A stretch of 64,000 nucleotides of DNA. Source: a virus (lineage: Duplodnaviria; Caudoviricetes). The stretch is taken from positions 12,659-76,658 of IMG/VR virus record IMGVR_UViG_3300044477_000030; one strand, given 5' to 3'. Each line of letters opens with the position of its first letter. The stretch's first letter is position 1. The position numbers were made by a program, and so were the translations under genes. This document shows positions 1 through 64,000 of the stretch, one piece after another. Under the pieces are notes generated by a model. That model worked only from the letters and a program-made list of their open reading frames with translations, was not told where the DNA came from and searched no databases.

Positions 1-514
1 TTCCAGCAGAACCCACCGCACCGGAGGCTGTGAAGTCGTCACCGCTCTCCGATGCGGACATCGTGCCAGACAACGCAACGGAACCAGATGCTGTGAAGTC
101 ATCGGCACCTTCGTTCGCCGACATTGTGCCGTTGTAGGTCTGGGTTCCAGATGCGGTGAAGTCGTCAGCTCCTTCGTCAGCCGACATTGTGCCAGTTAGC
201 GCCACGGAGCCGGAGGCCGTAAAATCATCGGCCCCTTCGGATGCAGACATTGTACCGGTAACAACAACGACAACGGAGCCGGATGCGGTAAAGTCGTCAG
301 CTCCTTCGTTGGCGGTCATCGTGCCGGACAGCGCAACGGAACCGCTGGCGGTAAAGTCGTCCGCGCCTTCGTTGGCGCTCATCGTGCCAGACAACGCAAC
401 GGAACCGCTGGCGGTAAAGTCGTCAGCTCCTTCGTTGGCGGTCATTGTGCCCGTTGGCGCATTGACGGCAAGAAGTCCTGTGGCGTGTCCTAACGGTGAG
501 AATCCAATAGACAT
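1..514 (-). CDS. Virion-associated acidic repeat protein (partial, runs off the window start); 21-23 aa repeats GTM(S/T)A(N/S/D)EGADDFTASGSVALS
   Basis: ATG at 514 with GGAG RBS; my translation MSIGFSPLGHATGLLAVNAPTGTMTANEGADDFTASGSVALS... is open to position 1; absent from the ORF track because no stop lies in the window. Confidence 0.85.
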   Translation of the reverse strand, partial: MSIGFSPLGHATGLLAVNAPTGTMTANEGADDFTASGSVALSGTMSANEGADDFTASGSVALSGTMTANEGADDFTASGSVVVVVTGTMSASEGADDFTASGSVALTGTMSADEGADDFTASGTQTYNGTMSANEGADDFTASGSVALSGTMSASESGDDFTASGAVGSAG

Positions 515-527
515 GAACAGTCTCCAG

Positions 528-875
528 TTATGCAGTCTGCCTTATAGACCAGGTGAATGTCCTGTCGGTTCCAGTTATCTTTCTGATCCCAAAATCCCAA
601 TAACTAATGAGCATTATGGGATCAATGACAATTAAAGGCTGGGAGTGGGCACCATGGAATCTGATGGTGCGCAAATCCAAAGTCCCTCCTTGATAGACAG
701 CGGAGCCCTGTATCTTCACCTCATAGGTGTCTCCGACTGCCATGTTCGATGCATCCACGAGCAACTGATAGAAGCCGGACGCCGTGTTGTTGACCAATCC
801 TATCTGGTTCGCGGTCATGGAATACCACGAAGTCGTTATGGTGGCCGATCCGCTATATGCTTCGCTGATAGCCAT
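528..875 (-). CDS. Small beta-rich accessory virion protein, family S (copy S4), 115 aa
   Basis: Start MAISEAYSG at 875 overlaps the upstream stop (TAATG); clear paralogue of 2967-3314 (shared MAISEAYSG...GTDRTFxWSIR). Confidence 0.8.
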   Translation of the reverse strand: MAISEAYSGSATITTSWYSMTANQIGLVNNTASGFYQLLVDASNMAVGDTYEVKIQGSAVYQGGTLDLRTIRFHGAHSQPLIVIDPIMLISYWDFGIRKITGTDRTFTWSIRQTA

Positions 876-1216
876 TATGGTACAATCCTTCTGATCCCGT
901 AGGTCATGTCCACAATACTGTCGGACGACTGCAAATAAAATGTCGCCGAATTCATGATGAGAACGGGATTGGATACAAATCCTTTGCCACTTCCGTATCC
1001 GGTGAAGGAATCGTGCCACACGAATCGTTCGGTGTCTCCAGATCTGGCTTTTTCTTGCAGGAATATGTGAAGGATGTCATGAAATGTAGCCGTCTCCATC
1101 AAAGGGGACAAGTCCACAAATAATTGGTACACGCCTGGGGTTGTTATGGCGGAACCACAAGCCGCATAGCCGGTGGAAACCGTTATTGTCCCATATTGTA
1201 CTTGTTCGACTGCCAT
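875..1216 (-). CDS. Small accessory virion protein, family S (copy S3)
   Basis: MAVEQVQYG...; shares GVYQLFVD and EKARSGDT with 3317-3685 and 2967-3314. Confidence 0.8.
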   Translation of the reverse strand: MAVEQVQYGTITVSTGYAACGSAITTPGVYQLFVDLSPLMETATFHDILHIFLQEKARSGDTERFVWHDSFTGYGSGKGFVSNPVLIMNSATFYLQSSDSIVDMTYGIRRIVP

Positions 1217-1217
1217 A

Positions 1218-2072
1218 TCATCCACCGAGAAGATAGAGACCGCCAGCGTAGGCTGTCTCCAGCGTACCGCTGTCCTGCGCTCTCATGTACAGATTCGAGC
1301 CACTTTTCACAAATTTGTAGTAATCGAACGGGGCATTCGGGATCTCCGCGAGGGTTTCGACGGAAGCCACCACATAATATCTCTCCTTCATGGCCAGATA
1401 TTTGTAATTGCTACCGTCTCCACAGGCACTATCCACAAGAATGCTTCTTGTTGTCGTGGAAGTATCTCCGGTTATCGCAAAGCCTTGTTGAACCCACCAA
1501 TAGTTTTTGGTTATATTGGAGGCTATCAGTGTCCATGCACCGTTGTTTGTTGTCCCTGGTGTCAGCGCAGTCCCGGTGGATGTGGAAGTAGAAACTCCGA
1601 ACGAATCCACATAGGAACCGAATTGTTGCAACTTTGATGATCCCGCCCAATGGGTTGCCGTGATCCACACATAGACGCTCGTGGAGGAAGATGCGGACGA
1701 TTGGTGGAAAGCATACAGCGGAGTATTATACGCAATATGGATCGGGAACGAGTAACCTATTTGCGCATTGTAGGAGAGTCCTGCTCCATAACACATCAAA
1801 TTCGGTATTAGAACATTATTTCCCGCCGAATCAGTACAGATTTTCACTAGGCGTTGCGTATTTATTCCACTCGGAGATGCCGCCGATATTCTTATTGTGA
1901 GGTTACACACTGTTCCGGTTGTTGTATGAACAAGAACTCCCGTCCCCCATGTATTCGCAGATGCAGCACAAGCAACGGCGGTTCCGTTGTTATTAGATGG
2001 CCTGTCGGTCGAATCTACATTTGATTCAACACCTTGGTCTTTTCCATCTTTTCTAAGATCCCCGAATATCAT
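1218..2072 (-). CDS. Accessory virion/tail protein, family L (copy L4), 284 aa
   Basis: Shared ANTWG, IC(S/T)DSAGNxVLIPN and FPxxI motifs with the other three L copies; Thr/Ser/Gly-rich beta composition. Confidence 0.8.
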   Translation of the reverse strand: MIFGDLRKDGKDQGVESNVDSTDRPSNNNGTAVACAASANTWGTGVLVHTTTGTVCNLTIRISAASPSGINTQRLVKICTDSAGNNVLIPNLMCYGAGLSYNAQIGYSFPIHIAYNTPLYAFHQSSASSSTSVYVWITATHWAGSSKLQQFGSYVDSFGVSTSTSTGTALTPGTTNNGAWTLIASNITKNYWWVQQGFAITGDTSTTTRSILVDSACGDGSNYKYLAMKERYYVVASVETLAEIPNAPFDYYKFVKSGSNLYMRAQDSGTLETAYAGGLYLLGG

Positions 2073-2932
2073 ATATCTCCCAAGGCATACACCACAATAC
2101 GGTACGCTCCTTCCAAAGACGCACTATGTTGTGCGCACGCCCATATATTCCCCCCTTCTCTCACGCGAACGGAACACTCGTGGAGTCCATTTGGGACGTT
2201 AAACATGGATTCACTGGTTGTGCTGAATCCGAATTGAACGTTGTGCTGAATATAGTGGTACCCGAACGTTCCGCCATATCCTATTGCCAAATCCACATGA
2301 GTTGTTCCCACGCCTATATTTGAATCTCCGTATGGAACAATCATCGGCTGGAGATACCAATATGTTCTTGGAACACCGGCATAGATCTGGGTTATGACTC
2401 CTTCTAGAGTTGTTCCTGGGGTTATCGCAGTGCCGGATGAGGTCGCTGTGTCTGCGCCAAGGGCATCAATGTAATGTCCACATCTGACCATGGACGGGCG
2501 GCTAGGATTCCCCCACACCGTCACCCATACGTCAATTGCAGTCCCTGCTGTATCTGATGCCTGTGCAAATGCGTACAAGGTTGTGCCGGAGGGTATGTAG
2601 AGTGGAAAGTAATAAGTGAGTCCACCCATATTCATGTATGGAGAACTAAAGGCGAGAAGATTTGGGATCAAGACGTTGTTTCCTGCCGAATCGGAACATA
2701 TCTTGACCATGCGCTGAACGGAAGATGCAGACGTATCAACACCATGTAAAACAATCTGGATACCGTAGCAATCCCCGGTGAGGGTCATTAGAGATGCACC
2801 CGTGCCGTAGGTGTTTGCGGTTGTCGATGGGGTTGTGGCCGTCCCAAATCCACCGGCACCCGCTTTCGGACGAGTGCCATCCGATACATTCGATTGGCGA
2901 TAGGTGAATTCGTTTAAGAGATTGACAATCAT
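2069..2932 (-). CDS. Accessory virion/tail protein, family L (copy L3), 287 aa
   Basis: ANTYG...ICSDSAGNNVLIPN...FPLYIPSGTTLYAF; ATGA overlap with L4. Confidence 0.8.
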   Translation of the reverse strand: MIVNLLNEFTYRQSNVSDGTRPKAGAGGFGTATTPSTTANTYGTGASLMTLTGDCYGIQIVLHGVDTSASSVQRMVKICSDSAGNNVLIPNLLAFSSPYMNMGGLTYYFPLYIPSGTTLYAFAQASDTAGTAIDVWVTVWGNPSRPSMVRCGHYIDALGADTATSSGTAITPGTTLEGVITQIYAGVPRTYWYLQPMIVPYGDSNIGVGTTHVDLAIGYGGTFGYHYIQHNVQFGFSTTSESMFNVPNGLHECSVRVREGGNIWACAQHSASLEGAYRIVVYALGDI

Positions 2933-2940
2933 GGCTACTT

Positions 2941-2957
2941 AGTATAATACAAAAATT
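2941..2957 (-). promoter_or_regulatory. Phage promoter motif AATTTTTGTATTAT between the two accessory cassettes
   Basis: Matches the motif AAWWTTTG-TA(T/G)WAT found upstream of more than 12 genes in this window. Confidence 0.6.
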
Positions 2958-2966
2958 CAAGTCATC

Positions 2967-3314
2967 CTAGGCGACCTTTCTGATCGACCAGTAAAACGTC
3001 CTATCCGTCCCGGAGATCTTCTTCATAGTCATGTCCCACCCATGGAGCAAAATGAAGGATTCAGAGATGTAAATGGGCATGGTCTGGGCTCCAGCGATGG
3101 TCGCGGCCATGAACACGCGCTGGGTGTCGCCGGAACGGGCTTTCTCATAGAACTTCAGATCGTACACATCACCGGAAGCCATGTTGTAGGTGTCCAGGAC
3201 GAGTTCATAAACCCCGTCTTCGGTGATCGGGGTTAGGGTCGTCCCTGCGTTGGGCAACGAATACTCCGTGGTGGAGATGGTCGCTGTCCCAGAATATGCT
3301 TCAGATATTGCCAT
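2967..3314 (-). CDS. Small accessory virion protein, family S (copy S2), 115 aa
   Basis: MAISEAYSGTATIS...EKARSGDTQR...GTDRTFYWSIRK. Confidence 0.8.
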   Translation of the reverse strand: MAISEAYSGTATISTTEYSLPNAGTTLTPITEDGVYELVLDTYNMASGDVYDLKFYEKARSGDTQRVFMAATIAGAQTMPIYISESFILLHGWDMTMKKISGTDRTFYWSIRKVA

Positions 3315-3316
3315 AA

Positions 3317-3685
3317 TTAACCTGCTTTCCTTATAGATATTTGTACTGTTGCAGATGGTATTGTTTTCCGGACAGTGATTTTCCATCCTGCCGACAACAA
3401 TACCGGAGGAGTGACCATCATTTGTAAATTGGGATTTGATGGATTGAGAGAAAGCGAGAGTTCATGAGACAATCTCTGAGTGTCCCCTGATCTCGCTTTC
3501 TCGTATATTTTCACACTAAGATAGGTGACGCTTCTCGATCCGCCAGGAAGAGTCGGAGGATTGAGACCGTAATAATCTAAAAATACTTGATAAACACCCG
3601 CTTCGTTCTCATCGGAACCGCTCACTGTGGTCTCGGTCGTATTGGTTGCTAGGATTTGAGATGTTGCGTATTCCGTTATTGCCAT
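3317..3685 (-). CDS. Small accessory virion protein, family S (copy S1)
   Basis: MAITEY...GVYQVFLD...YEKARSGDTQR. Confidence 0.8.
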   Translation of the reverse strand: MAITEYATSQILATNTTETTVSGSDENEAGVYQVFLDYYGLNPPTLPGGSRSVTYLSVKIYEKARSGDTQRLSHELSLSLNPSNPNLQMMVTPPVLLSAGWKITVRKTIPSATVQISIRKAG

Positions 3686-3687
3686 AT

Positions 3688-4542
3688 TCAACCCATTGCG
3701 TAAATTGCACCCTTGTAGCCAGCTTCGGAAGACGTGGAACCTTGCACTCTCATGTACAATGCACTTCCCGTCGGAACATATTTGCGAAACATGATCGGAT
3801 CTCGTGGATGCTTGGATATGGAAGATTTGTTGGATCTCACCATGTATCTCTCCCCGGAATATATGATGTTCTTCTCGCTGGAATTGCCATATGCAATATC
3901 CACATGATACACACCGTCGAGCATATTCGGAGACCCCACAACCCCAAACCCTGTCTGGAAATATTCATAAGGTCTTGTGGTGGAGCCCACAATCTCTGTC
4001 CATGCTCCATCGGAAGATGTACCGGGGACGATGGTTGTTCCGCACGAAGAAGACAGATCGACACCGAGCGCATCGACGTATCGAGCCGGGTTGATGGACA
4101 TGGGGGATAGACTTCTCGCAAACAAGTAAGTAGTTCTTACAGTGATTGTTATCGACGAGGACTGATCCGTGCGCAAGAAACCGTACAATGATGCCGACGG
4201 AGGGACTGATATTGGGAACAAATATAATATGCTGCCGTTGTAGAGTTCGGATGCTCCGGTGCATATTATATTTGGGATCAGGACATCGTTCCCGGCTGAA
4301 TCGGAGCAGATTTTCATCATCATCTGCACAGACGAGCCCAGTGTGTTTGTGGCCATTGTTATTTGCAATAGTATGAAACAACTTTCGTTTGTGGATGATC
4401 CGCCAATACTCACACCCGTTCCCCATGTGTTCGCTGTGGCGGGGGAAGAGATGGATGCACCATAACCAGGGCCGGGGGCTGTGCTCGTTGTGACGTTGGA
4501 AGCACTGTAATCTGCGCAAGAAGTAAAGCCTCGTCCGATCAT
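3688..4542 (-). CDS. Accessory virion/tail protein, family L (copy L2)
   Basis: Probable start MIGRGF at 4542, just after the L1 stop; ANTWG...ICSDSAGNDVLIPN. Confidence 0.8.
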   Translation of the reverse strand: MIGRGFTSCADYSASNVTTSTAPGPGYGASISSPATANTWGTGVSIGGSSTNESCFILLQITMATNTLGSSVQMMMKICSDSAGNDVLIPNIICTGASELYNGSILYLFPISVPPSASLYGFLRTDQSSSITITVRTTYLFARSLSPMSINPARYVDALGVDLSSSCGTTIVPGTSSDGAWTEIVGSTTRPYEYFQTGFGVVGSPNMLDGVYHVDIAYGNSSEKNIIYSGERYMVRSNKSSISKHPRDPIMFRKYVPTGSALYMRVQGSTSSEAGYKGAIYAMG

Positions 4543-4544
4543 AC

Positions 4545-5351
4545 TCACCTCACACAATACATGATGAAATAAAAATACATGGCGCCGGTTTGGGTAAATC
4601 TGTTGTATGCGCCCGAGGGGACATAATCGTACCAAGAGAACATCTGCGACAGATTGACAATGTGTGTTTGGTAGCTATCTGATGCCGCACACCATTCTAA
4701 TCCGCAAAAGGGGGACGCACTGATGCCTGTGAGTTCTTGTGGAGATATTACGGTTGTTCTAGATTGTCCAGGAGTGGGCCCGACAGGGGAAATCCCTATC
4801 TGTGTGAACGTATAATCGGCAGTCATAATGGGGTTGCCGCTATATATTCCATTCCAATAATAAAATGATTTGGTGTTCGCTTCATCCAAACCGTAGGTGT
4901 CGATGACTGAGCCGGTTCTCAGCACACCTTCGTGAGTGGGATTGCCCACAACTTCAACATGGCAATATAAAGTATCGCTGGATGCCGATGAAGATTTTGA
5001 GAAAGCGTAAAGGGTTGTACCTCTAGGAATAGATAATGGAAATTTAAAGGTATGCCCTCCCAACAAGGAAGTCGAGACATTCCCACAAAGCAATGGAGGT
5101 ATTATCACATCGTTTCCTGCCACATCCGAACAAATCTTCAACAACCGTCTGACACTTTGCCCGCTACTGGTGAGATTGATTGTGATGAAATGGCAGTCGT
5201 GATCCAGAGTCATCAACTCCACCGCACTCCCATATGTATTGGCACTAGCCGATGGTGGCACAGATGTCCCTAGCGAAGTGATGGATGGCTGTGTGCCATC
5301 CGGCACATTCGACTGGAAATACTGGAACTCCATTGTCTGTCCGATGAGCAT
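4545..5351 (-). CDS. Accessory virion/tail protein, family L (copy L1), 268 aa
   Basis: ANTYG...ICSDVAGNDVIIP...FPLSIPRGTTLYAF; C-terminus more divergent. Confidence 0.8.
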   Translation of the reverse strand: MLIGQTMEFQYFQSNVPDGTQPSITSLGTSVPPSASANTYGSAVELMTLDHDCHFITINLTSSGQSVRRLLKICSDVAGNDVIIPPLLCGNVSTSLLGGHTFKFPLSIPRGTTLYAFSKSSSASSDTLYCHVEVVGNPTHEGVLRTGSVIDTYGLDEANTKSFYYWNGIYSGNPIMTADYTFTQIGISPVGPTPGQSRTTVISPQELTGISASPFCGLEWCAASDSYQTHIVNLSQMFSWYDYVPSGAYNRFTQTGAMYFYFIMYCVR

Positions 5352-5352
5352 A

Positions 5353-6588
5353 TTACAACAACTGCCTCATTTGAATACCGCCCGAGATCAAACAAGTTCC
5401 GCTGGTAGATTCCACAAACAAGCCAATAATATCGGAGTACCCGGAACAGGTGACTCCACATTGCATACTGGTTCTTGGAGAAGAAGACGCCGTGCGCAAG
5501 GACGAATCTGCATATCCGGCATCCATCACCAGTCCTTCCGCGCTTACGGTTTCGGCTCCAGTCCCCGTCCATGTCTGCACAGCCGACGATGGGAAATCGA
5601 CCCAATTGGGTGTCCCAACCACAGTCGGGTTCCAGACCAACGCCCAGCGGAACTTGGTGTTGGCCGCAGAATTTATCAGGTAGATGCCAACCGGCTCAAC
5701 CGCGTGCTCAGGGTATAATGGATTGATCCTGGCCAATACGATCGGGCGCTTGACACCGACCGCAATGGAAATCTGATTCCCGTCATTGTCCACGCATCCG
5801 GTGATGCCGAAGTTGCCTTCGCCACCGTCGGCAGTCATTGAGCAACACTGCTGTCGCATTGTCGCAGATCCACCGGTGGATCTGATCTCATAGCGCAACG
5901 GGAGTGTGGCGCAACGGATGTAGGTTGTCGCATAAAGATTGGCGTGGCGTGAAACATGGGCGGTCACATATGTACCGTCCATCATGAACGACCACCGGAC
6001 ATTCCCGATACCGAGCCATTCGTACTCCACGGCCATCAGGAGCATTTTGCTGAAGTCAATGGTTTGACCGCTTGGCCCTGTGCCATCGAGCTTGTCGCAG
6101 TTCCATTCGCTCTGCGGAACCCTGGTGATGTTCCCACCCTTGCATTCGCACAGATACGCCACGCCGTTGTTGCATTCCAGGAACAAACCATCATAGGGCT
6201 CGTATGTGTCCCTCAAGTATCCACGGAAAGGCCCCATGCGTGCGATGACGCCGGTTGCCTTCGGGCAAATACCCGTCATGTCGGCCCGCAATGGCTTGTC
6301 CGCCTGGTAATTGAAAGAGGATCTGGTTTGGCGGATGACATAATCGCCTGTGGTTGCAACGGCAAGATTCACACAGATGTCCGAGGACACGAATGTGGAG
6401 GTGCCGGTGCCATAGACGATTTCGTCCCAGAGCAACGCAGATTTTCCAAGTGAAAGGTTTCCATTGAAAAGAATGCGTGGATTGGCCACACGGATACGTC
6501 CGGCCACGTCCACGAGCGATTCGTCAACGGCCACCCTCTTCGTCGGGCGGTCGGATCTCCAGTTGTTCCAGAATGCCATCCCAGCCAA
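5353..6588 (-). CDS. Putative virion protein, 411 aa (beta-sandwich/lectin-like; family recalled from uncultured phages, with N-terminal DxxGRxRV motif)
   Basis: Long ORF within the tail operon; DVAGRIRVANPRILF motif. Confidence 0.55.
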   Translation of the reverse strand: MAGMAFWNNWRSDRPTKRVAVDESLVDVAGRIRVANPRILFNGNLSLGKSALLWDEIVYGTGTSTFVSSDICVNLAVATTGDYVIRQTRSSFNYQADKPLRADMTGICPKATGVIARMGPFRGYLRDTYEPYDGLFLECNNGVAYLCECKGGNITRVPQSEWNCDKLDGTGPSGQTIDFSKMLLMAVEYEWLGIGNVRWSFMMDGTYVTAHVSRHANLYATTYIRCATLPLRYEIRSTGGSATMRQQCCSMTADGGEGNFGITGCVDNDGNQISIAVGVKRPIVLARINPLYPEHAVEPVGIYLINSAANTKFRWALVWNPTVVGTPNWVDFPSSAVQTWTGTGAETVSAEGLVMDAGYADSSLRTASSSPRTSMQCGVTCSGYSDIIGLFVESTSGTCLISGGIQMRQLL

Positions 6589-6596
6589 CCTTGCCG

Positions 6597-6959
6597 TTAG
6601 GCGTGAACGATGTTTGCGGAAGTGATGGTTACTGTGTTACCTGAATTAATTGAAATTGTTGACAAATTGATGTCGGCTCCAGAGGTGGAGACGGTCAATC
6701 CTGTGATGACACCAGCATCGGCGGATGTGGTGATCTTGGCCTTCGCGGCGGTTCCTGTGCCGGAGGCGCTTGCGGAGAGTGGCGTGCCACCAAGGGTCAG
6801 GGTTCCATTGGAAGTGGTTCCGAATGGAGAACCGAGGGTGATCGTCACGAGCGTGGCGTCTGCCGCAGTCATGATGACGAGTTTGCCTGCATTGCCCACG
6901 GCGTTGATCACCTGGGTCATGCGGTTGTCTTTGAGGGTGTTTGTGTACACTACGGACAT
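6597..6959 (-). CDS. Conserved ~120-aa phage virion/tail protein
   Basis: MSVVYTNTLKDNRMTQVINAVG...GTAAKAKI...SGADINLST pattern typical of this small tail-associated family. Confidence 0.6.
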   Translation of the reverse strand: MSVVYTNTLKDNRMTQVINAVGNAGKLVIMTAADATLVTITLGSPFGTTSNGTLTLGGTPLSASASGTGTAAKAKITTSADAGVITGLTVSTSGADINLSTISINSGNTVTITSANIVHA

Positions 6960-6981
6960 TTTTCTGCTCCTGATTTAACTG

Positions 6982-7662
6982 TTAAAACCATCTTTCGCTT
7001 CCCGGTTGATTTGCCGGTTGCGAAATCAGATTGTCGTAATATGAACCATCCCAGGCACTGAGCACCAATTGTGCCCCCGCTGGCAACATGGATTCTAGAA
7101 ACTCCAACGCATTGGTCGTTTCCGATGCGGATTGATCCTTCACACACACTTCGAGAATCAACATCGCATCGACTGTGTAATCTGGAATCAAACTCCCAAG
7201 GGCGATAAAGGCGTCATTTGGGAAGATGCTCCTGACATAAAGAAGGATCTCTTCGTTGGTGCCGGAATAAATCGTCTTCCTTCTCTTGTACAAATCCCTG
7301 CGGTAAACATGATCCACAAGGGACGTTCTCTTGAGACCGCAGAGTTCTCCAATGTCATCCAGATGCACGCCATATGCAGTTTCCAGATTTTGAGCCATCC
7401 GCACTCTCATCGCTTCGTCTTCCAGAGCGTCCTTGCCATCCAATGAAATCTGTATAATTTTCTTCAGCGTATCGGAATTCTTATACTGCTCCAGAATCAA
7501 TGGGATGTTTCTGGAATAGGAACTCTGGGTTCTGTACGGCGCTCCCAAATACACATCGGAGGCGGACATGTCGTCGGACGCCTCAGTGAGATCCATCGTC
7601 CCATTGACGATTATGGTCTCAGAGGTGGCGGCCGCAAGCAAGGGGGAATAATAGAAGGACAT
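6982..7662 (-). CDS. DUF2612-like baseplate wedge protein paralogue carrying one N-terminal acidic repeat
   Basis: LEQYKNSDTLKKII...LETAYGVHLDDIGELCG resembles 10138-10677 (EQYKNSVNLRKI...AVGEQLDYVGELFN). Confidence 0.6.
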   Translation of the reverse strand: MSFYYSPLLAAATSETIIVNGTMDLTEASDDMSASDVYLGAPYRTQSSYSRNIPLILEQYKNSDTLKKIIQISLDGKDALEDEAMRVRMAQNLETAYGVHLDDIGELCGLKRTSLVDHVYRRDLYKRRKTIYSGTNEEILLYVRSIFPNDAFIALGSLIPDYTVDAMLILEVCVKDQSASETTNALEFLESMLPAGAQLVLSAWDGSYYDNLISQPANQPGSERWF

Positions 7663-7952
7663 TATTTACCCTTGTCCTTCTGACCGTCGATCCATCCTTT
7701 GATGTAGGCCATATTTTCGTTCGCATGGGCCATCTTCTCGGACAGGTCGGAGGTCACAGCGGTCAGATTCCGAAGTTGGATGGACATCTGCTTCAGATCC
7801 ATTTCCTTCGGGCACTGTTTCGCACACTCTTCCGTCTTGGCCGGAATGAGGGCATCCACCTTTTTGTAGATCTTCTTCACATACATATACACCGAAAGGA
7901 CTGCCGTTATGACAGCCCCTACAATGGCGGCTATGGATGTGATTAAATCCAT
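7662..7952 (-). CDS. Membrane-anchored coiled-coil protein (possible holin/lysis accessory)
   Basis: N-terminal hydrophobic helix (ITSIAAIVGAVITAVLSVYMYV) followed by a coiled coil. Confidence 0.45.
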   Translation of the reverse strand: MDLITSIAAIVGAVITAVLSVYMYVKKIYKKVDALIPAKTEECAKQCPKEMDLKQMSIQLRNLTAVTSDLSEKMAHANENMAYIKGWIDGQKDKGK

Positions 7953-7953
7953 C

Positions 7954-8391
7954 TTAGATGTTCACCAGCTCCCCCATTGCCTTGATGACCGAGGCTGGGA
8001 TCTTGAGGTTTTTGATCTCGTCGTAATTCAAAGGCACAACATCGAACTCAACTTCCGACTCCAGGTGCTTCGCCATTTCTTCCGCAGCTTTAGCCATTTT
8101 CACCAGGGTTTCGTCCACGGGCTCCTTCTTGCCTGCTTCTCTCCATAGAATATCTGCCACAGCTTCGCTGGAACGCCCATCGAGCCACTTTCTGAGATTC
8201 TCATTCACACCACGCATGGATTTGGAGAAGGTCTTCTGCATCTGCCGGAAGGTCGCCAGAATTTCGGACAGTTTCTTGTCGATCGCAATGCACTTCTTGA
8301 CGTTCTCTGCATCGATGATGTGATCCATGGCAGCATTCAAAGCCCCCTGGATTTGAGCAACTTGATCAATTTGAAGTTTCAATTTAGCCAT
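7954..8391 (-). CDS. Hypothetical helical protein (possible tail fibre chaperone)
   Basis: Directly downstream of the tail fibre; has its own promoter motif at about 8423-8437. Confidence 0.45.
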   Translation of the reverse strand: MAKLKLQIDQVAQIQGALNAAMDHIIDAENVKKCIAIDKKLSEILATFRQMQKTFSKSMRGVNENLRKWLDGRSSEAVADILWREAGKKEPVDETLVKMAKAAEEMAKHLESEVEFDVVPLNYDEIKNLKIPASVIKAMGELVNI

Positions 8392-8437
8392 TTCACTCTC
8401 TTGGTTTGGTTAAGGATATTGCTATTATACAAAAATT

Positions 8438-10141
8438 CTAGGAGAAAAAGCCGTATCCTGTCAAATCCGCCTGCATCGCCATCACTCTCTGGGCAAGCTG
8501 CTCGGTTGTGATGGTTGCCGTGTCCCAGATAGCTCCTCTGTTCGCTGCTCCGGTCATTGCAGCATAAGTGGTAGGCCTAGCGTATGCACTTGTACCAAAA
8601 ATACCAAACGCCGAAGCTGTGAGAGTTACATTGCTTGATCCCCCGATTCCTAAATGGATCGATGAATCCCCATCGTCAAGAAGTATGTACGCAGGAGTGG
8701 AGGAGCCGCCTTCCAGCTTCAGAGAAGTATTGGCCCTTATAATCGTATCATCCAGGACGTGAACAGTCTCGGCTGTGGCAGAGGACGGATCTAACATCAA
8801 CCCGTCAACCAGCGTGGAGCCAAAAGATACTTTGAGAGCGAGGGAGGCATCACCATCCGCAGTCAACCGGGCCACTGCGATTCTTGCTTGTTCAATCTCT
8901 GTTGCGCTGGAATCCTTCATCATGAAGGAGATGTGCGATCCGAAACCAGCACCGGAAGCGCCGGACGAATAATGGCGAACATTCAAGCCGCAAAGGGAAT
9001 TGGTTGTCCCGGAATCGCTTTGTTCCGAGAAAAGTGCTCCGGCGACAAACGGAAGATATCCAGATGTAGGGCCGTCAGCTCGAACATAGCCGTCGTTGGT
9101 GAAAGTCAGGAAACCGATAGTGGCGTCGGCACCCCATCCGTTATTCTGGACAAATTTAACTCTCGGATTCATCCCTGTGGGGCCAACATTATTGTACGTC
9201 GCCGTGAGAGTTAGAACTGTTTGATTCACGGTCTCGGAGTAAGCTTCAAAAGAATGTTCCGCGTTACCGATAGCCGTGAGCACTCCGTTTACCGTAAGTG
9301 CTCTGTTGATTGTTGCCGTTGTGCTAGACAAGCTCAGGGCAGTTGATCTGCTCGTGCCACCGTCCGTCGTCAGAAAACTAAGAGCGCAACCGGCCTTCTC
9401 AGCCGTGCCAATAGCAACATTGCCATCTGCGCCCACATCAATCGCACCATAATCGGATTCAGTACCGGCGTCGTTATAGACACCCACCACATAGAATCGG
9501 TTGGCTCTAAACTTCGACGTCACAACTCCAAGAGAAGATCCTGTTCCGTTGTCAACTTCAAGCCATGGGAACAGAGCACCTGAATCGTTTCCACGCCAGA
9601 TGTTCTCTGCCATCTTGGTTGGAGAATTACTTTCATCCCAGTTCCCGGTTCCGCTCACTGTAGTCTTGTATTGAGCACGAAGGGATTGTGATGCCGAGTC
9701 GTCATTGGCCATTGTCTGAATATCGGACAACGTGGTGGATGCTCCGATGGTCGCAGAGACCTCATCGCCCAGCTTCAATGCGTTCTTGACTTTCAGATCA
9801 AGAGCCCAGGTCGCGGTGCCGTCAACCTTGAACCTGAGTACAGAATTGGTGGTTGCTGTGATCAATGTGCCAGCAGAGAGGCTCAGGTCAAGACCAACCG
9901 CAGTGGTTGCAGCAGAGGTTCCCTTGAATAGGGTTCCGCTTGTGCCACCGGTCAGGGCAGCTTCATAGAAGATTCCGCTCGTGGCGGAGTTCTTGATCGG
10001 CAGACTCAAATTGGCAAACAAATCGGCTAGCGTAACTTTGCGGTCACGATTGGCATCAACACCCTGAATCAAATAGATCCAATCGGTAGCTCCGGTATAA
10101 GACGGAGTGGCATCTGGCATCAAAAGAACGGTTGTGGTCAT
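8438..10141 (-). CDS. Tail fibre / receptor-binding protein, 567 aa
   Basis: Position after baseplate genes; Thr/Gly/Ala/Ser-rich; RDRKVTLADL N-terminal anchor. Confidence 0.7.
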   Translation of the reverse strand: MTTTVLLMPDATPSYTGATDWIYLIQGVDANRDRKVTLADLFANLSLPIKNSATSGIFYEAALTGGTSGTLFKGTSAATTAVGLDLSLSAGTLITATTNSVLRFKVDGTATWALDLKVKNALKLGDEVSATIGASTTLSDIQTMANDDSASQSLRAQYKTTVSGTGNWDESNSPTKMAENIWRGNDSGALFPWLEVDNGTGSSLGVVTSKFRANRFYVVGVYNDAGTESDYGAIDVGADGNVAIGTAEKAGCALSFLTTDGGTSRSTALSLSSTTATINRALTVNGVLTAIGNAEHSFEAYSETVNQTVLTLTATYNNVGPTGMNPRVKFVQNNGWGADATIGFLTFTNDGYVRADGPTSGYLPFVAGALFSEQSDSGTTNSLCGLNVRHYSSGASGAGFGSHISFMMKDSSATEIEQARIAVARLTADGDASLALKVSFGSTLVDGLMLDPSSATAETVHVLDDTIIRANTSLKLEGGSSTPAYILLDDGDSSIHLGIGGSSNVTLTASAFGIFGTSAYARPTTYAAMTGAANRGAIWDTATITTEQLAQRVMAMQADLTGYGFFS

Positions 10142-10677
10142 GGGGCAACCTTCCGCACCGCGATCTTGCCACCGGAGTAGGTGGTGATCGGAGTGCCGTC
10201 ATAGGTACACAGGTAGTCACCGGAAATCCCCTGCACACCGGCTGGGGACACCGAATCGAGATAGTTCTGGGAGAGAGCGCTGGTCTCTCCGATGAGAATC
10301 ACAAAGAACGTGGCTTCAACTTCCTGGAGATATTCCACGGAGGTTGCGCCAAAAGCACGTTTCAGGAGCGTGATCAGATCCTGTGGAGTGGCGGTCGAAG
10401 TCTGCAATGCAGTCGCCATGATCTCCGTGCGATAATCTTCGTCGTTTCTCAGCTTACGATGGCAATTGAATAATTCGCCGACGTAATCGAGCTGCTCTCC
10501 CACCGCTGTGGCCATGGTGAATGCGCCGCGAATAGCGAATGCTTTGGCTTCCAGATCATCCTTTCCGGCAGCAGAAATCTCCACAATCTTGCGCAGATTG
10601 ACACTGTTCTTGTATTGCTCAATAAACAGCGACTTGAGCGCTTCAGCGGAGGGAGCTAGTTGGACAGGATCAGACAT
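10138..10677 (-). CDS. Baseplate wedge protein (DUF2612-like)
   Basis: Follows baseplate J; AVGEQLDYVGE and DEDYR motifs. Confidence 0.7.
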   Translation of the reverse strand: MSDPVQLAPSAEALKSLFIEQYKNSVNLRKIVEISAAGKDDLEAKAFAIRGAFTMATAVGEQLDYVGELFNCHRKLRNDEDYRTEIMATALQTSTATPQDLITLLKRAFGATSVEYLQEVEATFFVILIGETSALSQNYLDSVSPAGVQGISGDYLCTYDGTPITTYSGGKIAVRKVAP

Positions 10678-12430
10678 GAGTTACCGTAATCCTGGAGACA
10701 TCGAAGGAAAGGAAATGATTCGCGAGAGTATCCAGAACCGTAGTCACATAATCACCTGGATATGTGGGAGCCGGAGTTGTGGCGTCCGTGACCGCAGCAT
10801 AAATAAGTGCGTTCTGAATACCAGGAACGGTGTAGATTGGAGTGCAAAGACGTTGAGGGATAAGATCTTTTCCTGGAGTAAAGTTGACCAGCGACCATTC
10901 AACGATTGCGGCCTTAATTTGTTCATCACCGTCTTCAGGAAAGATTTCTTCATCATAGAGACTGATGTTAATATGCAGCCAGACATAATCTGTGTCTGGA
11001 CGGCTGAACTTGATCTCGTGTTGATAGCCTTCAGAATCAACGACATAGGTTCCAGTGACGGTTCCGTAAATGGTGATGCCCGCTGGAGCAGCGTACCAGA
11101 TCGCATCAGCAATATCCTGTTCATCTCCGCCTTCCGCAATAACCTGAAGAGAGTGGGGTGGCATGGAATCCACAGTTCCGCTTGTACGATTGGACACTAC
11201 GATGCAGGAGATCACACCATTTACTGTGTTCAGGATATGCTGGCGGATTGCGTCTTCGGTGGCTTTGCCCACGGCATAGAACTGCGCACGGCGAAGACGG
11301 AATTCGGCATCCGTTTCAGCTTCGCGACCCGTGGCTCCGGCTGCGGGATTCTCCACCTCTGACCAACCGGACACGGGGGTTGTGATTGTATCGAGCGAGA
11401 ACGCAGGAACAGGGAAGGAACCGTACTCGGTGCAGTTGAATGTACCGGCGGACGCATACATAGAATCGGTGAGGTTCGTGATCGAGGCCAATGTGAAATT
11501 CGACCCGATGTTGTAAACACGGATCTTGTCATCGCCTTCCACATAATAAGCTTCGTCAATGTCCTCGGAGGAGATCTTGGCATCCAGCGCAGCAGAGATC
11601 CCGGCGACCACATCTTCCATGCCCATAGGAGCATAGGTATAATTGGCAACCGCTGGGGTTCCCGATCCTGTGACAACCGCCGTGATCGAACTGATTGTGG
11701 TTGCACCAGTGAGCGTGATCGTGAGATCGTTGCCAGAAACAGAATAAGAACAGTTGTAGCCCAATGCGGTCATCGTGGTGTCGATCTTGGCTCCCCACAA
11801 TGCCATCGTGTTCGCATGGGATGTGGTATAAGCGACACCTGGGATGTTGGTTCCATTTACCACGGAAGTAACGGTCTGGCCACTTGCAATAGGGCCGGAA
11901 AGATGGAATGTGGCGCTATGGGTTGCAGGATATGCGTAGGAGATCGTTTGTCCATCGAGAACAAACGAATAGGTCTTTGTGGTCGTCGGAGTGGCGATGG
12001 TGAATTCCACACCGCGAGGAGAAGAGGAGCTGATTATGACTTCGGAGGAAAGAGCGAAGGTCTTCTGCGCTGTGGACTGCGATGCCTGGGAGTTGACCGG
12101 AATGACCGTGGAGGGAACTCCCCAGAGCAAGGTGTCTGGAGCCTGGGATTTGGCTCGGTCAATTCGGGTCAATCCAACTTCGGAATACAAATCGTCCTGT
12201 GCCGCGCCGGACACCTGGTTTGGATTGCGGGTCGTGTAGTTGTCCTCAAGAAGATTCCAGAAATCAAGACGTGCGTTGGCTTCGATGCCAATGATCTGTC
12301 CAAAAGGACTCTCATGGGAAACGTCAATGTCCGCACCGAATGCGGTGCGGTATTCCTGTCGAACCTCTTCAAGAAGAACTTCGATCGTCTTCTTGACAAA
12401 ACCATTGGGAGTCACACCATAAGCAGTCAT
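10670..12430 (-). CDS. Baseplate J-like protein with an inserted decoration-type domain
   Basis: MTAYGVTPNGFVKK, GREAETDAEFRLRR, PPHSLQVIAEGG motifs. Confidence 0.85.
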   Translation of the reverse strand: MTAYGVTPNGFVKKTIEVLLEEVRQEYRTAFGADIDVSHESPFGQIIGIEANARLDFWNLLEDNYTTRNPNQVSGAAQDDLYSEVGLTRIDRAKSQAPDTLLWGVPSTVIPVNSQASQSTAQKTFALSSEVIISSSSPRGVEFTIATPTTTKTYSFVLDGQTISYAYPATHSATFHLSGPIASGQTVTSVVNGTNIPGVAYTTSHANTMALWGAKIDTTMTALGYNCSYSVSGNDLTITLTGATTISSITAVVTGSGTPAVANYTYAPMGMEDVVAGISAALDAKISSEDIDEAYYVEGDDKIRVYNIGSNFTLASITNLTDSMYASAGTFNCTEYGSFPVPAFSLDTITTPVSGWSEVENPAAGATGREAETDAEFRLRRAQFYAVGKATEDAIRQHILNTVNGVISCIVVSNRTSGTVDSMPPHSLQVIAEGGDEQDIADAIWYAAPAGITIYGTVTGTYVVDSEGYQHEIKFSRPDTDYVWLHINISLYDEEIFPEDGDEQIKAAIVEWSLVNFTPGKDLIPQRLCTPIYTVPGIQNALIYAAVTDATTPAPTYPGDYVTTVLDTLANHFLSFDVSRITVTHV

Positions 12431-12786
12431 TGCACAACCACACCATTGATCGTCTCGTTGTAGGCATACACAGAAAACTGGATGCGGAGCGAGCCGGTAG
12501 AAGGATCTGGGACATCAACCAGCAGACTGCGCACTTCGCGCACGCCTGCGGTAGAGGAAATAATGTTCAATGCCATCGCATGAATCGTATCGAGATCGGG
12601 ATTTTTCACGAGAACCTGACCGAAGTAATCGAAACCGATGGTCACATCCAAAAACCATTCACCAAGAAAGGTCTGGAGCCTTTCCTTGATGTGCTGGGCA
12701 ACCTGGTCTGCACCGGATACAATCTGAAGTTGGTAGTTGGAAATCTCCAAATCCCAGCTTCCGTTCAGTTTAAGTTGCTTCGCCAT
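12427..12786 (-). CDS. Baseplate wedge subunit / sheath initiator (gp25/W-like)
   Basis: VAQHIKERLQTFLGEWFLDVTIG motif. Confidence 0.8.
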   Translation of the reverse strand: MAKQLKLNGSWDLEISNYQLQIVSGADQVAQHIKERLQTFLGEWFLDVTIGFDYFGQVLVKNPDLDTIHAMALNIISSTAGVREVRSLLVDVPDPSTGSLRIQFSVYAYNETINGVVVQ

Positions 12787-12811
12787 ATACAGTATAATAC
12801 AAAAATTTGGG

Positions 12812-13498
12812 CTATTTGAGGAAGTTTTTTAGCATTCCCTTGTTGTTTTCAGCCATCAGGGATCCCTGGACTGCGAAAGCCGTGGATGCCGGATCTGGAG
12901 CGCAAGGAGAACCAGGAGAAGCTGAAATTGGCGCCAATTTTTGAATAATGTCATTCAAAGCCTTGATCGCATCCCACATCTTCTGCATTTCAAGCAAAAG
13001 AGAGGTGTTTGCATTGTGCATCGAAATTCTACCATCTTTGGACACCGTAACGGCCCCAGCCCCGATCAAACCGAACCAAGCATCGGTTTCTTCATAATTA
13101 TGGGGAACCGGGCCTGTTCCGGGAGCCCATAGACAGGGTATGCACATTGCATCATGCAGGGTGAACCGGCTCCCGTCCTCGGCCTCCATGTGGGCGCCCT
13201 TGCCATTGATCCAGTTGCCGATCGCGACCTCGGAAACAATAACCAGAACTCCGTCCCCTTTCTTCAGAGGAAAGAGCATTCCCCCATCGACGGAGCAGGG
13301 AAAGACCACCGGAACATTGGCAATGGGCTTGGATTCCAGCAAAACCCCATTAGACATTCTCATGTCAACCATCGGAGTAACCGTGGCCAGTTTGTTCCGG
13401 TGGCCGGAATAACTTTCTACAACTGCGGGAAAAGCCGTATGAACTTCATCCATACGGGCATCAAAGTGCATATCCATCGCTTCAAGAAGATCGGGCAT
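12812..13498 (-). CDS. Baseplate central spike (Gp138/gpV-like)
   Basis: VHTAFPAVVESY...NVPVVFP...PLKKGDGVLVI...RFTLHDAMCIP. Confidence 0.85.
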   Translation of the reverse strand: MPDLLEAMDMHFDARMDEVHTAFPAVVESYSGHRNKLATVTPMVDMRMSNGVLLESKPIANVPVVFPCSVDGGMLFPLKKGDGVLVIVSEVAIGNWINGKGAHMEAEDGSRFTLHDAMCIPCLWAPGTGPVPHNYEETDAWFGLIGAGAVTVSKDGRISMHNANTSLLLEMQKMWDAIKALNDIIQKLAPISASPGSPCAPDPASTAFAVQGSLMAENNKGMLKNFLK

Positions 13499-13506
13499 GA
13501 GTGTAC

Positions 13507-14526
13507 CTACGCGATTTGAGTTTCGTCGGTGCCGGTGCGGATGTCGTCGGTTTGAACTTCACCACCATGGTATCCGGCAGTCCCTTCCATATTGAACTCG
13601 CCTTCTCCATTGTCGCCAAAGAAACGCACGGTCTCGACGACTGCGGTTCCCATGAATTCCTCGGACGAGATGGTGAGAACGGAATTTGGGAGAACCTGGG
13701 GGTGGAAGATGCAACCAAATTCCACAAATCCTTTAGGAGCCGCGATCTCGATCTTTTTGAGATCTATCTGCGGAGGTTGACCTTTCTTCCCTTTGGTATA
13801 TGGCAATTTCTGAATGTAGGTCTCCATAGGACGGCAATAGAGCAATCCGCTGTCGTAGCCAAGGATCGCGCTTCGGCTGATCCCATTCCCATTGAAGTCC
13901 AGAATGATGAAGTCTGTGTTTTCCACATGAAAGGTCATCTGGTTGGCCAGGAGAACTTGTTCAATAAATCGCAGAGCCCCACGCATACGCCCGACGTAGT
14001 GAAAACCATTTGGAAGGACGATCTTATCACTAAGCGCATCGCCGATGAGATTGAATCCCAACTGCGCAACAATGTCTTTAATCACTCTGTTCAATGGGAT
14101 GGTCGATCCGGTTTCGAGATCTGGAGAGTATCCAAGGGACACCCATGTCTGTTCGAGAGTTTTGTTTGGAGCCCGGCAAGTTGCAGCTTGGATGTTGAGA
14201 ATGGAATCCCCTTCCTTGTTCTTGGAGCTTTTCATCTCTGTGATGACTCCGACGAACATTGTGGTGAGAACCCCGTTCATTTGATCTTCCCAACCAGCAG
14301 AAAACTGTACGGAAGATCCACGCTTGAAGAATAGATCTCTTGTAGTGGGATTCATACCGGCAATATTAAATTCTGCTGTATTGTCGATAAATTTGTTCGA
14401 TCTCTGTATAGAAAATCCGAAATCGAGGCCACCCACCTCGATTCCGCTTCCGTCGTTTGGAGAAATGATCAAAGATGTGAGTTTACCGAAGGCCATAGGC
14501 CGTCTCCCATTCGATAATTTCGTCAT
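13507..14526 (-). CDS. Baseplate hub protein
   Basis: Position; LDFGFSIQRS...AEFNIAGMN...FSAGW, MFVGVI pattern. Confidence 0.7.
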   Translation of the reverse strand: MTKLSNGRRPMAFGKLTSLIISPNDGSGIEVGGLDFGFSIQRSNKFIDNTAEFNIAGMNPTTRDLFFKRGSSVQFSAGWEDQMNGVLTTMFVGVITEMKSSKNKEGDSILNIQAATCRAPNKTLEQTWVSLGYSPDLETGSTIPLNRVIKDIVAQLGFNLIGDALSDKIVLPNGFHYVGRMRGALRFIEQVLLANQMTFHVENTDFIILDFNGNGISRSAILGYDSGLLYCRPMETYIQKLPYTKGKKGQPPQIDLKKIEIAAPKGFVEFGCIFHPQVLPNSVLTISSEEFMGTAVVETVRFFGDNGEGEFNMEGTAGYHGGEVQTDDIRTGTDETQIA

Positions 14527-14836
14527 CCGTCAGCCAGCAAAGAACCCAATCGACATTCCAGTTGTCATAGGTGATCTCGCCCGATGCATTTGGCGATGTT
14601 GCCAAGACAACCAGATCACCAGAAAGATTGCTGAATGCGCGATGAGATTGAAGCAGACGACACATGGAAACTACTTTGATGCCACTTATAGCTCCGCCTT
14701 GGGAATCAGTGACCGACATGAACCAATGATTCACTCGGACATTCCAGGTGAGCCTGATCTTGGCTGCGATGCCTCCAATATCAACTTCGTAGTTGAAGTC
14801 GGAAGATTGATCATGAAAAGAAGGAAGAGTAATCAT
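14483..14836 (-). CDS. Baseplate/virion structural protein
   Basis: IRLTWNVRVNHWFMSV...GIKVV pattern typical of the small gene before the hub. Confidence 0.65.
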   Translation of the reverse strand: MITLPSFHDQSSDFNYEVDIGGIAAKIRLTWNVRVNHWFMSVTDSQGGAISGIKVVSMCRLLQSHRAFSNLSGDLVVLATSPNASGEITYDNWNVDWVLCWLTDDEIIEWETAYGLR

Positions 14837-15570
14837 CTTGGCACCTTCACATAAGTTGCATCAGCCGGAACAGTGTTGTACTTTGGCATCTCCACCGGAG
14901 CCATCATCTTGCTTTGTGCGTTGGGAGGATCTGCTGGCACAACTGGAGTTTTTGCCTTTGTTGATTGCTTGTTCTTCGAGAGATTGGTCTGCGTTTGCTT
15001 CGCTGTGTCATCAGTGTTCAACTGCTTGGGATTGATCGGAACTTCTTTGGTTTGGAGCAAAACGATCTTCAATTTTTGGAAAGTCAGGACAAACTCCTGC
15101 GCCTCTCCGTTTCTTCCTGTTCTTGTCACGTCGATATTCGAGATGTAACAATCAGTGAAGGTTCCGAGTGAAGTAACCAGACTGCACGCCTTTTTGTTCT
15201 CGTGTATATACACCAGATTTCGGTAAGCAATTACTGCGCGATTCTTTCCCTTGTCGTTATAGCCTTCGTATTTGTTCACATCCGGCGTGAATGTAGTCAG
15301 GAAGTTTCCAGAATTCACAGACCAGTTGGAGACGAACGCACGCAATGTTCCCGTTCTCAATTTGGTCTTGATGTTGGTCGTGATGTCGGAACCAAACTCG
15401 ACCGAATGCTGGGACACGGTGGCTTCATGCTTGATGTTTTCTTCAAGAAAAAGATCAATGGCCACCGATGCCTGGCGACCATTGCTGTCGAGATAAAGAA
15501 TCTGGGCTCCGCCCTTTCTTTTGAAAAGAGATTCGCCCGCAAGAATAGAATTTTCAGAAATCAAAGCCAT
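14833..15570 (-). CDS. Dit-like tail/baseplate protein
   Basis: EENIKHEATVSQHSVEFGSDIT motif; follows tape measure. Confidence 0.7.
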   Translation of the reverse strand: MALISENSILAGESLFKRKGGAQILYLDSNGRQASVAIDLFLEENIKHEATVSQHSVEFGSDITTNIKTKLRTGTLRAFVSNWSVNSGNFLTTFTPDVNKYEGYNDKGKNRAVIAYRNLVYIHENKKACSLVTSLGTFTDCYISNIDVTRTGRNGEAQEFVLTFQKLKIVLLQTKEVPINPKQLNTDDTAKQTQTNLSKNKQSTKAKTPVVPADPPNAQSKMMAPVEMPKYNTVPADATYVKVPR

Positions 15571-15577
15571 GCTGTTC

Positions 15578-17470
15578 TCACAATGTACTGTTTATTGCCT
15601 TGGAGATTTGAATATTGAACAAAGATCTGGAAGCTCTGTCCATCATATCCTGGATGCCTTCAGGTGTGAGCTTGGTCTTTCCATCATCGGTGATCTGGGT
15701 TTCAATGTTGAAGTTGTTCTCGATCTTGGTGTTGATGTTTTTGATGTTCTTCATCAAATCATCGAGAGAAGAGGTGTTGATTCCCTTCTTGATGTTTGCC
15801 ATCCATTCTGTCAAACCTGTATCTGGCCCACCGGTGCTTCCTTCATAGGCCAAACCTTTATCTAGTGCACTTTTTGCAGAATCTCTTTCGTTGGCCAATC
15901 TCTTCAATTCAGAAGAATCCCCTCCTCTATAACTCCAATATGCCTTGTCCGCATCTTCGTACTTCTTTTGCAGATCCTTGTTTTTGTCCGCCTGTCCTTC
16001 TTTATAATGAGCACTACCGGGTGTCATGTCAGCCAGAGTGATTCCAAGTGCGGCTCCTGCGCCTAGTGCAATGGCTCCGAGGGCGACTGGATTGGTGAGA
16101 GCAGTCAGAATGCCCTGGGCAATGGCAGCGGATTTAATCGCAGCAGTAAGTTTCACAAAAGCCGCACTAAGGGCGATTACTCCCGAGATGGTGGCCATGC
16201 TTCCCAATACTGCAAACAAACCAACAAGTAAATGCGTTTTTGTTATAGTGACAGGAAGAATCGAATTGACAAGATTCAAAATCGTATCGCTCAATGCCGC
16301 GAAGAACGAAATTGTCTCACTCAATAGAAATATCATGATCCCGAGAGCCTTGGCGATCATTTCAGAGAAAGTACGCAAGGTGACGGCAAATGTATCAAAG
16401 GCGGAAGCACCGTCGTTGGCGAGAGATACGGAATCCGCCAATGCTTTTTGTAATTGTGTGTAAAGAGAAAGAAGAGGATATACCGCCCAATACAATTTCA
16501 TAAACGATTCCGTCAACCAAGTTACCCCCTGGCCGACCAGTTTGATGACTGCAATGAAACTGTTCTTTGTGTTTCCTCCGATCTGCTCGACCAATCCACC
16601 AAACATCTTTAATGAATTAGAGACACGGGACATAACTTCGCCCATGGCTTTTCCGATTTCCGCCGCTGCTGGCTTTACGGAGCTGACTATGGTGATACCC
16701 ATCTGGATCATATCCTTCAGGGGCTTCTCGAACATTGTTCCAATTTCAAGACGAATGAGGTTGAAGGCATCCTTCAACGAAGACCACAAACCGGCGATCG
16801 TCTTGGAACCCTTCTCCATACCCTTGAAGAACCGGCCACCTTCTCCAGTGTCGCGGATCATTGCGTCGATCACCATCTTAGGTGTGACCAAACCACGGTG
16901 CATCATATCAAGCATATCTTGATATGGTTTCTTCTGCATCTCCGCGATGCTCTTGAGTGGATTGTAGCCAGCCGTGGTCATCTGGAGCAAGTCCTGGCCC
17001 ATCAACTTTCCAGCGGCAAGCATTTGGCTGAAGGCAAGATTCATCTGGTTAAAGCGGTTCTTATCGCCCAATGTGATGTCGCCCAGAGCCATCATGTACG
17101 GGATGGTGTTCTCGATCGACGCACCAAACTGAAGCATCAACCTGGCGCCGTCTGCGAGATCCTTGGCCTCGAACGGTGTAACGAAGGCCACATTCAATAT
17201 GTCCTTCATGAACGAGCTGGCCTGCGAAGCAGATCCGAGCATGACTTCGAACTGCGTCCGAAGCATTTCGATCGACGCAGTGTATTGTGTGATTTTGGAG
17301 AGTTCCGCGCCAGCGAACCAAAGCGCGGTGGCACCGGCGATTTTTCTTCCGAGGCCATCGAAAATGGAAGATGTGTCCTTGGCAAAGGTCTGCACGGATG
17401 CAGTCGCAGCCTTCAGGGAACCCTGATCGACCTTGAAACCAAGCATTGCAACTAAATCCGTGACCTTCAT
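15578..17470 (-). CDS. Tape measure protein
   Basis: Start MKVTDLVAMLGFKVD; QFEVMLGS, TPFEAKDL, GKLMGQDLLQM tape-measure motifs; C-terminal hydrophobic helices. Confidence 0.9.
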   Translation of the reverse strand: MKVTDLVAMLGFKVDQGSLKAATASVQTFAKDTSSIFDGLGRKIAGATALWFAGAELSKITQYTASIEMLRTQFEVMLGSASQASSFMKDILNVAFVTPFEAKDLADGARLMLQFGASIENTIPYMMALGDITLGDKNRFNQMNLAFSQMLAAGKLMGQDLLQMTTAGYNPLKSIAEMQKKPYQDMLDMMHRGLVTPKMVIDAMIRDTGEGGRFFKGMEKGSKTIAGLWSSLKDAFNLIRLEIGTMFEKPLKDMIQMGITIVSSVKPAAAEIGKAMGEVMSRVSNSLKMFGGLVEQIGGNTKNSFIAVIKLVGQGVTWLTESFMKLYWAVYPLLSLYTQLQKALADSVSLANDGASAFDTFAVTLRTFSEMIAKALGIMIFLLSETISFFAALSDTILNLVNSILPVTITKTHLLVGLFAVLGSMATISGVIALSAAFVKLTAAIKSAAIAQGILTALTNPVALGAIALGAGAALGITLADMTPGSAHYKEGQADKNKDLQKKYEDADKAYWSYRGGDSSELKRLANERDSAKSALDKGLAYEGSTGGPDTGLTEWMANIKKGINTSSLDDLMKNIKNINTKIENNFNIETQITDDGKTKLTPEGIQDMMDRASRSLFNIQISKAINSTL

Positions 17471-17472
17471 AA

Positions 17473-17772
17473 TCAATCTTCCCTTTTTTGTTGCATCATC
17501 GCCCTGACAGCCCGTTCCATGTCCCGCTTTTGGCAAAGCATCGCATAGTATTTTTCGATCTCATCAAGATCCCACTGCCGGACTTCCTCAAGGCTCTTTA
17601 CATCGTGGACAACTTCCCAGACGATCCATTCTTCTAGGAAGCTGTCGGAGAAGTCACCGACCCTTCCGAGCTTTCGGATGAGTTCGTCGTCTTCTGCGGT
17701 TCCTGCGTCAACCCATTGATTTTGGTCATTACGGCTCCAATACGCTGTTGCAGAGCCGCGAGGTCGAAAGGG
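17473..17772 (-). CDS. Tail assembly chaperone C-terminal extension (G-T type, probably reached by -1 frameshift)
   Basis: Open -1 frame from slippery C-CCT-TTC (17772-17766) to the stop at 17473; EEWIVW...LEEVRQWDLDEI. Confidence 0.55.
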   Translation of the reverse strand, partial: PFRPRGSATAYWSRNDQNQWVDAGTAEDDELIRKLGRVGDFSDSFLEEWIVWEVVHDVKSLEEVRQWDLDEIEKYYAMLCQKRDMERAVRAMMQQKRED

Positions 17773-18158
17773 AGGAATTTGTTCCACTTCATGACTTCGA
17801 AGATGATCTTGTAGATTGTGGTCATTCCGTAGTCTTCAAGAACATCCATGCCATCGCGAGTGAGTTCCACCGCTTGTTTGCCTGGGACGATCGCGGTGAC
17901 GGAAGAAAGCAACTCCTCCACCATTGGCATATATTCGGATTCTGGCATGGATGACAAGTGCATAGCAATCTTTGTCATTGCCATGTCGATGTTTGCCTCG
18001 AACCCATCCTTGCCAACGGCGGACATGATGGTTCCGGCCACTGGGCCGAGCAATGCGTCCAGCTTGCGGTCGAGAGAAATACGTTTGAATACTTCGATCT
18101 TCCGAAGTTGAAGTGTGATCCCATCTACGGTCACATCTTTCTTTTTGGTCGTTGCCAT
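17634..18158 (-). CDS. Tail assembly chaperone
   Basis: Lies between tube and tape measure; start MATTKKK. Confidence 0.7.
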   Translation of the reverse strand: MATTKKKDVTVDGITLQLRKIEVFKRISLDRKLDALLGPVAGTIMSAVGKDGFEANIDMAMTKIAMHLSSMPESEYMPMVEELLSSVTAIVPGKQAVELTRDGMDVLEDYGMTTIYKIIFEVMKWNKFLPFDLAALQQRIGAVMTKINGLTQEPQKTTNSSESSEGSVTSPTAS

Positions 18159-18183
18159 TTTCTTTTCCTGGTTGGGTGAAAAG

Positions 18184-18639
18184 CTAATTGCCACCTACAA
18201 GCGCATACCCATTCAGAGTTCGGAGTTTCCATTCACGGGAGGACATGGATCTGCGGAATTCCTGGGATGGACATGAAACAATGTAGGCTTGGGTTGAAAT
18301 GAATGTCGTCAATCCCGAAAGATCCTTCACAACCAAGGGGAGGGCACCGGAATTGGCAAACAAATCTGTATTCAAATAAAGACTGAAATCAGCGTTGGCA
18401 GAGGAAGTCTGCTTCAGGCTGAAGGTAATATCAAATGAACGGATGCCCGAAAAGATACGGTCGTGCTCAAGCATCGTACCGATAACTTCGCTGAAGGCAT
18501 CCGCCGTAGGAGTCACGGTGAGAATGGAGTTTTCAGCAAAGCCCGTGACAATGGTTGATCCATAGATCATCCGAAGACTAGCGGTGTTCCATGTACGGAC
18601 ACGCTTGCCGGGATCTAAGAAATTGAAACCGATTGCCAT
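18184..18639 (-). CDS. Tail tube-like protein, paralogue 2 (DUF3277-like)
   Basis: TWNT...ITFSLKQTSSAN...PS.EFRRSMSSREW pattern shared with 18650-19087. Confidence 0.75.
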   Translation of the reverse strand: MAIGFNFLDPGKRVRTWNTASLRMIYGSTIVTGFAENSILTVTPTADAFSEVIGTMLEHDRIFSGIRSFDITFSLKQTSSANADFSLYLNTDLFANSGALPLVVKDLSGLTTFISTQAYIVSCPSQEFRRSMSSREWKLRTLNGYALVGGN

Positions 18640-18649
18640 GGGCTATACC

Positions 18650-19087
18650 TTAGTTGAATGCGACTTCGGTGACAACGAACTTCCATTCGCGCATGGACAT
18701 CTTGCGGGCAGCATCCATACGGGCCGGAGTCTTGATCCAAGCGGTGCCGGAGAGCTTCTTGGAGCCGTCAATACCTGTGACAGTAATCGAACCCACTGTC
18801 CCATCGGTGTCTTCCTTCTCTGCCATGTGAGCATCGACAAGAGCCACATTGGTAGGGGAGACTTGCTTGAGGGTCACGGTGAGGTTGTAGCTCTTGGCGT
18901 TCCGGTTCGTGCGGTCAACAAGACCATCCGCGCCTTCGCTTTCCTCGAACGAATCACCGATCTGCTCCAAGGAAACGATGGTGTCTTCACCAAAGCCAGT
19001 GAAGGCAATGGAAGAAGCATCTGCGTAACCGGGAGTATAGGCCACATTAACGGTGGCTGCGTTCCATGTTGCAACTGTATGTGCCAT
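18650..19087 (-). CDS. Tail tube protein (DUF3277-like)
   Basis: GADGLVDR...LTVTLKQVSPTN...AWIKTPA...REWKF. Confidence 0.8.
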   Translation of the reverse strand: MAHTVATWNAATVNVAYTPGYADASSIAFTGFGEDTIVSLEQIGDSFEESEGADGLVDRTNRNAKSYNLTVTLKQVSPTNVALVDAHMAEKEDTDGTVGSITVTGIDGSKKLSGTAWIKTPARMDAARKMSMREWKFVVTEVAFN

Positions 19088-19100
19088 GATTCAAATCTCC

Positions 19101-20417
19101 TTAGACGGTCACAGTGCCGGTGATGGTGACATGAAGGACAGCCATGGACAGCTTGCCGGTGAAGCTGATTGGGAGTTCTCCAGCGAGCTTCTGCTCTGCT
19201 GTGAGATCCTTGTACCGTGGTGCCGTGATGGTGGTTTCGCCTGCAACGAGGATACCCCGTGCTTCGGCTTCCTTGAGAACTTCAGCGACCTTGTTGTAAA
19301 CAAGGAGGATTCCGTTGTCGTCCATTGGAATCTTGCGGTTGTTCACCAGCAAGCCAAACACACGTTCCTGGAGACGGGCTTTGATCCAGTCCACACCAAC
19401 CATAACGTCGATACGTTCTCCACTCACGCAGAAGCCCTTGCGGGTCAACGATACGCCAGCGGTGGTCGTGTAGGTGTTCCCGTTCTTGGCCCAGATTGCG
19501 GATTCCTGGCCTGGAGTGAGGCTGTCCGCTGTGATCCCGGTTGGGCTCTTGAATGCCCAAGTCTGGGAGCCTGGTTCGAATGGAAGGCATTCGCTGAACC
19601 AAGCAACATCTGGATAGTTGGAAGGATCGTTCTTCCAGAAGTAAACGGTGCGATCATAGCCCAGAGCCTTCAACTCATAGAGCAAATCCGTGGTGGAAGC
19701 TCCATTGTAGGCTTCTGCTTCGCTGTCGTTCAAGAACATGATCTTCATCTGGCTTTCTGCCCAGAGAGCAGCCGCCTTCAGATCGGTTTCGTCGTATGGA
19801 TAGGTGATCGTCGCAGTTGGTTGCGATGCTCCACCGGAGACTGTGCAGACGACGGACATCACATCGACTCCGGTTCCAACGATGTCCATTGTGCGGGAGG
19901 TGTCGGTCGCGGCAAACTTCGCACCGAGCGCGGTTTCGATTGCGGTCTCCCAAGCAGCCATAGTGTTGGCATGAGAGGTGGCATATGGCACGTCGGCAAC
20001 TGCAGTTCCGTTGATCGTGGTGTGGATCACATTGTCGGTGATCAGATCTGCGGAAAGAACGATCTTTCCGGCCTTCAGTCCAAGGACGCTGAAAGCGTAC
20101 CAATCTGGGCTTTCGAGCTGGATGGCATTCAGAGAGGCATCCATGTCCGCATCAAGAGCGTCGATACGGCCAACCATCACAGTAGATGGATGAGGATCTT
20201 GGGCAAACACCAGTGCAGCCGCATTGCGGATGTTCACGGGCAATGCGTCCGTAACCATGTCTGCTGTGCTGGAGTAAATGCGAGTGCGTGTGAACGGAAC
20301 GGTTGTCTCCGAGGCTGCGAACTCGCAGATCAAGCCTGGGACTCCGAAGGCCGTCTGCGCGACGGCTTGAGTCTGCCGGTCAACGCTGACCGTGACTACG
20401 GTGTCGAGATTACTCAT
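19101..20417 (-). CDS. Tail sheath protein (DUF3383-like)
   Basis: FAQDPHPSTVMVGR, PGSQTWAFK, IDVMVGVDW, KIPMDDNGI motifs. Confidence 0.9.
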   Translation of the reverse strand: MSNLDTVVTVSVDRQTQAVAQTAFGVPGLICEFAASETTVPFTRTRIYSSTADMVTDALPVNIRNAAALVFAQDPHPSTVMVGRIDALDADMDASLNAIQLESPDWYAFSVLGLKAGKIVLSADLITDNVIHTTINGTAVADVPYATSHANTMAAWETAIETALGAKFAATDTSRTMDIVGTGVDVMSVVCTVSGGASQPTATITYPYDETDLKAAALWAESQMKIMFLNDSEAEAYNGASTTDLLYELKALGYDRTVYFWKNDPSNYPDVAWFSECLPFEPGSQTWAFKSPTGITADSLTPGQESAIWAKNGNTYTTTAGVSLTRKGFCVSGERIDVMVGVDWIKARLQERVFGLLVNNRKIPMDDNGILLVYNKVAEVLKEAEARGILVAGETTITAPRYKDLTAEQKLAGELPISFTGKLSMAVLHVTITGTVTV

Positions 20418-20967
20418 TTGGGACTCCTACTGAAATTGAAACATTCTGGTCGTTCGTGCCATCCAAAGTCCCAGACATGGTAACTTCTTGGGCAGCCGAT
20501 GCGGTTCTTGTGTGCTGGGATGCGAATCCGATTCCGAGTTCGCATATTCTTTCTTGAACAAAATTTGCGACGTTGCTGGATGGAGAGTCCACTACGTCGC
20601 CGACTTCGTAAATGGAAATGCCATATTCGGTGAGCATATCACTGACCGATTGATCCTCCAAGCGATCTAAGATCCGACCGATGTAATCCGCATCGCCGAC
20701 ATCATAAAGAGTGACGAGCCCAGAGAAGTCATTTACAACTTCCTGGCTTGTTGCGGCAATGTCTGTGATGTCCAAAGCAGACACCTGGCCAATCTGCTTG
20801 CGGTTCGGCGTGGAGATCCGAAGGTATGGAGGAGAGGAATTGTCTTTCTGGAAAGCTCTGGCGATGTCGACCGTTTCTTCCCCGGCAACATCCAGAATAA
20901 AATGGAAAACCTTGTCCAAGGCTTCATAAACCTGGAGATGGATCTGGGTTTGTTCAAAATTAGCCAT
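20410..20967 (-). CDS. Neck / tail terminator protein
   Basis: Synteny immediately upstream of the sheath. Confidence 0.6.
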   Translation of the reverse strand: MANFEQTQIHLQVYEALDKVFHFILDVAGEETVDIARAFQKDNSSPPYLRISTPNRKQIGQVSALDITDIAATSQEVVNDFSGLVTLYDVGDADYIGRILDRLEDQSVSDMLTEYGISIYEVGDVVDSPSSNVANFVQERICELGIGFASQHTRTASAAQEVTMSGTLDGTNDQNVSISVGVPNE

Positions 20968-21307
20968 TAGCTCCTCCTGGGACAAGAGAAGCAAAATACT
21001 TATTATGGGAAAGCAAACCGTTCTGGTTTGGGAGGATCTGGAACACTTCGTATTCGCGATTCGCGAACAGAATACGGTCTCCGGCTAGATTTTGTGCCTC
21101 GGAGGAAATCTGGAGTTCATCTGCGGTGTAGATCTTAACCACGCCGGTATCTCTACGCCCTGCGGGAAGATACATAATATCCTTCCCACTGACCGGCTGT
21201 ACGGTTCCAAGGAAGGTGAATTCGACTGGCTGATCCTCAACAACAATACCATTGACGACGCCAAATGTATAGCGCCGTGCGGTTATTGTGTTATTGAAAA
21301 GACTCAT
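20960..21307 (-). CDS. Head closure protein
   Basis: GTVQPVSGKDIMYLPAG...KIYT...DRILFANREYEV. Confidence 0.7.
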   Translation of the reverse strand: MSLFNNTITARRYTFGVVNGIVVEDQPVEFTFLGTVQPVSGKDIMYLPAGRRDTGVVKIYTADELQISSEAQNLAGDRILFANREYEVFQILPNQNGLLSHNKYFASLVPGGANG

Positions 21308-21828
21308 TCCTTTTTACCTTGTCCTGGGATGTAAACTTTGGAATTGATATTGTCGATGAGCTGATGGGTATCTACCAAAGGAGCAGTGGATTGATTTGGA
21401 GGCGGGACTTTTCTTTTCCTTCTGTTCTTTATTGTCCTCGGAGATAGTTCCCAACCTGGCATTGTTGGAGCATCCTCCAGCATAACCTTCCTTATCATTC
21501 CTTCGTAGGCCACCGCAATGATCTTCATCAGGCTCATCGCATTGGCCCCAGCTAAAATCTTTGTCATGCTCAAGGCAAGCATCTGTCCGACGATCCCCTT
21601 GTTCTTCTCCTCGGTGAACCGCATGAAGTGCCGAGGCGTGATGTTATCCTGTGCAGATCCGTATTCCAACTTCGCAGCAATATTTGCCATTGAGAGCTTG
21701 GAACCTGGATGCTTTGGGGATGGTGAGTTGAAACCTACTTTTGCCACGGGCAATTTCCCGAGACTTTTAATCAGTTTCTTATCCCAATCAGGATTCATGT
21801 TCTGAATCTTGAAAGTGGATACAATCAT
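21304..21828 (-). CDS. Neck / tail completion protein (HK97 gp10-like)
   Basis: IAAKLEYGS...ITPRHFMR...LSPRTIKNR...PLVDTHQL. Confidence 0.75.
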   Translation of the reverse strand: MIVSTFKIQNMNPDWDKKLIKSLGKLPVAKVGFNSPSPKHPGSKLSMANIAAKLEYGSAQDNITPRHFMRFTEEKNKGIVGQMLALSMTKILAGANAMSLMKIIAVAYEGMIRKVMLEDAPTMPGWELSPRTIKNRRKRKVPPPNQSTAPLVDTHQLIDNINSKVYIPGQGKKE

Positions 21829-22226
21829 TCCATCCTCGGTTCGGGATCTTCGGCTCCCGCCATACCGGTTACAGATAAAGTCAAAATTGTACGTTTTCCA
21901 AGAGAGATGAGTCGTTGGCCAAAAACAGTAAGGGAAAGGTCGCTGGAACCGTTGCCGGTTGCTCCAGATCCACCTTTGAAGTACGAAATTGAAAGATCGC
22001 CTTCCTTCTTGGAGGCAATCGCTCCACCGGTTCCACTTGAGAAAGCAGGATCGAGGAGAAGGGTCATTTCATGTGCAGCACGATAGGCAACCGCATATGG
22101 TCTGCGGTCGCCAAACGATGTGTTGGATGTCTGTTCCTCCGCCATAGCAAGAAAGACCGTCCGTTGCTCGGGAGACCCGAGTGTCGGAGCGATCGCGTTG
22201 AGGATTTCGGAAGCAGACATTGCCAT
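21825..22226 (-). CDS. Head-tail adaptor (DUF4054-like)
   Basis: AYRAAHEMTL...ASKKEGDLSISY...LTVFGQRL. Confidence 0.8.
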   Translation of the reverse strand: MAMSASEILNAIAPTLGSPEQRTVFLAMAEEQTSNTSFGDRRPYAVAYRAAHEMTLLLDPAFSSGTGGAIASKKEGDLSISYFKGGSGATGNGSSDLSLTVFGQRLISLGKRTILTLSVTGMAGAEDPEPRME

Positions 22227-22228
22227 GA

Positions 22229-22621
22229 TTACTTATCCTTGGAACGATCCATGAGCTTGTTGATGCGATTCACCAGAACAACCAGCGCAGCTTCCTTGGT
22301 GAAATTGGTCGCCTTCCAAGTTTCGAGTTGCTTGATGTTGTTGCAGGCTTCCAGAACGGAGATTTGCTCGGAGTCCTTGAGATCCTTGAAATCAACAACT
22401 TCGGCGCCCTTTGTCGGCTTACCGGTTGGATCTTTGCCATCGACAGCTTTGGTGAACATCTCTTCGAGAGTCCCACCCTTGATCTTATCGATGATGCTTG
22501 GACGAGCTTTTGCCCATGCTTCGTTTGGGAATTCCTGCGTGCCTGGGACAATAATCAAAAGGTCTCCATCACGGCCTGCTGGAACGCTCACAATATGGTT
22601 TTCTTTGGAATTTACAATCAT
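22229..22621 (-). CDS. Hypothetical protein downstream of major capsid
   Basis: ORF with promoter motif at about 22655-22668. Confidence 0.6.
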   Translation of the reverse strand: MIVNSKENHIVSVPAGRDGDLLIIVPGTQEFPNEAWAKARPSIIDKIKGGTLEEMFTKAVDGKDPTGKPTKGAEVVDFKDLKDSEQISVLEACNNIKQLETWKATNFTKEAALVVLVNRINKLMDRSKDK

Positions 22622-22692
22622 TTCAGAATCCTTGGTTGATTGGCTTCTTAGTAATAATACAAATTATTGAGGTATTTCAGTCAAAAAAGTTG

Positions 22693-22731
22693 AAAAAAAG
22701 TCCCAGGCCAGGTTCTCCCAACCCAGGACTT
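22693..22731 (-). terminator. Rho-independent terminator after the major capsid gene
   Basis: Minus strand AGTCCTGGG...CCTGGGACT stem followed by T7. Confidence 0.7.
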
Positions 22732-22747
22732 CCCCAACCAAGGAGAC

Positions 22748-23674
22748 TTAGATACCGTAGCCCCAGCCGACAGACAGTGGGTAGTAAACAATCACACCGC
22801 CGCAAGAAGCCTGGCATGGGATGTTGTACTCAGTGCCTTCCTTATCGGCTTCGAATTGCTCGAAGGTCTCTGGGATCTCCAGAGTAAGGTGCATTGGATC
22901 ACGGGTGTACATCATGATCATCTTGGTCGAACCAGTACCGGCGGTATTGAGTTCGTTCACCCAATCCCACTTTGTTACCATTGGGAGGGCGTCCTTGACG
23001 AATTGCAGAACGGTCTTGTCGGAGCCGTCACCCATACGCTTTGTGGCGATGAAGTTCATGCTCTCAAGAGGCATAATGCAAGTATCTGGGGCTTCGAGGC
23101 CGTTGGTGATGGCGTTCACGGAAGACCAGAGACCGGTGATGTCGCGAGCGATCTGGTCGGCAGTCTTGTGAGCCCAGGTCTTCACACTGCCCGTACCATC
23201 AGCGACGATGGTGTATTCGTGCAGACCTGGATAGCCGATCAAGCCCTTGAGGTTGCTGGTGGCATCACCGTTCCATGCGATCGCGTCGATCTTCTGGTCG
23301 ATGGCACGCTTTGCAGCTTGAGCCCGGCGGGTATCGAGACCCTTTTCTGCCATCTGGGAGGCACGGATTTCCTTGATGGAGTAACCATAGGAAATACCGA
23401 TGTCCTTCACCTTGACGGAGGTTTCGGTTCCATACACATCCACGCGAGGATAATCCTTGGCGTAGTCTGCGATGATCTTGGCAACACCAACCATGTCATA
23501 GACGCGATAGGTGATGGTTTCTGCGCCACGATTGACACGGGACACAGGAATAAGGCTCGTGGCCTTGAGCTGACTGTGCTTCACATCGTAAGTGGCGGTC
23601 TTGACAACTTCCAGCTCGCGGGTGAAAAACACGGTCTCGTCGGCATCGAGCTTCATGGCATTCTTGGGATTCAT
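22748..23674 (-). CDS. Major capsid protein (DUF2184 / HK97 fold)
   Basis: FFTRELEVV...GAETITYRVYD...AWNGDA...GGVIVYYPLS. Confidence 0.9.
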   Translation of the reverse strand: MNPKNAMKLDADETVFFTRELEVVKTATYDVKHSQLKATSLIPVSRVNRGAETITYRVYDMVGVAKIIADYAKDYPRVDVYGTETSVKVKDIGISYGYSIKEIRASQMAEKGLDTRRAQAAKRAIDQKIDAIAWNGDATSNLKGLIGYPGLHEYTIVADGTGSVKTWAHKTADQIARDITGLWSSVNAITNGLEAPDTCIMPLESMNFIATKRMGDGSDKTVLQFVKDALPMVTKWDWVNELNTAGTGSTKMIMMYTRDPMHLTLEIPETFEQFEADKEGTEYNIPCQASCGGVIVYYPLSVGWGYGI

Positions 23675-23686
23675 GTTAGCTCCTTA

Positions 23687-24376
23687 TTACTTGATGATTT
23701 CGACGCGAGCAAGAGCAGCGCCGGAGGTTGCGGTGCGGAACACATAGCCGGTGGTCACATTGCCACTGGAGTCGTCGGTGAACACGCCGGAAGCGGCCAC
23801 CAGGTAGGCGGTCGCGTTGGCAACAACTGCGTCTGCGGTCATCACCCACATTTCGCCTTCGCGGACGATCGGTGTGTTGTCGTACTGGTTGAATTGTCCA
23901 CCAACCTTCTGTACGCGAGGGAACACGCCAAACACGGAACCAGTGCAGGAGAGAACCTGGCTGGAAGTTGCCTGGGATGCGCCGAGAGTGACAGCTGCCA
24001 CCACGGTGATCGCGGAGTGGTCATCCATGGAGATGTTGATGGAACGGCCTGCTCCAGCGGTTGCGGTCACATTGGCCAGACCATTGATCGCGGCAACAAC
24101 GGCTGCGAAAGTCGTGGCGTGGTTGGTGTCAAACACCACAGGAGTGATCGCAGTTCCGTCCACACTGACGGCAATGGAGTTGGATGCGACGAAATCTGCG
24201 CTGAAGGTCAGCACGGACTTGTCGAGGACATACTGGAACACCTTCTCGGCGTCACCAGAGAAAACAACTGCGGGCATACCGAAGTTGCATTCATTGCCAG
24301 CTACTCGGGAGACGACTTCGGCATCCCCGACCAGAAGCCCAGCGAGGGCAGAATCAATATTACCATAAGCGGTCAT
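23687..24376 (-). CDS. Capsid cement/decoration protein with an inserted domain
   Basis: Between scaffold/protease and MCP; FGMPAV, REGEMWV motifs. Confidence 0.75.
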   Translation of the reverse strand: MTAYGNIDSALAGLLVGDAEVVSRVAGNECNFGMPAVVFSGDAEKVFQYVLDKSVLTFSADFVASNSIAVSVDGTAITPVVFDTNHATTFAAVVAAINGLANVTATAGAGRSINISMDDHSAITVVAAVTLGASQATSSQVLSCTGSVFGVFPRVQKVGGQFNQYDNTPIVREGEMWVMTADAVVANATAYLVAASGVFTDDSSGNVTTGYVFRTATSGAALARVEIIK

Positions 24377-24385
24377 AGTCGCTCC

Positions 24386-25678
24386 TTATTTCTGATATGC
24401 GGTTTCGATGTCCGAGTCCTGCTTGGCCTGGGCATCTTTGGAAGTTACGGGTTTCTTGGACTTGTCTGCACCCTCACGCATTTCGTCGGCGTTGGCCTGG
24501 TCTTGAGCGATTGCGCCTTCGAGCATAGAGATAGCCAAGTCGTAAGCAGCAGTGATGTAGGCATCGGACTTGTCTGTCAAGTCAGCCTTGGGGTTGACCT
24601 TCAGGATCACAGCCTTGCGGATACCGGCGGTATCTTCGTCACCCTTGAGTTCCACCTTCAGGGCGGAAACCTTGGAAACGAGAGCGAGGTGATCCTTCAC
24701 AGCCTGCTTGATGTCAGCAGGGGCAGCATCGGCTTTTGCCTTCAGTGCCTTCACTTCGCCATCAAGAGCTTCCTTCGCGCCCTTGAGGGTGTCGCGTTCG
24801 GCTGTGACTGCTGTGATAGAGTCCTGCGCAGTCTTCAAGTCGCCTTGAGCCTTGGCAAGATCAGCACTGGAGGAGTCGGCTTTTGCTTGAAGTGCAACAA
24901 AAGCATCAACGACGGCCTGTTCGACCTCGAATTCTGCCTTGTCCAGTTTGAGCTTAACCATAGTCTTCTCCTTAGAAGATTTGAAAATGCCAACATCATC
25001 CAGTCCGTCGAGGCGCATAACTGCGTCATCCCCCGCACGGCCACGGTCAACGATGGCCAAGTGATTGTAACGAATGTTTCTCTGGATACCGTCGTAGGCT
25101 TGGCCATTATGACGGCCAGAAACCGGCTCAAGGTCACGGCTATAACCGCAGGAAAGAGCACGGGTTCCGTTTTTAATAGCTGTGATTGTGGCCTTATCTG
25201 TAACAACAAAGTCGATGTAAACCCTGTCTTGATCACAGAAAACATGGGAGCCGGTCATGCCGACTTCGAGTTTCTTGATGTTTTCCGCATCCACGCCCAC
25301 GCTTGGGTGGCCGAAAGTAACGGGCTTCAGGGTGAGTGTCTGCAAGGACTCCCAATCCATCACATCCTCGCGCAAACGCAATTCGGTGACGATGGTTCCG
25401 TCCGCCATGCGATATGGGAAAGCACCAATGTTGGTGACGCAGGCAGTACCCTTCAAATAGCCCTCGGGTGTCTCTTCAAACTTTGTGGAAAGATATTCCC
25501 AATCCAAATCATGAATATCTAAACGATTGGCGGAATCCATCTTCTTTTTCTTTCCGCACTCGTCCTTCTTTACCTTCTTCTTGCAACCGTCGCACATTGC
25601 ATCTTCTTCCCCTTCAGGAAAAGAGACAACAACCCCGCAATTCGGGCAAGTGTATTCGGTGTCTTTCTTCTTGTTCAT
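24386..25678 (-). CDS. Prohead protease/scaffold (DUF2213-like) with N-terminal Cys-rich extension
   Basis: ETPEGYL...IGAFPY...PVTFGHP...LSCGY...QRNIRYNHLAIVDRGRAG...RLD; coiled-coil C-terminus. Confidence 0.9.
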   Translation of the reverse strand: MNKKKDTEYTCPNCGVVVSFPEGEEDAMCDGCKKKVKKDECGKKKKMDSANRLDIHDLDWEYLSTKFEETPEGYLKGTACVTNIGAFPYRMADGTIVTELRLREDVMDWESLQTLTLKPVTFGHPSVGVDAENIKKLEVGMTGSHVFCDQDRVYIDFVVTDKATITAIKNGTRALSCGYSRDLEPVSGRHNGQAYDGIQRNIRYNHLAIVDRGRAGDDAVMRLDGLDDVGIFKSSKEKTMVKLKLDKAEFEVEQAVVDAFVALQAKADSSSADLAKAQGDLKTAQDSITAVTAERDTLKGAKEALDGEVKALKAKADAAPADIKQAVKDHLALVSKVSALKVELKGDEDTAGIRKAVILKVNPKADLTDKSDAYITAAYDLAISMLEGAIAQDQANADEMREGADKSKKPVTSKDAQAKQDSDIETAYQK

Positions 25679-25766
25679 AGATTCTCAAAAAAAAGGTACA
25701 AGGGACGTCCCTATACCGTATAATAAAAAAAACTACTCCAAATCAGCATAAATTTTTTAAAGAATC

Positions 25767-26249
25767 TCAATTTTCCCCATCTTCGGGGTCTCCGAGAGGC
25801 ATCGAATAGGCATCCATGGCCAGATGGATCGCAACCTGGCAAGCCCCAAGAGCTTCGGTTTCGGAGCCAACAAGTCCATAAACCATGCGCTCCTTTCCGT
25901 TCGGAACCACATAAACGATGCCAACGAGCACAGTGGAGAAACCTAGATCTGTCACTGTCTTCTCGGCGAGTTTGTTCAATGTGCCGAACCACTCCTCGTC
26001 CTCTCCGGTCGGATAGTGGTCGGCATCGGAACTTACCAACGCCTTTTGGATCTTCTTGTAAAGACCGAGAGATCCCATGACACTTCCAGCGGAAGCCATT
26101 GGGACATCCTGTGCGTTGCTATCAGGATCTTGATCCACGCAGAGGACAACCGAACTGATCACATCGTTGTCCTGTTCGACTATCTTGTCGGCAACAGCGA
26201 AGATATAATCTTCCTGCTTCTTGAACTTTTCCATTTCATTCTCATTCAT
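25767..26249 (-). CDS. Hypothetical acidic protein
   Basis: ORF with GGAG RBS between MuF and protease. Confidence 0.6.
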   Translation of the reverse strand: MNENEMEKFKKQEDYIFAVADKIVEQDNDVISSVVLCVDQDPDSNAQDVPMASAGSVMGSLGLYKKIQKALVSSDADHYPTGEDEEWFGTLNKLAEKTVTDLGFSTVLVGIVYVVPNGKERMVYGLVGSETEALGACQVAIHLAMDAYSMPLGDPEDGEN

Positions 26250-26274
26250 GCGCTCTCCTTGGTTGTGGTTGCGC

Positions 26275-27222
26275 TTACTTCACTGGAACACTTTCTAACG
26301 CTCTCCAAATATCGTCGATATTCGGAATTGCTGCGCACCGGCAGGCAATCTCCTGGCCCGGATGCACTTTTGGCATATTCTCGTCTCTATCCACTAATAC
26401 CCCATCTCTCATCATCTTGGTTGGATCATCCCATGGACAGATCACACCCTGCATGGCCCAATGGGAAGGTTTTGCTCTTGGGTACTTTCCACCGGGTTTC
26501 CCGCGAACTTTTTCGTCTAGCGCGGTGCTCCAATCATAGAAAAGGATACCGGCATCTATCTGACGGGACTTCGTGAATGCGGAATTGAGTTTGGTTATCT
26601 GGTCTCTGGCAATCAGCCATGCCCGATATTCAGTCATGTGTGGGATCTTCAGAAGGATCTCGTCCATCGCATCCTCTGCCCTGAATCCATTCTGCACAGC
26701 ATTCTCGATGATGCGCCCCACCATCGCAATCTGGTCTTCCCCCAACTTCTTTATCAAAGTCAGTTGTGTGGTTCTCCATTCCTCCAGGATCGCTTGAGCC
26801 CATGGTTCATCTCCCTGGAACAACTGTCCCACCGCGACTTCGCTGAATTTCTTCCACTGCGAAAGATTGAAGTCGGAAATCTCATTTCCAAAATAAATGA
26901 GAGTCGCAACCGTAGCCTCCATTCCCAATTCCGCAGCTTGTTGTTGCTGGCTGTAAAGCTCTGCGGAAAGATTTGGCCAATCGTTCTCATAGGAATCTTT
27001 CTTGGCCTGGGGAGGGAAGATGAAGCGCAAATTCTTTTTAATGGCATCCTTCATGGACGGCATGAGCTTGTTGAAATAAGCCATGAGCCAGTTGCCATAA
27101 TCGGATTCGCCGCCCAAAGGATAAAGCCAAGCCATACCCTTGAAGGACGGCTTGACAGGCTTGCGCCTCTCGCGGACGGCTTCCCTGTATCGGGAGGCCA
27201 TCAGTTGAGTGAAGGCTGTCAT
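26275..27222 (-). CDS. Head morphogenesis protein (SPP1 gp7 / MuF family)
   Basis: RAWLIARDQITKLN...YDWSTALDEKVR...HPGQEIACRC. Confidence 0.9.
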   Translation of the reverse strand: MTAFTQLMASRYREAVRERRKPVKPSFKGMAWLYPLGGESDYGNWLMAYFNKLMPSMKDAIKKNLRFIFPPQAKKDSYENDWPNLSAELYSQQQQAAELGMEATVATLIYFGNEISDFNLSQWKKFSEVAVGQLFQGDEPWAQAILEEWRTTQLTLIKKLGEDQIAMVGRIIENAVQNGFRAEDAMDEILLKIPHMTEYRAWLIARDQITKLNSAFTKSRQIDAGILFYDWSTALDEKVRGKPGGKYPRAKPSHWAMQGVICPWDDPTKMMRDGVLVDRDENMPKVHPGQEIACRCAAIPNIDDIWRALESVPVK

Positions 27223-28667
27223 CTCTTACGAACCTGGTTGGCCAGTGGTGCCACTTTCGCCTTTGGCTTGCTTCTGTTCCGTCCTCCGATCGCCGAAGGA
27301 GGAGTCATGGAGCCACCTGGAGGTTCAGGAATTCCTGGAGCAGAACCTTCTTCGGTACTCTCCAAGGATTGCTCGAAGGCATAACCACCAGAGAAGCGCA
27401 TCTTGCGAACTTCGTCTGCGGAAATAACACCGGCTTGCAGATAAATCTGGTCTGCTGCGGCCTGGCGTGCCACCATCTCGACTTGCTGGAGGGAATTCGG
27501 AGCCCAGACTGGCAAGAACTCAACTGTGCAATCTTCTTCGGCCACAGGAGATCCAAGACCGGAGTTGATCAAGTTCATGAGTGTGGAGAGTGGCCCCATC
27601 AACTCTGTTTCTTGTTGCGATTCCACTCCATCGTAGTAGTTCATCGAATCGCTCTCGCCTGTGGCGTTGGCGCCAGCAGCAGAACGGCCAAACAGACGGG
27701 TCACAGGAATCGCGGTGACGCCAGACAGAACCATGAACAGGCGGTCGATCATTTCAGGAAGGCCGGTGAAATTCAAGGTGTCGCGAATATATTCGTCTTC
27801 CTTTCCGATCAAGATCGCATTAAGAATTCCCTTGGATGCCTGCATGGTGGTGATGCGGGTCATGATCGCATCGACATCATTGGCGTGCAGGATTTCTTCA
27901 AGACCGGCCAATTTGTATTTGCCAACGGAAAATTCGGAGGCCAGTGTGCCTGCGGTAGAAAGACAGATTCCAAGAGAAGAAAGAGTGTCCCAAATTGGCT
28001 GAAGCACAGAGATTCCCCAGAAATCATCATCGGTATTAGCGATGCGCAAGTTGGTTTCTGGATTTGGCAGTCCACGAAAGATGAGGCAACGGGAAGCATG
28101 GATCTTGAATGATCCTCCATACTTCTTGTTGATGGTGAAGTATTCATAGGTATCGTAGAAATCGCTTGTGACCGATTTTCCAAATGCCATATCATCCAAA
28201 GTCACACGATAGCGCGGATAGATACGGAGCTTCTTGATTTTCACTGGCTTTCCCTTGTAAGGAACCAATGGGGAAGAAAGAGAGCCACCACCCTCGGTCT
28301 CCATCACAACCATTGAACCGCCAAATAGGCGAGCCCATATGATCGCATCGCGCAGGATCTTCTTGACGCTCAACTTCTGCTGTTCCTTGTAGAGAACGCC
28401 ATCGTTGTCACCAAGGATTTCCCAACCATTGCGAACCATGTCGTCCGCGACGACATTCACAATGCGAGAAGCAAGACCGTCGCCTGTGTACAACGCCACG
28501 AGTTCCGCTTCGGATAGAATCCTTGGAAGCGCAACACCATTCGACTTCTGCGGGTCGATTCCCTTGCGCCCAACTCCTTTTAGAATATTGGTGAAGCCAT
28601 CGGCAATCATCTTGTTCTTTGTTCCTGGCGCACTCGCTTGATCTTTGACCATATTCTTGTGTTTCAT
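27219..28667 (-). CDS. Portal protein (DUF1073-like)
   Basis: LYTGDGLASRIVN...WARLFGGS...IPVTRLFGRSAAG.NATGESD..NYYD. Confidence 0.9.
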   Translation of the reverse strand: MKHKNMVKDQASAPGTKNKMIADGFTNILKGVGRKGIDPQKSNGVALPRILSEAELVALYTGDGLASRIVNVVADDMVRNGWEILGDNDGVLYKEQQKLSVKKILRDAIIWARLFGGSMVVMETEGGGSLSSPLVPYKGKPVKIKKLRIYPRYRVTLDDMAFGKSVTSDFYDTYEYFTINKKYGGSFKIHASRCLIFRGLPNPETNLRIANTDDDFWGISVLQPIWDTLSSLGICLSTAGTLASEFSVGKYKLAGLEEILHANDVDAIMTRITTMQASKGILNAILIGKEDEYIRDTLNFTGLPEMIDRLFMVLSGVTAIPVTRLFGRSAAGANATGESDSMNYYDGVESQQETELMGPLSTLMNLINSGLGSPVAEEDCTVEFLPVWAPNSLQQVEMVARQAAADQIYLQAGVISADEVRKMRFSGGYAFEQSLESTEEGSAPGIPEPPGGSMTPPSAIGGRNRSKPKAKVAPLANQVRKR

Positions 28668-29995
28668 TAAAGCTCCCATAAAATTCTGTTCCCACGATTG
28701 CTAGGATCGTTGGGAAAAAATTCCTGACGAAGTATGGAAGAAAGGGAGTCGGGCGCATCGTCCGGTTCCTCTCCTTCACGATAGTCCAATATCTGATTCA
28801 AATATTCTGGATCTGTGTTGTTGTCGAACAAGAGCCGATCCCAATAATGGCGTCCATAAGAAACAATCTTGATATGCTTGTCCATCTTTTCCTGATAGGA
28901 ACAAACACGGGCCGGTTTGATTTTGAGATTTGTAGGATCGTTCGACGCCAACTGTTTTGACACATAACCCTTATCTGGGTTGATTTCGTTGTGAACTCTG
29001 GTGCTTCTGTAATTGAGCATGATCTGCTTGATGCGTGGCATGACAATATCGACGTGCTCCTTGAAGACCTTGCCGTACACCTGGATCTTCCCATCTTTTC
29101 TTTTCGAGGCGATGGTGAGTGCGTTGGTGTGGTCTCCAGAGAACTTGGCATCGAGATGGGAAGCAACCCACACATAAGGAACTGTGTGATCCCATTCGGC
29201 AAACATAGGATCTGTGAAGATCGCGCCTTCGTCGCTCAAATGATTAAGTTCGTAGTTAGCTGCGAAGAGGGATGCTGTCGTGAGTCCCTTGATGCCAGCC
29301 AATTCCGCTTCACTGATCAATCCTGTTTGATAACAGTCATATCTCGTTGGCTTTGGACACAACTGCCATCCGTCATCCTTATGCCATGGAGTTCCGACGA
29401 AGTGTACGGATCTTCCACGGTTGACGATATTGGTGATGATTTCGCGGATCACATCCTTGGATCTCTCGCGCTTGGCTTTGGAGATACGATCGTTGTATGT
29501 GATCAAGTCATCAACCAGAATCGCGCTATAATGGGAACCGGTGGGAACCGAATCTCCACCGTATGCATCAATTGAACCTTCCTTGGTAATTGATCTCTTG
29601 AAACTGAAGGTGAGCTGACCTGTCTTCTTTACCACAAACTTAGGAGCCTCGCCCATCTGGATCTTAAACAGAGCAGCAATCTCTGGCACTTCCATGTACT
29701 TTTCAATCGCCTTCAATGTCTTGCAGGCCTCTGTCCACGTCTCACGGATCAACATCACAGAATCATCGGGATGAGTCAGGAGCCACCAAATAATTCCCAC
29801 TTCCGTGACTGCGGTTGTCTTATAACCACCACGGTGCGCCTGGAGAGAAGTGTGTATCCCCTCTGGAGCACCCCAAACTTCCCAGCACCATTTCGAATGC
29901 ATATCGGTGAGCAGAGTCTTCCCTGCTAGCCAACCGATCTTATGGGGGTTGCGGATGCAATCCTCCAGCATCGAATGTGGATCAATTTTTGTCAT
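28667..29995 (-). CDS. terL: Terminase large subunit
   Basis: Walker A-like QAHRGGYKTT, LVDDL, FVGTPWH, nuclease DDAPDSLS. Confidence 0.85.
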   Translation of the reverse strand: MTKIDPHSMLEDCIRNPHKIGWLAGKTLLTDMHSKWCWEVWGAPEGIHTSLQAHRGGYKTTAVTEVGIIWWLLTHPDDSVMLIRETWTEACKTLKAIEKYMEVPEIAALFKIQMGEAPKFVVKKTGQLTFSFKRSITKEGSIDAYGGDSVPTGSHYSAILVDDLITYNDRISKAKRERSKDVIREIITNIVNRGRSVHFVGTPWHKDDGWQLCPKPTRYDCYQTGLISEAELAGIKGLTTASLFAANYELNHLSDEGAIFTDPMFAEWDHTVPYVWVASHLDAKFSGDHTNALTIASKRKDGKIQVYGKVFKEHVDIVMPRIKQIMLNYRSTRVHNEINPDKGYVSKQLASNDPTNLKIKPARVCSYQEKMDKHIKIVSYGRHYWDRLLFDNNTDPEYLNQILDYREGEEPDDAPDSLSSILRQEFFPNDPSNRGNRILWEL

Positions 29996-30884
29996 TGGTC
30001 TCCCCGACCACTTCAGCCGGTTGCGCTTGTTTGATTTCCTTATCCAACTTTCTCTGCGCATCCCGAAGAACACTTTCCAATTTGACAGCTATCCTTCCAA
30101 CTTCTTTACCGATTTCGTCAGTGGCGCCTCCATTCTCTGCTGCTTTGGCGTCCTTCTCAATCTTGATGGCTTCGGAAACAACTTTGAGGAATGCGGTCAA
30201 TTCCTTGATCGCCGGTCTGCGGTCTGCAAGTTCAATTTCAATAACTTCCCTGTCTGCATCCTTGCCGTAAACTTTTGTCTTGATGGACAGGATGGCGGAA
30301 CGGAGATTGGGAGGGACATCATCCCATGTCGTAAATACAGGAGAACCGTCAGGGTTGATGAATGTCGCAGGATCATAGAAGGCTTGAGCCCAGAAGGTAT
30401 CCATGATCTTATTGCGGACTTCAAGCAGACGCCCACCGATGAACATGGTGGAATATTCCGTTATGCACTTGGCCACACCCTCGCGAGAGAGCATCCTGGC
30501 GCCGAGTTGCATAGCCGTGGATTTCTTCACACAGGAATTTACTGCCGTAAGATATGCACTGGTGGCGTCGAACCCGTTCGCACAATATTCCGCCGCGAAT
30601 CTGGCCTCCTGGATGGAAGCCCCGGTGGATTTCCAATCTGGAATGATAGCCTTGATCTCTTCCGGCGTCATCTTCTCTTTGGCATGGCCGTCGGCAATCG
30701 CATCGGTCGGAGGCACGGTGGCAGGAACCGAGGCATCCGCCTGGGCAGCCAACTTTACCCTTGCCTCTTCTTCTGTGATGGGGGTCTGTCCCTTTTCATG
30801 CTTGGATCGCCACACCATTGCCTTCGCCTCGTCGTAGAGAGGGGAGGTTTTGTCGATATATTTTGGTTTGTAGATTTGTGGCAT
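29982..30884 (-). CDS. terS: Terminase small subunit
   Basis: FAAEYCANGFDATSAY...GARML HTH pattern; directly upstream of terL. Confidence 0.75.
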   Translation of the reverse strand: MPQIYKPKYIDKTSPLYDEAKAMVWRSKHEKGQTPITEEEARVKLAAQADASVPATVPPTDAIADGHAKEKMTPEEIKAIIPDWKSTGASIQEARFAAEYCANGFDATSAYLTAVNSCVKKSTAMQLGARMLSREGVAKCITEYSTMFIGGRLLEVRNKIMDTFWAQAFYDPATFINPDGSPVFTTWDDVPPNLRSAILSIKTKVYGKDADREVIEIELADRRPAIKELTAFLKVVSEAIKIEKDAKAAENGGATDEIGKEVGRIAVKLESVLRDAQRKLDKEIKQAQPAEVVGETNDKN

Positions 30885-31020
30885 TTTGAGATTCCTATAT
30901 GGAATAATACAAAAAATTGAGCTAAACCATCTCAAATTTCTTCACCCATCCACCCTATTCCACCCTGTAACGTCGAAAGTGCGCAAATTTTTGTATAATG
31001 GTAGAAGAAAAGGAGTGTGT

Positions 31021-31503
31021 GTGGAATTCGAAAAGAACCAGATTGTCGTCGCCAAGGAGACCGTCGAGGAACTTGGACTCTATGTTGGTCACGAGTACAT
31101 GATTGATGATGTCTTTGGAGATATGTATCTTTTATCTCCAAATGGACAGAATTATGCATTCTCTCCTTCCGCTTGGGCTAGTGCATCTCAACTCCGCGCT
31201 CTCGGTGAACCAGAATCCAAAGAAAATATCTATTGCGAATGCGATGTGTGTTCCGAAGATCACATCCACCGGGAAGGAAAAGAAGATCCTGAATTACAAC
31301 CTGTTGCCAAGAAAAAGCCTTCATGTGAAGAAGTATTCAAATTGCTGGACGAATGGAACCGCAAGATGGAATTGGACATCTTTGTCTTAGAAGACACTCT
31401 CGCACAGCAGGAAGAGACCAAAACTCTAACCGATGCAATTTACTATACTTATTGGTTCTCCATTGCTGTCTCTCTGTTCATCTTCGCGGGGATAATGCTA
31501 TGA
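31021..31503 (+). CDS. Hypothetical protein with C-terminal transmembrane helix
   Basis: GTG start after AAGGAG and a promoter motif at 30985-30999. Confidence 0.65.
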   Translation: MEFEKNQIVVAKETVEELGLYVGHEYMIDDVFGDMYLLSPNGQNYAFSPSAWASASQLRALGEPESKENIYCECDVCSEDHIHREGKEDPELQPVAKKKPSCEEVFKLLDEWNRKMELDIFVLEDTLAQQEETKTLTDAIYYTYWFSIAVSLFIFAGIML

Positions 31504-31799
31504 TCACCCAGCTAGGAACTCCGGTCGTCTGCATTTCCCCAAATCTGCATTGCCGATGCAATTCTCCAGAAAAGCTCATATATCCCGGAGTCGGTCAGAT
31601 TCTCCGAATTTCTGCAATTCGACGTCTTCCAGATCGCGGACGCACCGAAATGTTCTTCTCGTTCTTCGGGATGCCGGATGGTCTGTTTTTTCAATCGAAC
31701 GGTTTCCGAGCAGCAAAGGTCGAGGATCTGAAATTCGAGGACTATATGACTCATCTCATGGCCGGTTGGATCTATGGTGACAACGAGGCCAGTGTATGA
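31500..31799 (+). CDS. Hypothetical protein
   Basis: ATGA-coupled ORF MITQLGTPVVC. Confidence 0.6.
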   Translation: MITQLGTPVVCISPNLHCRCNSPEKLIYPGVGQILRISAIRRLPDRGRTEMFFSFFGMPDGLFFQSNGFRAAKVEDLKFEDYMTHLMAGWIYGDNEASV

Positions 31800-31945
31800 A
31801 GGTTCTCGCAATCGGAATGCTTGTTTATAGTTTCGCGCTGATGGGACTTATGGCCATCCGTCAAGCAATTAAGACGTCTGAATTCATGCAACGGAATCAC
31901 TACTCGATGCAATATTACATCAATTCTGTAAAGGAATGGCCATGA
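31796..31945 (+). CDS. Small membrane protein (49 aa)
   Basis: ATGA-coupled; MKVLAIGMLVYSFALMGLMAIR. Confidence 0.5.
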   Translation: MKVLAIGMLVYSFALMGLMAIRQAIKTSEFMQRNHYSMQYYINSVKEWP

Positions 31946-32038
31946 TAGATCCCAAGAAGAAAATCATCAAGGACGATATCTCCAAAGAAAAAGATCCTCC
32001 GAAGAAAGATCCTCCGAAGAACCAGCACGGGACGAGGC

Positions 32039-32497
32039 ATGGATAAGAAAATCCTGCTATTTTCCGTGGATGTGTGGAACAGAGATAGTTCCGATGTTGT
32101 CTGTGGGAAATTTATAAATGCTCTAACCAGCAAGTTCAATTTCAATTGTCAACAATCGCCTATCGACAAAGCCGGTCTTTACCACCCAATATTCGGAGAT
32201 AGAATATCTTTCTATCTCACGGAAAAAGAAATTTCACGAGAACCAGAAACATCAATCAAGGAAAAAGCAATGAAAGCACTCACATGGCTCCTCAATCTCA
32301 TCAAGCCCGCCAAGAAGGGCAAGAAGAAAAAGACATCCGAGACTCGGGCTCGCAAGCCAAAGAAGAAAAAGATCCTCTATACCGGCATCCAGAACGGGGA
32401 TCCACAGATCGCTCCTATTTCCCGCACACCGCAAGATGACGGGAGAGTGATTGTGACCGACGACGCCATAACCGATCTTCCATTTGGTCGCACATGA
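32039..32497 (+). CDS. Hypothetical basic protein
   Basis: ORF track; Lys-rich C-terminal half; start uncertain. Confidence 0.5.
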   Translation: MDKKILLFSVDVWNRDSSDVVCGKFINALTSKFNFNCQQSPIDKAGLYHPIFGDRISFYLTEKEISREPETSIKEKAMKALTWLLNLIKPAKKGKKKKTSETRARKPKKKKILYTGIQNGDPQIAPISRTPQDDGRVIVTDDAITDLPFGRT

Positions 32498-32748
32498 ACA
32501 AGGTCTTCATGTGGCTCCGTGTCACAAACCCCAGGGATTGCGGAGAGCTGGTCTTCATTGGAAACCTTCCATTCGATGCCATCATGCAATTCGTGAGCGA
32601 GCACCGTGAAGGCAAGTCTCCAAGCGAGATCGACGAGGTGATCGCCGCGATGGTGGCTGTACCGGCCATCGGTCTCATTGCGGCAGACCAGGCGACAGGT
32701 GGAATCGTTGGCGACGCCATCGGCACGTTCCTGGACATTTTCTTCTAA
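32494..32748 (+). CDS. Hypothetical protein
   Basis: ATGA-coupled ORF. Confidence 0.55.
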   Translation: MNKVFMWLRVTNPRDCGELVFIGNLPFDAIMQFVSEHREGKSPSEIDEVIAAMVAVPAIGLIAADQATGGIVGDAIGTFLDIFF

Positions 32749-32771
32749 TCCATCAACCAAAGAAAAGCTCA

Positions 32772-33749
32772 ATGTTCAAGAAACCAAAACAAGTTGCAGT
32801 AAAGCCAAAATTGTCCGATTTACCCGATTGGGTGAACCGTTTCGACAATTTCTTCATCACCGGCTCCGTCCGTTTCGGTTGCGAGACCGACGAAAGCGAT
32901 CTGGATGTCGTTCTTCCGATCTGGGAAAGAGAAGACGTGCTCAAGAGCATAACCCGAAAAGACGACATGGAGGAATCCAAGTACAACGTCGGGGTGAAGA
33001 TCACAAACGAACGTGGTGCAAAAATCAACTTCGTCTTCCTGCATCCCCTGGACTACGTTTCCTGGAACAAGGCCGCAGAGATGATCGACCTCTCCAATCT
33101 GTTCCGAAACAACCAGACTATCTGCCGCCCACTCCGCCATTCCATCCACGAAGCTCTCTGCGCAGCAGTCAAGACTTCCTTCTCTGGCCACACCGTTCTC
33201 AAAGACAACATGACCGAGTTCCTGACCAACGGGCCAAAAGAAGAGAAGTCATCGACCATCATCAGCATCGAACCACCAACGAATGGGCAAGACAACGATA
33301 ATGCCTTTTGGGGGGGACGTGAAGTCCTCTCTGCGGAACTAGGAACAAACATGGAATCGGCATCAGATACACAAATGGCCTTTTACTATTTTCGTTCAAG
33401 ACTCGCGGCAGAGACCTTTGCCGTGATTCTCGAACAAATGAAAGTCTTCGGTCTCGCGAGGGACTATCTGGTCGAAACGCACCCAGACGGTGGAGATCAG
33501 GTTTTAAAGTTCACAGTTTGGTACAATACCCTCCAGACCACAGAGAAGAAAGAGAAAAGAGTATTTGGCGGCCACACAGGTATCTCGGTTATGGATCTTG
33601 CCGCCTCCGGTGAACTCCGTGTCAAACTGCGGCATTTGATTGAATTTGGCCGCATTAAGGAGTTCGATCTGAAGTTCCCTATGCCGTGTTTTGCAGACAG
33701 CCAACGTGTCTCAGAACAGTCGAACGGGTACTACGAGATCTATTACTAG
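32772..33749 (+). CDS. Pol-beta-superfamily nucleotidyltransferase-like domain fused to an unknown C-terminal domain
   Basis: FFITGSVRFG...SDLDVVL matches hG[GS]-x9-13-DhD. Confidence 0.6.
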   Translation: MFKKPKQVAVKPKLSDLPDWVNRFDNFFITGSVRFGCETDESDLDVVLPIWEREDVLKSITRKDDMEESKYNVGVKITNERGAKINFVFLHPLDYVSWNKAAEMIDLSNLFRNNQTICRPLRHSIHEALCAAVKTSFSGHTVLKDNMTEFLTNGPKEEKSSTIISIEPPTNGQDNDNAFWGGREVLSAELGTNMESASDTQMAFYYFRSRLAAETFAVILEQMKVFGLARDYLVETHPDGGDQVLKFTVWYNTLQTTEKKEKRVFGGHTGISVMDLAASGELRVKLRHLIEFGRIKEFDLKFPMPCFADSQRVSEQSNGYYEIYY

Positions 33750-33777
33750 AATCTATCAACATTTTTCCTCTCGCGCA

Positions 33778-33805
33778 GGGCCGGTAGAAATACCGGCTCT
33801 TTTTT
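33778..33805 (+). terminator. Rho-independent terminator
   Basis: GCCGGTA-GAAA-TACCGGC followed by TCTTTTTT. Confidence 0.85.
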
Positions 33806-34829
33806 CGTCGTTCCACTTGTGGCATATTTCAGAATCGCATTCGAATCTGTTTAAAAATTGCCATTATTCGTTTTCTCTAATATCGTCCATTTTCAGATGG
33901 TTTTCTTCCATTTCCAACAATCTATCAACAAAAATCCGCTGGCCGACATTCCCAAAATTTTTTTTCACAAAAATCGAGCTCCAAAAATCGTGAACATACC
34001 CCCATCGGTGAGATTTTTTCCACCCCCAAATACCCACTTTACAGCCCATTGGCCAAAACTACCCCACTTAGGTAGCCAAAAGGTAGTAAAGTAGGCTAAA
34101 ATCGGCCTCCTTTTGCCCGGTTTCATGCCTCCCCGATCCCCATCCACCCATCTGCCGGTCTCCTTCTCCCGATTCCAGGCATCCAGCGGCCAGTTTCCCA
34201 TATCCCAATCCTCCCCGTCTCCCCCATACGGGCTTCCTGTGGTCAGTTTTCTGGTTTCTGGGCTCTGGCGCGCTCTGCGGGGCGGGAATCTGGGGATAAG
34301 GTAACTAGGGTCTGGGATAAAATCCGCTGGGGATGAATGAAAGTATGGTCTGGACACGGAGTGGTGCGATAGGAGGCCCAAATACCCCCAATACCCCCAA
34401 AAACAAAACCACCTACATCTTCCCAAGTTGTTCATCCACCAATTTCCCAATCCCCCAAAACATCCCAAGATATAGGAATCTTTTTACTAGGAACTATTTG
34501 CCGGTTCGGTTTGGCTTGGATAGGTAGAATTTGCTGGATTGAGCAGCTTTTGCACTTATGCCCTTGGAATTTATGCTATATTAAGCCTTTTGCCTATTGT
34601 GTGCCTTCAATCTGTGCCATATTGGGCAATATGCTATCCATTGCCTTTGGATCCATGGTATGTTTGGCGCTTTGCAGTGCTATACCTTTTGGCCCTATCC
34701 TTTGGAGTGCATAATAATGAAAGCTATTTAGTAGATTTGGCTATCCTATGCCTATTATCTTTGATTTGCGGGCCTTTTGTATTTGGGTTATAGGATAATG
34801 TCTATGATAGTTCTTTGTTGTATAGACGC

Positions 34830-34860
34830 AAAAAAAGGATACCTTTGTTTTGGTATCCTT
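34830..34860 (-). terminator. Rho-independent terminator ending the AT-rich minus-strand operons
   Basis: AAGGATACC...GGTATCCTT stem followed by a T-run on the minus strand. Confidence 0.85.
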
Positions 34861-34881
34861 TGGAGTTGGTTTTTCATTGGG

Positions 34882-35118
34882 TTAATTTGGCATCCCCTTT
34901 GATAGTTTCCTAAGAATATCTGAAGGAATGTACTTTCTTTTGTGGGAATTGTATTTTCCCTCATTGCCTTTTATTGGAATCCATTGGAGCTTATACATTT
35001 GCGCCCAAGATAGATTTGACCCTTTGCAAATATCCAAGGCCCAAAACAAAATAGCTTTGTGCTCTGGAAACGAATAATTCTCAATTTCCCCTTTTATTCT
35101 ATCTTTGTCGAATTTCAT
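34882..35118 (-). CDS. Small hypothetical (early-type) protein
   Basis: ORF track; coupled to the upstream gene. Confidence 0.65.
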   Translation of the reverse strand: MKFDKDRIKGEIENYSFPEHKAILFWALDICKGSNLSWAQMYKLQWIPIKGNEGKYNSHKRKYIPSDILRKLSKGMPN

Positions 35119-35387
35119 TGTTTGACCTCTTCGAAGACGTAACCTTTCACCTTTTGTTCCTCAATCGAAAGTCTTTTAAGTGTTCTTTGGGTTATTAGTC
35201 CGTGTTTTCCGTTTGCTTCGATTGAGTAGATTTGGGCGTCCTTGTCAATGGTGTACACTTTGAAGCTCGACATAGTTTGACCGAAAAAGCGCAAAGTTTG
35301 GCGACTGAAGAAATATTCTCCCAAATTTGAAGAATACTTAATGTCCGAAATTGTGGGCTTTCCATGTTGCAAGCTCATATTCAACAC
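35115..35387 (-). CDS. Small hypothetical protein (YFFSRQTLRFFGQT motif)
   Basis: ORF; motif recalled from small phage early proteins. Confidence 0.65.
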   Translation of the reverse strand: MLNMSLQHGKPTISDIKYSSNLGEYFFSRQTLRFFGQTMSSFKVYTIDKDAQIYSIEANGKHGLITQRTLKRLSIEEQKVKGYVFEEVKQ

Positions 35388-35767
35388 TCCTGGAAAAGTT
35401 CCAATTCTTGTCTTGACATCAAAGAAAGTATTCTTTTTGTGTTTTCTGCTATTTTTTGATATGTATTGAATGCATTGATTGAATCATTTGAATAGCCGCA
35501 ATCATCGCAAAAATCATTAAAAGAACAATCGGCCAAAGAAGTATCCAAAGCTAAACATTCCAAAAGATCTTCAATCTTTGGACGTTCTTTTCTTCCTTTT
35601 CCAGTAAAGAACTCAAACTTTTGAGAATTCCCCATTATTCCATTTTTGGAAAGCTCAAATATCCAAGCGTTGGAATTTGGGAAATTTTCGTTTATTACTT
35701 CAGTTGGACGAATTTTCCAATTCAAGGCATTCAAAACAGATTCTTTTGTGCAATTTGCGTTTTTCAT
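35381..35767 (-). CDS. Small hypothetical protein (FNDFCDDCGYSNDS motif)
   Basis: ORF with AAGGA RBS; motif recalled from phage early proteins. Confidence 0.7.
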   Translation of the reverse strand: MKNANCTKESVLNALNWKIRPTEVINENFPNSNAWIFELSKNGIMGNSQKFEFFTGKGRKERPKIEDLLECLALDTSLADCSFNDFCDDCGYSNDSINAFNTYQKIAENTKRILSLMSRQELELFQEC

Positions 35768-35787
35768 GGTTTTAGTCCTTTTTGATG

Positions 35788-35988
35788 TTAAAATCCAACA
35801 TAAACATAATAAACCGAAAAATCCTCATACTCCTCAAATTTTCCCATATCGGCTTGGTAATTTTGGAGAATTTGAGCTATTTTGGATTGTTTTGGTAGTC
35901 CTCCTACTATTTCCACCATAAGCCTAGAAATATAGGATTCTGTCAATTCGTCAGCCTCGTTCCATTTACTGAAAATTCTAAACAACAT
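35788..35988 (-). CDS. Small hypothetical protein
   Basis: MLFRIFSKWNEADEL. Confidence 0.5.
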   Translation of the reverse strand: MLFRIFSKWNEADELTESYISRLMVEIVGGLPKQSKIAQILQNYQADMGKFEEYEDFSVYYVYVGF

Positions 35989-35998
35989 AAAAATTCTC

Positions 35999-36367
35999 CT
36001 ATTTGCCAAAAAATAACTTTCTAAGTTCCTTAGTACTTCTTATTTCGACGCATTGGACAACGTCATAAGAGTAAAATTCATCTTGCCATTCTTCCTTTTG
36101 TTCTTCGGTATATTTTGGATTTTCATTCTCAAACTTCTCAAACTCCATTTCCTCAAATTGGGTTATTGCTTCTTCGTCACAAGAACCAAAAACTAAATTA
36201 GTCCCATAGACCCCTTGCAAGGCATAAAGTTTATCATTCCAACATTTGTACTTTGTGATGTATTTCAGTGAATAAACCAAATCACCAAAAGAATCAATAA
36301 AGGGAAAACGAATTTTTACAGAAATTGGGTATTTTGGTTCCTTGCCACAAATAAATAGAGTAAACAT
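35999..36367 (-). CDS. Small acidic hypothetical protein
   Basis: GAGG RBS, 122 aa. Confidence 0.65.
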   Translation of the reverse strand: MFTLFICGKEPKYPISVKIRFPFIDSFGDLVYSLKYITKYKCWNDKLYALQGVYGTNLVFGSCDEEAITQFEEMEFEKFENENPKYTEEQKEEWQDEFYSYDVVQCVEIRSTKELRKLFFGK

Positions 36368-36444
36368 GAAAACCTCTTGCTAAAGGTAACAAAGCGCAAA
36401 GACAATAGGAAAAAGGTAAATCAATGCGGCATACATGGAAAACC

Positions 36445-36573
36445 TCAAAAGGTTAAAAAGAGAAAATGGAATTCTAGGGACTCTTTAGGCATTGGCTTTT
36501 TTGGGCCTTTGAAAGCGCAAAAAACACAAGCAAGTCCAAACAATACAAAAGGAACGCTAATGAATAAAATCAT
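36445..36573 (-). CDS. Small membrane peptide (42 aa)
   Basis: TAATG-coupled; MILFISVPFVLFGLACVFCAFK. Confidence 0.4.
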   Translation of the reverse strand: MILFISVPFVLFGLACVFCAFKGPKKPMPKESLEFHFLFLTF

Positions 36574-36809
36574 TATGCTACCACAAAGAGAATGTTTTCC
36601 AGCTCTTCAGAAATTCCGCTTTCCCCGAAAATTTCTTCGAAACTTTGGGAAATTGCTTCTTTGTCGATAGTTGGAACATTTCCGGTGCATTCGGCAATTT
36701 TTGCCGCGACATAGTTAGCAATTCCAAAAGCCACATTATTTTCTATGGCAACTGCCATAGAATTTTCCAGTTCTTGATTATGCATTATCGATAGATTGAT
36801 GTGCGTCAT
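36573..36809 (-). CDS. Small hypothetical protein
   Basis: GAGG RBS downstream of a sigma54-type promoter. Confidence 0.65.
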   Translation of the reverse strand: MTHINLSIMHNQELENSMAVAIENNVAFGIANYVAAKIAECTGNVPTIDKEAISQSFEEIFGESGISEELENILFVVA

Positions 36810-36842
36810 AGATTTAATCCTCTTTTGCGGTCATCCCATATA

Positions 36843-36860
36843 TAGCTAAGTCCGTGCCGT
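36843..36860 (-). promoter_or_regulatory. sigma54-type -24/-12 promoter (CGGCACG-GACT-TAGC)
   Basis: GG (36858-57) N10 GC (36846-45); ATG 35 nt downstream. Confidence 0.6.
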
Positions 36861-37160
36861 TTGCCAAGTGCTATATATGGGCCTCTATATATCCCCACAA
36901 AAATGCGTTGTCCAACTTTGCTCTTGTGTGGGCAAATATTTCTTACACTAGGATTTTAGGCAAAAGTTTAATAACTTGAGATTCTTGATCTCAAATAAAA
37001 GCTCAAATCTACTATCATTTGGAATAATGGTGTTTAAAGCTCAAAATCCTCATTTAGAAAATGTATGTCATTCGTCGGAAAAAAAGCGGAACTTTTCGTT
37101 CCATCTAATTTCTAAAGTTATTAAAAGAACATTAAAAAAAACTAAAAAGTTGGCTAAATT

Positions 37161-37315
37161 TGCGCAGAATAGCCGAAAAAATTATCGTAACTTTTTGTTT
37201 CATCAAATAACTAAAAGTTCTCCACTTTATAGGAAATTTCCTCAAATAGTTTTGTTTTCTGCGCAGAATAGCCGAAAAAATTATCGTAACTTTTTGTTCC
37301 ATCAAATAACTAAAA
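37161..37315. repeat. 56-bp direct repeat x2 (period 99 bp, 1 mismatch)
   Basis: TGCGCAGAATAGCCGAAAAAATTATCGTAACTTTTTGTTYCATCAAATAACTAAAA at 37161-37216 and 37260-37315. Confidence 0.95.
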
Positions 37316-37525
37316 ACTGGACTATTCTACAATAGTCCTTTTCGGCATGGAATTTGATTATACTCTTTTAGTCATACCTTGGATTTAAGCTAAAGAAGCT
37401 AAGGCACTATTCTCATTTGGTATAGTGCTATTTAGCTCAAATTGCTCAAATCCATGGTCAAAGTTCTCAAGTTCCTATAAATACTAAAGTTGGTTTGGCG
37501 TCACGGGGCCAAGTGCAGCTAACCC

Positions 37526-37595
37526 CGATTGACGATTGACGATTGACGATTGACGATTGACGATTGACGATTGACGATTGACGATTGATGATTGA
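37526..37595. repeat. Heptamer tandem array (CGATTGA)9 plus one degenerate unit
   Basis: Read directly; sits right after the stop of 37599-37784. Confidence 0.98.
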
Positions 37596-37598
37596 TGA

Positions 37599-37784
37599 TC
37601 ATTCCTTCCTTTCTCTTTTCTTCACAATTCGATAAGGGTATTGTGGCATATTGACAAGATAATCCCTTTTCACCTTTTTTGCCTCTTGCCAAGTCCCTTC
37701 AGTGCAAACGCATTCCCACCCATTTCCAAATCCGTAATTACACTGAAGCTCGAATACATCAATGGTTTTCCTTGTGTATTTCAT
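37599..37784 (-). CDS. Small hypothetical protein (ELQCNYGFGNGWE motif)
   Basis: Coupled ORF; motif recalled from small phage proteins. Confidence 0.7.
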   Translation of the reverse strand: MKYTRKTIDVFELQCNYGFGNGWECVCTEGTWQEAKKVKRDYLVNMPQYPYRIVKKRERKE

Positions 37785-38020
37785 TTGGATACCTTCCCTT
37801 TCTTTTCCTCTTCAAAAGTTGCTGCTATTCTTGGGCGGTCATAGATGCCCATTTTCAAATCCTTTGGAGTAAACCCAAGCCAAATATGTTCATTCCCCAA
37901 TCTAAAAAGATTGTGAATATTGCATATGTCAATAGCCCTTTCGATGGTTATTCCCTTTTGTTCCAAGAATTCAGTTCTTTGACCGTTTTCGTACAATGTT
38001 GCCATTCTTAGCGTTCCCAT
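37781..38020 (-). CDS. Small hypothetical protein
   Basis: GAGG RBS. Confidence 0.65.
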   Translation of the reverse strand: MGTLRMATLYENGQRTEFLEQKGITIERAIDICNIHNLFRLGNEHIWLGFTPKDLKMGIYDRPRIAATFEEEKKGKVSK

Positions 38021-38049
38021 TGTGCTATCCTCTTTTGATTTGCAGCTAA

Positions 38050-38772
38050 CTACTTAGCAATTTCCGTTCCATTTTCTTCCTGCAATTCTTTCCAGTATTC
38101 AGGTATCAATTCGCAATGGTAATACTGGTCAATGTACAAATCTTCGCAATAATAGTAGAAATTGATATTGGCAAAATCGTGCAAATCTTCGCCCTTTTCC
38201 TTCCAAATGATGTAATGCAATGCCGTGCCAAGGCAATAATCAATTTTATCATCCAAGGCAAGGGCATGGAACCAATCGTATTCATCATGAGGAACAAAGG
38301 AAATAAAACCGTCACGGCTTTTCCAAGTATCATGCAACCAAGCAAAAAATGCCGTATTTCCCAAGGCGAATTTTTTCAGTTCCTTGCGAATTTTCCGTAC
38401 ATCACAATGGACGGTAAAATCCATTTCATCCCCTTGGAAGTTGTATTCCTTTGGGCTCCAATGGGATTTATATTCGATCTTTTCAATGGACGGGAACGCA
38501 TTCTTCCAATGTTCCAAACAGTTTTCTTCCAAGTAGGAAATTGCACGCTTGCAAATGTCCTGAAGATAATCGGAGAATTCAAACTTTCCACCGATTACCT
38601 TTTCGATAATCTTTTTATGGAACTCTTCAGGAATTTCCCCATAGTTTCCATTCTCCAAATCTTCCTTTAGGTTATATTCAAATCTATCATCCTCTAATGC
38701 ATCGAAATAAGTGCCATAGGTGGAAACGCTAACAACACGGCATATTCCAGTGTTCAATTCGATCTTTTTCAT
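38050..38772 (-). CDS. Hypothetical acidic protein, 240 aa
   Basis: AAGG RBS; SPKEYNFQGDEM motif. Confidence 0.75.
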   Translation of the reverse strand: MKKIELNTGICRVVSVSTYGTYFDALEDDRFEYNLKEDLENGNYGEIPEEFHKKIIEKVIGGKFEFSDYLQDICKRAISYLEENCLEHWKNAFPSIEKIEYKSHWSPKEYNFQGDEMDFTVHCDVRKIRKELKKFALGNTAFFAWLHDTWKSRDGFISFVPHDEYDWFHALALDDKIDYCLGTALHYIIWKEKGEDLHDFANINFYYYCEDLYIDQYYHCELIPEYWKELQEENGTEIAK

Positions 38773-38797
38773 TTGATACCTTCTTTTTGATTGATGT

Positions 38798-38822
38798 AAG
38801 TATTAAGCTAGATTCATGCCAA
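38798..38822 (-). promoter_or_regulatory. sigma54-type promoter TTGGCATG-AATC-TAGCTTAATACTT
   Basis: GG-N10-GC; 24/25 identical to 39955-39979. Confidence 0.7.
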
Positions 38823-38993
38823 TCCCAATCCCTTTATTTCGACGAATCGGGAAGGCACCACCTGGAATTATTTGCCCCATGGGAAATACTTGCCTGCAAT
38901 TTATACCCGCATGAACGAAACGAAAACGAAAGGCAAGAGGATAGGGCAAAATTGGATGAGCAAAATGGTAGCAACAATTTTCCAAATCATAGT

Positions 38994-39275
38994 TTACTCC
39001 TTTATCCCAAAGAATGCCTTGATTGTTTTCCAGTTCTCTACATTCTTGTCCGTGCAAATCATGAGAAAACCATTTTTTATTTCGGTATATTGCCAAGGCA
39101 TTTCGGGCGGAAATTCGGCTGCTACCATGTTCTCCATTCCCGACATATCATAATGCCAACTCAAAATCTTTGTTTTCTTCAAATGAGTCGAATGTACGGA
39201 AATTCGAGAACCCTTGGTGTTCGTTGCCCCAAGATACTTGATTTCAAGGCTTTGCGCATTGTATATTGGTTGCAT
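38994..39275 (-). CDS. Small hypothetical protein (KYLGATNTKGSRI motif)
   Basis: AAGGAG RBS; motif recalled from phage early proteins. Confidence 0.7.
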   Translation of the reverse strand: MQPIYNAQSLEIKYLGATNTKGSRISVHSTHLKKTKILSWHYDMSGMENMVAAEFPPEMPWQYTEIKNGFLMICTDKNVENWKTIKAFFGIKE

Positions 39276-39279
39276 GGTA

Positions 39280-39471
39280 TCATTCTCCTTTTGTCCAGAA
39301 GTTCCCAAGTGTTAATCCCCTTCCCGTGGACTTAATCGGGAATTGGGATGCCCTTTTTCCAAGATCGAAAATCCCCTTGGATTGTTGATAGGCTTGAATC
39401 AATGCTTCTTTAGCGGGAAGATTGAAAATCAATTCTTCCATGGTGTTAGTGTTGAATACTTTTGTTTGCAT
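39280..39471 (-). CDS. Small hypothetical protein
   Basis: AAGGA RBS. Confidence 0.6.
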   Translation of the reverse strand: MQTKVFNTNTMEELIFNLPAKEALIQAYQQSKGIFDLGKRASQFPIKSTGRGLTLGNFWTKGE

Positions 39472-39614
39472 TTGAAATCCTTTGGCTTAATAACCGAAAT
39501 AGATTACTATTGACTGACGGGAATGGTTGAAAGTGAATGAGTGTAGAAACTTTGGGCTTTCTTCCCTGAAGGCCCAAAAATTCCCATATGAATCGAAATA
39601 GGCACTTAGCAGCA

Positions 39615-39929
39615 TCAAGTCAAGACCCATTTAATAGATTCAAAATCCTTTCTCGAAAGCGGAAACTTTTCAGCCTTATTGTAAACAAAAGCCAAAACAT
39701 TTTGCCCTATACCGTCATGATTCACACTCTTTGGTCTCTCATTCCATGCAGTCAACATTTTCAAGGCGATTACTTTCGAGTCCTCGTCTCTCAAATAGAT
39801 ATATCCGGCGTCGTTTGCTTTCAGATAATCGAGGCAAGCAACATACACGGCCAATGGGCCTTTCCCCTTTGCATCCTTGATTTCCTGCAATTCTGCAATT
39901 TCCTTGATTCTTGTCTTTGTGATGCTCAT
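39615..39929 (-). CDS. Small hypothetical protein, 104 aa
   Basis: AAGGAAGG RBS downstream of a sigma54-type promoter. Confidence 0.7.
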   Translation of the reverse strand: MSITKTRIKEIAELQEIKDAKGKGPLAVYVACLDYLKANDAGYIYLRDEDSKVIALKMLTAWNERPKSVNHDGIGQNVLAFVYNKAEKFPLSRKDFESIKWVLT

Positions 39930-39954
39930 TCGATCCTTCCTTTTGAGTGATGCA

Positions 39955-39979
39955 AAGTATTAAGCTAGATTCGTGCCAA
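39955..39979 (-). promoter_or_regulatory. sigma54-type promoter TTGGCACG-AATC-TAGCTTAATACTT
   Basis: Perfect -24 box TGGCACG; GG-N10-GC. Confidence 0.75.
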
Positions 39980-40126
39980 TTCAAAATGGGCTAATTTGCG
40001 CATTTTCCGCATTCATTGCAGGCAATTTCTTCCAATGGGCAAAACTTTCCTTTCTATTCCAATTTGGACTATATTTCTTGCCTAAAATATCTCAATCTTC
40101 CATATAACACAAATCTGGAAACAAAG

Positions 40127-40157
40127 AAAAAAGGCCACGGGATTTTGTCCCATGGCC
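40127..40157 (-). terminator. Rho-independent terminator
   Basis: GGCCATGGGA-CAAAA-TCCCGTGGCC followed by T6 (G-U pair only on the minus strand). Confidence 0.85.
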
Positions 40158-40162
40158 GTATG

Positions 40163-40223
40163 CGATTGACGATTGACGATTGACGATTGACGATTGACGA
40201 TTGACGATTGACGATTGACGATT
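40163..40223. repeat. Heptamer tandem array (CGATTGA)8 + CGATT
   Basis: Read directly; lies between the stop of 40222-40728 and the terminator. Confidence 0.98.
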
Positions 40224-40728
40224 ATGCAAACTCATATGCCAGTTCGCAGGCCAGGTTCTTGCGAATCTTACGATAGAGTTCCTTGTGCATACCCACTGGC
40301 CGTCCGAGTCCCTGGGCGATGTTGGAGACCACTTCCGCATCCTCTGGAGATAGAGTGGAGATTAATGATTCAAGTTCGAGCTGCTTGAATGCAGGATCTT
40401 CTACGCCAATGCGGTCTTCGAGAGTTTGAATGTGGCCTTCGTCGCAGAATCCAACTTCCGTGCTCATCTGGAGAGTATCGGCGTTGATTTGGTTTTCCGC
40501 GCTCTTTGGATTGGCCATGTGAGAAAGACGCATCAGGGAGAAACCAAGGTGGGAACTGAATGATGCCTGGGAAGGATCGAATGTGGCGCACGCATTCATG
40601 AAGAGTACATTGGCCTGGGACTTGCAATCATCGAGAGCGATGCCGTACTTAACATGGGCCTGCCATGCCTTCTGGTTGATCATTCTCTCAAATTGACGAT
40701 AGAGCTTGTTCATTTGTGTGGTTTCCAT
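40222..40728 (-). CDS. Small sigma70-like (region 2 / region 4-like) transcription factor
   Basis: DDCKSQANVLFMNACATFDPSQASFSSHL resembles sigma region 2; LISTLSPEDAEVV resembles the start of region 4. Confidence 0.5.
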   Translation of the reverse strand: METTQMNKLYRQFERMINQKAWQAHVKYGIALDDCKSQANVLFMNACATFDPSQASFSSHLGFSLMRLSHMANPKSAENQINADTLQMSTEVGFCDEGHIQTLEDRIGVEDPAFKQLELESLISTLSPEDAEVVSNIAQGLGRPVGMHKELYRKIRKNLACELAYEFA

Positions 40729-40824
40729 GGTGATCTCCTTTGTTTGTTTTGCTTATGAAACAAAAATACACCCCGTTTCCGAGGTGCGTATCATTTTTTT
40801 TTCAAGCCAATAGTCCAAGTCGGA

Positions 40825-41748
40825 CTAATAGAGATCCAACCGCAGTTCCTCGGCCTCTTTCTCTGTCAAATCGCCACAATCCCTGGGCTCTCCCTTCGCA
40901 TTCAATCCGAAATCTGCTTCCACCACACTTGCGGATCTCCCGCAGGCTGCAAGCTCGCGGGCATAGGACAATGCCTTGGCCTGGGCTTCTGGCTCCGGGT
41001 CGAATAGAAAGATGATCTCATCCCAATTGGAAAGCAGGCGGATCTGTGCGTTGGTCATAGAGGTGCCATAGGAGCACGCAAATCCCCTTCCCATGCGCCA
41101 GGCATCAAAGATACCCTCCACAACAACAATGCGCCTGGAGGTGGCCAAATGCGCCCCGTAGAGGGTTTCTTTATAATGCATGAGGCATTTTTCCACGGAT
41201 GGGAACTTGTACCGGTGCTCTTGCTTGTTGGTGATGTCGCGCCCTTGCCAAGCCACGATTCGTCCATGGAGATCGTGCAGAGGAATAATGATGCGCAGTT
41301 GGCAGTCCTCGCCCTCCCAATATTCCATTGGGCCAGTGCCGAGGATTCCGTATTCGGAGGTCAGGTGATCTGGATCGAAGCCACGACCTTCTATGTATCT
41401 GCGATGCCGTTCATTCAATGGCTCGCCTGGAATGGTAATTGACGATCGGTATGTGATCTGCTCCTTGACTTGTAGAACCGATTTGCCTTGTCCATCGTTA
41501 TATTGCTCAATAATGTCCTCTGCTTCGGAATCTGCCACATGGAGTAGTTTTACGATTAACGATTTGAGTGATCCAGATTTGCAGCGCCAACAAGACACCG
41601 ATCCGCTTCGAGGATTGACTCCGAGGTGATTTGATCTATCCGAACAAAAGGGACAACGAATGTGAACGTGGCCCTCGCGTACATTCTTTCCTGCCGTCCA
41701 GCATTGGATCTGGTTGTCTCTGAAGAATCTGTATGCGTCGAAGCTCAT
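40825..41748 (-). CDS. DNA primase (Zn finger + TOPRIM)
   Basis: CPFC...CWRC zinc finger; YIEGRG; IIIPL...WQGR; VVVEGIFDAW; LFDPE. Confidence 0.9.
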   Translation of the reverse strand: MSFDAYRFFRDNQIQCWTAGKNVREGHVHIRCPFCSDRSNHLGVNPRSGSVSCWRCKSGSLKSLIVKLLHVADSEAEDIIEQYNDGQGKSVLQVKEQITYRSSITIPGEPLNERHRRYIEGRGFDPDHLTSEYGILGTGPMEYWEGEDCQLRIIIPLHDLHGRIVAWQGRDITNKQEHRYKFPSVEKCLMHYKETLYGAHLATSRRIVVVEGIFDAWRMGRGFACSYGTSMTNAQIRLLSNWDEIIFLFDPEPEAQAKALSYARELAACGRSASVVEADFGLNAKGEPRDCGDLTEKEAEELRLDLY

Positions 41749-42041
41749 TAATAAAAATGCCCATTCAAATTATTAATTAACAAAATGAGATCTTTGTCTT
41801 CTGGATATTTCTTCGTCAAAGATCTTAGCGCTGTCCGTATCTCTTCTCGGGTTGGAAAAAACTTTTCTTCCAGTGATCGTCTCGCATTACCAATCGCATC
41901 TTCAAGCTGACAAGGCTCAATACAAGAACCATGAAATACCGCAACCGATAGCTCACATTTCATGGTAGCAGTCACCTTGCTAACACCCGGAGCCGTCGGC
42001 CCGATCACATCGAACGAAACCCATTGATCAATCACACTCAT
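41748..42041 (-). CDS. Hypothetical protein
   Basis: Coupled ORF. Confidence 0.55.
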   Translation of the reverse strand: MSVIDQWVSFDVIGPTAPGVSKVTATMKCELSVAVFHGSCIEPCQLEDAIGNARRSLEEKFFPTREEIRTALRSLTKKYPEDKDLILLINNLNGHFY

Positions 42042-42472
42042 AAGTCCTCCAAAGGTTTGCTGAAAAAGTCATAAGCATCGGACACATCTGTGTTGATACG
42101 GTTTGGCGTATTGCGCGATTGGCGCAGGCACTTGGGAATCCTGGCCTTGTTCTCGTCTTCGAGCTTCCATCTTCCCTTCGTAAACACACCCTTGTTGATC
42201 TCTTCATCGCCGAATGGAACGGGATACACATCCCAATAGATGCGCTTCTTGATCAGTCCTAGATTTTGCAAGCGCTCGAACTTATGCCGCGCCTGGTAAT
42301 ATGTGCCACCCTCAACACTCTGAAGTTGCTTGTAACTAAAAGTAGGATGCGTCTTGAGATAATCGTAGAGCTTGCGCAGATATGGTGGAAGGCTGACACC
42401 ATCCCACAACGCAGGGACGGCGACGCCTTTGCGCTTCTTGTTGTATCTAGTGGGATCGTACTTCTTTGCCAT
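42038..42472 (-). CDS. Basic hypothetical protein (possible winged-HTH)
   Basis: LRKLYDYLK...ARHKFERLQNLGLIKKR. Confidence 0.55.
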   Translation of the reverse strand: MAKKYDPTRYNKKRKGVAVPALWDGVSLPPYLRKLYDYLKTHPTFSYKQLQSVEGGTYYQARHKFERLQNLGLIKKRIYWDVYPVPFGDEEINKGVFTKGRWKLEDENKARIPKCLRQSRNTPNRINTDVSDAYDFFSKPLEDL

Positions 42473-42578
42473 GATCACTCCGAATAAAAAGTCCCGGCTC
42501 TGTGAGGCTGTGCCGGATCAGCCATGCCTGTGAGTGTCCAAAAAGACGAACTATTGTCGTCTCGTTGCACCCTCGCCG

Positions 42579-42884
42579 TCAATGATCGCAGGCTCGATCA
42601 CCTTGTCGTCCGTTGTCCATGGCCGAACGATGGGCTTTCTTATATAACAAATAAACAAGCAAGACGATGTTGAAGACATAATTCAAATGCAACGGCCATT
42701 GAATGATCCCAATGGATATATTCTGCCAGATGACATAGATCCAAGTCAATACTTCACCGATAAACCAAACCAGAAGGAAATACACAGACAATGCCTTGGT
42801 GTCCTGTGTCTTCCACACTTTGATAACTTGTGGTAGAGCACAGAAAGCAAGGCACAGGGCGCCTATTGTTCCAATGACAAGCAT
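42579..42884 (-). CDS. PQ-loop (SemiSWEET/MtN3-like) small membrane protein, 101 aa
   Basis: IGTIGALCLAFCALPQVIKVWKTQDTKALS; three transmembrane helices. Confidence 0.8.
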   Translation of the reverse strand: MLVIGTIGALCLAFCALPQVIKVWKTQDTKALSVYFLLVWFIGEVLTWIYVIWQNISIGIIQWPLHLNYVFNIVLLVYLLYKKAHRSAMDNGRQGDRACDH

Positions 42885-43074
42885 GATTGCCCGAAGAGTT
42901 CGAGTTGGTCTTTCTTCACAGGTTCTTCTTGGTTGATCTTCACCACACCATCCCAATCCGCAGGCACATTGGGAGAGTCTTCGAAGTTCCCACAAGTGCA
43001 AGCACGAGCAAAGTTGGCGTTGGTTCCAAATCCAGCGTGGTGCTCGACTTGGAACATTTCCTTTCCACAATCAC
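42863..43074 (-). CDS. Small Cys-rich protein
   Basis: CDCG...CTCG pairs. Confidence 0.45.
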
Positions 43075-43490
43075 ATTGCACGGTTGGCCTCCAATACTTT
43101 GAGTTTGCTCCAAGCGCGGATTGCCTCTGCACGGGTTGCCTTGTGTGGGCCTTGAGCCTGGCATTCGCAGCAGACAACAAACCATTCATTCTTAATATTC
43201 ACCACATTGGGATCGCTAACAAGATCGAATGGGCAGGCAGGGATGATCTTCTTGGATGACTTCCTTTCAGATGTGGACAATTTTACCACATCCTCATCTC
43301 CTCTGTAATATCCCAATCCTTCTTGACAGATACCCCCACAACCATGAAATATCGAGCGCACTGTTCTTTCATCCATCTCAAGGCACAAAACTCCAGCGGA
43401 AGTTCGTCCCTTTACCGTTCCAATCCTTCCGACCATTTTCGAATGAAAATCATCGGACATAACCCTAACTCGATCACCCTTATTGAATTT
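43071..43490 (-). CDS. KOW/SH3-like domain fused to a Lar (restriction alleviation)-like Zn finger
   Basis: MKFNKGDRVRV; CPF...VVCCECQAQGP...AEAIRAW. Confidence 0.6.
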   Translation of the reverse strand, partial: KFNKGDRVRVMSDDFHSKMVGRIGTVKGRTSAGVLCLEMDERTVRSIFHGCGGICQEGLGYYRGDEDVVKLSTSERKSSKKIIPACPFDLVSDPNVVNIKNEWFVVCCECQAQGPHKATRAEAIRAWSKLKVLEANRAM

Positions 43491-43753
43491 CATAGCTTGG
43501 CCTCCAGACCCTCGGGGGAGCACCACCACAGATTGCGTTCTTCTGGCCCGGTCAATCCACCAGCGGAGTGCATATATCCATTCCGCGATGGGATTTTGAC
43601 AAGCACGAGGACATTGCAGCAATCAGGAAAGTCGTCGAACTTTTCGGTGCAGACAACTTCGCCTTCGATTGTGTCTTCTCCGAAGTTAGGGATTCCGTTG
43701 ATGGACACATTGACCATCACTTGCATTTTTTCGCGAACATCACAAATACGCAT
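43490..43753 (-). CDS. Hypothetical protein
   Basis: Coupled ORF. Confidence 0.55.
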   Translation of the reverse strand: MRICDVREKMQVMVNVSINGIPNFGEDTIEGEVVCTEKFDDFPDCCNVLVLVKIPSRNGYMHSAGGLTGPEERNLWWCSPEGLEAKL

Positions 43754-43832
43754 GGTTAGCCAACCCGGTTGAATGTGTACTTTGCCGAGGCAGCAATAGA
43801 TGCCACCAACCCGATAACTAAAAGAACTTCGA

Positions 43833-44174
43833 TCATTTTGATTCCTTGGTTGATGAATTAATTTCTGAATATGCTCCGATTTCCTTCAGCACATCTTCAA
43901 GCATCCAGATCGCGAACAAGGCTGTTTGCCCGATGCGTCCACGGTAGGTATTCGATGTCCGAACGGATTCAATCTTCTTGCGGATGGCCTGGATTGCCAG
44001 ATCATATTTAACCCTCGTCCTATGCGCTTCGCCTTGCAATTCGTTGCATCGGATTTGAAGTTCATTGCAATCATGGAGAAAATTAGCAAGAACACTAGCT
44101 TTCCCTGCTTGCCTCGCAGACTTATAGAACCCCTCAAGCTCGGTCGGGACATATTTTTCCTTTGGTTGATTCAT
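43833..44174 (-). CDS. Hypothetical coiled-coil protein
   Basis: MNQPKEKYVPTELEGFYK. Confidence 0.55.
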   Translation of the reverse strand: MNQPKEKYVPTELEGFYKSARQAGKASVLANFLHDCNELQIRCNELQGEAHRTRVKYDLAIQAIRKKIESVRTSNTYRGRIGQTALFAIWMLEDVLKEIGAYSEINSSTKESK

Positions 44175-44175
44175 A

Positions 44176-44375
44176 TCATCCATCCTGGTTGAGCAAAAGC
44201 GTTGGAGGCATACCGAATTCGGACATGGCGATGATCTTACTGAACATCGCATCCCGCTGCCGACATTTATCTTCAGCTTCGTGCATGGTCGGAATAGAGT
44301 GCTGATGAATTTCCAGTGTTCTAAGTTCACGCTCCCAATCGAAATATGTAATCAGAAAATGTCTCATGCCTACAT
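44176..44375 (-). CDS. Small hypothetical protein, probably leaderless
   Basis: AATTG-TATTAT six nt upstream of the ATG. Confidence 0.55.
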
Positions 44376-44393
44376 AATACAATTCCAGCCCAT

Positions 44394-44433
44394 AAAAAAG
44401 CTAAAGGCTATACCCCAAGATGGAATACAGCCT
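44394..44433 (-). terminator. Rho-independent terminator closing the ORF-free structured unit
   Basis: AGGCTGTATTCC-ATCTT-GGGGTATAGCCT (3 G-U pairs on the minus strand) then TTAGCTTTTTT. Confidence 0.75.
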
Positions 44434-44486
44434 CTATCAACACAAATGTCTAAATAATCGCAATATCTATCAACACAAATGTCTAA
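44433..44486. repeat. 21-bp direct repeat TCTATCAACACAAATGTCTAA x2 (period 33)
   Basis: 44433-44453 and 44466-44486. Confidence 0.95.
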
Positions 44487-45150
44487 TCAATTAACATATT
44501 ATCACCAAATTCTATCTCTTTAACAATCAGAATCAGTAAGTCTTGAAAACCAAGACATCTATACCCTGGCTTAACAGCCTTAATACATTCCGAGATCGGC
44601 AGGCTTCGCCTGGCTCTCGGTCGGGACTCCGACAGGCTTCGCCTGCTCTCTGTCCCGATTGTAGGTTTTCTTGGTTTCTTTTGTCTGGGAGCCTGGTGCC
44701 TGTATTGGCTTTAGCCCTTCTGGGATAGGGGAGTGCTGGAGGTCTGGACTCCAGAGGATAGAGCTTACCTTACCTATCTGAAAAACAACAAGGTAAAACT
44801 TGCCTGTTTCCAGCTAGGTAAAGGTTGCACTTCTGTACAAAGGGTCGGCTTTTCGGCCTATCGTCCTTCGGACTTCGCTCGATCCAAGTCTGCCCACGGG
44901 TCAGCCGGTATGGGAATTTTCGCCTGGTATCGCCTTTGGGGGCCAAAGCCCCCCTGACGGTCGCTCCTACTGGAGCTATCCTATTCGACCATGCTCTGCC
45001 TCGAAAGCAGTCTCCGCCAGTCTTTAGCCAGGCAAGTGCGCGAAGGCACCCATCGTCCCGACCACCCAAGGCGTCCTAGTCTTGCTGCTGGCAAGTTGCA
45101 CCCCCATAAGAGATGCCGACCTTGGGCTCCTGTTCCTATATGGAACCGGC

Positions 45151-45171
45151 TTTGTATTACTATAATACAAA
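45151..45171. promoter_or_regulatory. Palindrome TTTGTATTA-CTA-TAATACAAA: back-to-back copies of the phage promoter motif
   Basis: Perfect 9-bp inverted repeat at the strand-switch point. Confidence 0.65.
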
Positions 45172-45334
45172 TTTCTTAGACCTTTTTGTGAGATTTGTAT
45201 AAAAAAGTTGAAATTTCTATACTTGTCTCGGGTGTCCATACAGTGTAAATAAAAATTTCATTCCAATTTGGAGTGGTTTTTTTTCATTTCGGTATAAAAA
45301 AGTTGTATTATATGGGAAAAAGGACGGTATCCAA

Positions 45335-46114
45335 ATGAAGAAAGCACTATTTCTAAGAACTTGCGACAAAGACGGAAAAGCACACGGTGGTTTTCAATGG
45401 CCTTTAAAGGCCGGTGAAACTGTAACCGCTCCAGATTGGGAACCGACAAAAGAATGCGGTAAGGGCTTACATGGTTTACTCAATGGCCAAGGCTTTTCGG
45501 GACATTTGAGTTCCAAATTGGATGCATTGTGGTTTGTTGTTGAATCAGATTTGGACAAAGCCATTGACTTGAACGGAAAGCACAAATTTCAGACTTGTAA
45601 AGTGGAATTTGTTGGCTCAAAAGAAAAGGCCGTTCAATACATGGTTGACCATGGATGCAGCGGGGTTCACTTTTCCACCTTGACCGGCGGTTATGGTTCC
45701 ACCTTGACCGGCGGTTATGGTTCCACCTTGACCGGCGGTGATTGGTGCACCTTGACTGGTGGCAATCGTTCCACCTTGACCGGCGGTGATTGGTGCACCT
45801 TGACTGGTGGCAATCGTTCCACCTTGACCGGCGGTGATTGGTGCACCTTGACCGGAGGTGATCATTCCACCTTGGCCGGAGGCGATCATTCCACCTTGAC
45901 CGGCGGTGATTGGTGCACCTTGACCGGAGGTGATCATTCCACCTTGACTGGTGGCAATCGTTCCACCTTGACCGGCGGTGATGGTTCCACCTTGAGTATT
46001 TCATATTGGGATGGAAACAGAAATCGTATTATGATTGGTTACATTGGTGAAAACGGTTTGGAACCAAATGTTGCCTATAAACTCAACGAAAAGCATGAAT
46101 TTATTAAGGCTTAA
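45335..46114 (+). CDS. Repeat protein: conserved N-terminal domain plus 13 octapeptide TLTGGxxx repeats (ice-nucleation-protein-like beta-solenoid)
   Basis: GFQWP...APDW...CGKGLHG N-domain; GGYGSTLT units resemble the INP AGYGSTxT octapeptide. Confidence 0.8.
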   Translation: MKKALFLRTCDKDGKAHGGFQWPLKAGETVTAPDWEPTKECGKGLHGLLNGQGFSGHLSSKLDALWFVVESDLDKAIDLNGKHKFQTCKVEFVGSKEKAVQYMVDHGCSGVHFSTLTGGYGSTLTGGYGSTLTGGDWCTLTGGNRSTLTGGDWCTLTGGNRSTLTGGDWCTLTGGDHSTLAGGDHSTLTGGDWCTLTGGDHSTLTGGNRSTLTGGDGSTLSISYWDGNRNRIMIGYIGENGLEPNVAYKLNEKHEFIKA

Positions 46115-46127
46115 TAGAAGGAGTCGC

Positions 46128-46442
46128 ATCATGGAGAAGAAGTCAAAAGAACACATTTTGGTCGAGATCAACGTGAGCCAAGACGGTTCCACGGATATCT
46201 GTGCATTCTATCACGACAAGCATGGCACCGCCGTGAAAGCCAATCTCGAAAACAACGTCTATTTCGTGCCTTTGAAGTTTCACGGCAAGCATCCTTGTGT
46301 GTTTCGGAGGCTCCATGATAAACTTTGGGTGGCATTGGATAGCGAAGAACTTTTCACTCCCATTAGAATCATTGCCAAATCCAAGCGCGAAGCGATCCGT
46401 CTCTGGAACGAAGTCGTCATGGGTCTTCAGGACGGAGTATGA
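46128..46442 (+). CDS. Hypothetical protein
   Basis: AGGAG RBS, MEKKSKEHIL. Confidence 0.6.
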   Translation: MMEKKSKEHILVEINVSQDGSTDICAFYHDKHGTAVKANLENNVYFVPLKFHGKHPCVFRRLHDKLWVALDSEELFTPIRIIAKSKREAIRLWNEVVMGLQDGV

Positions 46443-46672
46443 CAAGACGGGAGCGCAGGCGGCTCGAAACGATGTCGCAATCGGAACTGTGGAACTTCTT
46501 GACGAAGATGATAGCTTTGCGCAAGAAGCTGTCCGTTCCGCCCACAGGAGCGATGTGCGCCGTCGAAGAGTTCTGCCACCCATCATCCCCAAGGGCCACC
46601 CTCCGAAGACTGCTGATCGAATATAAGAAGGAACTGGACGACCTGGAGAAGAAAGCCCATGACGGACTATAA
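46439..46672 (+). CDS. Hypothetical protein
   Basis: ATGA-coupled. Confidence 0.55.
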   Translation: MTRRERRRLETMSQSELWNFLTKMIALRKKLSVPPTGAMCAVEEFCHPSSPRATLRRLLIEYKKELDDLEKKAHDGL

Positions 46673-46797
46673 GAAAATTGTCTATCTTGATGGACAGCCT
46701 TGCCACCTCGGTTGTGTTAAACTCTATCCTTGCATTCGTTGCGGAAGAAAAGCAGCTCGTGGTGTGGCAGTGATGTTTAGGCATAAGGAGTCTTTCC

Positions 46798-47865
46798 ATG
46801 TGGTTCCGTGATCTCGATGGTAATCTATGGAACTCTGAAGACATATTCAGGGTGAACAAGATTTGGGAAGGGCGATGCTTTGTTTTAATGAGATGCGATA
46901 AAGGATTGATATGGGGATGTAATGACAAGAACATAATAGAAATTTCCAAGGAAACCTATGATGAAGTTGTCGATTTCCTGATGAAGATCGACCGCGATGT
47001 TAAAGCGGTCATGGAGAAAGTTGTCGAGATTCCGAAGCCCATCGAACTCCCAGCGAACATTCCCCCGGAATGGTTCTGGGATCGAATTGCAGCAACGAAC
47101 CTCTTCTCCCGCCCGAAGACAATGCCGTCGTTGAACAAGACAACGGTGAAGACGATCAATTTCTTGAACGATGTTGTCTTCAAAGGTTTCGACTATTATC
47201 AAAAAGCGTTCGAGTGGACAGAACCTTACAAGTTCTGCGAGATCAATCGAGTATGGCCTACTGATTGGGAATCTCTGGCCGACTTCATCAAATGGGTGGC
47301 TCCTATCATTCTCAAGGGTGAAGTCAACGGGCTCGTCATGCGTCCAAGAACCGGTGCCTCGCTCGGACGGTTCGACCTTGGCAGTTTCTTCCATGACGAC
47401 CACCAGAAGGGAAAGCACTTTAGTCCGTTCTTCCGGTTGATGACAAAGATGGTATGGTGGCAGACCACCACCGATTCCGAAATGATCATCTTGCAGAAGA
47501 ACATCCCGGGAGAATGTCATCCTTGGGTTCTGAAATGGATAAATATGTGGAAGTCCATAGGCCAATGCTCCGACGCGAACAGTGTGAAGTATCTGTGGAA
47601 GAAGGCCGACATTTCCTACCGCTGGTGGCTGGCGAACAAGGATAGGCTCATTGAATACGCAGAGACCACCGATACACCAAAGAAATTGTTCAAGACCAAC
47701 TGCAACACTGCGGAAGGATACTTCAGAATGCTTTGGACTCGTGGCGAATCTCTCTACCGCAAATGGGGCTTTGAACAATTCCCACATCCGAATACGAAAA
47801 GCGACAAGTGGCAGATGTTTGCCAGGATGTGCCGCGAACAACATGACATTGAACTGGATGGCTAA
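46798..47865 (+). CDS. Hypothetical protein, 355 aa (Trp-rich)
   Basis: AAGGAG RBS; no motif recognised. Confidence 0.7.
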   Translation: MWFRDLDGNLWNSEDIFRVNKIWEGRCFVLMRCDKGLIWGCNDKNIIEISKETYDEVVDFLMKIDRDVKAVMEKVVEIPKPIELPANIPPEWFWDRIAATNLFSRPKTMPSLNKTTVKTINFLNDVVFKGFDYYQKAFEWTEPYKFCEINRVWPTDWESLADFIKWVAPIILKGEVNGLVMRPRTGASLGRFDLGSFFHDDHQKGKHFSPFFRLMTKMVWWQTTTDSEMIILQKNIPGECHPWVLKWINMWKSIGQCSDANSVKYLWKKADISYRWWLANKDRLIEYAETTDTPKKLFKTNCNTAEGYFRMLWTRGESLYRKWGFEQFPHPNTKSDKWQMFARMCREQHDIELDG

Positions 47866-47867
47866 TT

Positions 47868-48206
47868 GTGATAAGTGTATGGATGATATTGGTTTGTGTT
47901 TTCATTCCCATTATGACACTTTACATATTAATTCCTTGCATATACTGGCTGACCGGACATGGTGGAAAAGAAGCAAACGAATTCAGAATCATTGAAACAG
48001 TTGGCCATCCTATACATAATTCTTATTATGAGATAGAACAAAGATGGGATAATCCGTTTATGATTCATTGGGTGAAAGTTCGTGGAGTATTTTCTTGCAG
48101 GCAAAATGCAGAGATGGCCATGCGTGCCATGAAAAAGCATCCTGTGGTGAAGCATTACTATCAGGAAGATGGAAAAGAAACCCATACCGAAGTTGTCGAT
48201 GAATAA
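47868..48206 (+). CDS. Membrane-anchored hypothetical protein
   Basis: N-terminal transmembrane helix. Confidence 0.55.
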   Translation: MISVWMILVCVFIPIMTLYILIPCIYWLTGHGGKEANEFRIIETVGHPIHNSYYEIEQRWDNPFMIHWVKVRGVFSCRQNAEMAMRAMKKHPVVKHYYQEDGKETHTEVVDE

Positions 48207-48433
48207 CAAACTTTGTTCGAAGTCATTTAAGAAGAAATTGCAGAAGCATCTAGAGCATCTAAATTGGCTCATGATCCCGAACACAAAAGACGGACGGGCA
48301 TTTCTTGAGGTTGAAATACTCGGAGTTATCTTGGATTTTTATGCTTTCGATTTTGTCCATGTTAAAATGAGAGACGACGGCAGAATCGCGGATGTATCCA
48401 CGAGGCGTGGAGAAATAAATTCCGAGGTAAAGA

Positions 48434-50128
48434 TTGTTTTCTAGACGAAAGATCCCGTCAAGATATGAAGCGAAGCTGGAAAACAACCAGCTTCTCCTTT
48501 CTTTTTTCGAACCAAACCCTGTGAAATGGCAGGAGCTTGTGGGGTTCATCAAAGCGTTCAATGGCGCCAGGTTTAACGGTGCTACGAAAAAATGGACGAT
48601 ACCAAACACCGAAGAAAACCGACAGATGGTGAAGATCCGGGGTTTTGCGCTGAAAGCTCCTGTTTCCGAATCGAAAACACTTTATCCAAAGAGAACGCCT
48701 TCGTGGATGTTCTACGAGTTTGAAGAACCTCCTCATAATTGGTTGAGACCATACCAAATAGAAGGAATGAGATTGTTATGTCAGAGAGGAGATAAGGGCG
48801 CTTTGATATTGGCAGAACCAGGATTAGGGAAAACACCTCTGGCGATAGCATATATTGATTATACAAAAACATCAAAAACCCTCATAGTGGCCACCGCGCT
48901 CACCAAGAAGCAATGGCAGGAACGCTTCGACCAGTTCACCCCAGGGAAGAAGATTCATATCATCTATGGTGAAACACCATACGAATTGCCCAACGCCGAC
49001 ATCTACATCATAAATTGGGACATACTAGGAGATTGGGTGGGACATAAGCAGCCGTGTTTTTCTAAGGAAGAGCCAACGAAGGTTGTAGCCGAACGGTTCG
49101 TCGGAGATGGCCCGCTTTGCAACATCGGGCTCAAGTTGGTCATCGCCGACGAAGCCCAGGCGATCGGCAACGAAACCTCGATCCGGTACAAGGCGTTGAG
49201 GGAGGTCTGCAAGGCTTCGGGGAGGAGACCCGTCCTTCTGACCGGCACTCCGATGAACACCAGACCAGATCAGTTCTGGACACTACTGAATTTGGTAGCT
49301 CCAGACATTTTTCCAAACCACATGAAGTTCCGCAGCGAGTTTTGCGCTCCGAGTGTGGGTTCGTTCGGTGTCCGGTATGATGGGGCCGAGAATATGGACA
49401 AGCTCCATTATATGATCCAGCCCATCTCCGCCCGGCATCTGAAGAAGGATGTGATGAACGATCTGCCGGAAAAGACGGTATCCGTCCTGCCGGTAGAAAT
49501 CGACTTGGATTCCTACCATAAGATCGAGGAGAAGGCGTTTGCCCGCGATGGACGTACCATGGAGCAAATCAAGCGCGATGTGGCGGAGCTTCAGCGTTCC
49601 TCATTCATGTTCAAGCGCAAAGCCTGTGTGGATACCATAGCCGATTTCCTCAACAACCATCCGAACGAGAAGGCGGTGGTTTTTGCTTGGCACAAGGATG
49701 TGGTGCAACTCCTTGCCACAGATCTCGATAAATATGCACCAGCGGTCGTGAACAGCACCGTGACCGGCAAAGACCGCGAGATTGAGATGAAGCGGTTCCG
49801 CGAAGATCCGCAGTGCCGCTTAATTATCGGCAACATCAAGGCGCTCGGTGTCGGGGTGGATGGGTTGCAGGGGGTGACATCCTATGGATTCTTCGTCGAG
49901 TTCGGATCCGCCCCAGGAGATCACGACCAGGCAGAATCGAGACTGTGGAGATCTGGGCAATATTTACCGGTTTTCTGGACATACATCATCGCCCGAGGCA
50001 CAATCGACGACGACAACATGGCAAAACTCGACCAACGCAGGAAGAACATATCCCTGGGGTTGGATGGGATGGCAAACGAAGAAGAATTCCTACTTTCTTT
50101 GCTCAAGAAACACCTAAAATTTGTATAA
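48434..50128 (+). CDS. SNF2/SMARCAL1-like (HARP) helicase/annealing ATPase
   Basis: LRPYQIEG, PGLGKT, IADEAQ, LTGTP, VVFAW, GVGVDGLQ, QAESRLWRSGQ. Confidence 0.9.
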   Translation: MFSRRKIPSRYEAKLENNQLLLSFFEPNPVKWQELVGFIKAFNGARFNGATKKWTIPNTEENRQMVKIRGFALKAPVSESKTLYPKRTPSWMFYEFEEPPHNWLRPYQIEGMRLLCQRGDKGALILAEPGLGKTPLAIAYIDYTKTSKTLIVATALTKKQWQERFDQFTPGKKIHIIYGETPYELPNADIYIINWDILGDWVGHKQPCFSKEEPTKVVAERFVGDGPLCNIGLKLVIADEAQAIGNETSIRYKALREVCKASGRRPVLLTGTPMNTRPDQFWTLLNLVAPDIFPNHMKFRSEFCAPSVGSFGVRYDGAENMDKLHYMIQPISARHLKKDVMNDLPEKTVSVLPVEIDLDSYHKIEEKAFARDGRTMEQIKRDVAELQRSSFMFKRKACVDTIADFLNNHPNEKAVVFAWHKDVVQLLATDLDKYAPAVVNSTVTGKDREIEMKRFREDPQCRLIIGNIKALGVGVDGLQGVTSYGFFVEFGSAPGDHDQAESRLWRSGQYLPVFWTYIIARGTIDDDNMAKLDQRRKNISLGLDGMANEEEFLLSLLKKHLKFV

Positions 50129-50135
50129 TACTATT

Positions 50136-50870
50136 ATGAAATACCTGTTCACGAAAGATTTTCTGGCCAATTACAAGCCCCTCACGGTTGCAGAATTTGC
50201 AGAGTTCCTTCGTTTGGCGAAGGCCGGTGATGTGAGAGCAAGAAACCGACTAATTCTTCAAATGCGTCCATGGATCGTGAGCAAGGTTGGCACCAAGCCC
50301 CCGTATCTCCTTGGACGCGAAGATATGTACGATTCTGCGCTCGATGCAATTTATATTGCGATTGAGAGTTTCAACATGAAATGTGTTGATAGACTTCCAG
50401 GAATCTTTACTCGTTGGTGCAATTACAATTTCCTTGGCACCACATGGCGGATCGTCTATGAACGGATGACGCATTCTACCGTGGATCTTGATGGGAAGTT
50501 ACGCGACCAGGATAACGCAGACCATGGGAACAAAGACCACAATTATTTCGTTGAGCAAATGTTCGCTTCCCGCGATATGGCCGATGTGAAGATGGAAGAA
50601 AATCTCTTCGAGTTCGTCATGAGCATCGTGGACAACATCCCAGAAAAGCAACGTATCGCTTTGTTATTACGCTACGGCCTCCGTGGAGAAGGTGGACGGG
50701 GGATCGAGGATGATGTTGGCCAACACAACGGGCAGTGGAATGACCGCGCTGGATTCTGCTATGAAGCAATCGGCCTGATGATCGGGCGCAATGCGACAAT
50801 CGCGCAACACGATGTCAAGAAAGCAATCTCTTTCCTTCGCAAATATGCCCTCCCTTTGATCAAGGATTAA
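50136..50870 (+). CDS. Phage-encoded sigma70-family RNA polymerase sigma factor
   Basis: AGDVRARNRLI (region 1.2/2.1), REDMY...AIESF (2.2/2.3), IPEKQRIALLLRYGL...YEAIGLMIG (region 4); leaderless start 6 nt after TATAAT. Confidence 0.8.
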   Translation: MKYLFTKDFLANYKPLTVAEFAEFLRLAKAGDVRARNRLILQMRPWIVSKVGTKPPYLLGREDMYDSALDAIYIAIESFNMKCVDRLPGIFTRWCNYNFLGTTWRIVYERMTHSTVDLDGKLRDQDNADHGNKDHNYFVEQMFASRDMADVKMEENLFEFVMSIVDNIPEKQRIALLLRYGLRGEGGRGIEDDVGQHNGQWNDRAGFCYEAIGLMIGRNATIAQHDVKKAISFLRKYALPLIKD

Positions 50871-50871
50871 G

Positions 50872-51246
50872 ATGCGGGAATTCAGATGCAAAATCAGAAT
50901 TCCACTCTACCGCACTGTGGTGGAGGTGATCTTATCCTCCAATATGAAGGAAACATGGAGAAAGGAAGGGCCGAAGTATGGAGATGATGGTTCTATTGAC
51001 GACATTGCAGCTTTTACGCAACCAGTTCCGGGTCAATCGGTATTGATTGTCGCCACTACAACCCCGAGCGTTTCCGATATTGCCCATGAAGCCGTCCATG
51101 CTGCGGTGTATATCCTGAAGACCTCCGGCGTGAAGCTGACCGATTCGAGTGAAGAAAGCTATGCCTATCTCGTGGGGCATATTGTGTGCGAGATCCGCAA
51201 GATGATGTTGCGCAACAAATTGAGATTTTCAAAGGAGAAAGTATGA
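50872..51246 (+). CDS. Small HExxH (zincin-like) protein
   Basis: IAHEAVHAA...EESYAYL. Confidence 0.65.
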   Translation: MREFRCKIRIPLYRTVVEVILSSNMKETWRKEGPKYGDDGSIDDIAAFTQPVPGQSVLIVATTTPSVSDIAHEAVHAAVYILKTSGVKLTDSSEESYAYLVGHIVCEIRKMMLRNKLRFSKEKV

Positions 51247-51536
51247 AAGTGATAGGAAACACCAAAGATGACAAGTTGCTTGTTGAAATGAAAAAAGAAG
51301 AACTCATGGGATTGTTGGGCGTTGTTAGTGATAAAGACAAAATGTTCAGTGGATTTAATATGTCGTTTGATGATGTTCTCCAAGGGAATTATTACAACAG
51401 TATTGCGCATTCGAACCAAGTCAAACAGGCAATAGATACCATTTCGTCGATGCAGAAAACTCTTCAACGGTTCGGAGAAACCATTCCAGTTTTTCAAAGA
51501 TTCGCCGACATGATGCTTGAAAACAAAAAGAGCTAA
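51243..51536 (+). CDS. Hypothetical protein
   Basis: AAGGAG RBS. Confidence 0.6.
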   Translation: MKVIGNTKDDKLLVEMKKEELMGLLGVVSDKDKMFSGFNMSFDDVLQGNYYNSIAHSNQVKQAIDTISSMQKTLQRFGETIPVFQRFADMMLENKKS

Positions 51537-51537
51537 T

Positions 51538-52965
51538 ATGGGTGTGGTGAAGAAGACAGTCATCGACATGGGCGAGGAGCGCAGAATCCTCACCCATATG
51601 ATTGTGTCGTCGGAGTTCCTAGATTCAATCTCTAGCTTCGTTGATCCGCGCCTTTTCGATTCCTCCTATATCAAGATCCTCGCCAAATGGATCATGGAGT
51701 TCTACCAGATCTCCAAGGTGGCGCCAGGAAAGGCCATCCAGGATATCTGGCGGGCGAAGCAGTCGGAACTCTCCGAGGACGACCAGAAACTCGTGGGAGA
51801 ATTGATCCAGAGTCTTTCCGAGGACTGGAGCAAGGGAGAACCGAACAATGTTCCGTACACATCGGAGACCGCAAAAAAGTTTTTCAAAATCCAGAGTTTG
51901 AAAAAATTGGCTTTCCTGTTGCAAGAATCAATTTCGGCAGGGGACACGGCAGGAGGGGAGCGTTCCGTCGCCAACTTTAAACGGATCGAGAAAGTCCAGG
52001 GGCAAGGCATTGATCTTCTGAAGGAAGAGAACTTCACCGAGATCTACAAAGCCTATACGATGGAAGATGAAGTTCTGTTCCATCTTCCGGGTGCCTACGG
52101 TGAGATGGTTGGCCCGATCTGTCGTGGTGATTTCGTCGGCGTGCTTGCGCCAAAGAAAACAGGCAAGACCTGGACTCTCATGCACATGGCCATGACCGCT
52201 TATTTGTCCGGGCTCGATGTGCTGTTTGTCTCTCTGGAAATGATGAAGCCCCAGACTATCCGCCGCTTCTGGTCGATGCTCGAAGGCAGGCCATACAGGG
52301 ACAGGGAAATCAAACTCCCGATGTTCCATGACTTTGACGATTGCTCTCGCATTGAGTTCCAGCGCGAGTACCGCAAAGGGGTTGAGATTGATCCCGAAAT
52401 AATCAAGAAATCCCAGAAGACATGGCGCAAGAGCATCCGTGGATCTCTTCGTCTGGAGATCTTCCCGACCAATTCTTTCGCGCCGAAAGATATGGAAACT
52501 TTGCTTTCCAACCTTCAGCTCTATGAGAACTATTCTCCCAATGTGATCGTGATCGACTACTTGGACATCATGGTGCCGGATAAGCATATCTCCGAAGAAC
52601 GCCACAAGCTCAACCAGATCTGGCTCTATGCCCGTGGACTCGCCCAAGAGCGACAAATTGCGGTCATCAGCGCATCGCAGACTGGACGCAAGACGGTAGG
52701 CGGAAAGGAAGTGCAGGAATCGGATGTCTCTGAAGATATTCGCAAGCTGGCTCACTTGACCAAGGCCATCACCCTGAATGCCACGGAAAAAGAGAAGGCC
52801 AACGGTATCATCCGCGCCAATCAGAAAACCCAACGCGAAGGCGCCACAGACTTCCGCCAGGTGTGCATCCTGCAATGTTTGGACATCTCCCGCTTCTATT
52901 TGGACAGCCGGTGGTGCGAACAAGTTTACGGTCTCGATGAATATCGTGGCCAGGTTGAGGATTAA
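51538..52965 (+). CDS. DnaB-like replicative helicase
   Basis: VLAPKKTGKT Walker A, FVSLEM, VIVIDYLDIM, VISASQTGR, SEDIRK. Confidence 0.9.
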   Translation: MGVVKKTVIDMGEERRILTHMIVSSEFLDSISSFVDPRLFDSSYIKILAKWIMEFYQISKVAPGKAIQDIWRAKQSELSEDDQKLVGELIQSLSEDWSKGEPNNVPYTSETAKKFFKIQSLKKLAFLLQESISAGDTAGGERSVANFKRIEKVQGQGIDLLKEENFTEIYKAYTMEDEVLFHLPGAYGEMVGPICRGDFVGVLAPKKTGKTWTLMHMAMTAYLSGLDVLFVSLEMMKPQTIRRFWSMLEGRPYRDREIKLPMFHDFDDCSRIEFQREYRKGVEIDPEIIKKSQKTWRKSIRGSLRLEIFPTNSFAPKDMETLLSNLQLYENYSPNVIVIDYLDIMVPDKHISEERHKLNQIWLYARGLAQERQIAVISASQTGRKTVGGKEVQESDVSEDIRKLAHLTKAITLNATEKEKANGIIRANQKTQREGATDFRQVCILQCLDISRFYLDSRWCEQVYGLDEYRGQVED

Positions 52966-52989
52966 ATTTGTATAATAGGGCAGAGGTTT

Positions 52990-53262
52990 ATGATGCCAAT
53001 TAAAGACATAAAAGACACTATCCAATTTTCGGGCGAAGTCACAGATGCCAATGGCAATGTGATCCGAGACGAGAAACCATTGATCGTTGTTGCCGATCCG
53101 AAAAACAAAGGTATCGAGACTCTCATGACAGCTCTTAAAGAGCAGAATGAAAAAATCCAAGAAAAGATACGACCGAAGCCGGTTGTCAGTGTGAATGTGA
53201 ACCGTGGGCCAAACCGCGAACAGCGTCGCGCCTGGGAAAAGAAGGTGCGCCGTGCTCGTTAA
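52990..53262 (+). CDS. Hypothetical protein (C-terminal NREQRR motif)
   Basis: Promoter motif at 52966-52978, GAGG RBS. Confidence 0.6.
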   Translation: MMPIKDIKDTIQFSGEVTDANGNVIRDEKPLIVVADPKNKGIETLMTALKEQNEKIQEKIRPKPVVSVNVNRGPNREQRRAWEKKVRRAR

Positions 53263-54286
53263 GCGCCAGCAACTTCTGGAAGATGTGAAGCGTTGCCTCG
53301 GAGCCACCGATAAGTCATCGAACGCCTCCGTTGATGGTTTCAACTCCCTGTGGTTCGATGGCTCGTTTGTCCATTCGTTCAATCGCAAGGTCTGCATCTC
53401 CGTGCCAACATCGTTGAACATTGAATGCGCCGTGGAAGCGGAAACACTCACCAAGTTGCTTTCCAAATACAAAGCTCAGGACATTGATCTCCTTCTTGAA
53501 GAAGGCGGGCTCAAGTACAATCTTCCCAAGGCAAATGGTGTTATCCAACTCATTGATCCCAAGATCGCAGACCATGTGAAAGGGATCAATCTGGAAGACA
53601 TCGCGTTCAAGCCAATTCCCACTGGTATGATGGATGGCATACGCCTGTGTCATATCAACAAGAATATGGGAAGAATCAAGGGTACTGTGGTTCATGGTAT
53701 GGCTGTAATGTCCACCGATACCGTTTCAATGTATGTCTATGAATTCGGTGGAATGGCGGATTCCTTCCTGCTCGACGATGTTTGCTCCGAGCAACTTATC
53801 CGGTTCCAGAACGACCCAGTGCTTTATTTCGTAGATGATGTCTGGGTTCATTTCAGATACGAGGATGGTTCCATCTTCTCCTGCGTCCAGAAACCTCTTT
53901 CCTCGTTCCCCGTGGGAGCATTCAGATCCATTCTCGAATCCATCATGCTCGAAGAGGTGGTGTGGGGAGGAAAGATCGCGCCTGATATGGCTGAAGCTGC
54001 AAACCGGGTGTCCATCTTCTCGGACAAGTCACTCAAGAGCGACAAGATTACAGTTACGGTTCTTCCGTCGAAGATTGTGCTATCTGCGGAAAGCCAATCG
54101 GGAAAGGCCACGGAAGAAGTCCCATTCGATACAGGGATTGGAGGAGTGGCCAAGTTCAACATTTCAGCTTCGGTGTTGAACAAGGGGTGCCTCAAATGTA
54201 CGGATATTGCCGTGATGCTCAATGGCAGAAAGCCATCGGTGCAGTTCTCGGCGGACACTTTCAAGATGGTGGTCTATGTCGGATAA
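53252..54286 (+). CDS. DNA sliding clamp (DnaN/beta-like)
   Basis: About 344 aa three-domain size; STDTVSM, ANRVSIFS, LSAESQSGKATEEV patterns. Confidence 0.7.
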   Translation: MLVKRQQLLEDVKRCLGATDKSSNASVDGFNSLWFDGSFVHSFNRKVCISVPTSLNIECAVEAETLTKLLSKYKAQDIDLLLEEGGLKYNLPKANGVIQLIDPKIADHVKGINLEDIAFKPIPTGMMDGIRLCHINKNMGRIKGTVVHGMAVMSTDTVSMYVYEFGGMADSFLLDDVCSEQLIRFQNDPVLYFVDDVWVHFRYEDGSIFSCVQKPLSSFPVGAFRSILESIMLEEVVWGGKIAPDMAEAANRVSIFSDKSLKSDKITVTVLPSKIVLSAESQSGKATEEVPFDTGIGGVAKFNISASVLNKGCLKCTDIAVMLNGRKPSVQFSADTFKMVVYVG

Positions 54287-54509
54287 GTGGTCTATGGAAA
54301 GGCTCCATATGTACAGAATCAATACACATTTGAAAGAACAAGCACCAGATTACAAAATGGTCATCGAATTCAGTGACAGTTCGCAGAATTCTTTTACTTT
54401 GAGTGTCCCAAAAGAAACATCGAAGCAGATCTTAGCGCTCATCGAACATGATGTTGCCATGAACGGGCAGAAGCTCGTGCAAGATCTTATTTCGTCAATG
54501 AAGGGATGA
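54276..54509 (+). CDS. Hypothetical protein
   Basis: Coupled ORF. Confidence 0.5.
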   Translation: MSDKWSMERLHMYRINTHLKEQAPDYKMVIEFSDSSQNSFTLSVPKETSKQILALIEHDVAMNGQKLVQDLISSMKG

Positions 54510-55399
54510 TTATGCAATTTAGACCTTACCAGCATATCGAAAAGTTTGGAACAAGCGAAGTCCGGGACATCGAAAAGGGTCATTGTTGGATCTTCCCAAA
54601 AATCGACGGGACTAATTCTAGCGTCTGGCTTGGAGATGATGGATTTGTTCATTGCGGATCAAGAAATAAAGAAATCACAATCGAAGACGACAATCGCGGC
54701 TTTGCCAAATACATTTCCGAATGTGAAGATTTCCGCAATTTTTTGACAACATATCCAAATTTGCGGGTATATGGGAAATGGCTTGTTCCACATACAATAA
54801 AAGATTACCAAGAATATGCTTGGAGAAAATTTCATGTGTTTGATGTGTATGACGAGAGTACAGAAAAGTATCTTTCGTTTCTTGAATACATTCCTTTGTT
54901 CATGTACTATAAAGATATTTGGATATTGGCTCCAATCAACGATATTGAAAATCCATCCTTGGAAACTTTGCACAATCTGATGGAGAAAAACACCTATCTC
55001 ATGCAGGATGGTTCCATTGGCGAAGGAATTGTGATTAAGAATTATGATTTCGTGAACAAGTACGGAAGAACAACCTGGGCGAAGATGGTTCGCGCCGAGT
55101 TCAAGGAAAATCATACAGGAAAGACGCAGAACCCCTCGCAAAAGGAAAATCTCGGGCCCGAGGAAGCGATTGCCAACAAATACATCACCGAAACTCTCGT
55201 TCGCAAAGAAGCGGCAAAGTTGGCGGAAGATTGGGATCGAAAGAATATTCCTCGTCTCCTCTCCACTCTTTTCTATTGCCTTGTCAAAGAAGAAATGTGG
55301 GAAATAGTAAAGGATTTCAAGAGTCCAACGATTAATTTCAAGCTCCTTCAGTCCTATGTAAACATAAGGATCAAGAAAGTTGCACCGGAGTTGTTCTAA
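54506..55399 (+). CDS. RNA ligase (Rnl2-like nucleotidyltransferase)
   Basis: Motif I PKIDGTN, motif IV GEGIVIKN, motif V AKMV; motif III reads YGKW instead of YGEW. Confidence 0.8.
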   Translation: MIMQFRPYQHIEKFGTSEVRDIEKGHCWIFPKIDGTNSSVWLGDDGFVHCGSRNKEITIEDDNRGFAKYISECEDFRNFLTTYPNLRVYGKWLVPHTIKDYQEYAWRKFHVFDVYDESTEKYLSFLEYIPLFMYYKDIWILAPINDIENPSLETLHNLMEKNTYLMQDGSIGEGIVIKNYDFVNKYGRTTWAKMVRAEFKENHTGKTQNPSQKENLGPEEAIANKYITETLVRKEAAKLAEDWDRKNIPRLLSTLFYCLVKEEMWEIVKDFKSPTINFKLLQSYVNIRIKKVAPELF

Positions 55400-55602
55400 T
55401 GAGTTTCGTTGCTCCAGTTGCCTACATCTTGCGTGCTTGCGGTGAATTATCCAAAGGTGGGAGGGTCGTCCAATTAAGAGTGGGCTGGGACGAATTCTTC
55501 ACATTGATCGAAAAGCACCCCGAGCGTTTTGGGATCGAAAACAAACACACTTTGAGATACAGGGGGACTCCTGTATATCTGAAAATACTAGGGGATGATT
55601 GA
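55399..55602 (+). CDS. Small hypothetical protein
   Basis: TAATG-coupled. Confidence 0.5.
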   Translation: MSFVAPVAYILRACGELSKGGRVVQLRVGWDEFFTLIEKHPERFGIENKHTLRYRGTPVYLKILGDD

Positions 55603-55605
55603 TTT

Positions 55606-57636
55606 ATGGCATTCACCCGCCATGTGTGTTACGATCTTGAGACATTCAAAGACTACTTTGTTTGTTGCATAAAAGGCGCTCTCTACCGCATAGAGGACGC
55701 CTTCAGGTTGCGTAACGCAATGAGCCGGGACGACACCCTCTATGTGAGTTTCAACGGTGTCGGTTACGACAACATCATCCTTGGCTTTGTTTTCTGGGCG
55801 GACACCAACCGGTGCCTCACGACCCAGCGCATCAAAGAACTTTCCGACTGCATGATCGAAAAGAAGAATCCAGACGATTCGTTCGTCCAGGAATTCATGG
55901 AACTTTATGTTGATTCCTTCTCCGTCTGGCGCAAAGGAGAACAATTCCATTCGTACCGATTGAAGTCCAACGGTCTGTGGTATCCAAAGGCCCAATTCTG
56001 CGATCTATACCTGGTTGGAAACAAGAAAGGCGGGCTCAAGAAAGCTGCGGTGGTGATGGACTTCGAGGATCTGTCCGAATGTCCGATTGCGTTCAATCAG
56101 GAAACCACCACCAAGGAAGAAAGGAAGACCATCGACAAATACTGTATCCATGATGTCGATGTGACCGAAGGTGCATTCAAATGGCACGAGAAGGAAGACA
56201 ATATTGGGGTGCGCACTCTCTTCGCCATGGAAAACGACATCCAGGATGCCTATATCCTCGGGGCGGCTGCACTTTCTGAAAAATACTTCCGATACAAGAT
56301 GCTGGCCGAGAATCCAAAATGGCAGAATGAATTGGATGACCACAAGAACTGGAGACAAAAGCCACCGGGAACCATGCCCACATCGGAACTCATCCGTTGT
56401 GGCCGGTTGAACTTCCGAGATCCGAACTTCGTCAAGTTCCAAGACTTCATCCGAATGACGGAGTTCGATTTCGAAGGTGGTCTATCCGCATCGTCCTCGG
56501 ACGAGTTCGATGACGAAGGAGATACATCCAATACTGCATTCTTATTAAACAACAAGTCGATCCCCAAGAACGCACTTATCATCACAGACCGCAAGGGCCA
56601 CCAATACCAGTTCGGTGTTGGAGGGCTCCACGATCTGTCCATGGAAGGAATCTGGTGCGAAACCGATACTCACATCTTGCGCAATGTGGATGTGAAGTCA
56701 TATTATCCATCCATGATCGTGAGTTGGAAGATCCACCCACGGCATTTTCCTCGATACGCCGACTACATTTCCGAGTGCTTGGCCACTCGTCTCGAAGCCA
56801 AGAAGAACCCCGCGCTCAAAGGCAAGGCGAACGCTCTGAAACTGGCCATGAATTCTTCCTTTGGAAAGATGAAGGACAAGTTCTGCTCCCTCTACGATCC
56901 GTATGCCCACTTTTCCGTGACTATGACCGGCCAGATGGGGCTCCTGTACCTGATCGACCAGATCTATGTTGCCTGCCCGTCCGTGGAGGTTGTGAACGCG
57001 AATACCGACGGTGTATGCGTGCGCATGAAGAAAGGCGAGGAGCCGATGTTCCAAGCCGTTTGCACCGAATGGGAAAAGGTCATGCGGGTATCTCTCGAAT
57101 TTGAGAACTACACCAAGTGGGCTCAACGCTCCTGCAATCTGTATTGTGCTCTCAAGGACAACGGTGAAGTCAAGACCAAGGGTGTCCAGTTCAAGGCCAA
57201 GGCAACGGATCTCGGGGAAGGTTACAAGTCGCCCAGGGCGGTCAAGACCATGGTTGTTCGGCATCTCCTCTTCGGCGAGAAGTTGGCGGATGTCGCCCGT
57301 TCCCTTGAGCCTAAGATGTTCCTAATCTCCAATTCCTGTGGAGCCAAGACCAGAATGGTTTACAACGACGAGGTTCTGGAGCACCGTACAAGCATCCGTT
57401 ATGTTTTCGCCAAGAAAGGCTTCAAGCTCCAGCAACGCAACACCACTACCGGAAAACTGTCCGAAGTGAAGGATGGTTCCGATGTGCTGCTTGTGGAAAA
57501 GTTGGGAGAATTGACGATGGACAGCATACTCATCGAGCGTTATGTTGCCATGGCGAAGGATATTGTGAACCAGGTATTGCGGGCAAATGAGAAGAAAAAG
57601 GTGCAAAATGAAGGTTTCTTCTCGCTCTTTGATTGA
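55606..57636 (+). CDS. polB: Family B DNA polymerase with 3'-5' exonuclease
   Basis: Exo YDLET, FNGVGYD, YCIHDV; pol DVKSYYPS, KLAMNSSFGK, NTDG. Confidence 0.9.
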   Translation: MAFTRHVCYDLETFKDYFVCCIKGALYRIEDAFRLRNAMSRDDTLYVSFNGVGYDNIILGFVFWADTNRCLTTQRIKELSDCMIEKKNPDDSFVQEFMELYVDSFSVWRKGEQFHSYRLKSNGLWYPKAQFCDLYLVGNKKGGLKKAAVVMDFEDLSECPIAFNQETTTKEERKTIDKYCIHDVDVTEGAFKWHEKEDNIGVRTLFAMENDIQDAYILGAAALSEKYFRYKMLAENPKWQNELDDHKNWRQKPPGTMPTSELIRCGRLNFRDPNFVKFQDFIRMTEFDFEGGLSASSSDEFDDEGDTSNTAFLLNNKSIPKNALIITDRKGHQYQFGVGGLHDLSMEGIWCETDTHILRNVDVKSYYPSMIVSWKIHPRHFPRYADYISECLATRLEAKKNPALKGKANALKLAMNSSFGKMKDKFCSLYDPYAHFSVTMTGQMGLLYLIDQIYVACPSVEVVNANTDGVCVRMKKGEEPMFQAVCTEWEKVMRVSLEFENYTKWAQRSCNLYCALKDNGEVKTKGVQFKAKATDLGEGYKSPRAVKTMVVRHLLFGEKLADVARSLEPKMFLISNSCGAKTRMVYNDEVLEHRTSIRYVFAKKGFKLQQRNTTTGKLSEVKDGSDVLLVEKLGELTMDSILIERYVAMAKDIVNQVLRANEKKKVQNEGFFSLFD

Positions 57637-57675
57637 TTCCGACCGATTTGCATCGAAAATTTGTATAATACGGGT

Positions 57676-57942
57676 ATGGAACAGACAATCGAAAAAGACT
57701 TCACCGCCTGGGCGAATACATATTTTTTGATTTGCTCGGAGATCATGCGTTCCACTAAGATGTGGATTCACTACGAAGTTCTACCTGGGTGCATAATCAT
57801 TTCGGCGAAAGATTGCCCTGCGGATTCTTTTAAGGCGGAATTGCCATATGCAATCCATGATATTTTGTGGAAGGATACATCCCGCGAGTATGCAACCGCA
57901 GTAAAGAATCGACTTGAACTTTTCCTTGCAAGGAGTAAATGA
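57676..57942 (+). CDS. Hypothetical protein, probably leaderless
   Basis: AAAATTTG-TATAAT six nt before the ATG. Confidence 0.6.
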   Translation: MEQTIEKDFTAWANTYFLICSEIMRSTKMWIHYEVLPGCIIISAKDCPADSFKAELPYAIHDILWKDTSREYATAVKNRLELFLARSK

Positions 57943-58135
57943 GATGATCACCAGAGAGACCTTAGAAAAGTTGTCCGAAAATGCGTTTAACATAAAACAA
58001 TGTGAAGATAGACTGGAATTGTTAAGACGCCATTCCAATGAAATTCCTATGGTGGAATCCGATCTTTTCTGTTATCGGAAAATACAATCCGAATTGAATC
58101 AGCAAGCGGCCATTGAAGCAAGTTTCAAGGATTGA
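57941..58135 (+). CDS. Small hypothetical protein
   Basis: AAGGAG RBS; exact start uncertain. Confidence 0.5.
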   Translation, partial: EMITRETLEKLSENAFNIKQCEDRLELLRRHSNEIPMVESDLFCYRKIQSELNQQAAIEASFKD

Positions 58136-58146
58136 CGGAGTTGATC

Positions 58147-58308
58147 ATGAAAGCACGCATTTGGATGCTCGAAAAAATTGACAGTCTTCAGGTTTTACGT
58201 CTTTTCGCAAAACTGAAACTTTGTGAGCACTTCAATACCGATGCTTATTTGAAAATCTTGTACACCATGAACTCATCCTTCGGAAAGATGAAAAGAGGAA
58301 TGACTTAA
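58147..58308 (+). CDS. 53-aa mini-protein containing a copy of PolB motif B (MNSSFGKMK)
   Basis: GGAG RBS; TAATG overlap with the clamp loader; translation MKARIWMLEKIDSLQVLRLFAKLKLCEHFNTDAYLKILYTMNSSFGKMKRGMT. Confidence 0.7.
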   Translation: MKARIWMLEKIDSLQVLRLFAKLKLCEHFNTDAYLKILYTMNSSFGKMKRGMT

Positions 58309-59267
58309 TGAGCCTTTATCTTGATGTCTGCCCGAAAGATTTTGATTCGGTTGTTGGAAACGACACGACCGTGGAATCCATCAAAGAGCAATTCACGCAG
58401 GACGAATCGAAATGGCCGCACGCCATTCTCCTTTCCGGCCCGTCCGGTTGTGGCAAGGACACCATTGGCAACATCATCAAGTATTCCTATCTCAAGGCCA
58501 ACGAAGGTTGCATCATCAAGGCAAATTGGGGCGCAAACAGTGGCATCGACGATGTGCGCGAGATTCTCAACCAGATCGAATCCGTACCATTGTTCGGCAA
58601 ATATTGGGTCGTCCATGTGAACGAATGCCATGAGCTTTCCAAGAAGGCCAAGGGCGCTCTTCTCGATCCGACAGAGAACATCCCGGCGAATGTGTTTTTC
58701 ATCTTCACTACAACCGACCCAGGCAAATTCTTCCACGGGGACGAAGGTGAGGCGCTAAGAACCCGCTTCATGCAATTCACCGTAGCCCCCGTGGAAGGGA
58801 AAGAGATGTTGCGGTATATCCGTTCCATCGCACGCAGACATGGCGGTGGTCACATTGACGAGACCATCCTGGAACAGATTGTGACCTGTTCCGGTGGCTC
58901 CATGCGCAAGGCGCTGATGGATCTGGAGAAGATCATTCCGATGAAGGATAAGGGATTCATGGCTCGGGTGGTGTTCAATTCCATTCCCGACAACGATCCT
59001 ACCATCAAAGAACTCATCGACCTGTATTTGGCGGACAATCCAAAATGGGGAGATGTGTCCAAGGTTCTATACAAATTGCAGATGGGCGGTATTGAACCAG
59101 AGAAGATCCGCCATTCGATTCTGAATTACATGATCAAAATCATTTACGGTGGTGGATCTAAAGGAAAGACTGCTGCTTTGGTGTGCGAACAACTTCGCAA
59201 TAACACCTACGATATTGGATTCGCGGGTATCGCGTTGGCCACCTGGAAACTTCTCGGAGACGATTAA
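58308..59267 (+). CDS. Clamp loader AAA+ subunit (DnaX/RFC-like)
   Basis: LLSGPSGCGKDT, SGIDDVRE, NECHELS, ALLDPTE, LRTRF, GSMRKAL. Confidence 0.85.
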   Translation: MSLYLDVCPKDFDSVVGNDTTVESIKEQFTQDESKWPHAILLSGPSGCGKDTIGNIIKYSYLKANEGCIIKANWGANSGIDDVREILNQIESVPLFGKYWVVHVNECHELSKKAKGALLDPTENIPANVFFIFTTTDPGKFFHGDEGEALRTRFMQFTVAPVEGKEMLRYIRSIARRHGGGHIDETILEQIVTCSGGSMRKALMDLEKIIPMKDKGFMARVVFNSIPDNDPTIKELIDLYLADNPKWGDVSKVLYKLQMGGIEPEKIRHSILNYMIKIIYGGGSKGKTAALVCEQLRNNTYDIGFAGIALATWKLLGDD

Positions 59268-59277
59268 AGGAGACATC

Positions 59278-59979
59278 ATGGGAACAGATATACATTGTTA
59301 TGTGGAAGCCAGAAATCAAGAGACTGGCAAATGGGAACAGATCACAGGTTTTGTGAGCGACTACTACGATCCTGAAAGCGAGTATTTCAGCAAACCGGAG
59401 TTCAAATTCGCGGAATCACCTCTGGATTCACGCAATTACGATGAATTCGCGTTACTTGCCAACGTAAGAAATGGTCGAGGCTTTGCCGGTTGTGATACAG
59501 GTGACGCCATTCAACCCATTTCAATGCCAAAGGGATTACCTACGGATGTTTGCGACTCAATTAAAGCACAATCGGACGAATGGAGTTGTGATGGACATTC
59601 GCACTCGTGGCTAACTGCAAAAGAAATAAAAGACTATCCAGCGGACACAACAAAGAAAATTCATAGGGGCTGGGTTAATGCAACAGGCTACAAGCAATTC
59701 AAAGAAAACGGTTATCCTGATTCTTGGTGCGGTTTTGTAGATGGGCGTGGAGTTGTTAGAGTTCTCGAATGTGATTTCGAGAAGGTGAACAAAGCCATGG
59801 AACTTCTCGCGAACTTCGAAGGCAAGGATGTTACGAAGGTATATACCCAAGTGCAATGGGGAACAATCGCAAAAGAATCAGCTCCTTGGTTATTCAATGA
59901 GGCATTGAATCAACTTATGGAAAGAAGCGCGAATGGTACAGGTGATGATGTGCGCATCGTGTTCTGGTTTGATAACTGA
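59278..59979 (+). CDS. Conserved phage protein (MGTDIH...RNYDEFALLA...HSHSWLT...VFWFDN family)
   Basis: AGGAG RBS; motifs recalled from many phages. Confidence 0.75.
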   Translation: MGTDIHCYVEARNQETGKWEQITGFVSDYYDPESEYFSKPEFKFAESPLDSRNYDEFALLANVRNGRGFAGCDTGDAIQPISMPKGLPTDVCDSIKAQSDEWSCDGHSHSWLTAKEIKDYPADTTKKIHRGWVNATGYKQFKENGYPDSWCGFVDGRGVVRVLECDFEKVNKAMELLANFEGKDVTKVYTQVQWGTIAKESAPWLFNEALNQLMERSANGTGDDVRIVFWFDN

Positions 59980-59992
59980 TCAAGGATGACTG

Positions 59993-60424
59993 ATGCAATG
60001 TCCAAAGTGCCAGTGCAGAATCGCAAAGGGAAAACCATGCAAGTTTTGCCATCGGAACCGGGTGCAGGAATACAAGCACACTCTCCACGGAAAACTCCTG
60101 CACCGCTTCGCCATGGTGAAACTCCGTTGCAAACGCAAAGGCTGGACTGTCGGTTTCACGAAAGAATGGTTCGTCGAATGGTCGATGAAGAACGGATACC
60201 CGAAGTTGTGGGCTCAATGGGCAAATTCGGATTTCAAGACTTGGATGACTCCATCCGTGGATCGCATCGACGATTCGATTGGGTATGAGATTGGAAATAT
60301 CCAATGGACGACCTGGAAGGACAACTATCGTAAGGAATGTTTGAAGAAAGGCTTCGATCCTTTTGAAAAGAGCGAAGGGTTCGTGGCTCCTCCCGATGAA
60401 GAAATTCCTGATTACTGGAACTAA
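59993..60424 (+). CDS. HNH-like / EndoVII-like nuclease with N-terminal Zn finger
   Basis: CPKC...CKFC; PSVDRIDDSIGYEIGNIQW. Confidence 0.7.
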   Translation: MQCPKCQCRIAKGKPCKFCHRNRVQEYKHTLHGKLLHRFAMVKLRCKRKGWTVGFTKEWFVEWSMKNGYPKLWAQWANSDFKTWMTPSVDRIDDSIGYEIGNIQWTTWKDNYRKECLKKGFDPFEKSEGFVAPPDEEIPDYWN

Positions 60425-60443
60425 TTTTTTGTAGTATAGCAAT

Positions 60444-60917
60444 ATGGCAAGAGAATATAATTTTGACGATCTGAAATCCCTGCTCGTCATCAACGAGCTG
60501 GATCTTCTTGATGAGAACATCAAGCAGACAGCCGGGTATCATTATTGGTCGGCCAAATGCGCAGATGCAGACCGCGACTGGAAGAGAACTTGCCGTCAGC
60601 TCGACACCGCAGAGAAGAATGCCTATCTGAATTGCAAGAAGGAAGGCAAATGCACCGATGCCGAGGCCAAGGCAAAAGCTGGTATAGACCCGGAAGTGGT
60701 CAGGCTCCAGGACAAAGCGATTGACGACGAGCACTATTACAATATGTGCAAGGCTGCGGTCAAGGCCATGGATCATAGACTCGATTCTCTAGGGCGTATC
60801 TGCTCTCTGGATGGGCGCAACTATTTCAATCATCCGAGACATGAAGCTGCGGGCAAACAAGCCCATAAAGCCATGTCCGACAAACTCAACAACAGAAACC
60901 AAGAAGAGGTTGGATAA
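60444..60917 (+). CDS. UvsY-like recombination mediator (helical)
   Basis: Helical protein directly upstream of SSB and RecA. Confidence 0.55.
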   Translation: MAREYNFDDLKSLLVINELDLLDENIKQTAGYHYWSAKCADADRDWKRTCRQLDTAEKNAYLNCKKEGKCTDAEAKAKAGIDPEVVRLQDKAIDDEHYYNMCKAAVKAMDHRLDSLGRICSLDGRNYFNHPRHEAAGKQAHKAMSDKLNNRNQEEVG

Positions 60918-61909
60918 TGGGACTCATTTCGAAAAGCAAGCAACAAAACAATGCGGACAACCGCGAGAACTATGGATCTGCCAGCAAGGGTGGTGGTGGT
61001 GGCGCATTGCTTCCGATTCCGCTTCCTTGGTTCGAGCCCAAGGTCGGCAAGCTCAACCGCATCAACATCATTCCATGGAAGAACGCTTGTACGAAGCCAA
61101 CGACCATTGGCCCGAACACTCTTGAACCTGGTGACTACGAATATATCCTTGTGTACTTCGAACATGGTGGTGTTGGCCCCAACAATGTTCCATGCCTCTG
61201 CATGAAGGATACCTTTGGGAAGCCATGCAAGGTCTGCGACATCCGCTGGGAAGCCCGCGAAAATGGCGAAAAGAAGCTCGAAGAAAAGTGCAAGAATTCC
61301 AAGAAGGCTTTGTATGTCGTCCAGGATCTCAATTCCGACGACCCAAAGCAACTGCGTCTCTTCAAGGCATCTTTCGCTTATTTCACGAAGGAACTCGATT
61401 CTGAAGCCATCGCGGAAGGAACATCCAAGGGAACCAAGATGGTTCCATATGCAGACAACGACGACGGCTCCGTTGTGGTATTCCGTGCAGAAGAAGAAGA
61501 TTTCAATGGACACAAGTTCAATAAGTACAAGGGTTTCCGCTTCATGCCACGCGAAGACGACGAAGCTGTGACAATGGATGCCATTTCCAAGGCTCCGGCG
61601 CTCGATAGCTTCCTGGCCAAGATCACACCGGAACAACTCGAAGCTGTCTTGAATGGCGAAGATGTGGAAGATGTTTCTGCTCCAGCCAAGACATCTACCC
61701 ATGCTCCTGTGAAGGAAACACAGACTGCTCCAGAAACCAAGGCTGAGGCTCCCAAGGAAACTCCAAAGAAGACGGACAGCCAAAAGACCGAATGCCCACA
61801 TGGATTCGAATTCGGAAGAGATTGCGACACGGCACCGAAGAAGTGCATCAAGTGCGAACTCTACGACAAGTGCTTCTCCGAACAGACAAGGCTCAATGCC
61901 CAAGGCTAA
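60917..61909 (+). CDS. T4 gp32-like single-stranded DNA-binding protein
   Basis: WFEPK...INIIP...YFEH...CLCM...CKVCD; C-terminal Cys cluster. Confidence 0.75.
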   Translation: MGLISKSKQQNNADNRENYGSASKGGGGGALLPIPLPWFEPKVGKLNRINIIPWKNACTKPTTIGPNTLEPGDYEYILVYFEHGGVGPNNVPCLCMKDTFGKPCKVCDIRWEARENGEKKLEEKCKNSKKALYVVQDLNSDDPKQLRLFKASFAYFTKELDSEAIAEGTSKGTKMVPYADNDDGSVVVFRAEEEDFNGHKFNKYKGFRFMPREDDEAVTMDAISKAPALDSFLAKITPEQLEAVLNGEDVEDVSAPAKTSTHAPVKETQTAPETKAEAPKETPKKTDSQKTECPHGFEFGRDCDTAPKKCIKCELYDKCFSEQTRLNAQG

Positions 61910-61931
61910 TCCCTAACCTCCAACCAAGGGG

Positions 61932-61967
61932 GAGGGCGTAGATCCCCGTGGTCTATGCCCTCTTTTT
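61932..61967 (+). terminator. Rho-independent terminator after SSB
   Basis: GAGGGCGTAGA...TCTATGCCCTC followed by T5. Confidence 0.75.
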
Positions 61968-61971
61968 ATTT

Positions 61972-63279
61972 ATGGCAAAAAAAGGCAAAACAGTAGAAGA
62001 AGCCCTCATGCACGAGGAGCCCGAAAAGAGAGCCCGGTATCAATCCTTCGGTTGTACTCTGCTCGATCTCGAAGTAGGCGGTGGCGACGGAATGGGTTTT
62101 CCGTTCGGTTACATACTGAATGTGGTTGGTGATACATCCGGTGGCAAGTCGTTTATCAAGAACGAATTCCTGGCCTGCGCATACCATTCGTTCCGCAAGT
62201 CTGGAGATCCATTCAAATTGTTCTCCGACGATGGCGAATCTGGCGACACCTTCAATTCCACCAAGATGTATGGCGTGAATCTTCGGCCAGAAGAACGCAA
62301 GATTGGGAATAAGGAAGTGTCGGATAGCCGGACGGTCGAGGAATTCGACGCAAAGCTCTCCCTGTTCCTGAGTGATCTCGGCGATGGATATGGTGTTTAT
62401 GCGCTGGATTCCCTCGATGGCCTGTCGTCAGCGGATAAAGACGCTGCAAGTGAAGCCCGCATGGAGAATTTCATGAAGGACAAGGACATTGTGGACAAGG
62501 GAACCTATGACCTTGGCGACAAAAAGTTCTTGTCCCAGCAATTCTTCAAGACCCAGGCCAACGCGGTCAAGGATAAGAAAGCCATCCTCCTCATCGTCTC
62601 CCAGGTGCGTGAGAAACTGAATGCTCCTGCGTTCACAGAAAAGATGGCTCCCACCGGCGGAAAGGCATTGAGGTTTTATTCCCACACCCAGCTCGTTGTA
62701 GCCAAGGTTCGCAATATAACAAAGAAGGTTATCATTGACGGCGTTGAACATGAACGGGAAATCGGATTTGTGTGCCTTTGCAAAACCAGCAAGTCCAAGA
62801 CCCCTCGCCCATACCGTGAAGTTATGTTCCCGGTTTACTTCAATTATGGCATCGACGACATCGAAGCCAACATCGACTTCCTGTTCGATCTTCGCGGCGA
62901 CAACGGGCTTGTTCCGGCTTCATTGGCCAAGGCTCTCCCTTGGGAGAAGAAGAAAGACCAGAGCAAGGAGAACTGCCAGGCGTGGCTCAAGGAGAACGGT
63001 TACGAGAGCGAATACACCAACTATCGTGTAAAGGTGCTCGGCGAAGGCAAGACATTCGCGATGAAGGCTTTCATGCTGTGGCTCGGTACGAACGAAGAAG
63101 CTATCCAGAAGTTCGCGGAAGAGTTCGGAAAGGTGTACTCCAAGGAAGAACTGCATGATCTCTGCGTCAAGGATGCCGGTATGCGTGCCACCTTGCGCTC
63201 CCGTGTGATCCGCAAGTGGGAAGCCATCGAAGACGCAATCAAGTGCGATCTTCCAGGCAAGTATTCCGACACGGAATGA
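61972..63279 (+). CDS. recA: RecA/UvsX-like recombinase
   Basis: SFGCTLLD, VVGDTSGGKS, ALDSLD, LIVSQVRE, TGGKALRFY. Confidence 0.85.
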   Translation: MAKKGKTVEEALMHEEPEKRARYQSFGCTLLDLEVGGGDGMGFPFGYILNVVGDTSGGKSFIKNEFLACAYHSFRKSGDPFKLFSDDGESGDTFNSTKMYGVNLRPEERKIGNKEVSDSRTVEEFDAKLSLFLSDLGDGYGVYALDSLDGLSSADKDAASEARMENFMKDKDIVDKGTYDLGDKKFLSQQFFKTQANAVKDKKAILLIVSQVREKLNAPAFTEKMAPTGGKALRFYSHTQLVVAKVRNITKKVIIDGVEHEREIGFVCLCKTSKSKTPRPYREVMFPVYFNYGIDDIEANIDFLFDLRGDNGLVPASLAKALPWEKKKDQSKENCQAWLKENGYESEYTNYRVKVLGEGKTFAMKAFMLWLGTNEEAIQKFAEEFGKVYSKEELHDLCVKDAGMRATLRSRVIRKWEAIEDAIKCDLPGKYSDTE

Positions 63280-63281
63280 TC

Positions 63282-63308
63282 GAGAGGGGCGCAAGCCTCT
63301 CTTTTTTT
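63282..63308 (+). terminator. Rho-independent terminator; its T-tract overlaps the next promoter motif
   Basis: GAGAGG...CCTCTC followed by T7-GTATAAT. Confidence 0.75.
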
Positions 63309-63335
63309 GTATAATAGGAGAAAAGGAGAATCGTC

Positions 63336-64000
63336 ATGGCTTTATTTCTAAGAACTTGCGACAAAGACGGAAAGGCATACGGAGGATTCCAATGGCCTTT
63401 GAGGGCTGGTGAAACTGTAACCTCCCCCGATTGGAAACCAACAAATCAATGCGGTAAAGGTTTACATGGTTTGCTGAATGGTCAAGGCAATTCAGACTAT
63501 TTAAATCACAAATCGGATGCTTTGTGGTATGTGGTTGAATCCGATTTGAGCAAAGCCATTGATTTGAGTGGAAAACACAAATTCCAGAGTTGTAAAGTAA
63601 AATTTGTGGGTTCCAAAGAGAAAGCCACACAATATATGGTTGACCATGGATGCAGCGGGGTTCACTTTTCCACCTTGACCGGAGGTGATCATTCCACCTT
63701 GACCGGAGGTGATCATTCCACCTTGACCGGAGGTGATCATTCCACCTTGACCGGAGGTTATCGTTCCATCTTGACCGGCGGTGGTTGGTGCACCTTGACT
63801 GGTGGCAATCGTTCCACCTTGACCGGCGGTGATGGTTCCACCTTGACCGGCGGTTATTGTTCCACCTTGACCGGCGGTGATGGTTCCACCTTGAGTATTT
63901 CATATTGGGATGGAAACAGAAATCGTATTATGATTGGTTACATTGGTGAAAACGGTTTGGAACCAAATGTTGCCTATAAACTCAACGAAAAGCATGAATT
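63336..64000 (+). CDS. Second copy of the octapeptide (TLTGGxxx) repeat protein (partial; 9 repeats)
   Basis: AAGGAG RBS, MALFLRTCDKDGKAYGGFQWP...; last ~135 nt identical to the 3' end of 45335-46114; stop lies outside the window. Confidence 0.85.
   Translation, partial: MALFLRTCDKDGKAYGGFQWPLRAGETVTSPDWKPTNQCGKGLHGLLNGQGNSDYLNHKSDALWYVVESDLSKAIDLSGKHKFQSCKVKFVGSKEKATQYMVDHGCSGVHFSTLTGGDHSTLTGGDHSTLTGGDHSTLTGGYRSILTGGGWCTLTGGNRSTLTGGDGSTLTGGYCSTLTGGDGSTLSISYWDGNRNRIMIGYIGENGLEPNVAYKLNEKHE

Follow-up and report, generated by a model that had tools for sequence, protein, structure and literature searches.

Sigma-54 promoters form the −24/−12 class and are enhancer-dependent. A precedent for their use by a phage is Pseudomonas phage YuA, where a sigma54-like promoter reported by Ceyssens et al. 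2008 (as cited in PMC10914365) has been re-mapped at TSS level by ONT-cappable-seq (PMC10914365). YuA is virulent and combines this promoter, which is of the host sigma54 type, with sigma70-type promoters and a phage-specific motif that is conserved; the phage analysed here would be its counterpart in this respect. The two cases differ in that YuA represents another host phylum and phage lineage and has promoter-trap and TSS backing, whereas the present sites are known from sequence; in addition, the present phage groups three cassettes in a single island, and each of them carries A at −14. In IMG/VR, canonical sigma-54 sites also exceed the control by at least 8-fold, and half of them are non-coding. 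In light of YuA and of these common sites, the suggestion in the preliminary description of this DNA that sigma-54 control was a new phage strategy is not borne out.

The present phage is uncultured, with a genome of 76,658 bp (~77 kb). It is lytic—a temperate lifestyle was rejected because searches revealed neither an integrase nor a repressor and T4-like replication genes, including a clamp and clamp loader, are encoded. An exact-motif scan of IMG/VR for relatives gave 0 matches, single-protein locus searches found none that were close, and blastn against isolate phages returned no match to the genome. The best capsid relative shares 63% identity, and the nearest capsid relatives within bacterial genomes are found in rpoN-bearing Bacillota MAGs (49–55% identity), from which a Bacillota host may be weakly guessed. 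The sigma-factor gene and the packaging module of the phage flank a stretch of 36–40% GC at 34.8–40.2 kb, downstream of the former, in which small-gene units are headed by three promoter-like sites (P1, P2, and P3) and which we consider to be an accessory island (Table 1). None of the genes downstream of P1–P3 could be assigned a PHROG or Pfam function, and the 240-aa protein of unit 2 is an ORFan with zero relatives among 5.8 billion proteins. The (TCAATCG)n array that ends unit 2 recurs identically after the sigma gene, at 40163-40223. Within the window, by which we mean the whole 64,000-nt stretch of DNA that was analysed, Rfam and tRNA scans were empty.

Table 1. Features of the accessory island and its upstream flank (positions in the window).
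Feature	Position	Strand	Details
P0123, sigma70-family factor	40222..40728	-	168 aa; directly upstream of P1
Intrinsic terminator	40133..40157	-	closes sigma gene unit
Alternative promoters upstream of P1	40068..40113	-	degenerate main-class TTTGTGTTAT (40113-40104); TTGAGA-N16-TATAGT (40095-40068)
E1, 30-bp element	40015..40044	.	candidate activator-binding site; ends 35 nt upstream of P1
P1	39962..39979	-	core TTGGCACG-AATC-TAGCTT; full TTGGCACGAATCTAGCTT; GG 39977-39976, GC 39965-39964
Unit 1	38903..39929	-	four small ORFs: 104, 63, about 90, about 29 aa
E2, 30-bp element	38871..38900	.	E1 element reversed; ends 48 nt upstream of P2
P2	38805..38822	-	core TTGGCATG-AATC-TAGCTT; full TTGGCATGAATCTAGCTT
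Unit 2	37599..38772	-	ORFs of 240, 79, 61 aa
(TCAATCG)n array and hairpin	37504..37600	-	ends unit 2
P3	36843..36859	-	core CGGCACG-GACT-TAGCTA(TATA); full CGGCACGGACTTAGCTA
Unit 3, first gene	36573..36809	-	78 aa

All three sites read exactly as the minus-strand GG-N10-GC heads that had been claimed, with GG at −25/−24 and GC at −13/−12 separated by exactly 10 nt. Other details of the preliminary description were likewise recovered—the 24/25 identity between P1 and P2, the spacing of about 30–35 nt to an RBS-equipped ATG (34, 34, and 35 nt from the C of the GC), and TAGC in place of consensus TTGC, such that A occupies −14 in 3/3 sites. Each site is intergenic and precedes an ATG with a Shine-Dalgarno (SD) sequence. 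Terminators lie upstream of P1 and of P3, and since the sigma gene unit is closed by an intrinsic terminator, gene 39929 must have a start of its own. Similarity between P1 and P2 runs for ~55 nt, through the 5′ UTR up to the RBS; the two are duplicates, leaving effectively two independent sites. Compared with the extended consensus YTGGCAYGr-N3-TTGCW, P1 and P2 have a perfect −24 block, P3 has C for T at −26, and the sites keep T at −15 and at −11. An AT-rich TWWATA tail extends the match to a 21-nt block. Across both strands of the 76,658-bp genome, GGCAYG-N4-TNGC was found at P1–P3 only, and its TAGC form has exactly 3 occurrences, all on the minus strand. By itself this count is only mildly unusual (0.9 expected; at least 3 in 3/100 shuffles), but chance would not be expected to cluster all three sites in a 3.2-kb span, each of them non-coding, in coding-strand orientation, and at a constant distance from an SD-preceded start.

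Except at −14, the 21-nt block TGGCAYG-N4-T(A)GCTWWATA equals a sigma-54 promoter form that recurs in Bacillota genomes with rpoN. Bacillota sigma-54 promoters, TGGCAYG-N4-TTGCT(TA/AT)ATA, share with P1–P3 the GG-N10-GC spacing, the −24 block, T at −15, T at −11, and the AT-rich tail, but have a near-invariant T at −14 where the phage sites have A. One such MAG promoter (G005:C117:15263, TGGCACGAATCTTGCTTAATA) is identical to P1 at 20/21 positions, −14 being the difference; a 980-aa ORF that has a sigma-54-related match is located 3 kb away from it. Sites with the tails TTGCTTAATA and TTGCTATATA, the same two as those of P1/P2 and P3, numbered 23 in 121 Bacillota-phylum genomes, compared to 0 for the control. 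More generally, TGGCAYG-N4-TWGC tracks rpoN: matches versus a reversed control were 11/1, 25/7, and 24/1 in three sigma-54-encoding MAGs, compared to 1/4 and 0/0 in two MAGs without sigma-54. From these sequence comparisons, the best reading of P1–P3 is that they are probably −24/−12 promoters for the host RpoN holoenzyme heading the three island units (a probability of roughly 0.6), and because the sites copy a sigma-54 promoter at 20/21 positions, the island is probably switched on via a host activator. The sigma-54 interpretation first put forward stands in its −24/−12 geometry, with a deeper match than was claimed, and falls short in its novelty and in its timing; “early operons” are unsupported, and what the sites precede are the three units of the low-GC accessory island.

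P1–P3 differ from bacterial sigma-54 promoters in belonging to a lytic phage with no sigma-54 or activator gene of its own. The lack of a visible activator gene, originally noted for the window, holds across the whole genome, where the sole (weak) Sigma54_activat-like match belongs to the clamp loader and was rejected on that basis; a phage-encoded sigma-54 was similarly rejected, with no sigma-54 domains in the genome. Elements E1 and E2 are 80% complementary and are the only two copies in the genome, P3 having none. This candidate upstream element differs from its bacterial counterparts in having direct TTGCC repeats and no clear dyad.

The A at −14 sets the phage sites apart. The 21-nt motif in this form was found in 0/552 sampled bacterial genomes, while the canonical TTGC form gave 29 matches in 272 genomes. 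The −14A form does recur in promoter-like positions in at least 8 other viral contig families, and when sites from other phages are aligned with P3, conservation is confined to the two sigma-54 blocks and the spacer and flanks vary. Speculatively, and with low probability, −14A might be a phage-favoured sigma-54 promoter variant. A weaker −12 “lock” would then allow phages to recruit the sigma-54 holoenzyme with reduced or promiscuous activator dependence; alternatively, recognition might be completed by a phage factor.

An explanation that we regard as unlikely is that ordinary upstream promoters drive the units and that the conserved block is instead another regulator's operator or leader element, or a sigma-54 roadblock or decoy site. 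Transcription could in that case come from TTGAGA-N16-TATAGT or TTTGTGTTAT before P1, from read-through into P2, and from TTGGCA-N17-TATATA at P3. Of all sigma70-like sites in the 12.5-kb region, the best lies 90 nt upstream of P1; however, such sites show no enrichment there (18 found vs 24 expected), and the TATATA at P3 is without a T at −7. No terminator separates unit 1 from P2, compatible with read-through, and the non-consensus −14 could weaken P1–P3 as promoters. An operator might also be suspected from the perfect 12-bp inverted repeat between whose arms P3 sits (36881-36870 and 36846-35). Against this, the constant 34–35 nt to the ATG suits a promoter cassette, and the sites of other phages share the two sigma-54 blocks but not the spacer and flanks.

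Less probable still is that P1–P3 are promoters for the phage's own sigma factor, P0123, with their sigma-54 likeness being coincidental. The P0123 gene was overlooked in the preliminary description. It encodes a real sigma70-family factor—it has a PHROG sigma match, 34/45 of its homologues carry Sigma70_r2, its family profile matches only sigma factors in the PDB, and its AF2 model (pLDDT 90.6) retrieves sigma chains for all of the top 50 Foldseek matches. Region 2, responsible for core binding and −10 recognition, is present. The C-terminal three-helix domain is confidently modelled with a 10-residue loop in place of the turn expected for a region 4 helix-turn-helix, the element for −35 recognition, and only 1/45 homologues matched Sigma70_r4. 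T4 gp55 is a small phage sigma70-family factor that uses −10-only promoters, TATAAATA; P0123 is alike in its ~170 aa size and recognisable region 2 but yielded no sequence match to gp55. The main promoter of the phage genome, TTTGTATWAT (~25 copies, without a −35 element), is likewise −10-only. We infer that P0123 may be linked to TTTGTATWAT or to the P1–P3 motif.

For the second of these links speak the location of P1–P3 after the P0123 gene and the recurrence in viral contigs of a −14A form absent from the sampled bacteria. In one other phage family (L038), moreover, a −14A site is preceded, at a distance of 1.6 kb, by a P0123-like ORF; neither P0123 nor this L038 ORF had a tblastn match among isolate phages. 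We rejected this co-occurrence as strong backing because the L038 phage is large and T4-like (dUTPase, SSB, Hsp20), and a small late sigma would be expected there anyway. Were P0123 to recognise the sites, their agreement with a natural sigma-54 promoter at 20/21 positions would have to be due to chance, and the conserved blocks of P1–P3 lie one helical turn apart, a spacing that does not match sigma2/sigma4 geometry. Relatives with a P0123 homologue have no such motif, a P0123-like sigma is missing from two complete viral genomes that contain a −14A site, and a small phage sigma would more naturally target TTTGTATWAT. Finally, a sigma70-family reading of the block itself is disfavoured because it needs a conserved element 16–18 bp downstream of TGGCAY, where P1–P3 have none, and its ECF-type version (TGGCAY as −35) was rejected for want of conservation 16–17 nt downstream.

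If P1–P3 are indeed sigma-54 promoters, the host RpoN holoenzyme would form a closed complex at their GG(−24)/GC(−12) elements, to be opened by a host enhancer-binding ATPase, perhaps acting from the 30-bp element upstream of P1 and P2. Transcription would start ~12 nt past the GC, with predicted +1 positions near 39953 (P1), 38796 (P2), and 36834 (P3) and a leader of ~23 nt, and the island would be expressed in response to a host signal. Elsewhere in the genome, transcription would proceed from the ~25 TTTGTATWAT promoters, with host sigma-A, the phage sigma, or both recognising them.

Were the island RpoN-dependent, fast-evolving accessory genes would be tied to a host signal-transduction ATPase, with the core programme on a separate promoter class and the phage's own sigma—a two-channel design. 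Because all three sites share A at −14, this position is a concrete starting point for finding out whether activator dependence is tuned by phages. Like the numerous canonical sites in IMG/VR, the present case adds to the evidence for a common, almost unstudied enhancer-dependent layer of phage gene control.

All three minus-strand sites proposed in the preliminary description as sigma-54 promoters, P1, P2, and P3, are present with the sequences claimed for them, as is an RBS-equipped ATG downstream of each: from the C of the GC to an ATG preceded by a Shine-Dalgarno sequence, the distances are 34, 34, and 35 nt, respectively. The sites lie in non-coding DNA on the coding strand, and a search of both strands of the whole genome for GGCAYG-N4-TNGC recovered these three only. 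P1 and P2 are duplicates of one ~55-nt cassette; P3 has in common with them only GGCACG, TAGCT, an AT-rich tail, and the RBS region. A hairpin and two more terminator-like sites precede P3 and, with a strong intrinsic terminator also standing ahead of P1, a new transcription start is therefore needed at both. P3 is enclosed by a perfect 12-bp inverted repeat (CCCATATATAGC / GCTATATATGGG), the 3' arm of which overlaps the -12 element and the predicted start.

Coordinates of promoters, repeats, and related features (window positions unless a viral contig is named)
Feature	Position	Strand	Remark
P1	39979-39962	-	candidate sigma-54 site
P2	38822-38805	-	candidate sigma-54 site
P3	36859-36843	-	candidate sigma-54 site
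P0123 gene	40222-40728	-	sigma70-family factor
Intrinsic terminator, strong	40157-40133		precedes P1
Inverted repeat	36835-36881		encloses P3
Main-motif examples	30913, 45171	-	
Main-motif examples	30990, 50120, 57660, 63306	+	
Small-ORFan island	34000-40100		
(CGATTGA)n array	40163-40223		end of sigma gene unit
(CGATTGA)n array	37526-37600		end of unit 2
99-bp direct repeats (three)	37079-37340		
-14A variant	L044:8881-8901	-	
-14A variant	L059:6987-7007	-	
-14A variant	L061:4140-4160	+	
-14A variant	L045:314-334	-	
Twelve GGCAY-N5-TTGC sites	L084:228-3893	both	

Comparison with bacterial genomes favors a sigma-54 reading of these sites. The pattern TGGCAYG-N4-TWGC behaves as a marker of rpoN: three sigma-54-encoding MAGs contained 11, 25, and 24 sites (reversed control: 1, 7, and 1), and two MAGs without rpoN contained 1 and 0 (reversed control: 4 and 0). 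One natural promoter from a Massilibacillus MAG, TGGCACGAATCTTGCTTAATA, differs from P1 at a single position out of 21, and a second MAG promoter, TGGCACGAATTTTGCATATATA, is similar to P3. The longer form TGGCAYG-N4-TTGCTWWATA occurred 23 times in 121 Bacillota-phylum genomes (control, 0) and 6 times in 151 Pseudomonadota-phylum genomes. Tails of the 23 Bacillota-phylum motifs were nearly always TTGCTATATA or TTGCTTAATA, the phage's own two tails, and the phage motif is therefore host-like beyond the classical consensus as well. Coincidental recognition of such a block by a sigma70-family factor is very unlikely. No conserved element was found 16-18 bp downstream of TGGCAY.

The TAGC previously noted at -12 places A at -14 in 3/3 sites, replacing the T of the TGC core. 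With this substitution (the -14A form), the 21-nt motif was not found in 401 Bacillota-phylum and 151 Pseudomonadota-phylum genomes and was found in 27 IMG/VR stretches representing 14 families, in eight of which it is non-coding and upstream of an RBS and start codon; its reversed control matched 15 stretches, mainly in coding DNA, and the canonical TTGC form at least 120. When P3 was aligned with four viral -14A sites, only GGCACG and TAGCTATATA were invariant and the 4-nt spacer and flanks varied, the pattern that would be expected of a two-block promoter. Four viral contigs have the variant TGGCACG-N4-TAGCTATATA ahead of genes, outside coding sequence; in two of them (L044 and L059), the downstream genes are homologous and the 4-nt spacers unlike.

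Directly upstream of P1, an unannotated gene overlooked in the preliminary description encodes P0123, a sigma70-family factor of 168 aa. Its PHROG and Pfam region-2 matches are weak; among its relatives (n = 61 in 1.8 billion representatives), 34 of the 45 aligned contain Sigma70_r2, the family profile matched only sigma factors in the PDB (best E-value 1.5e-7), and the best 50 Foldseek matches of its AF2 model (pLDDT 90.6) were all sigma chains. Homologues in related phages stand directly ahead of the packaging and structural genes (late module). That P1-P3 are instead promoters of this phage sigma seems improbable. Points for this reading are that its gene adjoins P1, that the -14A form acts as though it were phage-specific, and that in one other phage family a -14A site has a P0123-like ORF 1.6 kb ahead of it. 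Against it, the family in question is a T4-like phage of large size (dUTPase, SSB, Hsp20) in which a small late sigma is expected regardless, two near-complete genomes carry the -14A site without such a sigma, and relatives of the phage bearing P0123 homologues lack the motif. As for sigma-54 control of P1-P3, we concur that the phage has no visible activator, having found neither an AAA+ enhancer-binding protein nor a sigma-54 domain. A 30-bp element (TTTGCCC..TTGCCTGCAAT) occurs only twice in the genome, once upstream of P1 and once, in the reverse orientation, upstream of P2, and would fit a candidate enhancer.

The main promoter of the genome, missed initially, is another motif, (A/T)AAWTTTGTATWATA (also written AAAWTTTGTATWATA), with ~25 copies genome-wide, correctly oriented at the heads of operons, and no -35 element. 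Many copies stand exactly 6 nt ahead of an ATG, and the mRNAs are therefore leaderless. Copies ahead of structural genes tend to AATTTTTGTATTAT and those ahead of replication genes to AAAATTTGTATAAT, which hints at two sub-classes. Host sigma-A and the small phage sigma, singly or together, are the natural candidates for reading this -10-only class. Upstream of P1 there is a degenerate copy of the motif as well as a TTGAGA-N16-TATAGT site.

The 76,658-bp IMG/VR virus record, bases 12659-76658 of which form the window, has 127-bp direct terminal repeats, small and large terminase genes, a minus-strand E217/Pa193-like myovirus structural module (portal, MuF, DUF2213, major capsid, sheath-like protein, tape measure), and a T4-like replication set (DnaB, primase, SNF2 helicase, clamp loader, sliding clamp, SSB, RecA-like protein, RNA ligase). 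The phage looks virulent, since neither integrase nor repressor was found in its genome. GC content is 47-53% across most of the window and falls to 36-40% at ~34-40 kb, an island that includes P1-P3. Small ORFan genes fill this insertion, which separates the sigma gene from the packaging genes; in relatives (L028) the two almost adjoin. Two identical heptamer arrays, each beginning at a stop codon and followed by a hairpin, mark unit ends, and a 790-bp non-coding stretch holds three 99-bp repeats, each with a terminator-like hairpin and T-run, the hairpins being degenerate in two of the three copies.

The suggestion that such a strategy was undescribed in phages does not hold, given that a dependence on sigma54 as well as sigma70 is reported for phage YuA, with a sigma54-like promoter mapped (PMC10914365), and that canonical sites abound in IMG/VR, at least 8-fold over the reversed control. 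Among the canonical sites read, 44 of 82 were non-coding, and some contigs carry 3 to 12. A 161-kb contig (L084) has its twelve within 4 kb, on both strands; L092 and L086 have three canonical-type sites each, ahead of small genes. P1-P3 are a further, modest case of phage sigma-54-type sites (three sites, no relatives), set apart by an A at -14 in every site and by their place beside the phage sigma gene.

What the first reader, a model, noticed from the sequence alone, without database searches (positions are those of the whole stretch)
44394..45150. Candidate novel ~750-nt structured non-coding RNA with its own promoter and terminator
At the divergent strand switch, a minus-strand unit runs from the promoter motif AAATTTG-TATTAT (45174-45162) to an intrinsic terminator (44433-44394), after which a new promoter starts the next gene. 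No ORF inside looks like a real protein. The minus strand folds by eye into dense nested helices: GTTCC-atata-GGAAC; GCCCAAGG/CCTTGGGT enclosing GCATCTCT-tat-GGGGGTGC (several G-U pairs, which would be A-C mismatches on the plus strand) and CTTGC-cagca-GCAAG; GTGC-cttcgc-GCAC; GGTCG/CGACC enclosing GCTCC-agta-GGAGC; GGGGGC-tttg-GCCCCC; GTCC-gaa-GGAC; CTG-GAAA-CAG (GNRA loop); doubly nested TTACCT/AGGTAA; CTGGAG/CTCCAG; and twin 3' stem-loops. I could not recognise tRNA, tmRNA, RNase P or group I/II intron hallmarks. Size and phage context recall large bacterial/phage ncRNAs (ROOL, GOLLD, OLE classes), but no assignment can be made from the sequence alone. It may be a new large RNA.
Basis: partly seen in the sequence, partly recalled or inferred. 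Interest (0 to 1): 0.85.

Follow-up and report, generated by a model that had tools for sequence, protein, structure and literature searches.

The report
Orphan non-coding RNA unit in phage
A soil-type phage carries a roughly 760-base stretch with its own promoter and terminator but no gene for a protein; it is probably a hairpin-rich non-coding RNA, but it has no relatives anywhere we could search, so its folded shape and role remain unproven.

Summary
Window 45170-44394 (minus strand) is a promoter-to-terminator unit with no credible ORF, at the only divergence point of a 76.7-kb DTR phage. Its promoter, TTGTATTAT, has 14 exact copies in the window. The other 13 sit 6-32 nt before an ORF; this one does not. 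The terminator has G-U pairs that work only on the minus strand. The 5' 560 nt are GC-rich (55.8%, against 29-41% in other non-coding parts). They hold 13 perfect short hairpins against 3.7 expected.

Evidence for an ornate RNA fold is only moderate:
- Core MFE z is -3.2 to -3.8 on the minus strand and -1.8 to -2.1 on the plus strand.
- GC-corrected folding energy is ordinary for this genome.
- Positional entropy does not differ from shuffles.

Nothing matched in Rfam, ARAGORN, phage or plasmid records, IMG/VR k-mer scans or the closest relatives' loci. Covariation therefore cannot be tested.

One 20-nt hairpin is identical to the core of REP-like intergenic elements of Acidobacteriaceae and other phyla.

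The main rival is an origin-linked region: the genome-wide GC-skew minimum is at 45182, and an AT-rich tail carries two 26-nt direct repeats.

Another first-stage reader noted this same stretch on this genome. The scan has not reported it on other DNA.

The parts
45151..45174 (-). Promoter of the unit. TTGTATTAT lies at 45170-45162, preceded by AAAT. The sequence 45171-45151 is a perfect 9+3+9 palindrome (TTTGTATTA-TAG-TAATACAAA). The TSS is inferred at about 45155.
   Evidence: The same 9-mer has 14 exact copies in the window, and 13 of them lie 6-32 nt upstream of an ORF. The TSS is inferred from the 6-7 nt spacing seen at the apparently leaderless genes; it was not measured.
44595..45155 (-). 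GC-rich (55.8%), ORF-free, hairpin-dense core of the transcript.
   Evidence: GC is at the 97th percentile of genome windows. There are 13 perfect hairpins against 3.7 expected. MFE z is -3.2 to -3.8. Coding score is low.
44688..45130 (-). Predicted long-range closing helix GGAGCC/GGCUCC (45130-45125 with 44693-44688). It encloses two sub-domains at 45072-44892 and 44885-44756.
   Evidence: Single-sequence MFE and pair probabilities: closing helix p=0.95, the 15-bp interrupted stem of sub-domain I p=0.86-0.93. This is a prediction only, with no covariation.
44861..44880 (-). 20-nt segment GAGCGAAGUCCGAAGGACGA, containing a GUCC-GAA-GGAC hairpin. It is identical to the core of bacterial REP-like intergenic elements.
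   Evidence: Exact matches occur in 60 metagenome contigs and 28 genome contigs. The genome contigs are mostly Edaphobacter/Acidobacteriaceae, with others from Bacteroidales, Patescibacteria, Gammaproteobacteria and Phycisphaeraceae. There are none in IMG/VR. Similarity stops at 20-26 nt.
44546..44678 (-). Predicted 3' domain closed by a 10-bp stem. It contains the twin CAGGC-GAA-GCCUG hairpins (44645-44633 and 44612-44600), 33 nt apart, each inside a longer stem.
   Evidence: (repeat D3).
44433..44491 (.). Two 26-nt direct repeats (44433-44458 and 44466-44491, spaced 33 bp) inside an AT-rich segment (44394-44594 is 33% GC). They are candidate protein-binding sites, either operators for the next promoter or iteron-like.
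   Evidence: (unique to this locus, 0 expected by chance).
44394..44436 (-). Intrinsic terminator: 16-bp stem with 4 G-U pairs, 3-nt loop, then GCUUUUUU.
   Evidence: p=0.96.
44176..44382 (-). Next transcription unit. The promoter TTGTATTAT is at 44382-44374. The ATG at 44367 lies 6 nt after the motif, so the 63-aa gene is probably leaderless.
45258..45334 (+). Plus-strand terminator-like hairpin with T-run (45258-45285), then the divergent promoter TTGTATTAT (45303-45311) of the DUF7666 gene (45335-46114).

Best explanation
This is a stand-alone non-coding RNA gene of the phage.

The polymerase that uses the phage's common aatTTTGTATWAT promoters starts leftward at about 45155. It stops at the intrinsic terminator at 44436-44394, giving an RNA of about 760 nt. 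A weaker hairpin with a U-rich stretch near 44530 could give a form of about 620 nt.

The first roughly 560 nt are GC-rich and fold into three hairpin-rich domains. The last roughly 160 nt are AT-rich.

Shown from sequence: the promoter class, the terminator, the absence of coding capacity, and the hairpin excess.

Inferred: the RNA itself is the product and acts through its hairpins. The likeliest mode is as a scaffold or decoy for proteins that bind C-GAA-G type hairpins. One such hairpin is letter-for-letter the core of bacterial REP-like elements. The RNA would be made from the genome's divergence point along with the early and replication genes.

No target and no partner have been identified.
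For: - Promoter: 13 of 14 exact promoter copies precede ORFs, and this is the only copy without one.
- Terminator: its G-U pairs work only on the minus strand.
- Non-coding: stops in all frames; no family hits; lowest-5% coding score; no homologue of the longest ORF in 1.84e9 proteins.
- Composition: the core is GC-rich in a genome whose other non-coding DNA is 29-41% GC. This is typical of structural RNA genes (background knowledge).
- Structure: hairpin excess P=0.004. The minus strand always folds better relative to shuffles than the plus strand: -6.9 vs -3.0, -3.2 vs -1.8 and -3.8 vs -2.1.
- The 20-mer shared with REP-like elements keeps its hairpin through compensatory GCCC/GGGC variants in Edaphobacter.
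Against: - No homologue was found, so there is no covariation.
- The closest relative by SNF2 helicase (46% identity) has no such gap in the 5.8 kb upstream of SNF2 that its contig covers.
- GC-corrected MFE is ordinary, at -1.5 sd.
- Positional entropy and ensemble diversity do not differ from shuffles.
- In the core, perfect hairpins are strand-symmetric, so they could act at the DNA level.
- No expression data exist.
- The decoy/scaffold mechanism is pure inference. A CsrA-type GGA sponge was tested and is not supported.
Confidence: 0.5

Rival explanations
1. The region is, or belongs to, the phage origin of replication. The hairpins and direct repeats would act on DNA. The transcript would serve to open or prime the origin, as with T4 oriF/oriG R-loops, the T7 primary origin, or ColE1 RNA II, rather than as a free RNA.
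For: - The global minimum of cumulative GC skew over the whole 76,658-bp genome falls at window 45182, inside the promoter region.
- This is the single point from which the two gene arms diverge.
- An AT-rich 200-bp tail carries two unique 26-bp direct repeats spaced 33 bp, about three helical turns.
- Perfect hairpins are equally good on both strands.
- Primase, SNF2, DnaB-like helicase, clamp, PolB and a UvsX-like recombinase lie within about 17 kb, the first three within about 6.5 kb.
- A promoter-to-AT-rich distance of about 560 nt recalls ColE1 RNA II (my own knowledge, not tested).
Against: - There are only two repeats, and no recognisable initiator gene is adjacent.
- A strong intrinsic terminator ends the transcript just past the AT-rich part, which a primer transcript would not need.
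- The GC-skew minimum coincides with the strand switch, so it may partly reflect transcription.
- The T4-type arrangement has its unwinding element directly after the promoter; here it is 560 nt away.
- The region is not conserved in the nearest relative's available sequence.
Confidence: 0.27
2. The region is a transcribed but functionless spacer, or the decayed remnant of a gene or mobile element acquired from a GC-richer bacterium. The hairpins would be inherited REP-like debris.
For: - GC is about 8 points above the genome mean, with a 20-nt identity to bacterial REP-like elements.
- The sequence is an orphan.
- The folding signal is moderate only.
Against: - Phage genomes of this density rarely keep about 760 nt of useless DNA under a full-strength promoter and dedicated terminator.
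- No six-frame protein remnant was seen.
- Similarity to the REP-like elements stops at 20-26 nt.
Confidence: 0.13
3. It is a diverged member of an already described RNA family (ROOL, GOLLD, OLE, group I/II intron, RNase P, tmRNA or similar) that the models missed.
For: Its size and phage setting resemble ROOL (about 580 nt, my own knowledge) and GOLLD (over 800 nt). Both are phage or prophage RNAs (PMC12286853).
Against: - cmscan with permissive filters at E<=10 on 1.2 kb gave only miRNA/snoRNA-type noise at 15-21 bits.
- Nothing reached gathering score in the whole window.
- There are no tRNA or tmRNA genes in the window, whereas ROOL and GOLLD usually sit near tRNA islands (PMC12286853).
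Confidence: 0.04
4. It encodes one or more small proteins, for example the 27-aa ORF starting at the AUG at 45107, or it is a long leader regulating the downstream operon.
For: Short ORFs exist. The unit is directly upstream of a same-strand operon.
Against: - There is no Shine-Dalgarno sequence at a proper distance.
- Coding score is in the lowest 5%.
- The downstream operon has its own promoter after the terminator.
Confidence: 0.06

Closest known systems
ROOL and GOLLD (large ornate RNAs of phages and prophages)
   Same: Phage-encoded, several hundred nucleotides, non-coding, rich in helices, function unknown (PMC12286853).
   Different: No match to either Rfam model even at E<=10. It is not next to tRNA genes; there are none in the window. 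There is no family and hence no covariation. Fold quality is only moderately above background. Multimer or cage formation is untestable here.
Origin transcripts: ColE1 RNA II, T4 oriF/oriG R-loop RNAs, T7 primary-origin transcripts
   Same: A promoter-driven non-coding transcript running into an AT-rich segment near replication genes. It lies at the GC-skew minimum.
   Different: It ends at a strong intrinsic terminator. There is no sequence similarity and no antisense regulator or RNase H site can be inferred. The comparison rests on my background knowledge, not on a test.
REP-like intergenic hairpin elements of Acidobacteriaceae and other bacteria (unnamed; no Rfam family)
   Same: Twenty identical nucleotides containing the GUCC-GAA-GGAC hairpin and flanking GAA/GA purines.
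   Different: The bacterial elements are about 120 nt, multi-copy and intergenic, with their own covarying upstream hairpins. Nothing outside the 20-26 nt is shared. In the phage RNA the flanking GAGC is predicted to pair elsewhere.
Short candidate structured RNAs of IMG/VR phages (Fremin et al. 2023, PMC10690425)
   Same: Non-coding elements of uncultivated phage genomes.
   Different: Those are 29-151 nt and are defined by homologous clusters with covariation. This unit is about 760 nt and has no homologue.

Membership tests
ROOL RNA (Rfam) | Significant match to the family covariance model | tested here: not met
   No hit at gathering score or at E<=10 with permissive filters on 44200-45400.
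GOLLD RNA (Rfam) | Significant match to the family covariance model, whose 3' half is conserved | tested here: not met
   no hit.
ROOL/GOLLD | Usual location beside tRNA islands in phages or prophages (PMC12286853) | tested here: not met
   ARAGORN finds no tRNA in the 64-kb window. Rfam finds none either.
Any conserved structured RNA class | Homologues showing compensatory base-pair changes | tested here: inconclusive
   No homologue was found in any of these searches:
- phage records and plasmids;
- IMG/VR k-mer and pattern scans;
- one metagenome and one genome 20-mer scan, which gave only an unrelated short element;
- loci of the nearest relatives;
- 301 Acidobacteriaceae genomes.
Collections could be scanned only by exact patterns, so divergent homologues may exist.
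tRNA / tmRNA / RNase P / group I and II introns / OLE / HEARO | Match to ARAGORN or Rfam models | tested here: not met
Iteron-type or R-loop-type replication origin | AT-rich unwinding segment next to repeated protein-binding sites | tested here: inconclusive
   An AT-rich tail (33% GC) and two 26-bp direct repeats are present. There are only two copies, and they could equally be operators of the next promoter.
Iteron-type or R-loop-type replication origin | Strand-compositional switch (GC-skew extremum) at the site | tested here: met
   The global cumulative GC-skew minimum is at window 45182. This is confounded with the switch of gene orientation.
Iteron-type or R-loop-type replication origin | Replication actually initiates here | not testable with these tools
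   Needs marker-frequency analysis or 2D gels.
CsrA/RsmA-sponge RNAs (CsrB/RsmZ type) | Many GGA motifs, mostly in hairpin loops | tested here: not met
   13 GGA against 12.5 expected, mostly inside stems.
Retron / DRT-type ncRNA or Y RNA | Adjacent reverse transcriptase, or Ro60/TROVE partner | tested here: not met
   No RVT_1 and no TROVE anywhere in the 76.7-kb genome.

The most novel reading that the evidence does not exclude
The unit is the first seen member of a new class of large, self-folding phage RNA, comparable in scale to ROOL or GOLLD. It would be expressed from the genome's divergence point. It would carry a hairpin module borrowed from, or mimicking, bacterial REP-like elements, through which it captures a host nucleic-acid-binding factor.
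Probability: 0.25. Interest if true: 0.75.

Novelty: new variant of a known kind. Interest (0 to 1): 0.45.

Why it matters
As far as I know, only two families of very large phage-encoded non-coding RNAs have been described, ROOL and GOLLD. Both form RNA-only cages whose function is unknown (PMC12286853). A third, unrelated large phage RNA would widen that small set. This one is driven by a defined promoter at the hub of the genome and shares a hairpin with host-type repeat elements. It would also give a concrete handle, the shared 20-nt hairpin, for finding a binding partner.

If the region is instead the replication origin, it would be a useful landmark for a phage lineage with no cultured relatives.

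Either way the claim currently rests on one sequence, so its value is as a well-defined candidate for RNA-seq and probing, not as an established discovery.

Tried and rejected
1. Known RNA families. Rfam at gathering score on the whole window, and at E<=10 on the locus, gave only noise. ARAGORN found nothing.
2. Coding capacity. Six-frame reading, Pfam, PHROGs, a codon-usage scan and an HMMER search of the 99-aa ORF against 1.84e9 proteins were all negative. Alternative stop-codon reassignment is unlikely, because all three stops end long ORFs in this genome.
3. Homologues through neighbouring genes.
   - The DUF7666 neighbour is widespread but not syntenic.
   - The 355-aa neighbour is an ORFan, and the Atlas gives no usable model for it.
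   - SNF2 relatives at 30-46% identity (L006-L012) carry no similar sequence.
4. Homologues through DNA. blastn against phages and plasmids found nothing.
   - Exact 19-20-mers in IMG/VR gave one chance terminator hit, L005.
   - The twin-hairpin pattern hit only coding tandem repeats.
   - The direct-repeat pattern gave one chance hit.
5. The 20-mer that hit 88 bacterial or metagenome contigs turned out to be a short REP-like element. It is not a homologue of the RNA.
6. CsrA-sponge idea: GGA is not enriched.
7. Antisense targets in the phage genome: nothing beyond chance-level 15-16-mers.
8. Partner enzymes: no reverse transcriptase and no Ro60 in the genome.
9. Ensemble well-definedness as extra evidence for a fold: not different from shuffles.
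10. Literature search for the 20-mer and its variants: no paper.

Full report
CONTEXT

The window is bases 12659-76658 of a 76,658-bp IMG/VR virus record with 127-bp direct terminal repeats. It is a tailed phage encoding:
- terminase, portal, protease, major head protein, tape measure and baseplate;
- its own PolB, clamp-like factor, primase, DnaB-like helicase, SNF2 helicase and UvsX-like recombinase.

No cultured phage is closer than about 32% amino-acid identity for portal, polymerase or SNF2. Genes to the left of the candidate run mostly on the minus strand and genes to the right on the plus strand. The candidate therefore sits at the single divergence point.

THE OBSERVATION

The promoter motif is real and is a class. 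TTGTATWAT with up to one mismatch occurs 45 times against 19.4 expected, and 0 of 100 shuffles reach that. There are 14 exact copies, almost all preceded by AAWTT. Thirteen of them are followed within 6-32 nt by an ORF of 63-300 aa on the same strand. The only exception is the copy at 45170-45162, which heads the candidate.

Five of the 13 have the start codon 6-7 nt after the motif, which suggests leaderless mRNAs. By the same spacing the candidate's transcript would start near 45155.

The terminator at 44436-44402 has 16 pairs, four of them G-U, followed by a U-run. It is a terminator only on the minus strand. Directly after it another copy of the promoter (44382-44374) starts a 63-aa gene at 44367. 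The candidate is thus bracketed as its own unit of about 760 nt.

NOT CODING

- All six frames carry stops; the longest ORF is 99 aa with a TTG start and an arginine-rich, low-complexity product.
- None of the internal ORFs hits Pfam or PHROGs.
- A codon-usage score trained on 32 long ORFs of the phage puts nearly all 300-nt windows between 44200 and 45500 in the lowest 5%.
- HMMER of the 99-aa ORF against 1.84 billion representative proteins gave two repetitive hits at E of about 3e-4 to 7e-4 and nothing else. This also means no homologous region elsewhere has been mis-called as this ORF.

HOW STRUCTURED IS IT?

For the whole 767 nt the tool gives -279.7 kcal/mol, z = -6.9 on the minus strand and z = -3.0 on the plus strand, with 20 shuffles each. 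Much of that difference comes from the terminator and the AT-rich tail. The tail alone gives -51.4 against -21.8 kcal/mol.

For the 561-nt GC-rich core (44595-45155):
- The two strands fold to the same energy (-213 and -215 kcal/mol).
- z is -3.2 to -3.8 on the minus strand and -1.8 to -2.1 on the plus strand.
- Twelve 280-nt control windows of the phage, both strands, give z = -0.9 +/- 1.0 with a minimum of -2.7. The candidate's halves give -1.8 and -3.2.
- Regressing MFE on GC over 454 windows puts the core at only -1.5 sd.
- Positional entropy and ensemble diversity do not differ from shuffles.
- Local perfect hairpins (at least 5 bp, loop 3-8) are clearly enriched: 13 against 3.7 +/- 2.3 (P=0.004), in the top 2% of genome windows. 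Being perfect palindromes, they are the same on both strands.
- The core is 55.8% GC, the 97th percentile, whereas the phage's other non-coding stretches are 29-41%.

Together these results show a hairpin-dense, compositionally odd, non-coding transcript. They are suggestive of a structural RNA but do not prove it.

The single-sequence fold has three parts. A 6-bp long-range helix (45130-45125 with 44693-44688) encloses two multi-helix sub-domains. A 3' domain is closed by a 10-bp stem and holds the twin CAGGC-GAA-GCCUG hairpins.

SEARCH FOR RELATIVES

Rfam finds nothing at gathering score in the window, and only 15-21-bit noise at E of 3-9 in the locus. ARAGORN finds nothing. blastn in distant mode finds nothing in 50,697 phage records or 72,556 plasmids.

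Anchoring on neighbouring genes failed:
- The DUF7666 neighbour is a promiscuous protein with about 50% relatives in Pseudomonas, Cupriavidus and others, in unrelated contexts.
- The 355-aa neighbour has no homologue at all.
- The best SNF2 relative (46%; L006/L007) is syntenic downstream, but its 5.8 kb upstream are all plus-strand genes with no gap. Relatives at 30-36% carry nothing similar either.

Exact-pattern scans of IMG/VR with four different parts of the unit returned only chance or unrelated hits.

AN UNEXPECTED HIT

One 20-mer from sub-domain II, GAGCGAAGTCCGAAGGACGA (44880-44861), matched 60 metagenome contigs and 28 genome contigs exactly. It matched no IMG/VR contig.

The matches are short intergenic elements:
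- The main family is multi-copy in Edaphobacter and other Acidobacteriaceae. Edaphobacter aggregans has 15 copies within 2 mismatches, including compensatory GCCC/GGGC variants of the hairpin.
- A palindromic second family occurs in Patescibacteria and a gammaproteobacterial MAG.
- Others occur in Bacteroidales and Phycisphaeraceae.

An alignment of 48 copies of the main family shows two upstream hairpins with many compensatory changes and an invariant 3' part of about 45 nt. Rfam has no match for it. Similarity to the phage unit stops after 20-26 nt. A blastn search of 301 Acidobacteriaceae genomes found no homologue of the RNA.

So these elements are not relatives of the candidate. They show that one of its hairpins is a widely conserved module, which hints at a shared binding factor or at acquisition from a host. 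I could find no paper mentioning the motif.

THE MAIN RIVAL

The cumulative GC skew of the whole genome has its global minimum at window 45182, inside the candidate's promoter region. The 3' 200 nt of the unit are 33% GC and hold two unique 26-bp direct repeats 33 bp apart. The hairpins are strand-symmetric, and the primase, SNF2 and DnaB-like genes lie within a few kb on either side. An origin of replication whose opening or priming depends on this transcript would fit.

Against it:
- There are only two repeats. A partial third copy overlaps the start of the next gene, so they may be operators of that promoter.
- No initiator gene is recognisable.
- A strong terminator closes the transcript.
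- The skew minimum coincides with the strand switch.

The two readings are not exclusive.

OTHER IDEAS TESTED AND DROPPED

- A CsrA-type sponge: GGA is not enriched.
- An antisense regulator of phage genes: no complementarity beyond chance.
- A retron, DRT or Y-RNA type partner RNA: no reverse transcriptase or Ro60 in the genome.

VERDICT

It is a genuine orphan non-coding transcription unit and most likely a hairpin-rich RNA gene (about 0.5). An origin-linked function is the main alternative (about 0.27).

That it founds a new class of large ornate RNA remains possible (about 0.25) but cannot be shown without relatives or experiments.

A different first-stage reader independently flagged the same stretch as 'large ncRNA or structured origin'. 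That is the same DNA, not independent evidence.

Noticed in passing
L027-L114 (e.g. L076:305-439:+, L087:6793-6927:+); alignment A1: An intergenic element of about 120 nt, multi-copy in Edaphobacter/Acidobacteriaceae and common in soil metagenomes. It has two upstream hairpins with many compensatory changes and an invariant 3' part: CUGCCGAAGGCCGGAGCGAAGUCCGAAGGACGAAGCGAC. It has no Rfam match and may be an undescribed REP-like element or small RNA.
   Followed up: partly
L089, L092, L101, L046, L050, L055, L060, L068, L073: A second, palindromic element family (TGTCATTCTG-[same 20-mer]-AGCGATAGAATCTA ... TAGATTCTATC ...). It is nearly identical in a Patescibacteria MAG, a gammaproteobacterial MAG and several metagenome contigs. 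Bacteroidales carry a third variant (GTCATTTC-[20-mer]-AGTCGAGAAATC).
   Followed up: no
L010:11653-14006 (JGI contig Ga0180007_10000363, 79.9 kb): A phage-like contig with an SNF2 helicase related to this phage's (33-34% identity). Beside it lies a 720-nt gap followed by a TROVE/Ro60 gene. The gap contains a 147-nt tRNA-model hit (12089-12235). This looks like a YrlA-type Y RNA with its Ro60 partner on a phage.
   Followed up: partly
window 2952, 8432, 12802, 22662, 30912, 30991, 44382, 45303, 48866, 50121, 52968, 57661, 63307: The promoter class aatTTTGTATWAT drives both virion and replication genes. At five sites the ATG begins 6-7 nt after the motif, which implies leaderless mRNAs.
   Followed up: partly
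window 45151-45290 (+): The candidate's promoter lies in a perfect 21-bp palindrome, so a near-copy of the motif (TTGTATTAC, 45152-45160) faces rightward. A plus-strand terminator-like hairpin with a T-run lies at 45258-45285, before the DUF7666 promoter. A small plus-strand RNA of about 75-120 nt, or an operator site, may be present (fold z = -2.0).
   Followed up: partly
window 45182 (genome 57840): The global minimum of cumulative GC skew of the whole genome is here. The maximum is at genome position 37552, although genes on both sides of that point are on the minus strand, so skew is not set by gene orientation alone.
   Followed up: partly
window 36961-37520: This AT-rich stretch (32% GC) has the best GC-corrected folding energy in the window on both strands (-3.6 and -2.7 sd). 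It lies in the island of small genes that other readers noted for (CGATTGA)n arrays.
   Followed up: no
window 63307-64000 (+): A second DUF7666-type gene has the same promoter and nearly the same first codons (…CTATTTCTAAGAACTTGCGACAAAGA…) as the gene at 45335-46114.
   Followed up: no
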